Shown: positions 1-35,952 of the stretch, in pieces | Layout: each line of letters opens with the position of its first letter | How positions within the stretch are numbered: the stretch's first letter is position 1 | Made by a program: the position numbers and the translations under genes | Origin: Anaerolineae bacterium | Lineage (GTDB): Bacteria; Chloroflexota; Anaerolineae; S140-20 | NCBI GenBank assembly: GCA_027021705.1 | Contig: JALUTT010000075.1 | Span: forward strand, 1-35,952 | DNA: 35,952 nucleotides | Direction of reading: 5' to 3' | The notes under the pieces: model-generated | What the model saw: the letters and a program-made list of their open reading frames with translations, nothing else | What the model was told of the DNA's origin: nothing | Databases searched by the model: none

Positions 1-365
1 GTCCCTCGCCGGCCTTCTCCGGCTGCCTGGGGATAGGGGCCTGGCGGGCCACGAAGGCTGCCGAGGACACGAAGGACGCCACGAACACAAAGGACACCAA
101 GAACACGAAGGACACAAAGGGAGAAGAGACCTGACCGTCTTGGTGCTCTTGGTGCTCTTGGTGCCCTTGGTGTCCCTCGCCGGCCTTCTCCGGCTGCCTG
201 GGGATAGGGGCCTGGCGGGCCACGAAGGCTGCCGAGGACACGAAGGACGCCACGAACACAAAGGACACCAAGAACACGAAGGACACAAAGGGAGAAGAAA
301 CCTAACCGTCTTGGTGCTCTTGGTGGTCTTGGTGCCCTTGGTGTCTCTCGTAAGCTTCGTGGCCC
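1..365. repeat. Tandem 171-bp duplication of a palindromic REP/BIME-like unit built from 9-nt subrepeats
   Basis: 1-171 recurs almost exactly at 172-342. The left arm has 9-mers (CACGAAGGA/CACAAAGGA/CACCAAGAA) and the right arm complementary CTTGGTGCT/CTTGGTGCC 9-mers. GGGCCACGAAG (217-227) pairs perfectly with CTTCGTGGCCC (355-365). Confidence 0.9.
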
Positions 366-396
366 TCATCCAACGGAGGTTGCAAGGAGGCGACCG

Positions 397-861
397 ATGC
401 GCATACGCAAAGCCACCCTACACGACGGTCCGGCCATCCACGCGCTGGTGACGGACTACGCCCGGCGGGGTGAAGTCCTCCCCCGGACTTTGTCGGAAAT
501 CTACGAGACGATCCGTGCCTGGATGGTGGCCGAGGAGGAGGGCCAGATCATCGGCTGCGGGGCCCTGGTCATCCTGGATGCCGACCTGGCCGAGGTACGC
601 TCCCTGGCCGTCGCGCCGGCCTACCAGGGGAACGGCATCGGGCGCAAGATCGTCGAGGCGTTGATCGAGGAAGGCAAGGCGTTGGGCGTGACGACCATCT
701 TCGCCCTAACGCGGGCCGTCCCTTTTTTTGAGCGCCTGGGCTTCGCCGTCACCGAGAAGGAGCGCTTCCCCCGCAAGATCTGGCGGGACTGCCTGAAGTG
801 CCCTCTCTTCCCCCACTGCGATGAGACCGCCGTGGTCAAAACGGCGAAGCCCTCCGGGTAA
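397..861 (+). CDS. argA: GNAT N-acetyltransferase, short amino-acid N-acetyltransferase (ArgA-like)
   Basis: AAGGAGG RBS; LPRT..EIYE, LAEVRSLAV, acetyl-CoA motif YQGNGIG, FFERLGF, and a C-terminal KIWRDCLKCP..PHCDE Cys cluster typical of short ArgA-type GNATs. Confidence 0.8.
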   Translation: MRIRKATLHDGPAIHALVTDYARRGEVLPRTLSEIYETIRAWMVAEEEGQIIGCGALVILDADLAEVRSLAVAPAYQGNGIGRKIVEALIEEGKALGVTTIFALTRAVPFFERLGFAVTEKERFPRKIWRDCLKCPLFPHCDETAVVKTAKPSG

Positions 862-882
862 AATCGTAGGGGATGTCCACCG

Positions 883-1115
883 CTACGCCTTCCGCCCGTA
901 AGCCACAAAGATGCTGAGGGCCAGTGCTTTTCCATCGGGACCGGCTGTGCAGCAGTTCCCCTCGGCGCAATCCACGACCACATCGGTCAGGCCGGCGGCC
1001 AGGTACCAGGCCCGCACGTCGTCCCGCTCGAAGCCCAACCAGCGGTCGGCCATAGCCTCTCGCATCCATTCCTGGTCGTGGGCGTCCAGGTCGGTCAGCA
1101 CCAGCCGGCCGCCGG
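883..1115 (-). pseudogene. 3' fragment (~76 codons) of a class I SAM methyltransferase, copy of the end of 9989..10633
   Basis: 887-1115 aligns without gaps to 10005-10233 (about 11 mismatches in 229 nt by manual count). Homology stops abruptly at 1115; the N-terminal SAM-binding part is missing. Confidence 0.88.
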
Positions 1116-1125
1116 TGATCACCAG

Positions 1126-1153
1126 TTGACACCTTTGGATTGAAAGGTATAAT
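1126..1153 (+). promoter_or_regulatory. Consensus sigma70 promoter upstream of the tRNA-like gene
   Basis: TTGACA (1126-1131), 16 nt, TATAAT (1148-1153), 19 nt before the acceptor stem. Confidence 0.85.
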
Positions 1154-1172
1154 AGTAGTAACTTGGAAGTAT

Positions 1173-1293
1173 GCCCAGGTAGCTCAGCCAGGTAGAGCAC
1201 GCGGTTTGAAAGCCGCGGGGTATCCGGGGGAAGGTGAACCACCCCATATGGTACTCCCCTAGGAGGTCGGCGGTTCAAATCCGCCCCTGGGCA
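1173..1293 (+). tRNA. Atypical tRNA / tRNA-like RNA (Phe-like frame, 8-nt anticodon loop, 51-nt variable region, no encoded CCA)
   Basis: Acceptor GCCCAGG/CCTGGGC plus A discriminator; T8A9; D arm GCTC-AGCCAGGTA-GAGC; anticodon stem CGCGG/CCGCG around TTTGAAAG; T arm GGCGG-TTCAAAT-CCGCC. All four stems pair perfectly. Confidence 0.8.
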
Positions 1294-1298
1294 TTTGG

Positions 1299-4200
1299 TT
1301 ACAGTAGGCTGGCGATGAAGGCGCGTATCCGTCGCCAGCCATCACTTTCATCCTGTGACACAATACGGTTAACGTCTTCAAGCACCTCTTTGATCATCCC
1401 TCTAGCGCTGCATATCCGTGCAAACTGTTCAAAAGCTCTCAAGGCATCATCATATTGTTGCTGCCCAAGAAGCGCTAACCCCAGGTGGGCCCATGTATGG
1501 TATTGGCGAGATTCCAGGTGGATTTGTCTTCGACAGCGCAATTCCGCTATCTGAAAAGATTCAAGTGCCCCGTTTCTTTGCCCGGCGAGCAGGTAAGCAA
1601 TCCCCCGCCCGTTGTAGACCCAGAAAAAGGAAGCTCTCAGTGGAGTCCTACTCGTTCGCATCAATCGTAGGGCCTTCTCGAAAGCCTCGATAGCTTCCAA
1701 GGGCTCACCCAAGCGAATATGCACTTTTCCCAGTCCATTGTGGGGATTGATGTATTCGGGGGCCAGCTCGATGGCTTGTTGGTAGGTCTGGAGAGCCCGG
1801 TCAAATTGCTCCATTGCCAAATACAGTGCTCCATAAGCATCGTGAAGGATGGCTTGATGATGCCGCTCTGTTATTTCCGAGGTAGGGATTTCGTCCAGCA
1901 ATCTCTTGGCCGCTTCCAGATTGCCTATTTGTCTGAGCAAGTGAGCTAATTTAACACGTGCAGGGATATAAGAAGGATCCACCTCCGTCGCTCTCTTAAA
2001 TAGCTTCTCCGCTTCGCCGAACTCTCCCAGACTGCTCAGGGCGCTGGCCTCCGCAGCGAGTATACGCGCCTGCTTCCGCTTATTCACAAGTCCGGCTACC
2101 TCATAGCGCCTAATGCGTTCTAGGCCCTGGGCAACTGCTTGCAGCGGGTCAGGTGATAAGCTCTGAGCCCGCTCATATGCCAGTTTAGCCTCCTCTAGTC
2201 TGAGAAGATTCGTGAGCACCTTCCCTCGCTCGCTATGTATATGCGGGTTATCGGGAAGCCACTGCTGAGCCCGTTCCAGCATTTTCAGACTACGTTGCTG
2301 GATTTGTCGCCTCTTTGAAGATCGGGCCAGTTTTCGCCCTAACGAGAGATAAGCAAACGCAAGGTCTCTCTCGACTCCCGGGTCCCTCTCCCCTGATTTC
2401 CTGTAAACATCCTCCACTTCGCGAAGGAGACGCTCGGCTGCATCAAAATCTCCCTTAGCGACGAGCTTTTTGGCAGCAACAAATCGTTCAGCTTGCCGCT
2501 CTTTCTCTCCCAGCAGTTCCAACAATTCTTTCATTTCACTTTCTATCCTGGCCCACCCTAGCCCCTCTCCTAATTCCGCCAACTTCTGGACGAGCCCTCG
2601 GTGGTGCATCGGCAAACTGTTGTAGAGTAGTTCATCTCTCTCCACCAGATTCAAGAGTCTTTTATGGAATCCCTCACTCCTATATCGCATTGCCCATATG
2701 TAGTGCTTAGCGAGAAGCTCAATGACATCATCGTATTCCTGCAACCATAAAAGATGGTTGAGCAAGTCCAAAAGCCATTCCTGCCATTCTTGATCCCTGT
2801 ACTTCTTTCTGACGGCCTCCTCACCATACTCATCTTCGAGTTGCTTTTCCCGCTTCTTTAGCCGAATCTTGCACACAGATTTGGCTTCTTGATTGATAAG
2901 TATCAACCGTACATTTCCAATATCACCTGAATGCAAGGCCCTCCGCAAAAAGGAGCGAACTTTCGAGTGTATTCTGTAGCCGGGGAGGATGAAAGAATAC
3001 CGATGCTGCAGTTGTCGTATAATGTGATAGAACTCCTCCGTACTGTTGATCAGGCGGCATTTGAGCCAAGTATCCATCAGAAGCCTTTCCCGCTGCGCCA
3101 CTTTAGCAGTTTCCCCCTCGCGAATAACGGCGAGGGTACAAATGTAATCCAGTTCACGAATCTGCTCTTCCTCGGGGAGTCTCTCCAAATGTTTCAAAAG
3201 GCGTTGGGTAACTAAAGCTACGACTTTGTGCTCCCCTAAAGGTTCCGTGATGTCACCGAAAAGTTGTTCTATATCGCCGCCTCTCCTGATGATGGTTGCC
3301 ACCTCACTAACGGCCAGTGGAATTCCCATCGTTATCGTATGTATCCGGGATACTAAACTATCTGAAATCCGATGGTCAGGCAATTTATGCTCCAAGAAGT
3401 CACGGATGTCGTCCTCTGTAAAGCTATCGAGTGTCTTGTAGAAATAAGCAAGAGGATACGCATATCTGCGTACAGCATCCCGGTGCCGCGGTTCAACCTC
3501 TGGAGGTAGTCTACCGGCGATGGCAAAGAGGAACCTCTTTCCTACTTCTGACTCGGAAAGGCAATGGCGGTAAAGCCCTTCCCGTATCCACTGATCGGCG
3601 AAATGCCATATCACTTCATAGGTATCAAATAGCATCACAATCGGTCGTATATGAGCAATACAGACTAAATCGGTCACAAAGGCCTGGGAGAGACGGAGCT
3701 GATTTGGAGCGGTTCGCCCCGTCTGTTGTTGCTTCCATTCAGCATTAAATTCGGGGAAAGTCACCTCTTGATACTTGGATTGAAGGCGATCGCTGATACA
3801 TCGCATCATTGCTTTGGTGCCGCCCTGGGAGTCAACTCCGGCGAATTCCCAATCCACGTAAAGCCAGAATAGGTTATCTCCCCGCTCTTCGCACAGCCGC
3901 ACATACTCACCTAGCAATGTGCTCTTTCCCATTCCTCCCTCACCACAGACAAGAAACACCTGTGCCCAATCGGGTTCACTTACTGGGCTCGTGTGATTCA
4001 GTATGCTGCTTAATGAACGCTTAAATTCATTCTTCTCCCTTTCGCGTCCGATAAAGATATCCACTCTAGGGGGTGCGTCTTGGAGCGTCAATAGTTCCGA
4101 GCCTCCCAACCACCTATCAACGAACTCGGGGAAATGAGCAGCGATCTCTAAAATATCCTCCGGGGGCGAAGTGGGAATACGCGAATATTCCTCCAACCAC

Positions 4201-4346
4201 CCCTGAATGTTTTCCCATTGTCGTTCTATCTTCATCTGGGCGCTTATTTTCTGCTCGGGTTCCGCTGTTAGCTTGCTTTCCTCGTGGCTGCGGATGATTC
4301 CATAACTCTTTCTGATCAACTTTTCAAGGTCTTCCTTACGCCCCAT
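1299..4346 (-). CDS. STAND-type P-loop NTPase with C-terminal TPR array and small N-terminal helical domain (~1015 aa)
   Basis: FIGRERE, Walker A GEGGMGKS, Walker B IVMLFDTYE, GIPLAV (GxP) motif, and multiple TPRs (e.g. AYGALYLAMEQFDRALQTYQQAIELAP). Start moved from 4406 to ATG 4346, which has GGAGG 7 nt upstream. Confidence 0.88.
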   Translation of the reverse strand: MGRKEDLEKLIRKSYGIIRSHEESKLTAEPEQKISAQMKIERQWENIQGWLEEYSRIPTSPPEDILEIAAHFPEFVDRWLGGSELLTLQDAPPRVDIFIGREREKNEFKRSLSSILNHTSPVSEPDWAQVFLVCGEGGMGKSTLLGEYVRLCEERGDNLFWLYVDWEFAGVDSQGGTKAMMRCISDRLQSKYQEVTFPEFNAEWKQQQTGRTAPNQLRLSQAFVTDLVCIAHIRPIVMLFDTYEVIWHFADQWIREGLYRHCLSESEVGKRFLFAIAGRLPPEVEPRHRDAVRRYAYPLAYFYKTLDSFTEDDIRDFLEHKLPDHRISDSLVSRIHTITMGIPLAVSEVATIIRRGGDIEQLFGDITEPLGEHKVVALVTQRLLKHLERLPEEEQIRELDYICTLAVIREGETAKVAQRERLLMDTWLKCRLINSTEEFYHIIRQLQHRYSFILPGYRIHSKVRSFLRRALHSGDIGNVRLILINQEAKSVCKIRLKKREKQLEDEYGEEAVRKKYRDQEWQEWLLDLLNHLLWLQEYDDVIELLAKHYIWAMRYRSEGFHKRLLNLVERDELLYNSLPMHHRGLVQKLAELGEGLGWARIESEMKELLELLGEKERQAERFVAAKKLVAKGDFDAAERLLREVEDVYRKSGERDPGVERDLAFAYLSLGRKLARSSKRRQIQQRSLKMLERAQQWLPDNPHIHSERGKVLTNLLRLEEAKLAYERAQSLSPDPLQAVAQGLERIRRYEVAGLVNKRKQARILAAEASALSSLGEFGEAEKLFKRATEVDPSYIPARVKLAHLLRQIGNLEAAKRLLDEIPTSEITERHHQAILHDAYGALYLAMEQFDRALQTYQQAIELAPEYINPHNGLGKVHIRLGEPLEAIEAFEKALRLMRTSRTPLRASFFWVYNGRGIAYLLAGQRNGALESFQIAELRCRRQIHLESRQYHTWAHLGLALLGQQQYDDALRAFEQFARICSARGMIKEVLEDVNRIVSQDESDGWRRIRAFIASLL

Positions 4347-4523
4347 CCTTGTACCTCCCACACATATCCGTTGTCTCCGGGTACAATAGATTTGATCGGA
4401 AGCCATCCTCTCCCCGGCCCGAATTGCGGAATACGGGTTATGAGGAATTGCCGGACCTTTTTGTCACGGCTCGCCGCAGAGGACGGTCCAGGAGGGCTTT
4501 GTGGATGATCACCAAACTCGTTT

Positions 4524-4657
4524 GTGGTGATTCCCCTACAAGTGGGCGAGGGAATGAGCCATAGCGGGCTGTCCACAAATCTCCCACGAATGCACGAATA
4601 AGGTAGAGATTGAATCGTGTATTTATGCCCTATTCGTGGACGGCCATCTCTCCATAT
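4524..4657 (-). repeat. Dispersed ~130-bp palindromic element, homologous to 22770-22901
   Basis: Reverse complement reads GGAGAG..GCCGTCCACGAATAGGGCATAAATACACG...ATTCGTGCATTCGTGGGAGATTTGTGGACAGCC..CTCGCCCACTTGTAGGGGAATCACC, collinear with the 22.8-kb copy. Core hairpin 4568-4644. Confidence 0.85.
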
Positions 4658-4692
4658 ATTAACAAATATTAACAACGTCTACATATTCTGTA

Positions 4693-5016
4693 CTATTTGT
4701 AATCCTCCCTGATGGGATGCCAGGCATCCACAGCTTGAGTAGGATGGGAAAGGGCGCGTGCGCTATGGGGCACGTTTGGGGGAATGGTCACCCCTTCACC
4801 GACCCTGATGATCCGTGTCTCATCGCCCAGGGTGAACTCCAGCGCACCTTCCAGCACCAGCGTGATTTGTTCGTGGGGATGCTGGTGCTCCGGCACCACG
4901 GTCCCAGGTGCGAAGTCGAAGAAGGTCATCATCACGCCCTCCAGGTAGACGGCGCGTCGGCCGATCCCCGCGGCCATTTCCGTTCGAGGCAGTTCGCTCA
5001 CCCGAAAGAAAGCCAT
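4693..5016 (-). CDS. Cupin domain protein (copy 1)
   Basis: PEHQHPHEQ and IPPNVPHSA cupin motifs; GAGGAGG RBS before ATG 5016; 4 aa differences from 10630..10953. Confidence 0.9.
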   Translation of the reverse strand: MAFFRVSELPRTEMAAGIGRRAVYLEGVMMTFFDFAPGTVVPEHQHPHEQITLVLEGALEFTLGDETRIIRVGEGVTIPPNVPHSARALSHPTQAVDAWHPIREDYK

Positions 5017-5049
5017 TGTGTGCGCCTCCTCCCTCAAGAACCTCTTAGC

Positions 5050-7749
<2,700 letters not shown>

Positions 7750-7799
7750 TTCACTCCTTTCTCAAGCTGCATTCATTCTCCAAGCGTGCGAAGGGTAGA

Positions 7800-7838
7800 G
7801 CGCCCTACGGGCTCGCCGGACGCTCAGGCGTAGGGCGC
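7800..7838. repeat. Intergenic inverted repeat (GTAGGGCG-type REP-like hairpin)
   Basis: GCGCCCTACG (7800-7809) / CGTAGGGCGC (7829-7838): perfect 10-bp stem, 19-nt loop, no U tract. Confidence 0.55.
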
Positions 7839-7850
7839 AGCCGCCGTATG

Positions 7851-8708
7851 TCAATCTTGAGAAGGGAATAGGTCCCGCTCAACGCGCCGGTTGGTGTAGG
7901 GCGGGTAGGCCCGGTGGAAGGTCTCGGTCGAGCGCCAGCGGCGAACCAGCCACCGAGGGAGGCGTCCGTAGAAGTTGCGCGTGCCCGGCCCCCCGACGAT
8001 CTGGCTCTGGTGACAGGCTGCGGCCCGCTGCTTGACCTCCAGATAGTTCCGCACGTCAATGCGGGTCGTGACCGGCAGGGCCCGCTCTAGGGCCGCCTTC
8101 AGGTTGATGTCCCGGTTCCGGCCCAGGGCGGTCGGGTCCATCCCGAAGAGGGGCATCAGGCGCACCGTCCAGGCCAGTTGCTGCCGGTCGAAGACGCTGA
8201 AGTAGAGCCGCTCCGGCGCGTACCCGTTGGGCCGCTCCCGGAGGAGCCGGTGGAAGGCGGCGACGGTCGCCCGGTGGACGGCGACGTGGTCGGGATGGCC
8301 GTATCCCCCGCCGGGGTCGTGGGTGAGGACGACCTGGGGGCGCAGCGTCCGCATCAGGCCGGCGATCTGGGCCGCCACCTCCTCGACGGGGGCGGCGATG
8401 AGGGCCTGGGGGTGGCGGTTGGCCGGCGAGCCCGGCATCCCTGAATCCCGGTAGTCCAGGAAGTGAATGCCGGCCAGGCCGAGGACCCGACCGGCACAGC
8501 GCAGCTCCTCCAGCCGCCGCTCGGCCAGATCGTTGTAGCCGTCCAGGTACTTGGCCTCGGCCTCGCCCGCCTCTCCCCGGGTGGCGCAGACGAGGTGGAC
8601 GGCCACGCCCTCGGCTGCGTAGCGGGCCAGCGTCCCGCCGGGCCCGAAGGATTCATCGTCAGGATGGGCGAAGACGACCAGCAGGGTTCGGGAAGCGGAT
8701 GGAGACAT
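7851..8708 (-). CDS. PIG-L family deacetylase (MshB/BshB-like)
   Basis: FAHPDDE, ATRGEAG, YRDSGM, GGYGHPDH and HQSQ motifs. Confidence 0.93.
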   Translation of the reverse strand: MSPSASRTLLVVFAHPDDESFGPGGTLARYAAEGVAVHLVCATRGEAGEAEAKYLDGYNDLAERRLEELRCAGRVLGLAGIHFLDYRDSGMPGSPANRHPQALIAAPVEEVAAQIAGLMRTLRPQVVLTHDPGGGYGHPDHVAVHRATVAAFHRLLRERPNGYAPERLYFSVFDRQQLAWTVRLMPLFGMDPTALGRNRDINLKAALERALPVTTRIDVRNYLEVKQRAAACHQSQIVGGPGTRNFYGRLPRWLVRRWRSTETFHRAYPPYTNRRVERDLFPSQD

Positions 8709-8737
8709 CGGCGTTTCTTCCCTCGGCGGTGTGGGGG

Positions 8738-9673
8738 CTACGACGCAGCGCCGGCCTTCCCGGCGGGCCGGGCGACCTTGGGGTCGGTCTCATCGTTGAG
8801 GATCATCTGCCCCAGCCGCTCGCCCAACCGGGTCAGCTCGGGCAGGGCGGCGGGATCATCCATCGGGATGCTGGTCTCCAGGTCTATCTGGAAACGGCGG
8901 AAGTCCAGCTCCGGGAAGAACTGCTGAACCAGACGCACCTGTTGGTCGCTGGCATCCCCGATGAAGGCATCGAGGATGGGCGCGATCCACTGCCAAGCGA
9001 AGAAGCGGCTGGCTTCCCCCGGCTTCAGGCCACCCGGTGCCCGTCCGGTTCCGATGCTGATGAGGGTCGTCTCCGCCGGGTCCCAGTCCAGGCAGAAGGC
9101 CGCTTCGTAGGCGGCGATGTAGCAGGGGTTGGCGTAGGAGCCCACGCCGCCGTCCACGTAACGACCGTCCACCACCGGGAAGTAGGTGGGCACCGAGGAG
9201 CTGGCCAGCACCGCCTTCCAGACGGGGAAGCGGGCGTACTCCTCTTTCCAGGGCTTGACGAAGCGGGTGCGGTTCTCCACCAGGTCGTGCATCGTGATCA
9301 CCACGTCCATCGGCGGATCGGCCTTCCAGAACTCCCCCATCGTCCGGTCGCCCAGATAGGTGCGCAGCGCCTCGATGAAGGGCCGGTTGGAATAGCGGTA
9401 GCGGGTGAGCGGCCAGAGCCAGCTCCGCCAGGTCTTGCGGAAGATCACGCCTCCCAGTTGCACGTAGAGCTCGTGGACTTGAGCGGCCGGCATCTGAACG
9501 GCGATGGCAGCGGCGATGATGCTCCCCGTCGAGGTCCCCGCCGTCAGGCGGCAGACCTGTCCCAAGGGCTCTCCTAGGGCCTCTTCGACGACGGCGAGGG
9601 CCTTGGCGACCATCGCGCCTCGGATCCCTCCGCCGTCAATGGCGATGGCACAGTGCTTACGAAATGGTTTCAT
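8738..9673 (-). CDS. Patatin-like phospholipase
   Basis: DGGGIRG, GTSTG nucleophile, ASSSVPTYF and YVDGGV. ATG 9673 follows a G-rich RBS (ORF extends to 9691). Confidence 0.93.
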   Translation of the reverse strand: MKPFRKHCAIAIDGGGIRGAMVAKALAVVEEALGEPLGQVCRLTAGTSTGSIIAAAIAVQMPAAQVHELYVQLGGVIFRKTWRSWLWPLTRYRYSNRPFIEALRTYLGDRTMGEFWKADPPMDVVITMHDLVENRTRFVKPWKEEYARFPVWKAVLASSSVPTYFPVVDGRYVDGGVGSYANPCYIAAYEAAFCLDWDPAETTLISIGTGRAPGGLKPGEASRFFAWQWIAPILDAFIGDASDQQVRLVQQFFPELDFRRFQIDLETSIPMDDPAALPELTRLGERLGQMILNDETDPKVARPAGKAGAAS

Positions 9674-9988
9674 CGTTCCCCCTCCCAGCATTGCCCGGCC
9701 TTAGGCTGGCGGATACCCCTTCCTCGCCCCTGTCGAGCCACAAACCCGGTAGGCCGGGCATTTACAAGTCCGCCCAAACACATCCGAAGGGTGCTCAGAA
9801 GTTTACCACATCCTTCCCATTGCCACAAACGGCTCCTGCCCGAAGCTGGGCTCCGAGGGTGCCGGGGTTCACGGCCTGTTCGACGACGAAGGGGCCGGTC
9901 CGCTCCGGCCACCGTATCACACCGGTGCTCCCTTCCGAGTTGCCGGACCTGCCCCCTCAATGGCTCTAGGCCGTGATTTTGGGTTCGA

Positions 9989-10633
9989 TCAAGGGTGCCT
10001 CCAAGCCTTCCGCCCGTAAGCTACAAAGATGCTGAGGGCCAACGCTTCTCCATCGGGACCGGTCGTGCAGCAGTTCCCCTCGGCGCAATCCACGACCACA
10101 TCGGTCAGGCCGGCGGCCAGGTACCAGGCCCGCACGTCGTCCCGCTCGAAGCCCAACCAGCGGTCGGCCATAGCCTCTCGCATCCACGCCTGGTTGTGGG
10201 CATCCAGGTCGGTCAGTACCAGCCGGCCGCCGGGACGCAGCACGCGGGTGATCTCGGCGATGGCGGCGGCCGGGTCCGGCGTGTGGTGCAGGTACATGTT
10301 GCCGAAGACGGCATCGAGGGAACCATCGGGCAGCGGCAGCGCATCGCCTCGCGCTCCCAGCAACTCTACGTTGTCGAAGACGGCCAGGTTGCGCCGGGCC
10401 ACGGCCAGCATCTCCGGCGACTCGTCGAGACCGTAAACCCAGGCCACGTGAGGAGCCAGCCCCTGAATCACAAAGCCGGTGCCGGTGCCCAGATCGGCCA
10501 CGACCGCATCGGGGGTGAGGCGAGCGCGGGCGATGGCCGCATCGCGCATCGCCTCGGTGAAATAGCCGGCGCGGATCTCATCCCACTCTTCGGCTACATC
10601 CGCAAAGTACTCCCTCGACTCCTTCACCTTCAC
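9989..10633 (-). CDS. Class I SAM-dependent methyltransferase
   Basis: VADLGTGTG motif I, LPLPDGSLDAVF, RVLRPGGRL and C-terminal CAEGNCC. The GTG start overlaps the cupin stop (GTGA). Confidence 0.92.
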   Translation of the reverse strand: MKVKESREYFADVAEEWDEIRAGYFTEAMRDAAIARARLTPDAVVADLGTGTGFVIQGLAPHVAWVYGLDESPEMLAVARRNLAVFDNVELLGARGDALPLPDGSLDAVFGNMYLHHTPDPAAAIAEITRVLRPGGRLVLTDLDAHNQAWMREAMADRWLGFERDDVRAWYLAAGLTDVVVDCAEGNCCTTGPDGEALALSIFVAYGRKAWRHP

Positions 10634-10953
10634 TTGTAGTCCTCCCTGATGGGATGCCAGGCATCCACAGCTTGAGTAGGATGGGAAAGGGCGCGTGCGC
10701 TATGGGGCACGTTTGGGGGAATGGTCACCCCTTCACCGGCCCTGATGATCCGTGTCTCATCGCCCAGGGTGAACTCCAGCGCACCTTCCAGCACCAGCGT
10801 GATCTGTTCGTGGGGGTGCCGGTGCTCCGGCACCACGGCTCCGGGTGCGAAGTCGAAGAAGGTCATCATCACGCCCTCCAGATAGACGGCGCGCCGGCCG
10901 ATCCCCTCGGCCATTTCCGTCCGAGGTAGTTCGCTCACCCGAAAGAAAGCCAT
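10630..10953 (-). CDS. Cupin domain protein (copy 2)
   Basis: PEHRHPHEQ and IPPNVPHSA motifs; GAGGAGG RBS. Confidence 0.9.
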   Translation of the reverse strand: MAFFRVSELPRTEMAEGIGRRAVYLEGVMMTFFDFAPGAVVPEHRHPHEQITLVLEGALEFTLGDETRIIRAGEGVTIPPNVPHSARALSHPTQAVDAWHPIREDYK

Positions 10954-11021
10954 CGTGTGTGCCTCCTCTTGCGTGTCCGTTCGTGTATCTACGTGGAAGA
11001 AGGTGGGCCGGGAGCCACCCC

Positions 11022-11050
11022 ATTATCCCCCGAGTTTCCCCGGATGTCAA
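11022..11050 (-). promoter_or_regulatory. sigma70 promoter for the cupin-methyltransferase pair
   Basis: Minus strand TTGACA, 17 nt, GATAAT, about 70 nt upstream of ATG 10953. Confidence 0.7.
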
Positions 11051-11109
11051 GCTCTTCGGCGCGGACCGTCTCGCAGCCCCCGGTGTAGGGGGCGGGAGAG
11101 GGGCGTCTC

Positions 11110-12159
11110 CTACTCCAGCGGCGGGACGGCGATGCGCCATAGGCTGGAAGGCGTGTCTTCGTCCTCGCCCGGATGGGACTCAAAGACGATGAAACGACCG
11201 TCCGGCGACCAGGAGGGCGCGCCATCCTCGTGGGTGCCGTTGAAGGTGACCCGGATGGGCGTGCCCCCTTCCGCCGGGATGACGAAGATGTTGGGCGTGG
11301 GCAGGTCGCCGTAGTCGGAGGAGTAGACGATGTAGCGGCCATCGGGCGACCAACTGGCGTCCGTATCGCTGGACGCTTGGTCGGTGACCAGGCGGAGGTC
11401 CGAACCATCGGGGGCTATCGTGTAGATGTCCCAATCATCGCTGCCGGGGTCGCGCCGCTGAAACAGAATCCGCTCCCCCGTGGGAGACCAGTTCGGCTGG
11501 CGGTCGTCCACCCCTTCGGCCGGGCCATCGGTGAGGATGGTCAGCCCGGTTCCGTCGGCCCGCACCTTCCAGATGCTCCCCTGTTGCCGGTCGTCGGGCC
11601 GTGCAGCATCCGCCTCAAACACGATCCACGCGCCGTCCGGCGACCAACTGGGCTCGATGTACCAGGGTGGGCCGTGGTGGGTTGTGATGCGGGTGAAGCC
11701 CGTGCCGTCGGGCGCGATCTGCCACAGGTCGTCGCTTTCGGCCCGGTCGGAGGCGAAGACGATCCGGTCGTGGACCGCGCTCCAGGCGGAGCCGGGCAGA
11801 TTGACGTTGTCCTGATCCTCCTCCGGCGTCAGACGGACGATCTCGCCGCCGGAGAGGTCCAGCCGGAAGATGCCGGCCGGCCCGATGTTGTAGCCGTTCT
11901 CAAAGCGGGTGAAGGCGAGAAAACGACCGTCCGGCGAGAAGGCGGGGTTCTGATCGCTGGCCCCCGACGGCGGGGTGGTGAGGCGCTGGGCGCCATCGGA
12001 TCGGGTGGCCTGTTCGGACATGACGGTCGGCAGGAAGACGTGGGAGGGGGTCGCGGTGGCGCTCTCCGTCGGGAGGGCCTCCGCCGGTTCCTGGGCGGAG
12101 GACCGGCAGGCCCCCATCAGCGAGGCGATGACCAGCACAATTCCCACGATTCGTCGCAT
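11110..12159 (-). CDS. TolB-like/PD40 beta-propeller lipoprotein (349 aa)
   Basis: AAGGAG RBS before ATG 12159, signal peptide ending in lipobox LMGAC, and repeated P(S/A/N)(W/F)SPDG motifs. The ORF extension to 13377 overlaps the kelch gene and is not credible. Confidence 0.88.
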   Translation of the reverse strand: MRRIVGIVLVIASLMGACRSSAQEPAEALPTESATATPSHVFLPTVMSEQATRSDGAQRLTTPPSGASDQNPAFSPDGRFLAFTRFENGYNIGPAGIFRLDLSGGEIVRLTPEEDQDNVNLPGSAWSAVHDRIVFASDRAESDDLWQIAPDGTGFTRITTHHGPPWYIEPSWSPDGAWIVFEADAARPDDRQQGSIWKVRADGTGLTILTDGPAEGVDDRQPNWSPTGERILFQRRDPGSDDWDIYTIAPDGSDLRLVTDQASSDTDASWSPDGRYIVYSSDYGDLPTPNIFVIPAEGGTPIRVTFNGTHEDGAPSWSPDGRFIVFESHPGEDEDTPSSLWRIAVPPLE

Positions 12160-12281
12160 GGTGCTTCTCCTTGACGGCCGAGGCGAGGTCAATGGTTGCG
12201 CAACACCAAAGGCAGGAATATCGGGCAGCCCAGGTCGCGAATAGCATAGATGTCCTCTGGCGGCGCAATCATCGTCATCAT

Positions 12282-14774
12282 TCACCGGGTGACCAGCGGC
12301 AGGTAGACCCGGTACGTCGGCGGGTTGATCAGAACGATGGCCGATTGGCTCGGCAGGCCGTTCACGAAGACGGTGACCAGGGCGTAACCGGCGGGCCAAT
12401 CGTCCACCGGCTGCGAGGTGAAGGCATTGGTGGAAAAGGGGGAAGACGGATCGGGTGGGAGCCAGCGAACGTGCTCGTTGTCCGGCCGCATGAGCTGCAC
12501 CAGGGGGTAGTTCGTGGCCGAGTTGGTCGTCGCGCCCCCCGAAGCCTCCGTGTATCCGTAGCCGCGCAGGTTGTTGCCCCCTATCGTCAGCCGGTCCCCC
12601 GGGTCCAAGGGGGAGTTCGTCGTGGTGATGGTCGGCCGCCAGGTCGTCTGGAACCCCAGGCCGGCGTCGAGCAGTTCGCAACTGGTCGGCGCGTTGCTGC
12701 CACCGGCGCCCCCGGCGACCAGCACCCGACCGTCCGGCAGCAGGGTCGCCGTGTGGTCGGTGCGCATCACGCTGAGGCTGCTGCTGAGGGTCGTCCACGT
12801 GCCGGTCGCAGGATCGTACAACTCGGTGCTCTGGTTGCTGGTGCTCCCCACCACCAGCACCTGACCGGAAGGGAGCAGGGTGGCGGTGTGTCCGGTCCTC
12901 GCGGTGCTCATAGAGCCGGTCAGGGACCACGTGCCGGTGGCCGGGTCGTAGATTTCGGCGCTGGCCATAGGGCTGCCTGTCGAACCGCCGGTGACCAGCA
13001 CACGACCGTCCGGCAGCAGGGTGGCCGTGTGTTTCGACCGCGCCGCGTTCATGCCGCCGGTCACCGTCCAACTGCCGGTGGCCGGATCGTACAGTTCGGC
13101 GCTGCTGGTGAAGCCGGGACCAGGGACAATGCCGCCGGCGACGAGCACGCGGCCGTCCATGAGCAAGGTAGCGCTGTGCGCGGCACGGGCCACGTGCATG
13201 TTGCCGGTCAGCGTCCAGGTCCCCGGGGTCGGGTCGAAGACCTCCGTGCTGGTCACCACGGTAATGGTGCCGCTCAGATCGCCCGTCGCGCCGCCGGCCA
13301 CCAACACGCGCCCGTTGGGCAGGAGGGTGGCGGTGTGCGCGTAGCGCGATACCTGCATGTCGGGCATCGGCGTCCACACGCCGGTGCCGAGGTCGAACCG
13401 TTCGGCACCGGCCAGGGCGTAATGCGTACCGTCATCGCCGCCGGTGACCAGCAGACGGCCATCCGGTAGCAGCGTGGCCGTATGGCCAAAGCGGGGCGTG
13501 CTCATGCTGCTGGCAGTGGACCAAGTGCCGGTCGTCGGGTCGTACAGCTCCGGCGTCAAACTGCCAAGCCCCATGCCGCCGACGAGCAGCACTTTGCCGT
13601 TGGGCAGCAGGGTGGCCGTCTGGCCGCTGTGCTCGGCGCTTAAGTTGTTGCCCGACGTCCACTGGGGGGTGGCCGGGGCATAGCGCTCCGTGGAATTCAG
13701 GACGCTGCTGCCGTTCCGCCCCCCGACGAGCAGGACTTCGCCCGAGGGCAGGAGGGTGGCGGTGTGTTCGTGGCGTCTGGTGCCAAACCCACTCACCGTG
13801 GCCCAGCCAATGGCCGAACTGTACACTTCGCCGTCGGATAGCGACGCAGCGCCGGAGTAGCCGCCCACGACCAGCACACGACCGTCCGGCAGCAAGGAGG
13901 CGGTGTGCCAGGCCCGGGCGGTGTGCAGCGAGACGGCCGACGACCAGGTGCCACTGACGGGGTTGTACAGTTCGGCGCTTTTGAGGTAGGTGAAGCCGCT
14001 CACGCCGCCGGCCACCAGCACCTTGCCATCGCGCAGCAGGGTGGCGGTGTGCGCACTGCGGGCGGTGCTCAGATTCCCCGTGGTGCTCCAGGTGCCGGTG
14101 ACCGGGTCGTACAGCTCGGCGCTCCCCAGCGAGCCCCCGCTGCCCACCCCGCCCGCGATCAGGACTTTGCCGTTGGAGAGCAAGGTGGCCGTGTGCATGG
14201 CGCGGGCCGCGTTGAGGCTGCCGGTGGTGGACCAGGTGCCGGTGGACGGGTCGTACAGCTCGGCGGAGGAGAGGTAGCCGTCGGTGGCGTTGAAGCCGCC
14301 GACGACGAGCACGCGGCCGTCCGGCAAGAGCGTGGCGGTGTGGAGCCGCCGCGCTTTGTCCAGGCTCCCGGTGGCCGACCACGTGCCGGTACCCGGATCG
14401 TACAGCTCGGCGGTGGCCAGATAGCCGTCCGTCGAGTTGTATCCCCCGACGAGCAGCACGTGGCCGTTGGGCAACAGGGTGGCCGTGTGGCCGTCGCGGG
14501 GTTTGCTCAGGTCGCCGGTGGCCTGCCACTTTCCGGTGGCCGGGTCATACGATTCGGCGCTCTTGAGGAAGTTGCTGCCGTTCATCCCGCCGGCGACGAG
14601 CACGTGACCGTCGGGCAGCAGCGTGGCGGTGTGACGGTTGCGTGCCGTGCTCAGGCTGCCGGTGGGGATGGAGGTGCGGGTTGCCGCGAGCGGGCTGGAG
14701 GAGGGTGCGCCGCCCAGCAACGCCGTGAGCAGGAGGCCCACGATCCATAGGTTGTGTCCCATCGCACGTCGCAT
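12282..14774 (-). CDS. Secreted kelch-repeat protein (14 repeats) with a probable Ig-like C-terminal domain
   Basis: AAAGGAG RBS, signal peptide, 14 R..HTATLLPDGRVLVxGG...AELYDP..W repeats; ends in VYLPLVTR. Confidence 0.92.
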   Translation of the reverse strand: MRRAMGHNLWIVGLLLTALLGGAPSSSPLAATRTSIPTGSLSTARNRHTATLLPDGHVLVAGGMNGSNFLKSAESYDPATGKWQATGDLSKPRDGHTATLLPNGHVLLVGGYNSTDGYLATAELYDPGTGTWSATGSLDKARRLHTATLLPDGRVLVVGGFNATDGYLSSAELYDPSTGTWSTTGSLNAARAMHTATLLSNGKVLIAGGVGSGGSLGSAELYDPVTGTWSTTGNLSTARSAHTATLLRDGKVLVAGGVSGFTYLKSAELYNPVSGTWSSAVSLHTARAWHTASLLPDGRVLVVGGYSGAASLSDGEVYSSAIGWATVSGFGTRRHEHTATLLPSGEVLLVGGRNGSSVLNSTERYAPATPQWTSGNNLSAEHSGQTATLLPNGKVLLVGGMGLGSLTPELYDPTTGTWSTASSMSTPRFGHTATLLPDGRLLVTGGDDGTHYALAGAERFDLGTGVWTPMPDMQVSRYAHTATLLPNGRVLVAGGATGDLSGTITVVTSTEVFDPTPGTWTLTGNMHVARAAHSATLLMDGRVLVAGGIVPGPGFTSSAELYDPATGSWTVTGGMNAARSKHTATLLPDGRVLVTGGSTGSPMASAEIYDPATGTWSLTGSMSTARTGHTATLLPSGQVLVVGSTSNQSTELYDPATGTWTTLSSSLSVMRTDHTATLLPDGRVLVAGGAGGSNAPTSCELLDAGLGFQTTWRPTITTTNSPLDPGDRLTIGGNNLRGYGYTEASGGATTNSATNYPLVQLMRPDNEHVRWLPPDPSSPFSTNAFTSQPVDDWPAGYALVTVFVNGLPSQSAIVLINPPTYRVYLPLVTR

Positions 14775-14880
14775 CGGCTTCTCCTTTGACGATCACCGTT
14801 CACCGTTGGAAGCGTGAGTTGACCGCCGGGACCTCGAGGAGGCCCCCGGCGGACCCGGTGGATGAATGCGCCCATCGGCC

Positions 14881-17496
14881 CTATTGCAGCCGGCCTGTCC
14901 TCGCGGCGTTGCTCAGGGCGGACCCGGAGGAACGCAGCACCAAGGGGAGGTAGATCGCTGCGGATCCGCCTCCCTGGGCTCCGATGGCGAGCACGCCGCC
15001 GCCGTCGGCCTGCAGGCCACCGCCGGCGCTGACCGTGACCTCCACCGCCCCCCCTACCGTCTGCGTGACGACGGTGTAGCCGCCCTTCGGCGTGAGGCCG
15101 GTGATGTAGTGGACGCTCACGGTCACCGGGACGGTGTAGGTGAGGCCGGTGAAGAGGTCGTCCAGGTCGTAGGGGAAGAGGACGACCGTCTCCCCCACCA
15201 CCGCGCCTTCAAAGGAGGTCCTGCCGGTGTCCTCCACCAGGGAGACGGGCGTCGCGCTCGCCCCTGCATCGGCCCCCTCCAGCACGTGCAGGAAGCGGAC
15301 GTCGGCCGGGCCGCCGGGCGCTTCCGTCCGCAGACGGTACTGCATCGGCTCATCCTCCGCCACTTCGTCGGGAAAGGGTTCCATCGCCACGGCGGCCAGG
15401 GCGGCGTTGTCGGGGAGCAGGCTGGTGATGAAGAACTGCTGCCCGGAGGCCGTCGTGACGGTGGCCCGGTTGTCGCTGATGGTGGGCTGGGCGGGCAGGT
15501 TGAGCCAGAAGCGCTTGAAGCGGCCCGAGGTCCCCGATATGGCCCGGTCGTAGATCACCACCACGTCCGGCTGCAACCAGAACAGCGACCGGCTGACGTG
15601 CAGGATGTCGGCCGATTGGAGATCGGTGGCGTTGTACAGGTCCGTGGCGTCGCCCAGGAGGTAGACGTAGCCGTTGCCGAAGCTGTAGGCCAGCAGTTCC
15701 CCGTCGCCGTCGTTGGTGTACAGGTACTCGGAGCCGTGCAGGTAGCAGTTGTACAGGAAGTCGTCGGCGGCCACGTTGGGTGGATCGTTCTCCAGGGCCA
15801 GGTTGTTGTGGTAGTCGGAACGGCCCGTGTTGCACCCCCAGGGCTCCTGGGAGCCGTCCCAGCCGACCCGCCCTTTGGTCAGCCACTCCCCCTTCCGGTA
15901 GAAGCCGAACTGATTGCCTTCGGCGAGTTGGTGGTCAATGTTGATCCAGCCGATGAGGTAGCTGAGGAACCTGGCATCCGGCCCCCAGTCGGTGCGGGCC
16001 AGGATGCGGCCAATGCCCGGCGCGTAGTAGGTCGTCCCCAGCCCGGCGTGGGGGTCCGAAGGGGCGGCGGCGGTGGGGTCGAACAGGAGGAAGTAGAGGA
16101 TGGCGTCGCGGAAGACCTCGGCATCGCTCACCCGGTCCAGCAGGCGGGACGCGCCGCCGGGGGGCGTGTTGGTCTGGATCCAGCGGATGGCGTTCAGGCG
16201 GGTCGAGTTGCCCCGCAGGTCGTCGTAGACGCCCATCGGCCCAAAGACGCCGATGAAGTCGGGGGCCCAGTAGTGCTGCCCGTCACCGTACCAGGCGGGG
16301 CGGTAGGCGTCGCCCAGCCAGGAGGAGCTGGCCTCGGTGCGTGGGCTGAGGGAGTGCAACAGGGCCGGGATCATCGCATCCCAGAAGGGGTTGCCGCCCC
16401 AGTTCACTTGCGAACCGCGCGCCGTCGGGTCGGCCTCTCCGGCGGTGTACAGGGCCAGCAGGAACTGGGCCGCGAACCCCAAGGAATCGGGGCCGTAGAG
16501 CCACCCCTCCGGCGAGAAGCCCCCCTCCGCCTCCGTGCGCAGCATGTGGTCCACCACGTACAGCCAGGCCCCGGTGGCGCTGTCCAAATAGGCGCCCAAC
16601 TGCCCGCCGGGGTCGTCGGCCGGGTCGAGGGCCATGCTCATCAGTCCGATCTGGCGCATGTGGGCCAGGTAGTAGTTGTTGGCCGACCACCGGACGCGCA
16701 CGGTATCGCTGATCAGCGCCGGATCGTTGAGGAGGCCGGCCGGCTCTGGGTGGTTGTAGGCGGTGACGTTGGCGTTCATGTTCTCGTCGGCCCAGCGCAG
16801 GAAGACCTGGCGGATGGTGGCCTTGTCCTGGGCGGAGAGGTAGGGGTAGATCCAGTCCACCGTCAGGGGGAAGCCCTCGCCCCACCAGCGGGAGCGGTCG
16901 TAGGTGGAGAAGGCGGGGTCGCGGAAGGGCTGACCGTCGGCCGCGCCCTTGGCCGCCTCGTTCATCACGTGCATGAGCAGGGTACGGGCGCGTTGGGCGT
17001 AGTCGTCCCGCGTAGCCTGGTCGTTCTCGATCAGCGACATAAAGGCGAAGAGCATGGCGTACATCTCGTTGGGGTACTGCTCCCAGGTGATGCCGCCGCT
17101 GTCGCCGGAGGGGAGGTGGCCGGCGTCCATGTCGGCCTTGGCCTGGGCGGCCAGCAGGGCCAACCCGTCTTTGTACATCGGGTTGCTGGCGACGGCCCAG
17201 GAGCGCAGACGGGAGAGGTCGCCGGCGCGTACCCAGAGGCGGGGGTGACCGCTGGCGAGGGTGGTTTCGAGAGGGGCGGTGGGGGGTGGGGGTTCAGGGG
17301 AGGGGGTGTCGGAAGGCAGGGCCGTGTTCGTCGCCGTCGCCGGCCTCGGGGCTTCCACAACGGCGTTCGTCGCCGTCGCCGGCCCCTGGGCTTGCACCGT
17401 TGACCGGCCCTCCGTCGGGGGGGCGTTCGGCAATGGGTTGCACGTCGTCAGCAGGAAGACCATCACCAAGAGCGATAAGAGGTATCGTCTGCGCAT
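14881..17496 (-). CDS. Secreted/lipoprotein hypothetical, heparinase II/III- or oligoalginate-lyase-like architecture
   Basis: GAGGAG RBS, signal with LLTTC, P/T-rich linker, HPRLW, NNYY..H, PEG..YG, RTDWG, DHQ..GNQF and HNNL motifs; IYLPLVLR near the C-terminus. The CDS is firm; the function is inferred. Confidence 0.75.
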   Translation of the reverse strand: MRRRYLLSLLVMVFLLTTCNPLPNAPPTEGRSTVQAQGPATATNAVVEAPRPATATNTALPSDTPSPEPPPPTAPLETTLASGHPRLWVRAGDLSRLRSWAVASNPMYKDGLALLAAQAKADMDAGHLPSGDSGGITWEQYPNEMYAMLFAFMSLIENDQATRDDYAQRARTLLMHVMNEAAKGAADGQPFRDPAFSTYDRSRWWGEGFPLTVDWIYPYLSAQDKATIRQVFLRWADENMNANVTAYNHPEPAGLLNDPALISDTVRVRWSANNYYLAHMRQIGLMSMALDPADDPGGQLGAYLDSATGAWLYVVDHMLRTEAEGGFSPEGWLYGPDSLGFAAQFLLALYTAGEADPTARGSQVNWGGNPFWDAMIPALLHSLSPRTEASSSWLGDAYRPAWYGDGQHYWAPDFIGVFGPMGVYDDLRGNSTRLNAIRWIQTNTPPGGASRLLDRVSDAEVFRDAILYFLLFDPTAAAPSDPHAGLGTTYYAPGIGRILARTDWGPDARFLSYLIGWINIDHQLAEGNQFGFYRKGEWLTKGRVGWDGSQEPWGCNTGRSDYHNNLALENDPPNVAADDFLYNCYLHGSEYLYTNDGDGELLAYSFGNGYVYLLGDATDLYNATDLQSADILHVSRSLFWLQPDVVVIYDRAISGTSGRFKRFWLNLPAQPTISDNRATVTTASGQQFFITSLLPDNAALAAVAMEPFPDEVAEDEPMQYRLRTEAPGGPADVRFLHVLEGADAGASATPVSLVEDTGRTSFEGAVVGETVVLFPYDLDDLFTGLTYTVPVTVSVHYITGLTPKGGYTVVTQTVGGAVEVTVSAGGGLQADGGGVLAIGAQGGGSAAIYLPLVLRSSGSALSNAARTGRLQ

Positions 17497-17572
17497 TGCA
17501 CTCCTCCGTGGTCAGGATTGAAGCCGCCTGGACGCGACCGAAAACGGTTGGGGTAAAGGTGCGGGAGTGGGT

Positions 17573-18610
17573 CTAATGGACGCCGGAGAGCACCAGAGGA
17601 AGGTAGGCCCGAGGGGGGCCCTGAAAGACCTGCCCCGAGTCCGGGTCCACCATCAGCGAGGAGACGTCCACCGCCTCGAAGTCGGAGCCCCGCACCTGCT
17701 TCAGCTCCTGCAACACGTCGTTGTCCCAGCGGTCGTCCGGCACGCCGGAGAGGAACCAGGGCGAACCGTTGTCGGCCAGGATCATGCCGTAGGTCTTCAG
17801 GGCCTGCAGGATCACCTGGGCGTCGGGCGAGAAGCCGGAGAGGTCGTAGTCGGCCTTCAGCCGGAAGCGAATGCCCATCGGTGGGTACTGGGCGCCGGTC
17901 AGGCTGGAGGCGAAGTGGCGGGCCGGCCAGACGTAGGCCCGTTGAGTCTGCGGCGCGGTGAAGCGCAGGGCGTGGTGGATGGCCCCGCCGGCGACCTCAT
18001 CGTAGCGCACCAGGCCGGGGAAGATGGGGAGGCCGGCGGCGTCGGCCGAGGTCCAGCCCTCCGGGCGGAGGGTGTTGCTGTTCAGGTCGAAGATGGCCCC
18101 GGAGTCGGCGGTCCAACTCCCGTCCGGCTGCGGCCAGGCGTAGAAGAGTTCGTACAGCAGGCAGTTGTCCCGGTCAATGACGATGACGTGGCGGTCGCCG
18201 TCGCTGTCAGGACCGCCCTCGATGGGAGCGTTGGGAGGGATGGGGTAGGGGCCGGGATCACTCTCGTCGTCGTAGGTGAAGCTGACGCTGACCTTGGGCT
18301 GGGTGCCGGGCACCTCTACGTAGGGGATGCCGATGGGTGCCCCCTGCCACTCTCCTGCGCCGAAGTCGGCGTACAGGTTCGCGTTCGCGCCGATGGTGTT
18401 GACGTAGGCGTCGGAGTTGGGATGGACGGGCAGGGTGTCTACGGGGGTGTTCCAGATGTTGTCGGCGGGGAAGATGGAGCAGGAGAGGGCGGTCGCGGTC
18501 GGCCCCGTCGGTTTCGGTTCCGGTGGCAGGGGAACGGAGGCACAGACGGCCAGCAGCGTCAGGGGGAAGATCAAAACTGAAAGGAAGGCAAGGTATCGGG
18601 GCCTAACCAT
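17573..18610 (-). CDS. Secreted conserved hypothetical protein
   Basis: GGAGGAG RBS, signal peptide, IFPADNIWNTPV, SDGDRHVIV, WTSADAAGLP and YGMILADNG; ends AYLPLVLSGVH. Confidence 0.85.
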   Translation of the reverse strand: MVRPRYLAFLSVLIFPLTLLAVCASVPLPPEPKPTGPTATALSCSIFPADNIWNTPVDTLPVHPNSDAYVNTIGANANLYADFGAGEWQGAPIGIPYVEVPGTQPKVSVSFTYDDESDPGPYPIPPNAPIEGGPDSDGDRHVIVIDRDNCLLYELFYAWPQPDGSWTADSGAIFDLNSNTLRPEGWTSADAAGLPIFPGLVRYDEVAGGAIHHALRFTAPQTQRAYVWPARHFASSLTGAQYPPMGIRFRLKADYDLSGFSPDAQVILQALKTYGMILADNGSPWFLSGVPDDRWDNDVLQELKQVRGSDFEAVDVSSLMVDPDSGQVFQGPPRAYLPLVLSGVH

Positions 18611-18827
18611 TGTCGAACCTCTCCTCCTCGGTCCAACCCCGGTCCCTCGTCATCACCCCAAAGCGGCGCATAAAGCCCAGCATCCCCTGGAAGTCGAGGA
18701 AGACCGTGTTCTTGCCGCTCTGCACGTGCTCGATGCGACCGCGCCAACGAGGCCCGGCGTCCGACCACTCCTGCCAGAAACGGACGACGAAGGTGCTGTT
18801 CGGCGGGCGTAAGGGTTCTTCGGCCAT
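18603..18827 (-). CDS. Small hypothetical protein (FVVRFW...WRGRIEHVQSG type)
   Basis: AAGGAG RBS; overlaps the next start by 8 nt; resembles small beta-rich proteins I recall beside BTAD regulators (unverified). Confidence 0.75.
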   Translation of the reverse strand: MAEEPLRPPNSTFVVRFWQEWSDAGPRWRGRIEHVQSGKNTVFLDFQGMLGFMRRFGVMTRDRGWTEEERFDNG

Positions 18828-18958
18828 ACAGGGCTCCTTGCTCCAACCAAACGGGGCCGATCTTGAACGACAGGGGCCTGGTGGTGCTTCCCCAGGCCCC
18901 TGTCACTCCGGCGATGAACGGCTCTTGGTACAAAGGTCTGGCCTTCACAAGGCAGCGT

Positions 18959-18998
18959 ATCCTATGGCGGTCAAAAAGGTGTCAAATCGGCGGTCAAA
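18959..18998 (-). promoter_or_regulatory. Candidate SARP-dependent promoter: three phased TTTGAC repeats plus a -10-like TAGGAT
   Basis: Minus strand TTTGACCGCCGA-TTTGACACCTT-TTTGACCGCCA-TAGGAT, with repeats 12 and 11 nt apart, directly after the SARP stop codon. Confidence 0.6.
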
Positions 18999-21900
18999 TC
19001 ACCCCCAACGCTCAAACGCGGCCAGGATCTCGCGGTTGATCCGAACGTTTTTCAGGAACGACTGTTTCAGGTCGGGGTCTCGGATCTTTTCCGCCTTCGC
19101 CACGAGGTCAGCGTGCGCTTCGTCCAGATAGCGCTGCGCTTCCTCGGCACAACCGTTGGCGTGCAGCACCTGCGCGTGGTAGAACAGCATCTCCGGGGAG
19201 AAGTCCTGCGCCGACGTCTCCCGGGCCAGAGCCACGGCTTGCTCCGAGAGGGAGAGCGCTTCCGCCGGATCGCCCAGGGCCAGGTGGGCCATAGCCCGGT
19301 TCGAGAGGGCTCGGATCTGCTCCACGGGGCTGCCCACCTGACAGGCGATCTGGTAGGCGTCCTCGGCGTGCGCCAGGGCTTGGGCGAGGTCCGAAGGGGT
19401 GCCCAGCAGCCGGTGTAGGCGTGAGAGGTGGCTTTTGATGAAAGCGATGCCGACCCGGTAGTTGACCCGATCGGCGGGCGATAGGGCTTCCTCCATCAAC
19501 GTTCTGGCGGCCTTGAGGTTTCCTCGTTCATACGCTACATGGCCCAGCCAGTATGCGCCGTAGGCTTCCCACAGCGCCATGCCCAGCCGCCGGCTGATCT
19601 CACGGCAGGCCCGTGCGCTCTGCTCCGCAGCCTCGAGGTCTCCCAGCAGGCTCTGATTGATGGCCAGATGGGCCAATTCAACCGCTTCCTGCACGCCGTA
19701 GCCGATCCGGCGGGCGTCGGCCAAGGCCCGGGCATGCTGTTCGACGGCGCTCTGGAGGTCACCCGATCGGGCGTAGACGTTGCCCACGAGATGGTCGGCC
19801 AAAATCCGACCGTGAACACAGCCGCTCCGCTCAAACAGCTCGTGGGCGAGCGCCAGATGGGTGCGAGCGGCGTCGAACTCGCCCAGCAGGTCCAGGTAGG
19901 TGGTTGCCAGGAGGAAGTGGGCCCAACCTTCTTCTTCCACAGCGCCGGCCCGGGCGAGCAACGCGCAGGCCCGCTCGGCACACACGCGGGCCTGTTGGCT
20001 CTGACCTTGGAAGTACAACCCCTCTCCCTCGAAGCGCAGCGCGATCCCGGCCAGCCGCTCATCCTGGCAGGCTTCGGCCAGGGCCAGGGCCTCCCGAGCA
20101 GCCCTTATGGTGGCGCTGAATGCGTTGGCCTGGGCGTGCACGTCGGCACTCACGAGCAGGACTTCGGCCTGGAGCTGCCGATCACCCGCCTCGCTCGCCA
20201 GGGCCAGGGCCTCCTCCAGATCGGCCCGCGCCGCGTTGAACGCGCCGTTCAACAGAAGCGCTTCTGCCCGTTTGCGCAGCAAGTCCGATTCCCGCTTCGG
20301 TCCGGCCCGGACCTCCCGGGCCAACTTCCGCGCTTGCCCGTAGTAGGCCACCGCCTCTTCGATGGCGTACCGCTGCCGCGCCTGATCCGCTGCGCTCTCC
20401 GTCCACGCCAGCGCCTCGGCCGGACGTCGGCCCTGCCGGAAGTGGAACGCCAGTTCGCCGGCCAGCGCTACTGCCTCAGCACCGTAGAGGGTCTGCATCA
20501 CCTCAGCCGCCTGGGCGTGGATGTGCTGCCGACGCCGACGCGGGATCCCGGCGTAGATCACCTCCTGGATGAGATGGTGGGAGAAGGCGTAATCGCGGCC
20601 CATCTGCCCCGTCCCTTCGACGATCAGGCCGTGGCGCAGCAGCCCGTCCACGACCTCCAGGGTCGCCTCCTCGGCTTCACCCCGCAGCGCGTTGAGCACG
20701 TCGAAGTCGAACTCGCGACCGAGCACGGCGGCTTGTTGCAGCGCCGTCCGGCTGGCATCGTCCAGCCGGCGGACCCGTCTCCCAATGACCTCGCTCACGC
20801 TGTCCGGTAAGGGGAGGTCTTCCTCACCGACACGGGCGAAATCGCCCTGCCAGACCCCTCGTTCCAGACGCAGGACACCGGTCTCGAAGAGTTCCTTGAC
20901 GATCTCGATGATGAAGAAGGGGTTGCCCCCCGTCTTTCGATGCAGCCGCCGGGCCAGGGGGAGCGCTGCCTCGCCCATCCCGGACATCTCGGCCACCATC
21001 TCCTCCACGGCTGCCGGCGACAGGGGCGGGAGGTGCAGCGACTCGACCAGGCCCTGCCGGCGGAGTTGCTGCCTAATCCCCCAGAGGGGGTGTTGCGTCT
21101 CCACCTCTCCGGCCCGGTAGGAGCCTATCAGCAGCACCGGATGGTCGGCCAGGTGGCGCGCCAGGAAGTGAACCAGTTGCAACGAGGTCTCGGTCGCCCA
21201 ATGCAGGTCCTCCAGGACGATGAGGAGGGCACCGTGGGCAGCCAGTTGGGCCAGGAAACGGGCCACCCCGTTGAAGAGGCGGCCACGCTCCTGGTCGGAG
21301 CGAATCGCAGGGGGAACCGGAAGGTCGGGTTGGCCCTCACCTTCCACCAGGGCGGGCTGCTCCAGTATCTCCGGTGCCAGCCGGGCCACCTCGCCGAGAA
21401 CCCACGCCGGCAGGTTTCGCACGACGGTGGAGGTCAGGGTGGGCAGCGCCGCCTGCAACACCTCGGCGAAGGGCTGGTAGGGCAGGAGGCGTTCAAACTC
21501 GTAGCAGCGGCCCCACAGCACCTGGATGCCCTGCCAGCGCAGATGGTCCGCGAAGGCCCGGATGAGGCTGCTCGTGCCGATGCCTGCCTGGCCACCGACG
21601 AGGACCAGGCGGCCCCGGCCGGCCTGCGCCGCTTGCCAGCACCGGTGCAGGAAGGCCAGCTCTTCCTCCCGGCCCACCAAAGGGGTGGCAGCGGTCGCAT
21701 CCAGCGGCGTGCGTCCGGGTCCGGGGGGCGTCTCGGGGAGGCTCTCCACCGGGGCCGGTCGGACTTCGGACGCCCGCTCGGCCTCCAGGGACCCGGCCAG
21801 GATGGCCCGGTAGAGCTCGGTGGTCTCGATCATCGGCTCCGTGCCCAGCTCCTCCCGGATGATCTCCCGGCAACGGCGGTACTGGCTCAGGGCGGCATTG

Positions 21901-22496
21901 CGCTGCCCCAGCCGGGAGTAGGCACGCATGGCCAGACGGTGGGCGTCCTCGCGCAGGGGGTCGTGGTGGAGCAGCCGCAGCGCCGTGGCCAGGGCCGCTT
22001 CGTACTCCCCCTGGGCCTCCTGGCCGGCCATCAGTCGCTCCAGCACCTCGAAGAGCAGCGCCTCCAGCCGATAGCGTTCGCCGATGACCCAATCGTCGTA
22101 GAACCCCTCGAGGAAGTCGCCCCGGTAGAGGGCCACCGCCGACTGCAGGCTGGTCAGGTCATCGCGTGAGGCCAGGGCCTCGAAGGCATCCACGTCGAGC
22201 CAGAGGTCTGTCTGGGGATCGAACTGCACCGTGTGGGCATCGCTCAGGATGAGGGCGGCGTCGGGGAGGCAACGGTGGCGGATATGCCACAGGGCGGTGG
22301 CGAGGGAGCGGCGCGCCTTACGCTCCGGCCTGTCGCCCCAGAAGAGGCCCACCAGCCTGTCCCGGGGTTGTGGTCGGTCGCGATGGCGAACCAGGTAAGC
22401 CAGCAGGGACTGGGATTTCAACGTAGGCGGCCTGGGCAATGGCCGGTCTCCGTCACGGATATCGAGGGTGCCCAACAAGTACAGCCGTAAACTCAA
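18999..22496 (-). CDS. AfsR/SARP-family regulator: OmpR-like wHTH, BTAD, AAA_16/STAND NTPase, TPR
   Basis: LRLYLLGTL, LLAYL...RDRLVGLFW, ALYRGDFLEG, DPLREDAHRLAM, LVGREEEL, LIVLEDLHWA, TGGNPFFI, FSHHLIQE and TPRs. Probable start TTG 22496; the ORF is open to 22700, but that ATG abuts the -10 box. Confidence 0.92.
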   Translation of the reverse strand: MSLRLYLLGTLDIRDGDRPLPRPPTLKSQSLLAYLVRHRDRPQPRDRLVGLFWGDRPERKARRSLATALWHIRHRCLPDAALILSDAHTVQFDPQTDLWLDVDAFEALASRDDLTSLQSAVALYRGDFLEGFYDDWVIGERYRLEALLFEVLERLMAGQEAQGEYEAALATALRLLHHDPLREDAHRLAMRAYSRLGQRNAALSQYRRCREIIREELGTEPMIETTELYRAILAGSLEAERASEVRPAPVESLPETPPGPGRTPLDATAATPLVGREEELAFLHRCWQAAQAGRGRLVLVGGQAGIGTSSLIRAFADHLRWQGIQVLWGRCYEFERLLPYQPFAEVLQAALPTLTSTVVRNLPAWVLGEVARLAPEILEQPALVEGEGQPDLPVPPAIRSDQERGRLFNGVARFLAQLAAHGALLIVLEDLHWATETSLQLVHFLARHLADHPVLLIGSYRAGEVETQHPLWGIRQQLRRQGLVESLHLPPLSPAAVEEMVAEMSGMGEAALPLARRLHRKTGGNPFFIIEIVKELFETGVLRLERGVWQGDFARVGEEDLPLPDSVSEVIGRRVRRLDDASRTALQQAAVLGREFDFDVLNALRGEAEEATLEVVDGLLRHGLIVEGTGQMGRDYAFSHHLIQEVIYAGIPRRRRQHIHAQAAEVMQTLYGAEAVALAGELAFHFRQGRRPAEALAWTESAADQARQRYAIEEAVAYYGQARKLAREVRAGPKRESDLLRKRAEALLLNGAFNAARADLEEALALASEAGDRQLQAEVLLVSADVHAQANAFSATIRAAREALALAEACQDERLAGIALRFEGEGLYFQGQSQQARVCAERACALLARAGAVEEEGWAHFLLATTYLDLLGEFDAARTHLALAHELFERSGCVHGRILADHLVGNVYARSGDLQSAVEQHARALADARRIGYGVQEAVELAHLAINQSLLGDLEAAEQSARACREISRRLGMALWEAYGAYWLGHVAYERGNLKAARTLMEEALSPADRVNYRVGIAFIKSHLSRLHRLLGTPSDLAQALAHAEDAYQIACQVGSPVEQIRALSNRAMAHLALGDPAEALSLSEQAVALARETSAQDFSPEMLFYHAQVLHANGCAEEAQRYLDEAHADLVAKAEKIRDPDLKQSFLKNVRINREILAAFERWG

Positions 22497-22702
22497 TCCT
22501 ACCCCCGGACTAACCCTCCAAGACCGTTTTTTAACTCGGTTTGGCCGCCGACTTGCGACATAGCAAAGTCCATCGTCCCAATCGCCCAAAGACAAGGCCG
22601 GACACTGTGAGCACCACTCGGGATGGATGCCTGCCACGTCATCCCCTATGGCCCCCACAAGTGCCCGGCATCCAGGCTGGCTCCGTCCTTTGGCTCGCAT
22701 CC

Positions 22703-22732
22703 ATTATAGCATACCTCCCATCGCTCAGTCAA
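22703..22732 (-). promoter_or_regulatory. sigma70 promoter (extended -10) facing the SARP gene
   Basis: Minus strand TTGACT, 18 nt, TATAAT, preceded by TGc (extended -10). Confidence 0.75.
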
Positions 22733-22735
22733 GGG

Positions 22736-22983
22736 AATCACGCACCGGTGATTACCCTTATCTTTGGAGATAGGGAGAGTAGCCGTCCACGAATGGGGCA
22801 CGAATACACGAATTAAGGACCGCCTCATTCGTGCATTTGTGAGAAATTCGTGGACGGCCGGCTACGGACCCCTCTCTCGCTCACTTGTGGGTAATCACCG
22901 CAATCACGCACGCACTGGGGATGACCCATATCTGGGGGGTGGGGAGAGTAGCCGTCCACGACTGGGGCATGAATACGCGAATA
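22736..22983 (+). repeat. Palindromic element, one full and one partial tandem copy, between divergent promoters
   Basis: AATCACGCAC...GGGAGAGTAGCCGTCCACGA.TGGGGCA.GAATAC.CGAAT occurs at 22736 and 22902. Inner hairpin GCCGTCCACGAAT/ATTCGTGGACGGC; outer perfect 12-bp IR CGGTGATTACCC (22746-22757)/GGGTAATCACCG (22889-22900). Confidence 0.85.
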
Positions 22984-23022
22984 CAGTACCAAATTTCGAA
23001 CGACAAATTTGGGAGAGAAGGC

Positions 23023-23050
23023 TTGACACAGGCTCCAGGGACGGTATAAT
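23023..23050 (+). promoter_or_regulatory. Consensus sigma70 promoter of the IclR/sugar operon
   Basis: TTGACA (23023-23028), 16 nt, TATAAT (23045-23050). Confidence 0.85.
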
Positions 23051-23057
23051 GAAAAGT

Positions 23058-23092
23058 GTTCCAAATACCGAATGGTGTTCTGTACTATGAAC
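23058..23092. promoter_or_regulatory. Candidate tandem IclR operators GTTC-N8-GAA(C/T)
   Basis: GTTCCAAATACCGAAT (23058-23073) and GTTCTGTACTATGAAC (23077-23092) lie just downstream of the -10 box. Confidence 0.5.
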
Positions 23093-23101
23093 AACAGAGC
23101 G

Positions 23102-23872
23102 ATGAACAAGCCCATCTCCCCCTCCGTAGACCGAGCTCTCAGCGTACTCACCCTGCTCGCCGACCATCCCGATGGGATGGGAGTCAGCGAACTGGCCCGC
23201 ACACTGAAGGCGGCGAAAAGCAGCCTGTACGTGGTGCTCACCACTATGGAACAACGGGACTTCATCGTGAAGGACCCGGTGACCAAGCGATACTCCCTAG
23301 GCCCCCAGTTGCTGGTCCTAGGGTTGGCTTACGTCCAACGAATCAACTTGCTGAAAGAGTTCCAGGTGTTGGCGGCGGAGGTGGCACGGGAGTGCGGAGA
23401 AACCGTACAGTTGGCCATTCTGCGCGGGCGGAACGTCCTGTACATCGGCAAGCAGGATGGGACCCAGCCGGTCCGGCTCGCCAGCGAGGTGGGAAGTGAG
23501 CTGCCAGCCCATACCACGGCGTTGGGCAAATCCCTGTTGGCGGGACTCTCTGACGCGGCCATTGACGAGCTCTACGAAGGCGTCACTCTGGAAAAACGGA
23601 CTCCGCAGACCATCGGCAACCTGGCCGACTTGAAACGGGAGATAGCAGAGGTCCGGGTCCGGGGATACGCTGTGGATCGCGGGGAAACCCTTGAGGACCT
23701 CCGCTGCGTGGGGGCCCCTGTATGTGACGCCCATGGGACCGTCGTCGCCGCGGTCAGCATCTCGGTACCCATCACCCGTATGGACGACGAACGCGAGAAG
23801 GAACTGGCACAGCGGGTCTGCATCTTAGCCCAAGAACTGTCCCGCCGATTGGGGTACATCAACCGGGCCTGA
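23102..23872 (+). CDS. IclR family transcriptional regulator
   Basis: SVDRALSVL HTH region, YSLGP, GETVQLA, LPAHTTALGKSLLA and RGYAVDRGE...CVGAPV. Start uncertain (23072/23087/23102). Confidence 0.95.
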   Translation: MNKPISPSVDRALSVLTLLADHPDGMGVSELARTLKAAKSSLYVVLTTMEQRDFIVKDPVTKRYSLGPQLLVLGLAYVQRINLLKEFQVLAAEVARECGETVQLAILRGRNVLYIGKQDGTQPVRLASEVGSELPAHTTALGKSLLAGLSDAAIDELYEGVTLEKRTPQTIGNLADLKREIAEVRVRGYAVDRGETLEDLRCVGAPVCDAHGTVVAAVSISVPITRMDDEREKELAQRVCILAQELSRRLGYINRA

Positions 23873-23909
23873 TCACGGGCAAAGCTGGTCACCAAGGAAG
23901 AGATCAGAC

Positions 23910-24590
23910 ATGTTTCGGATGCTCTCGTATCCCCTGCGGTCAACCGACCCTGTTTGGCCGGGAAATCCACCGCCAGTCCGTTCAGAGCCGTTTCAGGCAA
24001 TCGCCCGTGGGGACGTGGTCAATACCACGATCCTGCACCTGTTCTCTCACTCTGGGACACACCTGGATGCTCCAAAGCACTTCAACGAGCGTGGTCCTGC
24101 AGCGGTTGATCTGCCTGTAGATGCTTACGTTTTCTTCGCCCCCGTGGTGATTGAGGTGCCCAAACCCGAAGGGGGATTGATCCACAGGGCAGAACTCGAA
24201 CCATTCGCCGATCAACTTGCCGCTGCCGATCTGGCATTGTTGTACACCGGCTGGAGCGCTGTGCGACCTCAAGATCCCCGACGCTACGTATGGGAAGGAC
24301 CCGCCTTGCATCCAGCAGCCGCACGCTTTCTGATAGAGCAGTTCCCCCGTTTGAAGGCTATCGCCATTGACGCGGTCTCCATCGGTTCTCCCCAGTATGA
24401 GGAAGAGGCGATCGAAACCCATCAGGTCCTGACAGGGGTGGGGCGTGAGGATGGCCGGTTCCTGTTGATCTTGGAGGACCTGCGGATTGACCCTGACTTG
24501 GACAAGGCTGTGCGCATCTATGCCTGGCCCTTATTCATAGAGGGCTCTGACGGGAGCCCGTGCACGGTAGTGGCCGAGTTTCCTCGATAG
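23910..24590 (+). CDS. Cyclase family (kynurenine formamidase-like) metal hydrolase
   Basis: HSGTHLDAPKHF signature, LLYTGWS, IAIDAVS, ILEDL and GSDGSPC. Confidence 0.9.
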   Translation: MFRMLSYPLRSTDPVWPGNPPPVRSEPFQAIARGDVVNTTILHLFSHSGTHLDAPKHFNERGPAAVDLPVDAYVFFAPVVIEVPKPEGGLIHRAELEPFADQLAAADLALLYTGWSAVRPQDPRRYVWEGPALHPAAARFLIEQFPRLKAIAIDAVSIGSPQYEEEAIETHQVLTGVGREDGRFLLILEDLRIDPDLDKAVRIYAWPLFIEGSDGSPCTVVAEFPR

Positions 24591-24670
24591 ATCGGGCTCT
24601 TGATGCCCCACGATGAAGTGCAGTCCCCCACGACCATAGGAAGACCCTCGAGGATGCAAGGCGAGGATGT

Positions 24671-25351
24671 ATGCGTCTGGTATTCACCTTCCACTGGGAT
24701 GATCCCAAGGGCATCCCTCACCCAACGCGGTGTCCCTACCCGGGTTGCAACAGCACCCAGGTCCGACTGAGGCAAGTGGTCAAGAAGCTCGTGCGGGATG
24801 CCGTATGCGAAGAGGTGTGGGCTCACCGCTACCAATGCTTGGTGTGTGGACGCACCTTCCGAGTCTATCCCTCAGGCGTGTCACGAGCCCACACCTCCCA
24901 GCGAGTGCAAAAGGTGGCCCTCTTGTTGTACCTGCTGGGACTGAGCTACGGTGCTGTTGCCCGGGTATTGGATGCGCTGGGGATCTACCTGTGCAAGAGC
25001 CAAGTATACGGGGTCGTCCACAGCACGCTGGCCCACACCCAGGGGGTACGCCGGGAATCCCTCTTCCAAAGGGCACGGGTGTCGGGGCCTAGTTGTGGTA
25101 TGGCAGCGGTGCAATATGGGGGACGATGGTTGTCCGTGAGGCTACACATACACGGTTCCCGCTGCTGGACGGTAGAAGTCAGCGGTCTGTTACCGGATGA
25201 GGTGCAATCCCTCAGGCAGAGGGTGGAGCCCCTGGCATCCATCGTCGGGGCTCAAGTCCGGACGGTAGGAGAAGGCTCGCCCATTCGCGGGCCTAAGCAA
25301 AGGGTAAAGTCTGCAATATGCGCACCATTACCAGGAGGAGGTGACCTATGA
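24671..25351 (+). CDS. Transposase-derived zinc-ribbon/HTH protein without a recognisable DDE domain (degenerate IS remnant or domesticated gene)
   Basis: CPYPGC...RYQCLVCGRTFRVYP zinc ribbon followed by LYLLGLSYGAVARVL HTH, as in IS1/IS6-like transposase N-termini. No acidic catalytic motif and no terminal IRs seen. Confidence 0.6.
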   Translation: MRLVFTFHWDDPKGIPHPTRCPYPGCNSTQVRLRQVVKKLVRDAVCEEVWAHRYQCLVCGRTFRVYPSGVSRAHTSQRVQKVALLLYLLGLSYGAVARVLDALGIYLCKSQVYGVVHSTLAHTQGVRRESLFQRARVSGPSCGMAAVQYGGRWLSVRLHIHGSRCWTVEVSGLLPDEVQSLRQRVEPLASIVGAQVRTVGEGSPIRGPKQRVKSAICAPLPGGGDL

Positions 25352-26559
25352 ACCGCAGAAGCGCTCCAAGGGGCTGGCGATCCATCAGCACATCTCTGGC
25401 AGCCCTCATTGTGGTGGCATTGGTGATAGGAGCCTGTTCACCTGCTGCCCCCACTCCCACACCAATGCCCAAGTCCACAGAGCCCCCAACGCCGGTACCG
25501 TCCCCCACTTCCGCGACGGTCCAATATCCGCCTGAGTACGATCCGGCAGCCTGCTTCCAGCCTGCTGTCAACAACGATCAAACGGTCAAATTCGCCCCCA
25601 AGCCGCCGCCCTACAAGATCGCGGTCAGCAACTCCTACATCGGCAATGCCTGGCGCACCCAGATGATCCAGATCGCCAAGGCCTATGTGAAACAGCCCCA
25701 CGTGGCTCCCTTGATCGAAGAGTTCACGGTGATCAGCTCTGGGCAGGACGTGGCGGCACAGATCGCCCAGATGGACAATATGATCGCTGCGGGTGTGGAC
25801 GCTATCATCCTGAACGCGGCCACCCCAACGGGCTTTGACGCGGTCATCCGTCGGGCGAAGGAGGCAGGCATCATCGTCGTCTCCTTCGATAACATCGTCA
25901 CCTCACCCGACGCCATCCTGGTGAACGAAGATCAGGTCGAGTTTGGCCGTGTTATGGCCCGCGATCTGGTGGAGCGGTTGAACGAGAAGGGGAACGTCGT
26001 GATGGTGAACGGCGTGCCCGGCACGAGCGTGGACCGGGACCGCAACAAGGGAGCCAAAGAGGTCTTCTCCCAATACCCGGGGATCAACATCATCGCTGAA
26101 GTGGTCGGTATGTGGGATGATGGGGTCACCCAGAAGGTGATGGCCGATCTCCTCGCCACCCGCGATGACATTGACGGGGTATGGGTGCAGGCGGGGACGG
26201 TGGGCGCAGTGAAGGCCTTCATGGATGCAGGCCGGCCCTTCGTGCCCATTGCCGGCGAGGCAGAGAACGGCTTCCGCAAACTGATGGCCGAATATAAGGA
26301 TGAGGGCCTGGTGGGCATCTCGGTAGGACAGAGCCCCGCCCTCGTGGCAGTCTCCATCCAGGCGGCTCTGGAGTTGCTCCAGGGCAAAGAGCTGCCTCGG
26401 ATCATCTCCGTCCCACTGCCGGTCGCCCGGTCAGAAGACCTGCAACCCGGCGTCAACTACTTTCCCGATCTGCCCGATGACTTCTTCACACCGATCAAGT
26501 TCCCGTCCTGCGGTGTAGACCTCACACCTGAGGAGATTCTGGCAGAATCGGCCAAGTAG
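25348..26559 (+). CDS. Sugar ABC transporter substrate-binding lipoprotein (RbsB-like, CUT2)
   Basis: AGGAGG RBS, lipobox VIGAC, P/T linker, SNSYIGNAWR, GVDAII and IVVSFDN. Confidence 0.93.
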   Translation: MNRRSAPRGWRSISTSLAALIVVALVIGACSPAAPTPTPMPKSTEPPTPVPSPTSATVQYPPEYDPAACFQPAVNNDQTVKFAPKPPPYKIAVSNSYIGNAWRTQMIQIAKAYVKQPHVAPLIEEFTVISSGQDVAAQIAQMDNMIAAGVDAIILNAATPTGFDAVIRRAKEAGIIVVSFDNIVTSPDAILVNEDQVEFGRVMARDLVERLNEKGNVVMVNGVPGTSVDRDRNKGAKEVFSQYPGINIIAEVVGMWDDGVTQKVMADLLATRDDIDGVWVQAGTVGAVKAFMDAGRPFVPIAGEAENGFRKLMAEYKDEGLVGISVGQSPALVAVSIQAALELLQGKELPRIISVPLPVARSEDLQPGVNYFPDLPDDFFTPIKFPSCGVDLTPEEILAESAK

Positions 26560-26568
26560 CCTCTGATC

Positions 26569-26656
26569 GTGGGCAGGGGTGAGTCAGGGTTCACTCCCTA
26601 CAGCCCCAATCCTATGCGTTAGGTTGGACAGGGAGTGAACCCTTATCCCTGCCCAC
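26569..26656 (+). other. Long intercistronic hairpin after the SBP gene (mRNA stabiliser / partial terminator / REP-like)
   Basis: AGGGTTCACTCCCT (26586-26599)/AGGGAGTGAACCCT (26630-26643) is a perfect 14-bp stem, with an outer GTGGGCAGGGGT/ATCCCTGCCCAC stem. Confidence 0.75.
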
Positions 26657-26700
26657 CCGTGGCAGATCCCATTATCCACTTCCCTTGTCCCAGGAGCAAC

Positions 26701-28242
26701 ATGCAACCGCTGGTAGAGGCACGAGATATAACAAAGCGCTACGACGGCGTGGTCGCCCTCGATCAGGCCTCCTTTCGATGTCAACCAGGCAGCATCCACG
26801 CCCTCGTCGGTGAGAACGGGGCAGGGAAAAGCACATTGGTCAAGATCTTAAGCGGGGTAGTGATCCCGGACGCGGGCACGATCAACGTGCGGGGACGTCC
26901 CGTGGTCATTGATTCGCCCATCGTGGCTACACGCCTGGGGATTGGGGCCGTGTTCCAGGAGCTCTCCCTGATGCCCGACCTAACGGTGGCAGAGAACATT
27001 TTCATCACGAACCCGCCCCGCACCCACCTGGGCTTGGTTGACCGAAAGGCCCTGTACAGACGTGCAAAACAATTCCTGGCGGAACTGGGGTTCCAGGATG
27101 TGGACCCCGATGCCCTCATTGGGGAGCTGCCCCTCGCCCAACGACAGTTGGTGGAGATCGCCAAAGCGCTGTCGCGGGATCCTCAGGTCCTGATCCTGGA
27201 TGAGGGCACCTCCGCCCTGACGATGCAGGAGGTCCACACAGTCTTCGAGATTATGGAACGGTTGCGAGCTCAGAACCGCTCCGTCATCTTCATCTCCCAC
27301 CGCATGGACGAAGTCGAGGAGATCGCGGATACCATCACCATATTCCGCGACGGTCGCAACGTCGCATCCTTCCCGGCCGGCACGGTTGGCCGGGAAGAGA
27401 TGGTCCAGATGATGATTGGCCGCAAGCTGGAGCAGGTCTTTCCCCCCAAACGCGCCCTTCCCGCTCACGAGGTGCCGCTCCTGGTGATCGAAGACCTGAG
27501 TTGGGGAGATACCCTTCGCAACATCAGCTTCAGGCTGGGAGAGGGAGAGATCCTCGGTCTCGGAGGACTGGAAGGCCAGGGTCAACGAGAGTTGCTCCTC
27601 GCCCTCTTTGGCGTGCTGCGCAATGTACGAGGTCGCATCTACGTAAACGGGGAGGAGAAACAGATCACAAGCCCCGCTGCTGCCGCCAGCGCGGGCATTC
27701 GATTGGCCCTGATTCCGGAAGACCGCAAGACGGAGGGATTGATCCTGCCTATGCCGGTGAAGGACAACATCACCCTCGCCACGCTGCACCAATACGCACG
27801 CTTCGGCCTCATGATGCACCACCAGGAGCGAGCAGCCGTGGACCGCGTTATCGAACAACTCCGGATCAAGGTGCCCTCACCAAGCGTCACCGTGCGCAGC
27901 CTCAGCGGCGGCAACCAGCAGAAGGTGGTCATCGCCAAATGGCTGCTCACCCAGGCCCAGATTTACCTGCTGTACGATCTGACACGAGGGATAGACGTAG
28001 GCACAAAACACGAGATCTACCAATTGATGCGGGCGTTGGCCGACGAAGGGGCGGGAATCCTGTTCTTCTCCACGGACCTCAGCGAGCTGGTGGGGTTATG
28101 TGATCGGGTGCTGGTGCTTTACGAAGGTCGCATCAGCGCAGAGCTCTCCGGCGAGGCCCTCAGCGAGGAGAACCTGGTGGCCACCGCCTTGGGTATGAAG
28201 GCGAACGGGAGAGAAGAGAGCCCGGTGCGGAGGATGGCATGA
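26701..28242 (+). CDS. Sugar ABC transporter ATP-binding protein (RbsA-like, tandem NBD)
   Basis: AGGAG RBS before ATG 26701; GENGAGKST, ILDEGTSAL, FISH, PEDRKTEG, LSGGNQQK and TRGIDVG. Confidence 0.96.
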   Translation: MQPLVEARDITKRYDGVVALDQASFRCQPGSIHALVGENGAGKSTLVKILSGVVIPDAGTINVRGRPVVIDSPIVATRLGIGAVFQELSLMPDLTVAENIFITNPPRTHLGLVDRKALYRRAKQFLAELGFQDVDPDALIGELPLAQRQLVEIAKALSRDPQVLILDEGTSALTMQEVHTVFEIMERLRAQNRSVIFISHRMDEVEEIADTITIFRDGRNVASFPAGTVGREEMVQMMIGRKLEQVFPPKRALPAHEVPLLVIEDLSWGDTLRNISFRLGEGEILGLGGLEGQGQRELLLALFGVLRNVRGRIYVNGEEKQITSPAAAASAGIRLALIPEDRKTEGLILPMPVKDNITLATLHQYARFGLMMHHQERAAVDRVIEQLRIKVPSPSVTVRSLSGGNQQKVVIAKWLLTQAQIYLLYDLTRGIDVGTKHEIYQLMRALADEGAGILFFSTDLSELVGLCDRVLVLYEGRISAELSGEALSEENLVATALGMKANGREESPVRRMA

Positions 28243-29240
28243 CGACCCTGTCCATAGCAGACGGTGCCCAATGGCTCAGGCGTTTCTTCAGGCGCAATTT
28301 CAAGGTAGGTATCGCCTATGTTGCCCTTCTGGCGCTGTTGGGAGTGTACGCTGGGCTGCAGCCACGGCTGTTCACCAAGCTGGTCATCACGGCAACGGCC
28401 AACCAGGGGATGGCCCTGGTTCTCGCCAGCATGGGCCAAACAGCCGTGGTGCTCACCGCTGGCATTGATCTCTCCGTCGGCCCCATCGTCAGCCTGTCCA
28501 ACACCCTGGCGTCAACCCTGTTCCCCGACAGCGTGCCGGGCGTCATCGGTGTGGTGGTGCTGGTGCTCCTGGTGGGAGCCCTGGCGGGCCTGATCAATGG
28601 TCTGATTGTGGTGTACGGTCGTCTACAGCCCATCATCGTCACCCTAGCCACAGCCTCCATCTACAGCGGCTTCGCCCTGATGTTGCGCCCACGCCCGGGG
28701 GGCTACGTGCCCCTATGGTACGGCGACCTGTTGACCAGGCGGGTGTTCGACCTGATCCCCACCTCGTTGGTGCTCCTGGCGTTCGTCCTAATCTTCATAT
28801 GGGCACCCTTCCGTCGTTCGCGGTTGGGCCTGGCCGTGTACGCTGTAGGCAGCGACGAGCGTGCCGCTTACATGAGCGGGCTGAACGTGAACCGAGCTAA
28901 GGTGGCGGCATATGTGATGGCCGGCTTCCTCGCCGCTCTGGCAGGGCTCTTCCTCACCGCCCAAACCAGCTCTGGAGATGCAACCATCGGAGCGGTCTAC
29001 ACTCTGCAATCCATCGGTGCCGTGGTCCTCGGCGGCACCTCCCTGTTTGGAGGCTCAGGAGGGGTGGCGGGAACGATCGCCGGCGCATTCGTGATCCGCA
29101 TCATCAGCAGCGTGCTCTTCTTCGCCGGAATCAACCCTCTCTCCCAACCCCTTTTCGAGGGGCTGGTGCTCTTGATCGCCATTTCCCTGGGAGCAGCGCG
29201 AACGTTCACCCTGCGCAATCGCCTGGAGACGATGCGCTGA
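28239..29240 (+). CDS. Sugar ABC transporter permease (RbsC-like)
   Basis: GIDLSVG, IVTLAT, YAVGSDERAAYMSG and IGAVVLGGTSLFGG; ATGA overlap with the ATPase. Confidence 0.95.
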   Translation: MTTLSIADGAQWLRRFFRRNFKVGIAYVALLALLGVYAGLQPRLFTKLVITATANQGMALVLASMGQTAVVLTAGIDLSVGPIVSLSNTLASTLFPDSVPGVIGVVVLVLLVGALAGLINGLIVVYGRLQPIIVTLATASIYSGFALMLRPRPGGYVPLWYGDLLTRRVFDLIPTSLVLLAFVLIFIWAPFRRSRLGLAVYAVGSDERAAYMSGLNVNRAKVAAYVMAGFLAALAGLFLTAQTSSGDATIGAVYTLQSIGAVVLGGTSLFGGSGGVAGTIAGAFVIRIISSVLFFAGINPLSQPLFEGLVLLIAISLGAARTFTLRNRLETMR

Positions 29241-29303
29241 GCACCACAACGGCTGGTAGCAGCAGCGTCCATCAGGAGACGCTATATCCCACAGAGGCGA
29301 ACT

Positions 29304-30293
29304 ATGGTCACAACCTCTCGTGCCTGGCTCTCTCTGCACCGCTGGCTTTGGGGCCTGAATCAGGAACAGCGAAGCGTGGTCATCGCTTACCTGATGATCG
29401 TCGCCATCGTTGGCCTCGGATCCCTGATCATGCCCCAGTTCGCATCCCCCAACTACCTGCTGCTCCAGCTTATGAAGGCTTCCTTCCTAGGCGCGGTGGC
29501 AGCAGGACAGATGATGGTCATCCTGACGGGCAACATTGACCTGTCTGTAAGCTGGACGCTCAACCTGGCAGCCGTGATGGTCACCTCCATCGCCCAAGGA
29601 CAGAACGAGCGTCTCTGGTTGGGTGTGCTGGCCGGGCTGGCCGTTGGCCTCATTGTGGGCCTCCTCAACGGGCTGGGAGTCGCTTACCTGCGCATCCCCT
29701 CTCTGGTCCTCACCCTGGGCATGGACGCTGTGGTCAAAGGGGTAACCGTGCTCTACACGGGTGCTCAGCCCAAGGGTGAATCCCCCGAACTGCTGAATCT
29801 GATTGTGCACCACAAAGTGTGGGGGGGCCTTCCCTCGGTGGTCCTGGTGTGGACCGCTATCTCGCTCTTCTGCTTCATCGTGCTACATCGCAGTGCGCTG
29901 GGCCGCAAGATATACGCGGTGGGGAACAACGAGATCTGCGCTTATCTCTCAGGAGTGAAATCCCATCGGGTGCTGATCAGCGCATTCGTCTTGAGCGGCC
30001 TGATGAACGCCATCGCAGGCATCCTGCTCGTGGGATATGCAGGCCGTAGTTTCAACGGGATGGGGGAACCGTACCTGCTCCCAAGCATCGCTGCCGTCGT
30101 CATCGGGGGCACAAATATCCTGGGAGGATCGGGGCTCTACATGGGGACTGTAGCGGGCGCCATCATCATCACCCTGTTGGAGAGCACCCTCAGCATCATG
30201 CAAATTTCGCAGGCAGGGCGCAACATCATCTACGGGCTCGTGATCCTCGGCATGTTATTCCTGTATGGACGTGGGAGCCAAATCAGGGAATAG
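29304..30293 (+). CDS. Sugar ABC transporter permease (RbsC-like)
   Basis: GNIDLSV, YAVGNNEICAYLSG and IAAVVIGGTNILGG. Confidence 0.95.
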   Translation: MVTTSRAWLSLHRWLWGLNQEQRSVVIAYLMIVAIVGLGSLIMPQFASPNYLLLQLMKASFLGAVAAGQMMVILTGNIDLSVSWTLNLAAVMVTSIAQGQNERLWLGVLAGLAVGLIVGLLNGLGVAYLRIPSLVLTLGMDAVVKGVTVLYTGAQPKGESPELLNLIVHHKVWGGLPSVVLVWTAISLFCFIVLHRSALGRKIYAVGNNEICAYLSGVKSHRVLISAFVLSGLMNAIAGILLVGYAGRSFNGMGEPYLLPSIAAVVIGGTNILGGSGLYMGTVAGAIIITLLESTLSIMQISQAGRNIIYGLVILGMLFLYGRGSQIRE

Positions 30294-30303
30294 GGAGACG
30301 CTC

Positions 30304-31236
30304 ATGGAGAGAAGCAACCAGGTTCAGGCCCCGGTAAAACTCTGCCGCTTCTTTCACCCCCATCAAGGGGTGCGGGTGGGTCAGGTCGTTGCCGGGCAGG
30401 TCTATGACCTGACCGCCAGTGGCCTCGCCCCTTGTCAATCCCTTGCCGCTCTGCTGCAGGCCTCAACGGAGATGCCCATCGCTACCCTGCTGCAGGAGGT
30501 AGACAAGACGAAGCTACCTGTGTACCCGTATAGCGAGTTGGACCGCACGCCGGACAGACGAGCCCCCCACCTGCTGCCCCCTGTGGATCGTCAGGAGATC
30601 TGGGCAGCGGGCGTGACATACCACCAAAGTCGAGAGGCGCGCATGCGGGAGGCACGAAATCAGAGCGTCTATTCCCAGGTGTACGAAGCGGCGCGACCAG
30701 AACTCTTCTTCAAGTCCACTCCTGAGAAGGTCGTCGGTCCCAACGACTGGATCGGCATCCGAGGGGACAGCCACTGGAGCGTCCCCGAGCCGGAACTGGC
30801 CCTGACCGTCAACCCCACGATGCAGATCGTGGGCTACACCATTGGAAACGACGTGAGCAGCCGGGACATCGAGGGCGAGAACCCCTTATACCTGCCCCAG
30901 GCGAAAATCTACCGACACGCTTGTGCTGTCGGGCCGGTCATTGTGCTGGCCGACAGCGGCATCAACGCCCACGACCTAACCATCCGTCTGACCATCAGGA
31001 AGGGGAACCGACTGCGCTTTCGTGGGGAAGTCAGCACGGGTCAGATGCGCCGCAGCCTGGAGGAACTCGTGGGGTATCTGGCCCGATACAATGACTTCCC
31101 CCACGGGGTCATCCTGCTCACCGGAACGGGCATCGTGCCCGACGATGACGTTGCCCTAGAAGAGGGCGATCAGGTGGAGATTGAGATCGAAGGCATCGGC
31201 ATCCTGCGGAATTGGGTGAAGCGGATGGAACAATGA
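30304..31236 (+). CDS. Fumarylacetoacetate hydrolase family, 2-keto-3-deoxy-pentonate dehydratase (XylX/KdaD-like)
   Basis: IWAAGVTY..SREARM.E, VYEAARPELFFK, VPEPEL, GNDVSSRDIEGENPLYLPQAK and LLTGTGIVP. ATG 30304 follows GGGAG. Confidence 0.9.
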   Translation: MERSNQVQAPVKLCRFFHPHQGVRVGQVVAGQVYDLTASGLAPCQSLAALLQASTEMPIATLLQEVDKTKLPVYPYSELDRTPDRRAPHLLPPVDRQEIWAAGVTYHQSREARMREARNQSVYSQVYEAARPELFFKSTPEKVVGPNDWIGIRGDSHWSVPEPELALTVNPTMQIVGYTIGNDVSSRDIEGENPLYLPQAKIYRHACAVGPVIVLADSGINAHDLTIRLTIRKGNRLRFRGEVSTGQMRRSLEELVGYLARYNDFPHGVILLTGTGIVPDDDVALEEGDQVEIEIEGIGILRNWVKRMEQ

Positions 31237-33383
31237 GCCCCAGGACGCTATCCGGCTCCAACCCCTATCGAGAGAACGTCCAGGCCAAGGCAAATGCGCC
31301 CATCACCGTCGTGGCTCTCCTGGAGAGGGCACGTACCATGCTGGGTCTGACCGATCTAGACGGTCGGCTGGAGACGGTCTACGATAGATTGGACCAGAAT
31401 GCCCCGCGTGTTGCCATCATTGGGGGCTCCCTCGACCATCCGGCCCACATTGTGGATTGGGAACCCGTCCTAAAAGCGGCCGCAGCCATCTGGGAGCAAG
31501 GCGGAGTGCCTTTCTACTTCAGCATCCCTGTGGTATGCGACGCCATCGCCCAAAGCACCCTGGGCATGAGCTACAGCCTCCAGAGCCGCAACGCCGTAGC
31601 CGCTATGGTGATCAACCAGATGGAGGCACACACCTACCATGCCGCCTACGTCGTCACCGGATGCGACAAGACCCCTTTTGCCATCCTGGCCGGATTGGCC
31701 CACCTGGATATGCTGCGCCGGAGACGGGGCGATCTCCCCCTCACCGCGACGTTCCAGCCGGCTCACGTCCTGCGCGGAGGCACCATCCCACCAGACCTGC
31801 GCGCCGAACTGGAGGAGGTAGCCCGGCGAGCAGAGGAAGAGGGATACCAGGAGATCGCCTCCGATCTGCGCGAGACGATGAAGTACATCCTCCAGTGCAC
31901 TTCAAACTCGGCCTTCAGGGCTGTGTTGACCCGGGCTAGAGACGCGGGGCTCATTACCGCAGAAACACACGCCGATTACGAGCGGCGTCTGGCCGTCCAC
32001 ACGTGTGATCCGAAGGGGGGCATCTGTGCCTTCAACGGGACCGGCAATTCCAGCCGCATCGCCCTGTCGGCTATGGGGCTGGTGCATCCCTCGGTCGAAC
32101 TCCTCACAAGCCCCCCCGAACTGGAGCAGGTCCGGGAGGCTGTTGCAGGGCTGTTCGCCTGTCTCGAACGCCCGTCCTACAGCGTGGGACGCATCCTGGC
32201 AAGCAACTTCGCCAACGCGGTGCGCGTGTACAGTGCCACGGGTGGATCAACCAACCTAATGCTCCATCTGGTCGCAGCTATGCTCTACGCGGGCTACAAG
32301 GTGGACATCCACACCGTGGATTACATTCGGCGTCACCCGCCTGTGCCGGACATCTTTGACTACAGCCTCACGGAAGGACGAGACATTTTCGCCCTGGCCC
32401 AACAGCGGGCTGCCGGCCTCATTCGTGGCGTTGAGACCCTGTTTTACGAGCTGTTCCGCCAAGGCATTCCTATGGACCTGGACGCTCCTACGGTGACCGG
32501 GACGACGTGGGATGAACGCTTGGCCGATCCCAACCACCTGAGGGCCGACGGCGTGAGGGAGAATCCCATCATCCTGCACGTTCCTCGGAGGTCCTACAGC
32601 GGCGTCGAGGTTCTGCAGAGCAACTTCTTCGATTCGGCTGTCGTCAAGATCAGCGGTATGACCGACGAACAGATCGAGCAGTTTGACGATCAAGTGGCCG
32701 TCGTGCTCTTCTTCGAGAACGAGGAGGACGCCAACGAGCAGTTGTTGGATCCCCACCTGTTGTCCCGCTTGCGGGATACCCCCTTTCTCACCCGGGAGAC
32801 GCTGCGGAGCATAGCAACCCACAATGCCAGGAGACGGGGCGCTCTGCCCCCTGCCGTCGAGGTATGGGACCGCCACACCCTGTTCGACTGGACGTTAGGA
32901 GAAGGGATCCTGAAGGTTGCCGTGGTTATCAGCGGGCAAGGGCCTGAAGCCTTCGGCATGCCCGAAATGTTCACGCCTATGCAGTACATCAACGCCAACA
33001 GGAGACTGCGACGGGTCACCGTGCTCCTGACCGACGGTCGCTTTTCCGGGGTGACCTACGGGCCGGCCATCGGCCACGTGACGCCTGAGGCGATCCAAGG
33101 GGGCTGGATAGGGCTTCTCCAAACGGGGGATCTCCTTCACATTCAATTGCGCAAGCGCCGGATTGACCTGTTGGATCCCCAAGCGTTGGCCGCCGGTCGC
33201 CTGGTACCCTGGGAGGTGAATCTTGCCCAGGCGCGCCACGTCCTGATCGCCGAGCGACGACGCCCCCTGGTCCAGCGGAGATCATCCATCGCCGCCCCTA
33301 ATCGGCTCCAGCGAGTGACCGACGCCTCACAGGGGGTCGTACCCCTGGAGGTCTTCGCAGAAGCAACCCGACCATACCTGTGA
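31233..33383 (+). CDS. IlvD/Edd family dehydratase (probable sugar-acid dehydratase)
   Basis: PVVCDAIAQ, TGCDKT, GICAFNGTGNS, GGSTNLMLHL, GMPEM and TDGRFSG...IGHVTPEA. ATG 31233 overlaps the upstream stop (ATGA). Confidence 0.9.
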   Translation: MSPRTLSGSNPYRENVQAKANAPITVVALLERARTMLGLTDLDGRLETVYDRLDQNAPRVAIIGGSLDHPAHIVDWEPVLKAAAAIWEQGGVPFYFSIPVVCDAIAQSTLGMSYSLQSRNAVAAMVINQMEAHTYHAAYVVTGCDKTPFAILAGLAHLDMLRRRRGDLPLTATFQPAHVLRGGTIPPDLRAELEEVARRAEEEGYQEIASDLRETMKYILQCTSNSAFRAVLTRARDAGLITAETHADYERRLAVHTCDPKGGICAFNGTGNSSRIALSAMGLVHPSVELLTSPPELEQVREAVAGLFACLERPSYSVGRILASNFANAVRVYSATGGSTNLMLHLVAAMLYAGYKVDIHTVDYIRRHPPVPDIFDYSLTEGRDIFALAQQRAAGLIRGVETLFYELFRQGIPMDLDAPTVTGTTWDERLADPNHLRADGVRENPIILHVPRRSYSGVEVLQSNFFDSAVVKISGMTDEQIEQFDDQVAVVLFFENEEDANEQLLDPHLLSRLRDTPFLTRETLRSIATHNARRRGALPPAVEVWDRHTLFDWTLGEGILKVAVVISGQGPEAFGMPEMFTPMQYINANRRLRRVTVLLTDGRFSGVTYGPAIGHVTPEAIQGGWIGLLQTGDLLHIQLRKRRIDLLDPQALAAGRLVPWEVNLAQARHVLIAERRRPLVQRRSSIAAPNRLQRVTDASQGVVPLEVFAEATRPYL

Positions 33384-33418
33384 GCGCGACATACATCCCG
33401 TACATGGAGGCAAGAGCA

Positions 33419-34864
33419 ATGGAGAAGTTTCGTAATCTGATCGGGGGAGAATGGGTCACTTCCTCGAACGGTGCGACCTTTGAGAACCGCAACCCGGCAA
33501 ATCCCGAGGAGGTCTTGGGGCTGTTTCCCAGCATGACCCGCGAAGACACCCGACGCGCTGTTGAATCCGCCAGGGAGGCACTTCCCGCGTGGGCAGAGAC
33601 CCCTCCACCTACGCGAGGAGCCATCCTCTACAGAGCCAGCCAACTCATTGACGAACGACTGGAGGAGATCGCCGTCACCCTAACTCGCGAGGAGGGGAAG
33701 ACCTTGGCCGAGGCGCGGGCCGAGGTTGCCCGGGCGCGCGACATCTTTCGCTACTACGCAGGTGAGGGCTGGCGGATGGGCGGCAGCGTGTTGCCCAGCA
33801 ATGTACATGGCGAAATGCTCTACACCCGTCGGGAACCCTTGGGAGTGATCAGCATCATCACGCCGTGGAACTTCCCTGTCGCCATCCCTGCCTGGAAGAT
33901 CGCCCCGGCCCTCGTGTACGGCAACACCGTCGTGTTCAAACCCGCAAGTCTGGCCCCTCAGTGCAGCCTCATGTTGGTGGAGGCCCTGGTCGAGGCAGGG
34001 CTCCCCCCCGGAGTGGTCAACTACGTGACAGGGTCGGGTAGAGAAGTGGGGGATGCGATGGTAATCCATCCAGAGGTCAAGGGGGTAAGCTTTACCGGCT
34101 CTTACGAAGTAGGCGTCCAGGTCTACCGGAGGGCAGCCCCTGCGATGAAGCGGGTTCAGTTGGAGATGGGGGGGAAGAATGCGCTGGTGGTGCTGGAGGA
34201 CGGCGATCTGGACCTCGCCGTGCAGTTGGCGGTGCGAGGTGGCTTTGGACTGACGGGACAGGCATGTACCGCGACCAGTCGCGTGATCGTGGATGAGAAG
34301 ATCGCCGACGCCTTTGTCCAGGGCCTCTGCGACGCGGCCCGGTCCCTGGTGGTGGGCGATGGCCTTGACCCTGCAACGCAGATGGGACCCGCCGTGAGCC
34401 AGGAGCAGATGGAGACCGACCTGGAATACGTAGCGATAGGGAAGGCCGAAGGAGCCAAACTCCTGGTGGGAGGTGGGATTGCGAAGAAGGGAGGGTACTT
34501 CGTGGAACCCACGGTCTTTGACTTCGTAGACCCTCAGATGCGCCTGGCCCAGGAGGAGATCTTCGGGCCTGTCATCGCGGTGATCCGAGCCAAGGACTTC
34601 GACGAGGCCATCACCAAGACGAATACCGTCGCCTATGGGCTGGTGGCAGGCATTGTGACCAGCAACCTCCAGCGGGCATTTGCCTTCGCCGAGGAGGCAG
34701 ACGTCGGTGTGGTCAAGGTCAATGAACCCACCACGGGTCTGGCCCTACAGGCACCTTTCGGTGGATTCAAGCAGTCGAGCGCCAACACCTTTAAGGAACA
34801 AGGGCAGAGCGCCATTGAGTTCTACACGCGCATCAAGACGGTGTACGTAGGATACGGGGTGTAG
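33419..34864 (+). CDS. Aldehyde dehydrogenase (probable alpha-ketoglutaric semialdehyde dehydrogenase)
   Basis: GGAGG RBS before ATG 33419; ITPWNFP, FTGS, LEMGGKN, GQACTATSR, EEIFGPV and PFGG. Substrate inferred from operon context. Confidence 0.93.
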   Translation: MEKFRNLIGGEWVTSSNGATFENRNPANPEEVLGLFPSMTREDTRRAVESAREALPAWAETPPPTRGAILYRASQLIDERLEEIAVTLTREEGKTLAEARAEVARARDIFRYYAGEGWRMGGSVLPSNVHGEMLYTRREPLGVISIITPWNFPVAIPAWKIAPALVYGNTVVFKPASLAPQCSLMLVEALVEAGLPPGVVNYVTGSGREVGDAMVIHPEVKGVSFTGSYEVGVQVYRRAAPAMKRVQLEMGGKNALVVLEDGDLDLAVQLAVRGGFGLTGQACTATSRVIVDEKIADAFVQGLCDAARSLVVGDGLDPATQMGPAVSQEQMETDLEYVAIGKAEGAKLLVGGGIAKKGGYFVEPTVFDFVDPQMRLAQEEIFGPVIAVIRAKDFDEAITKTNTVAYGLVAGIVTSNLQRAFAFAEEADVGVVKVNEPTTGLALQAPFGGFKQSSANTFKEQGQSAIEFYTRIKTVYVGYGV

Positions 34865-34918
34865 GCGACAACAGAGCCCCTCCCAAGGGATCCAGATTCC
34901 CGGAGTCCCTGCAACCCG

Positions 34919-35950
34919 CTACGCCGGCACCAACCACACGGCCTGATACGCATCTAGCGCGACCTCGAAGGCTCCGCCCTCTTCGGAGTAGCATCCTCCA
35001 CCGATGAGATCGCGCCAGGCCGGCGTCCCCGGCAGCCTCCACTGCCTCGGCTCTACCCGGACCGTCTGGGAACGCCCGGAGACGTTGACCAGGCAGAGCA
35101 CCACGTCCTCTCCGTCGGAGGCGCTGCGCAGCAGGGCGAAGACCGCCGGATGCAGCGAGAGCACCCGCTGCTCGCTGTTGGGGTGAAAGGCCGGATGCTC
35201 CCGTCGCCGGCGCAGCAGGTGGCGATACCCCTGGAAGACCCGATGGCTCAGCGTGCCCGGATCGGCCAGACGGGCTTCCAGCGTCGCCCGGTCGAACTTC
35301 TCCCGGTTGATGGACCGGGCCCGCCCCGTCCGGGCGACGCACTCGTGGCAGTTGCGGGAACCGAAGAGGCTATGGACGTAGATGCCCGGCACGCCTGCCA
35401 GGGAGAGCATGATCACCTGTGAGGCCAGGAAGCGGCGCACGTCCACCTCCGGCCGGGGATCCCGAGGGTCGTTGAGGATGTCGAAGAGGGTGATGTTGAG
35501 CTCGTACACGCTGCGGGAGCCATCGGCATTGGCCTTGTAGGAGACCTGCCCTCCGTGGGCCAGTGTCCGGTCCACCAGCGCCTGGATCTCTGCCTCGCTC
35601 AGCAACCCTCGCGCCGGCATCACCCCGATGCCGTCGTGGGAGGCGATGAAGTTGAAGAAGGTCGTCGTCGGCGAGGGCGTGCGGAGCGTCGCCGCCCACG
35701 CGCTCAGCCGGCGGGCATCCCCTGTGTGAAAGGCGTGCACCACCAGGGGGGCCAGGGGGAACTGGTAGACCAACTGCGCTTCATCGGTCCCATCGCCGAA
35801 GTAGCTGATGTTCTCCTCGTGGGGGACGTTGGTCTCCGTGATCAGCAGCACGCCGGGGGCGACCGCATCCAGGACGGCGCGGAAGAGCTTCACCACCCGG
35901 TGGGTCTGGGGCAGGTGGATGCAGGGGGTGCCGATCTCCTTCCACAGGTA
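34919..35950 (-). CDS. GH13 sucrose phosphorylase family protein (glucosylglycerate/sugar phosphorylase-like), 5'-truncated by the window edge
   Basis: Frame open to the window end: YLWKEIGTPCIHLPQTH, ITETNVPHEENISYFG, YQFPL, NFIASHDGIG, YELNIT, GVPGIY and RSINR. Confidence 0.92.
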   Translation of the reverse strand, partial: YLWKEIGTPCIHLPQTHRVVKLFRAVLDAVAPGVLLITETNVPHEENISYFGDGTDEAQLVYQFPLAPLVVHAFHTGDARRLSAWAATLRTPSPTTTFFNFIASHDGIGVMPARGLLSEAEIQALVDRTLAHGGQVSYKANADGSRSVYELNITLFDILNDPRDPRPEVDVRRFLASQVIMLSLAGVPGIYVHSLFGSRNCHECVARTGRARSINREKFDRATLEARLADPGTLSHRVFQGYRHLLRRRREHPAFHPNSEQRVLSLHPAVFALLRSASDGEDVVLCLVNVSGRSQTVRVEPRQWRLPGTPAWRDLIGGGCYSEEGGAFEVALDAYQAVWLVPA

Positions 35951-35952
35951 GG

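Follow-up and report, generated by a model that had tools for sequence, protein, structure and literature searches.

A tRNA-shaped RNA gene abutting a convergent STAND NTPase-TPR gene: a candidate two-gene conflict cassette in an Anaerolineae genome

Avs and NLR-like receptors have an N-terminal output module, a central STAND NTPase and a C-terminal TPR-type sensor, which is also the order of parts in the protein studied here. To our knowledge, the known Avs proteins detect proteins of phages and are not accompanied by an RNA gene of their own, and we know of no dedicated RNA partner of the present kind for NLR-like STAND proteins. According to a 2026 preprint (10.64898/2026.01.04.697583), SeAvs7 uses host EF-Tu as a helper, which is bound via its tRNA-binding domains. 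The effector-associated-domain (EAD) conflict systems, reported in Chloroflexi among other phyla, likewise combine a STAND NTPase with a repeat sensor and a small, all-helical, non-enzymatic N-terminus, and their domain is also found on caspase, CHAT, trypsin, TIR and FGE-sulfatase proteins, in some cases encoded by an adjacent gene (Kaur et al. 2020, eLife, PMC7159879). That paper mentions no RNA component, the word tRNA appearing in its reference list only. On the RNA side, type III toxin-antitoxin systems (ToxIN) and retrons place a structured non-coding RNA with its own strong promoter beside the protein that is putatively controlled. Allo-tRNAs and irregular long-armed tRNAs have a long variable arm and conflict-type neighbours; the irregular ones carry anticodons that mismatch class II identity, most commonly UAU (Ile), and most of those tested were inactive in translation (Mukai et al. 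2017, NAR, PMC5389517).

Here, we analysed a window of 35,952 nucleotides, the whole stretch of DNA under study, in which a tRNA-shaped RNA gene and a STAND NTPase gene form a small island (Table 1). The RNA is a complete tRNA mimic, unlike the RNAs of ToxIN and retrons. A type III toxin-antitoxin system was rejected because there is a single RNA gene without tandem repeats (direct repeats did not exceed chance-size matches) and no endoribonuclease toxin, and a retron because reverse transcriptase is absent; neither a reverse transcriptase nor a nuclease domain was found by domain search. Allo-tRNA identity was also rejected, since the RNA has the canonical 7-bp acceptor and 5-bp T stems, whereas allo-tRNAs split a 12-bp branch 8/4 or 9/3 (PMC5389517). 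Moreover, the arm is much longer here (42-51 nt), and the RNA keeps to one partner gene, which it abuts in a constant orientation.

Table 1. Positions, within the window, of the features discussed in the text
Feature	Positions	Strand	Remarks
Sigma-70-type promoter of the RNA gene, TTGACA-16-TATAAT	1126..1153	+	12/12 consensus matches
tRNA-shaped RNA gene, 121 nt	1173..1293	+	7/5 cloverleaf; discriminator A at 1293; CCA not encoded
Anticodon loop, 8 nt, UUUGAAAG	1205..1212	+	GAA at 1208-1210; sequence reading and cmscan alignment
Variable region, 51 nt, forming the long extra arm	1218..1268	+	Carries the shared motif CCCCAUAUGG; insertion relative to the tRNA model
11-bp hairpin in the RNA 3' trailer	1307..1340	+	In the terminal part of the STAND ORF
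STAND NTPase with C-terminal TPR array, 1015 aa	1299..4346	-	Stop TAA at 1299-1301
TPR sensor region, aa ~640-1015	1302..2429	-	Pfam TPR families
Walker A GEGGMGKS, aa 135-142	3921..3944	-	Invariant in 9/9 aligned family members
N-terminal helical adaptor domain, aa 1-80 (first ~75 residues)	4107..4346	-	No Pfam family
Non-coding region upstream of the STAND gene, 346 nt	4347..4692		Imperfect inverted repeat at 4567-4645

The two genes are convergent, and 5 nt (1294-1298) lie between the discriminator base of the RNA and the STAND stop, exactly as a first-pass annotation made from the sequence had read it. Other parts of that annotation also hold. The island has about 50% GC in a genome of 66% GC (45-53% across ~1400-4800, against 62-74% in the flanks), and its base composition is foreign. 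The palindromic repeat is an imperfect inverted repeat, 4567-4597 / 4615-4645, with 31-nt arms that are 71% complementary; the region around it, 4347-4692, gave no Rfam match even at E <= 1 and did not align with the upstream regions of two related loci, L026 and L032. The promoter and the tRNA-like gene were likewise read correctly, and Rfam RF00005 matches 1173-1293(+) with 47.9 bits (E 2.1e-7; gathering score 29).

By sequence reading, the RNA has a 7-bp acceptor stem with canonical D and T arms, and it carries a GAA anticodon on a Phe-like body, the closest host tRNA being a tRNA-Phe(GAA) on contig C170. It fails normal tRNA geometry in its 8-nt anticodon loop and 51-nt variable region. 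Variable regions have 4-5 nt in class I tRNAs and about 10-21 nt in class II tRNAs. ARAGORN called 0 tRNA genes over the window and rejected this RNA. We built a model of our own (R1) for the long-armed RNA and used it to score the tRNAs of the genome; the window RNA reached 90.3 bits, against <=61 bits for the ordinary tRNAs of the same genome. The insert that forms the arm is single-copy in the genome and is not a dispersed repeat. The RNA would presumably be transcribed and processed in the manner of a tRNA. The abnormal loop of the window copy, together with its tRNA score, the lowest among the copies, could reflect decay.

In the relatives of this locus, the RNA genes are also RF00005 matches (112-115 nt, 61.9-64.3 bits) with an insert of ~42 nt in the variable region, and their anticodon loops have 7 nt, being CUGAUAA (GAU) or, in L028, CUGAAAA (GAA). 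The GAU-bearing RNAs have an Ile-like body, and their 5' half is 89-92% identical to phage tRNA-Ile genes. Across the five sequences, the motif CCCCAUAUGG in the arm is invariant, the acceptor (7-bp) and T (5-bp) helices are paired in 100% of cells, and compensatory changes occur at 8 of the 28 modelled pairs, which 0 of 500 shuffles reach. The basal stem of the arm is predicted in all five, with one compensatory pair; the structure of the distal arm is not maintained from the window to the other lineages, so that basal stem and motif are the only common parts. The sense strand of the RNA retains the canonical positions of tRNA tertiary structure. Between L026 and L027, the RNA is 93.9% identical, whereas the STAND gene is 77% identical in DNA and 69% in protein; on this comparison, the RNA is more strongly constrained than the adjoining gene. 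Two loci differ at 2 of 7862 bases, and one of the two changes turns the anticodon GAU into GAA at its third base. Considering this change and the GAA on the Phe-like body of the window RNA, the sequences hint at selection on the anticodon end as an interface. Every RNA copy examined is preceded by a near-consensus promoter of its own, which in L026, L029 and L027/28/32 reads TTGACA/TTGGCA-17-TATAAT/TACAAT.

The check proposed in the first-pass annotation, whether homologues of the protein adjoin such an RNA, was positive at all five fetched relative loci with a true homologue (L026, L029 and L027/L028/L032); at L034, a distant homologue locus with 24% identity, the long-armed RNA is absent. 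In the relatives, the RNA lies on the opposite strand, convergent and 0-1 nt after the STAND stop, and this arrangement holds at 6/6 loci with the window included. The co-occurrence is therefore strict, and the convergent abutment extends over three lineages, in which the proteins of the others are 48-50% identical to that of the window and 69% to each other. The count covers the fetched loci and not the contigs of six further family members, P0002, P0004 and P0006-P0009, among which P0008 and P0009 are trypsin-fused (Trypsin_2). The window RNA is the only long-armed match in its own genome, and none was found in 150 other sampled genomes of the phylum or in 150 others from the order to which the Roseiflexus MAG belongs. 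Neither a full-length blastn match to the RNA nor the STAND protein was found in 60 relatives. Overall, about 360 other genomes searched held no long-armed RNA. The flanking genes differ from locus to locus (GNAT on one side and cupin and aconitase on the other in the window; a caspase at L026; a CHAT protein, an HTH protein, a transposase fragment and CRISPR repeats at L032) while the RNA-STAND pair stays. Because no further copy of the RNA turned up in the genomes searched, the earlier suggestion that RNA and protein travel together is upheld, and from these comparisons it appears well supported that the pair moves as one inherited unit. The co-occurrence is inherited synteny in three lineages of apparently one phylum, not repeated independent association.

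Such linkage could be historical, since all loci have a common ancestor. The RNA would then be a degenerate tRNA that chanced to border an ancestral mobile element, for example as an attachment site, with no function shared with its neighbour. Island borders are commonly tRNA genes, and the window copy, with its abnormal loop, was missed by ARAGORN. The first-pass annotation had offered a related alternative, that the RNA gene is only an integration hotspot, and the present results weaken it: the RNA is not a housekeeping tRNA, canonical tRNA-Phe and tRNA-Ile being present at other places in the genome, it is absent from the island-free relatives searched, the island has no integrase, and no repeat of the RNA 3' half was found at the far island end. 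An RNA that merely rode along would also hardly stay at 94% identity while the adjoining gene drifted to 77%, acquire compensatory changes in eight pairs and retain a consensus promoter in all lineages, and its arm insert is not a dispersed repeat. Hitch-hiking without function is thus very unlikely in our judgement.

A second possibility is that the RNA is a working tRNA, which is aminoacylated and enters the ribosome. In a milder form, it would add decoding capacity for an AT-rich cassette in a GC-rich host; in a bolder form, it would be a harmful RNA controlled by the system, mischarged via the long arm or causing frameshifts via the 8-nt loop. The full set of canonical tRNA features is consistent with this, as are the agreement of body and anticodon types (Ile-like with GAU, and Phe-like with GAA in the window) and the use of TTT and ATT in the STAND genes, which is about 5-6 times that of long host ORFs. 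Irregular long-armed tRNAs with Ile-type anticodons are described near toxin-antitoxin genes, and 2 of 6 tested variants killed E. coli (PMC5389517); arm-tagged tRNAs are reported as able to translate (PMC7590224). On the other hand, the host genome elsewhere has the canonical tRNA-Phe(GAA) twice and a tRNA-Ile(GAU), which already read the same codons, so that the RNA would decode nothing new, and the most enriched codon, ATA (about 11-fold), is read by neither anticodon. An arm of 42-51 nt is far beyond that of natural class II tRNAs, whose variable region is given as more than 10 nt (PMC7609411), and a strong constitutive promoter would be odd for a poison. Accordingly, we regard translation by this RNA as quite improbable.

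The spacing of the genes raises a third possibility, namely that the RNA gene matters mainly by its position and promoter, as a brake in cis. In this case, convergent transcription from the consensus promoter ~125 nt beyond the stop would enter the STAND gene, collision of polymerases or RNA pairing would keep a potentially lethal NTPase low, and the tRNA shape would only give processing and stability. With gaps of 5, 0, 0 and 1 nt across the four types of locus, overlap of the two transcripts is unavoidable, and the 3' end of the STAND mRNA must hold the complement of the whole tRNA-like RNA; an RNA acting only in trans would not need such tight spacing. The strong promoters are conserved, and no conserved terminator was found downstream of the RNA gene. 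In the window, the 5-nt gap between the genes is free of a terminator, as the first-pass annotation stated, but the terminal part of the ORF contains an 11-bp hairpin (1307-1340); the region 1294-1373 folds at -27.8 kcal/mol, which 0 of 200 shuffles equal, and the hairpin has no U tract and is absent in L026, L029 and L032. However, antisense action leaves unexplained the conserved long arm with its invariant motif, the tRNA tertiary positions kept in the sense strand, and an RNA far more conserved than the gene that it faces. In addition, complementarity between the arm and the 5' region of the STAND gene was not above shuffled controls at any of four loci (4/4). We consider a cis-antisense brake unlikely, and it can coexist with the partnership that we prefer.

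The protein is a STAND NTPase, with P-loop motifs and helical modules followed by a repeat-type sensor, as had been read from the large ORF. The longest frame is 1299-4406(-), and the database protein (P0001) starts at 4346, directly downstream of a GGGAGG ribosome-binding site. Walker B (D241/E244) is, like Walker A, invariant in 9/9 aligned members. Pfam returned many TPR families (E down to 4e-28) and weak matches to AAA_16 and NPHP3_N that were under the cut-offs. The AlphaFold model (mean pLDDT 80.4) places a beta-alpha core at 130-305 ahead of helical modules, which are followed by TPR helices to the C-terminus; its top Foldseek match is 6mfv, a STAND protein with TPR (E 7.6e-10, with a TM of only 0.22-0.32), and Avs3 stands at rank 31. 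The family is rare, with 8 full-length relatives among 5.8 billion proteins. Within it, the mean pairwise identity is 0.43-0.54 for the TPR region against 0.48 for the NTPase core. A TPR region as conserved as the core is easier to reconcile with a conserved ligand than with a phage protein that evolves fast, and in this the protein is unlike Avs, whose sensor is variable. It also has no fused nuclease or other enzyme, and no PADLOC family, Avs profiles included, matched it at E <= 0.01; the PADLOC-defined Avs family was rejected because no Avs profile matched and a fused N-terminal enzymatic effector is missing. The PADLOC check suggested earlier thus returned nothing, so that domain logic is what argues for a defence role.

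The description of the protein as effector-less is correct in that Pfam found no enzymatic domain in aa 1-130; it has to be amended in that residues 1-75 form a widespread adaptor shared with effector proteins. This adaptor is common to 194 representative proteins at E <= 0.001. A Pfam scan of the 47 longer proteins among those listed gave 20 STAND-type NTPases, 7 CHAT/caspase/trypsin and 7 FGE-sulfatase proteins, with TIR, PNP_UDP, kinase and cyclase also present and 12 without a Pfam match. The caspase that adjoins the RNA in L026 has it at aa 1-74, 50% identical to STAND aa 1-74, and the C-terminal EAD7 of the same caspase matches the N-terminus of the STAND relative at L029, which is itself Pfam EAD7 (E 6e-25). 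In the genome of the window, adaptor copies sit on other contigs, namely on a CHAT protease (G000:C120:42956-44452) and on C144, C36, C40 and C50; no effector gene is adjacent to the STAND gene in the window. A small non-catalytic domain shared by NTPase and effector proteins is what characterises EAD-type domains, and by this logic the adaptor places the STAND protein among the effector-associated-domain conflict systems of PMC7159879. A named Pfam EAD family was rejected for it: unlike in those systems, the adaptor lies outside Pfam (no match even at E <= 10), 0 of 30 aligned adaptor sequences matched an EAD family, and hhalign against EAD7 gave a probability of 0.1.

Taking these results together, we lean slightly towards a functional partnership of some kind between the RNA and the STAND protein, in which the two would act together. 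The island may have been acquired horizontally, as a cassette of two genes belonging to an NTP-dependent conflict (immunity-type) system. Its protein would combine the NTPase with a TPR sensor that is conserved and a homotypic adaptor at the N-terminus; upon activation, it would oligomerise and then recruit protease effectors with the same adaptor, for which the caspase of L026 and the CHAT protease encoded elsewhere in the window's genome are candidates. The RNA would be its dedicated, strongly transcribed, tRNA-shaped partner. Its long variable arm could serve as a handle for the STAND protein, most likely via the conserved TPR region, with the tRNA body and anticodon end displayed as bait or co-ligand. 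A protein handle in this arm is physically plausible, because tRNAs engineered to bear a protein-binding hairpin on the tip of the variable arm reportedly remain active and can be sequestered by their protein partner (Mukai 2020, PMC7590224). The NTPase would then be switched when the RNA is cleaved, modified, sequestered or lost in infection. RNA binding by the protein, the direction of regulation and a role in defence are all suppositions of this model, and a bait or ligand mechanism for the RNA is our leading guess, which we propose only tentatively.

A specific form of the bait mechanism is more doubtful still. Here, the tRNA mimic would be held on the TPR region by its giant variable arm, with its anticodon end exposed to attackers of host tRNAs, such as anticodon nucleases, tRNA-modifying enzymes and tRNA-depleting phage functions; damage or capture would free the NTPase, which would assemble and recruit caspase/CHAT proteases via the adaptor. 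If the bait reading is true, the system would be the first example of a dedicated RNA bait in an NLR-like (STAND) receptor, and the GAU/GAA switches would be relics of an arms race around the choice of the mimicked tRNA. A version with the RNA as a labile antitoxin fits poorly, as tRNA bodies are very stable.

We have found that the tRNA-shaped RNA gene of the window, which carries a long variable arm, and the convergent STAND NTPase-TPR gene are inherited together, tail to tail. The STAND family is tiny: among 5.8 billion proteins searched, only 8 full-length relatives with 37-60% identity were found besides the protein of the window itself. Scans of metagenome and species-genome collections provided the DNA of 5 loci with a true relative (L026, L029, L027, L028, and L032); the co-occurrence count covers these loci and the window, and leaves out the database proteins P0002, P0004, and P0006-P0009. 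The sampling represents three lineages, apparently from one phylum. The proteins of L026 and L029 are 87% identical to each other, and L027, L028, and L032, the last from a Roseiflexus MAG, are near-identical; these two lineages share 69% protein identity, and each is 48-50% identical to the window. In 5/5 loci, an RF00005 match of 112-115 nt with a ~42-nt insert at the same cloverleaf place lies on the strand opposite to the STAND gene, 0 or 1 nt past its stop, and has its own upstream promoter (TTGACA/TTGGCA-17-TATAAT/TACAAT). The first-pass annotation had predicted that the RNA would accompany the protein homologues, and this held in every locus examined. L034, a distant STAND relative (24% identity), is without such an RNA. 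For true relatives, neither partner was found without the other among the sampled genomes searched.

A covariance model built from five RNAs found this copy alone above the ordinary-tRNA level in the window's genome (90 bits versus at most 61). The model gave no match in two samples of 150 other genomes each, one from the phylum and one from the order of the Roseiflexus MAG, and neither the full RNA nor the STAND protein was found in the 60 closest relatives. The phylum-level sample for the Roseiflexus MAG was taken as identical to that for the window host and adds no coverage; the results suggest that the two belong to one phylum. The genes flanking the pair are housekeeping genes in the window, a caspase gene in L026 and L029, and genes for a CHAT protein and an HTH protein, a transposase fragment, and CRISPR repeats in L032.

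The first-pass annotation had described an RNA, a promoter, an abutting STAND-TPR ORF, and a low-GC island, and these were borne out in every measurable point. The raw sequence and the Rfam model alignment gave an acceptor stem of 7 bp. The D arm is standard with GG in its loop, the T arm is standard (GGTTCAAATCC), and the 3' end has a discriminator A with no encoded CCA. On the other hand, the anticodon loop of the window RNA is abnormal, with 8 bases (UUUGAAAG) and GAA in the center, as are the 51 bases that separate the anticodon and T stems. According to PMC7609411, ordinary tRNAs have 4-5 bases at the variable region and class II tRNAs a little over 10. ARAGORN called no tRNA anywhere in the window. 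The promoter, TTGACA-16-TATAAT, has 12/12 consensus matches and lies 19 nt upstream of the RNA. The absence of a terminator between the two genes, also part of the earlier description, stands overall with one amendment: an 11-bp hairpin is present in the RNA trailer, inside the STAND ORF. This hairpin exists in the window alone, and no conserved terminator was found 3' of the RNA.

Coordinates of the RNA gene, the STAND gene, and further adaptor-bearing ORFs in the window's genome (G000; C, contig)
Feature	Position	Strand	Remark
tRNA-shaped RNA gene	window 1173-1293	+	full-length match to Rfam tRNA model, 47.9 bits (threshold 29)
STAND ORF	window 1299-4346	-	1015 aa; stop 5 nt from last base of RNA
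CHAT protease with adaptor	G000:C120:42956-44452		
NB-ARC STAND and small protein with adaptor	C144:59684-60967 and C144:63320-63706		
Small protein with adaptor	C36:8788-9981		
Small protein with adaptor	C40:18400-18993		
Small protein with adaptor	C50:31872-32537		

L026 and L027 share 93.9% identity in the RNA, compared with 77% in the DNA of the adjacent gene and 69% in its protein. In five sequences, 97% of the cells of the modelled cloverleaf and basal arm stem are paired. Both-side changes occur in 8 pairs, which was reached by 0/500 shuffles, and slid controls fall to 31-44% paired; these statistics come from only five related sequences, so that independence is overstated, and the direction is still clear: in the window lineage, compensatory changes have restored the acceptor, anticodon, and T stems. 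Judging from these substitutions, the RNA is under selection, and pure hitch-hiking of the RNA with the STAND gene, which their joint inheritance would also accommodate, is the weaker explanation. In the long arm, the basal stem is common to the sequences and the motif CCCCAUAUGG is invariant in 5/5, and the distal arm of the window has a fold that differs from that of the other lineages. In both arm forms, AUAU is predicted to be unpaired beside a C/G helix.

The anticodon is GAU in L026, L029, L027, and L032, and GAA in L028 and the window. L027 and L028 show 2 differences in 7862 aligned bases, one of which is the third anticodon base; the chance of two random changes touching any of the three anticodon bases, calculated post hoc, is ~8 in 10,000. 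The body of the Roseiflexus-type RNA is tRNA-Ile-like, with 89-92% identity between its 5' half and phage tRNA-Ile genes. The nearest match to the body of the window RNA is the host's own tRNA-Phe. A working or poisonous tRNA is a further explanation, and we consider it weaker. On the one hand, the RNA passes the tRNA model. On the other hand, it fails the tRNA class features of loop size (window) and arm size (all loci), and it is not needed for ordinary decoding because two canonical tRNA-Phe(GAA) genes and one tRNA-Ile(GAU) gene are present in the host. Elsewhere in the host genome (G000:C71:4086-4443 and C89:37059-37230), there are a second tRNA cluster, with a 71-nt tRNA-Pro(GGG), tRNA-Trp, and a second tRNA-Phe, and two adjoining near-identical tRNA-Trp genes. 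Odd ARAGORN calls on C24, C99, and C92 (98 nt, within a GC-rich repeat and with an 'anticodon' of four bases) are apparent false positives.

In the STAND protein, the Walker A and B motifs do not vary within the family, and there is a long TPR array. The AlphaFold model of the protein has a mean pLDDT of 80.4, and 6mfv, a STAND-TPR protein, matches it best in the PDB. The protein falls outside every Avs family defined in PADLOC. The GC content of ~1400-4800 is 45-53%, compared with 62-74% in both flanks and 66% in the genome. The STAND genes have 47-50% GC and a GC3 of ~0.5, and the long ORFs of the host have a GC3 of 0.78; the cassette is foreign to its hosts. In G001, the nearest relative with aconitase, the neighbours differ from those of the window; therefore, the island borders are set by GC content alone. 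The regions upstream of the STAND gene do not align and have no Rfam match, and no conserved operator was found there. An open frame at window 883-1134(-) extends from the GC-rich left flank to within the RNA gene and the promoter of that gene. The final ~80 codons of the frame resemble the tail of a real protein, with no Pfam match, and the frame may be a gene truncated on arrival of the island.

A phage origin was rejected, as no relative of the STAND protein was found in viral contigs. One viral contig, L052, matched the arm-motif pattern without a match to the RNA model, so that its motif is a chance match within coding sequence. Matches of the L026-type RNA in the phage collection are confined to its 5' half and are to ordinary tRNA-Ile/Met genes. 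Plasmids gave only weak TPR matches to the STAND protein. A dispersed hairpin or MITE inserted in a tRNA was also rejected, the insert having no other copy in the window's genome or the Roseiflexus MAG.

The STAND protein had been described as effector-less. In function, this description does not hold: amino acids 1-75 form a helical domain, not in Pfam, that is common to CHAT, caspase, and trypsin proteins and to NTPase proteins. We refer to this domain as the adaptor. Among 1.84 billion representative proteins, it was found in 194 at E <= 0.001, nearly always in a terminal position. In a Pfam scan of 47 of the longer listed carriers, 20 have NACHT, NB-ARC, nSTAND, or AAA-type NTPase domains, 7 have CHAT, caspase, or trypsin, and 7 have FGE-sulfatase; TIR, phosphorylase, kinase, cyclase, and nuclease-type domains are single cases. 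EAD7 is also present in 2/47, and 12/47 have no Pfam match. By analogy, this partner spectrum is the signature of the effector-associated domains (EADs) of Kaur et al. 2020. According to PMC7159879, EADs are small non-catalytic domains that join NTPase switches to effectors via self-copy pairing. The gene just past the RNA in L026 encodes a caspase whose N-terminus is the adaptor, 50% identical to the N-terminus of the L026 STAND protein, and whose C-terminus is Pfam EAD7. In L029, the STAND N-terminus is EAD7 (E 6e-25) instead of the adaptor. Two other STAND relatives, with 37-44% identity, have a directly fused trypsin domain. The window-type adaptor (L026:222-440) and EAD7 (L029:29-298) are unrelated, sit on STAND proteins otherwise 87% identical, and are both present in the adjoining caspase; by sequence comparison, the adaptor has clearly been swapped recently. 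The window's genome has at least six more ORFs with the ~75-aa adaptor (Table), which suggests that adaptor-linked conflict proteins form a network across the genome and that the STAND gene is not an isolated one.

On balance, we infer a functional partnership of some kind between the RNA and the STAND protein, and more tentatively propose the RNA as bait or ligand of the protein. The long arm would be a protein handle held by the STAND protein, probably at its TPR region. The exposed tRNA part would be the bait or co-ligand, whose state would set the STAND switch with its putatively protease-recruiting adaptor. The TPR region is as conserved as the NTPase core (mean pairwise identity 0.43-0.54 versus 0.48), which would be unusual for a region that chases fast-evolving phage proteins. 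Engineered tRNAs with a protein-binding hairpin in the variable arm behave like this (PMC7590224). Considering that the gap is only 0-5 nt and that no conserved terminator lies past the RNA, the two transcripts must overlap, and the overlap would act as an antisense brake on a dangerous STAND protein. Such a brake may coexist with the handle model. An antisense action of the arm in trans on the STAND 5' region was rejected, as the duplex energies were no better than shuffles in 4/4 loci.

STAND/NLR-type receptors have a central role in the immunity of bacteria, plants, and animals, and to our knowledge the bacterial ones characterised so far all sense proteins. A STAND receptor inherited with its own tRNA-shaped RNA would bring an RNA partner to this class. 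Going by domain logic, the STAND protein belongs with the EAD-type STAND conflict systems and would work like them. The pairing would tie the tRNA pool to the EAD conflict systems found in filamentous bacteria. The RNA would be a natural tRNA with a protein handle in its variable arm, hitherto an engineering idea (PMC7590224). The nearest analogue of the RNA is the allo-tRNAs, described in PMC5389517 as irregular long-armed tRNAs beside conflict genes; however, the RNA lacks their defining 8/4 or 9/3 stems. In the open full-text literature searched, no STAND NTPase paired with a tRNA-like RNA was found. The observation is real. Even if the RNA is only a cis-acting brake, the strict 0-5-nt tail-to-tail layout would be a notable compact regulatory design.

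In the arm motif, a C precedes the AUAU, which gives the exposed bases CAU (window 1245-1254; arm loop of L026, L029, and L027). Both tRNA-Met and the lysidine-modified tRNA-Ile2 have the anticodon CAU, the latter reading AUA. Of all codons, AUA shows the strongest over-use in the STAND gene, ~11-fold relative to long host ORFs, and the match may be coincidental. The Roseiflexus-type cassette adjoins a CRISPR array and a DDE transposase fragment. CRISPR-DR28 repeat matches of 41.5 bits lie at L027:8963-8986 and L032:11331-11354, ~2.3 kb from the RNA gene, and self-comparison of the Roseiflexus-type loci revealed repeated ~100-nt blocks near these matches.

Follow-up and report, generated by a model that had tools for sequence, protein, structure and literature searches.

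What is a tRNA-shaped RNA with an outsized variable region, set tail to tail with the gene of a large STAND-type NTPase, and does it decode? The RNA gene was first noticed in a 35,952-nucleotide contig of an Anaerolineae bacterium (hereafter the window; coordinates in table 1), where an initial annotation, made from the DNA letters alone, proposed that it may use a tRNA scaffold to display a cargo domain or, alternatively, may act as a decoy for anticodon nucleases, an antitoxin or a ligand, or read a UGAA quadruplet. Infernal/Rfam aligns the gene over the entire tRNA model (RF00005, positions 1-71 of 71; 47.9 bits, E 2e-7, gathering score 29), the sole full-length tRNA match in the window. 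ARAGORN called no tRNA there, and at E<=1 Rfam returned only tRNA between positions 1100 and 4720. Direct parsing confirms that the canonical stems pair without a mismatch: the acceptor stem has 7 bp, the D stem 4, the anticodon stem 5 (CGCGG/CCGCG) and the T stem 5, and all pairs are standard. U8, the D-loop GG (G18G19), a T-loop UUCAAAU and discriminator A are likewise intact, in keeping with the 7/4/5/5-bp cloverleaf, U8, G18G19, UUCRANY T-loop and discriminator that define a tRNA; no CCA is encoded at the end. The window RNA departs from the usual 7-nt anticodon loop with U33, as had been annotated, in having the 8-nt loop UUUGAAAG, and the loops of its five relatives have 7 nt. The whole RNA folds with a minimum free energy of -56.9 kcal/mol (z -2.9), equalled by 2 of 200 shuffles. 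Its body keeps all features for tRNA-like folding and probably those for tRNA-like processing.

Upstream, the annotated TTGACA-N16-TATAAT promoter is indeed a perfect one. Between 900 and 5100 there are five promoter-like sites, against 2.8 +/- 1.5 in shuffled sequence, and this is the only perfect site. The promoters of the relatives' RNA genes match the consensus at 11-12 of 12 positions and occupy the same place. Scanning the whole host genome (G000) with RF00005 gave 50 tRNA matches, and a Roseiflexus metagenome-assembled genome (MAG) gave 47; in each, a single match exceeds 90 nt, the window RNA and the STAND-linked RNA, respectively. A recent copy of a host tRNA is ruled out, the core sharing only 73% identity (55/75) with its closest counterparts among the tRNAs of the host (Phe and Thr).

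The feature that sets this RNA apart is its variable region, 51 nt (1218-1268) in the window and 45-46 nt in the relatives, with two helices. The minimum free energy fold reproduces the structure annotated earlier, a GGGUAUC/GGUACUC stem around a GGGG/CCCC helix. Across loci the extra arm measures 34-39 nt, with a stem of 7 bp, a further helix of G:C pairs and an AUAU that stays unpaired; its stem begins at the first base past the anticodon stem, and AGGUC follows the arm. Once positions 1218-1263 are removed, a class-I tRNA layout remains. The region is thus neither that of class I (4-5 nt) nor that of class II (one hairpin arm, at least 10 nt long), and the class II signature of a Leu, Ser, Tyr or Sec anticodon and an arm after positions 44-45 is also absent, the anticodons of these RNAs being GAA or GAU. 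A second small hairpin might form in the linker (CUCC/GGAG in the window, UCUC/GAGG in the relatives), in registers that differ by one base.

Table 1. Coordinates of the RNA gene, its neighbour and the surrounding cassette in the window.
Feature	Position	Strand	Basis or remark
3' remnant of a methyltransferase-like gene, left cassette flank	887..1115	-	Open frame; 94% protein and 95% DNA identity to paralogue
Two-gene cassette, low GC (about 50%) in a 64-71% GC background	1116..4696		GC profile; flank comparison
Sigma-70 promoter TTGACA-16-TATAAT of the tRNA-like gene	1126..1153	+	12/12 consensus match
tRNA-like RNA gene, 121 nt	1173..1293	+	RF00005 full-length match; stems standard, co-varying with relatives
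Anticodon loop UUUGAAAG, 8 nt	1205..1212	+	Direct read and parsing; 7 nt in every relative
Extra arm V1: 7-bp stem directly after the anticodon stem, around a second helix and unpaired AUAU	1218..1256	+	Folds; pair conservation
Linker CCCUAGG and AGGUC	1257..1268	+	AGGUC corresponds to an ordinary 5-nt variable loop
STAND-type P-loop NTPase, TPR array at the C-terminus; 1015 aa when counted from the second ATG	1299..4346	-	ORF open to 4406; Pfam, model
Structured repeat copy, about 130 nt, upstream of the STAND gene	4521..4657		blastn; fold z -3.1

The convergent STAND-NTPase/TPR gene and the cassette structure did not figure in the initial annotation. In the window, the RNA gene ends 5 nt from the STAND stop codon. 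The protein has the layout that defines the class, a P-loop NOD module followed by a repeat sensor: Pfam detects AAA_16/NPHP3_N and many TPR families, the AF2 model consists of a P-loop core and a TPR superhelix, and a Foldseek search places 6mfv, a solved STAND-TPR protein, at rank 10. GEGGMGKST and FDTYE, corresponding to Walker A (GxxGxGKS/T) and Walker B (hhhhD), are invariant in nine of nine family members, and nSTAND_NTPase5 is matched in four of the nine. NCBIfam and PDB sequence searches with the protein returned TPR hits only, and PADLOC reported 0 families, with no model matching it. Residues 20-100 form a helical domain in the AF2 model and have no Pfam match at E<=1. Elsewhere in the family the N-terminus is an EAD7 domain (L028, 86.8 bits) or Trypsin_2 (P0011 and P0012); L025 has a caspase-EAD7 gene beside the RNA, and CHAT and MoxR-VWA genes lie in the neighbourhood of L031. 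Such domain kinship, together with the neighbouring genes, hints at a possible role in defense.

A convergent tRNA-like gene lies 3-8 nt past the STAND stop codon in all six loci that have a close homologue (47-100% identity) and the STAND 3' end in view (the window, L025, L026, L027, L028 and L031), a count that leaves out the loci of family members P0005, P0007 and P0009-P0012. One Roseiflexus MAG and four metagenome contigs from hot springs make up the six together with the window. In every one, a near-consensus promoter belongs to the RNA gene itself, and the variable region spans 45-51 nt. The identity matrix reduces them to about four lineages, three of them Roseiflexus-like, and the linkage could therefore partly reflect shared descent. 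Four more distant STAND homologues with the 3' end in view are without the RNA; the STAND protein is thus not dependent on it in general, and the strict linkage is a property of one subfamily. Near one distant homologue (L051) a tRNA-Sec is found 133 nt from the gene's end, behind two co-oriented ORFs, which we take as coincidence.

Comparison of the six RNAs shows which parts are constrained. All 21 cloverleaf pairs and all seven V1 pairs are standard in every sequence, and the compensatory changes that the initial annotation proposed to look for are present in both the cloverleaf and V1: in the acceptor stem, pairs 2, 4 and 5 show double changes, as do pairs 2-5 of the anticodon stem, 1-3 of the T stem and 1 and 4 of V1, the V1 stem showing two double and three single-sided changes in total. 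RNAalifold independently recovered the cloverleaf and the long arm. The RNA is 94-96.5% identical, against 78-91% for the adjacent CDS and 54-61% for the upstream 80 nt, and V1 is identical across the three Roseiflexus-type lineages. Homologues that carry a conserved insert at the same site, with co-varying stems, argue against both random decay and a one-off scar. Of all elements, the anticodon loop is under the weakest constraint, and the arm is constrained as strongly as the tRNA core. The anticodon varies freely: GAU in L025, L026, L028 and L031, GAA in L027, and an 8-nt loop in the window. L026 and L027 encode 100% identical proteins, yet their RNAs differ in anticodon (GAU vs GAA). Because the anticodon is least conserved and the arm most, the annotated idea of a tRNA scaffold with a cargo arm fits the data. 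The part of that interpretation built on UGAA does not survive: the two UGAA loops and the 8-nt loop belong to the window copy alone, the relatives having 7-nt CUGAUAA or CUGAAAA anticodon loops and an AUAU(G) apical loop, and neither quadruplet reading nor UGAA display can thus be the function of the family.

The same comparison bears on whether these are working Ile-GAU or Phe-GAA decoder tRNAs that tolerate an outsized arm and travel as cassette cargo, for instance to help the low-GC STAND gene be translated. Their core is canonical throughout, and the Roseiflexus-type copies have an ordinary 7-nt loop with U33 and a purine, A37, at position 37, so charging and decoding are possible for them. 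IleRS and PheRS both read the anticodon, and a change from GAU to GAA would therefore alter the codon and the amino-acid identity at once. Translational activity persists in engineered tRNAs whose long variable arm carries hairpin aptamers, as described in the available text of PMC7590224. Nevertheless, a decoder would not be expected to conserve its anticodon loop least and its arm as strongly as its core, nor to start that arm directly after position 43, unlike class II tRNAs. The hosts already carry these anticodons, on two tRNA-Phe(GAA) and a tRNA-Ile(GAU). The window copy has an 8-nt loop, which would make it a poor or +1-frameshifting decoder, despite intact stems and an intact partner gene, and the strict 3-8-nt placement beside one particular gene is left unexplained. 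We consider decoding an unlikely account of this RNA.

The genomic setting provides clues on how the pair has spread. The sequences that border the 3.6-kb cassette, 887-1115 and 4697-5031, recur at 10005-10233 (95% identity) and 10634-10968 (95.5%), and the intact methyltransferase-like paralogue of the left-flank remnant is at 10004-10234; about 400 bp of a duplicated methyltransferase-cupin locus have thus given way to the cassette. In blastn, the structured repeat upstream of the STAND gene gave more than 100 hits (72-83% identity) scattered over numerous contigs of the host genome. Searches of about 590 further Chloroflexota genomes (sets of 400, 40 and 150) did not find the RNA. RNA-pattern hits in three other genomes of the phylum were dismissed as chance, three one-mismatch hits standing against three control hits, and no tRNA was present at the two with T-arm-like context. 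A phage or plasmid origin was rejected, as there was no pattern or protein hit in viral contigs and none in plasmids. The RNA and STAND genes form a small mobile cassette and have been jointly transferred horizontally.

With the tRNA-like gene at the cassette edge and the island on its 3' side, the arrangement resembles classic tRNA-linked islands, and transposase remnants flank the pair in L031. The RNA might in that case be a relic of a tRNA gene that had served for integration or had been interrupted by a small hairpin element, now hitch-hiking without function. However, we found neither an integrase nor a tRNA 3'-end repeat at the far border, and the insert is not repeated elsewhere in the host genome at E<=1e-5. 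A relic would also hardly keep near-consensus promoters in all loci, intact and compensated stems and a sequence more conserved than the neighboring CDS. We regard this scenario as very unlikely.

Metatranscriptome assemblies offer a view of the locus at the RNA level. Contigs from four of four runs bridge the insert unspliced, with 0 differences and no joint, and contigs run from inside the STAND gene over the whole RNA gene; these contigs are unstranded, could hold DNA and can miss small or rare species, and no mature 112-121-nt species is among them. In three of the four runs contigs end at L031 8998/8999, 10 nt short of the RNA 5' end. An ordinary tRNA-Ile(GAU) accounts for the high-depth contigs at L031 8895-8927, and neither these nor the depth differences and uncovered stretches in the RNA runs were counted as evidence. 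Were the insert a small bacterial intron of a new kind, its excision would leave a perfect 75-76-nt class I tRNA with a clean AGGUC loop. The unspliced contigs speak against it, weakly since they can miss small or minor species; moreover, the window copy would keep its 8-nt loop after excision, and we know of no bacterial machinery for such an intron. An intron is the least credible reading, and we give it very little weight.

Given the convergent, abutting layout, the STAND mRNA must cross the RNA gene. The RNA could accordingly act in cis only, its promoter firing into the STAND 3' end and its overlap with the 3' UTR leading to interference or duplex decay, while the tRNA shape would confer stability and processing and the arm would have no ligand. 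The 3-8-nt gap favors this scenario, as does the lack of any conserved terminator between the two genes on either strand (a hairpin at 1313-1346 in the window, examined as a terminator 3' of the RNA, is not kept in the relatives); the contigs that cross both genes, and their stops at L031 8998/8999 in three of four runs, give a weak hint in the same direction. Yet any stable RNA would do, and an arm of 34-39 nt with a shared CCCCAUAUGG core, compensated across proteins of 47% identity, would be without explanation. An effect in cis alone therefore appears improbable. Trans-pairing of the RNA with the 5' region of the STAND mRNA was rejected, since whole-length duplexfold, a crude test, gave duplex energies like those of shuffles (z -0.15, -1.0 and +0.06).

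In this context, we tentatively put forward, at slightly less than an even chance, that the RNA is a tRNA-scaffolded non-coding partner of the NLR-like STAND protein rather than a decoder chosen for its anticodon. The strong promoter would yield an abundant, stable, tRNA-shaped RNA, which the STAND protein may read via the extra arm or which may pair with the 3' end of the STAND mRNA; by either route the system would be held silent by the RNA. If, during infection, the RNA were lost, cleaved or sequestered, or transcription shut off, the NTPase would be freed and could oligomerize, whereupon the N-terminal adaptor or effector would fire, the firing part being EAD7 beside a caspase-EAD7 gene in some relatives and a trypsin-like domain in others. 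We infer that binding of the protein to the RNA, and control in this direction, would underlie the association. A more specific version, in which a STAND sensor has a dedicated tRNA-shaped guard, bait or co-sensor RNA, read through its arm, so that attack on tRNA or transcription shut-off trips an apoptosis-like protease pathway, is possible though somewhat doubtful. The silencing mechanism as a whole, with its release on infection, is if anything a shade more doubtful.

If the guard, bait or co-sensor version is correct, it would make the STAND protein the first prokaryotic NLR with an RNA partner, and the tRNA body a natural display scaffold. Through an RNA gene that is strictly linked and transferred jointly, the class of STAND/NLR-like sensors would gain an RNA component, and the pair makes a simple two-gene cassette for testing. 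Natural tRNAs are thought to hold the variable region within narrow limits, which gives interest to a conserved, co-varying two-helix arm of 45-51 nt on an otherwise class-I tRNA body; it would also be a natural precedent for the tRNA-scaffold designs of synthetic biology. Our literature search found no paper describing a tRNA-like RNA linked to a STAND gene.

How does the pair compare with known systems? Convergent type I toxin-antitoxin pairs (Bacillus subtilis txpA/RatA type), in which an RNA antitoxin overlaps the 3' end of the toxin mRNA, share with it a strongly transcribed small RNA tail to tail with the gene of a potentially harmful protein and a 3'-UTR overlap. The likeness lies in the convergent, abutting gene layout alone: here a STAND NTPase of 1015 aa takes the place of the small membrane peptide, and the RNA has a complete tRNA fold with an added arm. 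Bacterial Y RNAs of the YrlA type, which possess a tRNA-like module and are encoded beside rsr (Ro60), the gene of their binding protein, are similarly tRNA-like non-coding RNAs beside a protein gene. In contrast, the window RNA has a whole cloverleaf, including the anticodon arm, its neighbor is a STAND NTPase, not Ro60, and Rfam recognizes it as tRNA only (E<=1).

Class II tRNAs (Leu, Ser, bacterial Tyr and Sec) and allo-tRNAs likewise combine an L-shaped core with a helical arm in the variable region, 10 or more nt long in class II according to the available passages of a review (PMC7609411). The arm described here differs in its 45-51 nt, in having two helices with an internal loop and in starting right after the anticodon stem; a complete class-I AGGUC loop follows it, and the anticodons are of Ile or Phe type. 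The passages on long-arm tRNAs in that review (PMC7609411) describe no tRNA of this kind. In engineered tRNA scaffolds, too, a tRNA body expresses and stabilizes an added hairpin, and allo-tRNA designs place an aptamer in the variable arm, as given in the accessible part of PMC7590224; the window-type RNA, however, is natural, conserved and linked to one protein family. Finally, antiviral STAND/NLR-like systems with EADs (Avs, bNACHT and the EAD-coupled systems of Kaur et al. 2020/2021) have the same layout of variable N-terminus, P-loop NOD and TPR sensor. In the portions available of the papers searched, such sensors are protein-only machines (PMC13581612, PMC7159879, PMC8195603), the term tRNA occurring only in the reference lists of the first two and nowhere in the third. 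In contrast to these described systems, the window cassette includes an RNA gene, and its protein fits no PADLOC model.

The tRNA-like gene at 1173-1293 (+) of the window is matched end to end by the Rfam general tRNA model (47.9 bits, gathering score 29), and its minimum-energy fold (-56.9 kcal/mol, z -2.9) recovers both the cloverleaf and an extra arm (table). The initial annotation, which described intact stems, an 8-nt anticodon loop and a long structured variable region behind a consensus promoter, is thus correct in every detail by Rfam match, parse, fold and promoter; 19 nt separate the end of the promoter from the first base of the RNA. The tRNA gene callers that it also proposed were divided: Infernal with Rfam returned the full-length match, whereas ARAGORN made no tRNA call in the window. 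The window copy passes the general tRNA model, yet fails on the 7-nt anticodon loop and on variable-region size. The class II tRNA definition is failed too, anticodon and arm position both being off.

Features of the window RNA gene, the adjacent STAND-type gene and the repeat copy beside them
Feature	Position	Strand	Description	Basis
Promoter	1126-1153	+	TTGACA-16-TATAAT	12/12 consensus match
Acceptor stem, window RNA			7 bp, then U8-A9	sequence reading and parse
D stem, window RNA			4 bp; 9-nt loop containing GG	sequence reading and parse
Anticodon stem	1205-1212 (loop)	+	CGCGG/CCGCG closing 8-nt loop UUUGAAAG	sequence reading and parse
Variable region	1218-1268	+	51 nt	sequence reading and parse
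T stem, window RNA			5 bp, loop UUCAAAU	sequence reading and parse
3' end of window RNA			discriminator A; CCA not encoded	sequence reading and parse
STAND-type ORF	1299-4346/4406	-	1015-1035 aa; stop codon 5 nt from the RNA's 3' end	
Structured repeat copy	4521-4657		between STAND gene start and right cassette border	blastn and fold

The low-GC stretch holds two genes only, the RNA gene and the opposite-strand STAND-type ORF. The full-length relatives of the STAND protein in a 5.8-billion-protein collection number eight (37-60% identity), every one metagenomic, and their alignment was used for profile scans. Besides the window's own contig, the metagenome scan yielded four hot-spring contigs with close relatives (L025-L028); a one-genome-per-species collection yielded one close locus, in a Roseiflexus sp. 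MAG (L031), and 11 others that are weak, partial matches. At all five close loci Rfam gives a full-length tRNA match (112-115 nt, 61.9-64.3 bits) on the opposite strand, starting 3-8 nt past the end of the protein match, with a promoter (TTGACA/TTGGCA-17-TATAAT/TACAAT) 6-12 nt upstream. Including the window, the RNA is present in six of the six close-homologue loci with the 3' end of the STAND gene in view. By protein identity these represent about four lineages: the window protein is 47-49% identical to the other five, L025 and L028 share 86%, and the L026/L027/L031 group is 99-100% identical within and 68-69% identical to L025 and L028. A sample of 400 phylum genomes yielded five more distant STAND homologues (E 1e-20 to 5e-78); no such RNA lies beside the four with the 3' end in view, and the fifth contig stops before the gene end. 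Convergent with one of the distant homologues (L051), and 133 nt past its end, is an ordinary tRNA-Sec (2765-2857, +), which follows two co-oriented ORFs and which we take as a coincidence.

Among 50 tRNA matches in the host genome and 47 in the Roseiflexus MAG, this RNA alone exceeds 90 nt. It was not found in 60 relatives of the host (blastn), 400 phylum genomes (motif pattern, with three one-mismatch hits, the control rate), 40 additional genomes from the family of the MAG (blastn), 150 additional genomes from its class (covariance model built here), or the viral contigs and plasmids searched; as these are samples, the result means not found in those searched rather than absent. Two of the three motif hits resemble a T-arm context and are not tRNAs. 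In the class scan, which includes four genomes flagged unpublished (G623, G504, G528 and G590), the best other match is an ordinary 73-74-nt tRNA at 65.6 bits, versus 137.4 bits for the true hit.

The Roseiflexus-type RNAs of the five relative loci have a 7-nt anticodon loop and a variable region of 45-46 nt. The loop reads CUGAUAA (GAU) in L025, L026, L028 and L031 and CUGAAAA (GAA) in L027, although the STAND protein of the latter is 100% identical to that of L026; these two differ by a single base at tRNA-like position 36, a population-level anticodon polymorphism. In the structural alignment, every one of the 21 cloverleaf pairs is standard across all six sequences, with both-sided changes in pairs 2, 4 and 5 of the acceptor stem, 2-5 of the anticodon stem and 1-3 of the T stem. 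The extra arm is bounded by a 7-bp stem (V1), which begins immediately 3' of the anticodon stem and is likewise standard in six of six, with both-sided changes at two pairs (A-U to G-C, C-G to U-A) and single-sided changes at three (G-C/G-U or U-A/U-G). The initial annotation had suggested looking for homologues and compensatory change; among these six sequences the homologues keep the insert and the stems do show such changes. Inside V1 the window and the Roseiflexus type differ in length and register, and both contain the string CCCCAUAUGG, with CCCC and GG paired and AUAU unpaired, in an apical loop in the relatives and an internal loop in the window. A 6-7-nt linker and AGGUC follow V1, and what remains once V1 and the linker are taken out is a flawless class-I tRNA layout. 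Run on the MAFFT alignment without editing, RNAalifold gives the same cloverleaf and long arm, the cells scored as broken for the window arising from its misaligned 8-nt loop and longer arm. Between lineages, identity is 94-96.5% in the RNA, 78-91% in the last 600 nt of the coding sequence and 54-61% in the upstream 80 nt, and V1 is unchanged across all three lineages of the Roseiflexus type. Constraint is as strong on the added arm as on the tRNA core, and the anticodon loop is the sole freely varying part, with three states over some four lineages.

This pattern bears on whether the gene encodes a real but odd decoder tRNA. The match to the general tRNA model notwithstanding, such a role seems unlikely, given a freely varying anticodon loop and an arm as constrained as the core. 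Moreover, the hosts already possess the RNA's anticodons (in the genome of the window, two ordinary tRNA-Phe(GAA) genes and a single tRNA-Ile(GAU)), and the gene is found only beside one protein subfamily. Because these four facts (loop, arm, host anticodons, and linkage with joint transfer) point away from a decoder, we tentatively read the RNA as a tRNA-scaffolded partner of the STAND gene. The two host tRNA-Phe(GAA) genes differ (C71:4369-4443 and C170:62207-62280, one with an encoded CC), and one may stem from another organism, the estimated contamination being 4.5%. ARAGORN also made three false tRNA calls inside GC-rich coding DNA of this genome (contigs C92, C99 and C132).

The region L031:8300-9500 is represented in 24 metatranscriptome runs from 21 studies, and contigs were examined for four runs from four studies; these contigs carry neither strand nor abundance, and DNA is possibly included. 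In four of four, one contig spans the RNA gene's entire insert without difference, gap or joint. We conclude from this that RNA libraries contain the unspliced form, with the proviso that contigs may include DNA; that the insert represents a new kind of intron is very improbable. In three runs the contig ends at 8998/8999, 10 nt inside the RNA's 5' end (once with Illumina adapter as a loose end), which hints weakly at a defined RNA end nearby; in the fourth it continues to 9529. The very deep contigs at 8895-8927 are ordinary tRNA-Ile(GAU), indicating that the 3' part of the Roseiflexus-type RNA resembles that tRNA.

GC content is 50-54% over 1001-5000 of the window, against 64% in the first kilobase and 65-71% between 5 and 22 kb. 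The left flank (887-1115), the 3' end of a methyltransferase-like gene with an intact paralogue at about 10 kb, is 95% identical to 10005-10233, and the right flank (4697-5031), a cupin gene, is 95.5% identical to 10634-10968. Since both flanks match a second copy, 1116-4696 replaces some 400 bp of a diverged duplicate methyltransferase-cupin locus; the two copies are 9 kb apart at 95% identity, with aconitase and PIG-L genes between. The left border lies 10 nt upstream of the -35 box. RNA and STAND gene entered a foreign genome together, as a 3.6-kb unit with its edge just outside the RNA's promoter. No integrase, direct repeat of the tRNA 3' end or terminal inverted repeats were seen around the cassette. 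The ~130-nt repeat inside it folds strongly (z -3.1) and recurs over 100 times in the host genome, at 72-83% identity and spread across many contigs, which suggests that the cassette has been in this host for some time; a second window copy lies at 22770-22903. The window RNA core is 73% identical to the nearest host tRNAs and 66% to the Roseiflexus-type core, and so derives neither from a recent duplication in the host nor from a recent transfer out of Roseiflexus. The contig opens (1-350) with a 171-nt tandem duplication (97.8% identity) inside an open frame rich in Pro, Arg and Thr that weakly matches a collagen repeat.

We tentatively put forward, at somewhat short of even probability, a tRNA-scaffolded non-coding RNA that is functionally part of the STAND gene unit. 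In the favoured model, possible but rather unlikely as it stands, it would be a guard or antitoxin-like RNA whose arm is read by the TPR region. The main alternative is a purely cis-antisense role, with which the 3-8-nt gap between the genes and the lack of a conserved terminator there agree; it appears distinctly unlikely. That the RNA is a hitch-hiking relic is highly unlikely.

The STAND protein has Walker A (GEGGMGKST) and Walker B-like (FDTYE) motifs unchanged in nine of nine relatives, a large TPR array and weak AAA_16 and NPHP3_N matches; among relatives, AAA_16 occurs in seven of nine, nSTAND_NTPase5 in four and an N-terminal Trypsin_2 in two. Its AlphaFold model (mean pLDDT 76.6) comprises, from the N-terminus on, a helical domain, a P-loop core of five strands, a further helical region and a TPR superhelix. 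Foldseek ranks the solved STAND-TPR protein 6mfv tenth, the other hits being purely TPR, and PADLOC has no model matching the protein. The N-terminal module differs across the family, being the helical domain (window), EAD7 (L028; 86.8 bits, cut-off 32), a ~230-aa helical domain or a trypsin-like domain. L025 has, across the RNA from the STAND gene, a gene (3580-4929, +) for a caspase (Peptidase_C14) that carries EAD7 at its C-terminus; this gene starts 80 nt past the tRNA-like gene's 5' end and is directed away; L025's own STAND protein has no EAD7 match, unlike that of L028. In L031 the surrounding genes include those for a CHAT protease and a MoxR-VWA pair, and transposase remnants are present as well. 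L031 also has, some 2 kb away from the RNA gene, a 117-nt tandem repeat (10946-11163) adjoining DDE-transposase remnants, and a single match to the CRISPR repeat family DR28 lies at a similar distance in L031 (11331-11354) and L026 (8963-8986).

A review of non-canonical natural tRNAs (PMC7609411) describes nothing like this RNA in the passages concerned. In the STAND papers PMC13581612 and PMC7159879 the word tRNA occurs only in the reference list, and in PMC8195603 not at all; full-text searches of main texts likewise turned up no publication that connects a tRNA-like RNA with STAND or NLR-like systems. By class, it is a tRNA-derived RNA, and the new part is its proposed partnership with a STAND gene. 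The domains of the family and its neighbours are those typical of NLR-like antiviral STAND proteins and of the NTP-dependent conflict systems that multicellular bacteria have, sensors in which a variable N-terminal module is usual, as here; should the RNA prove a working part of such a sensor, it would be new in kind.
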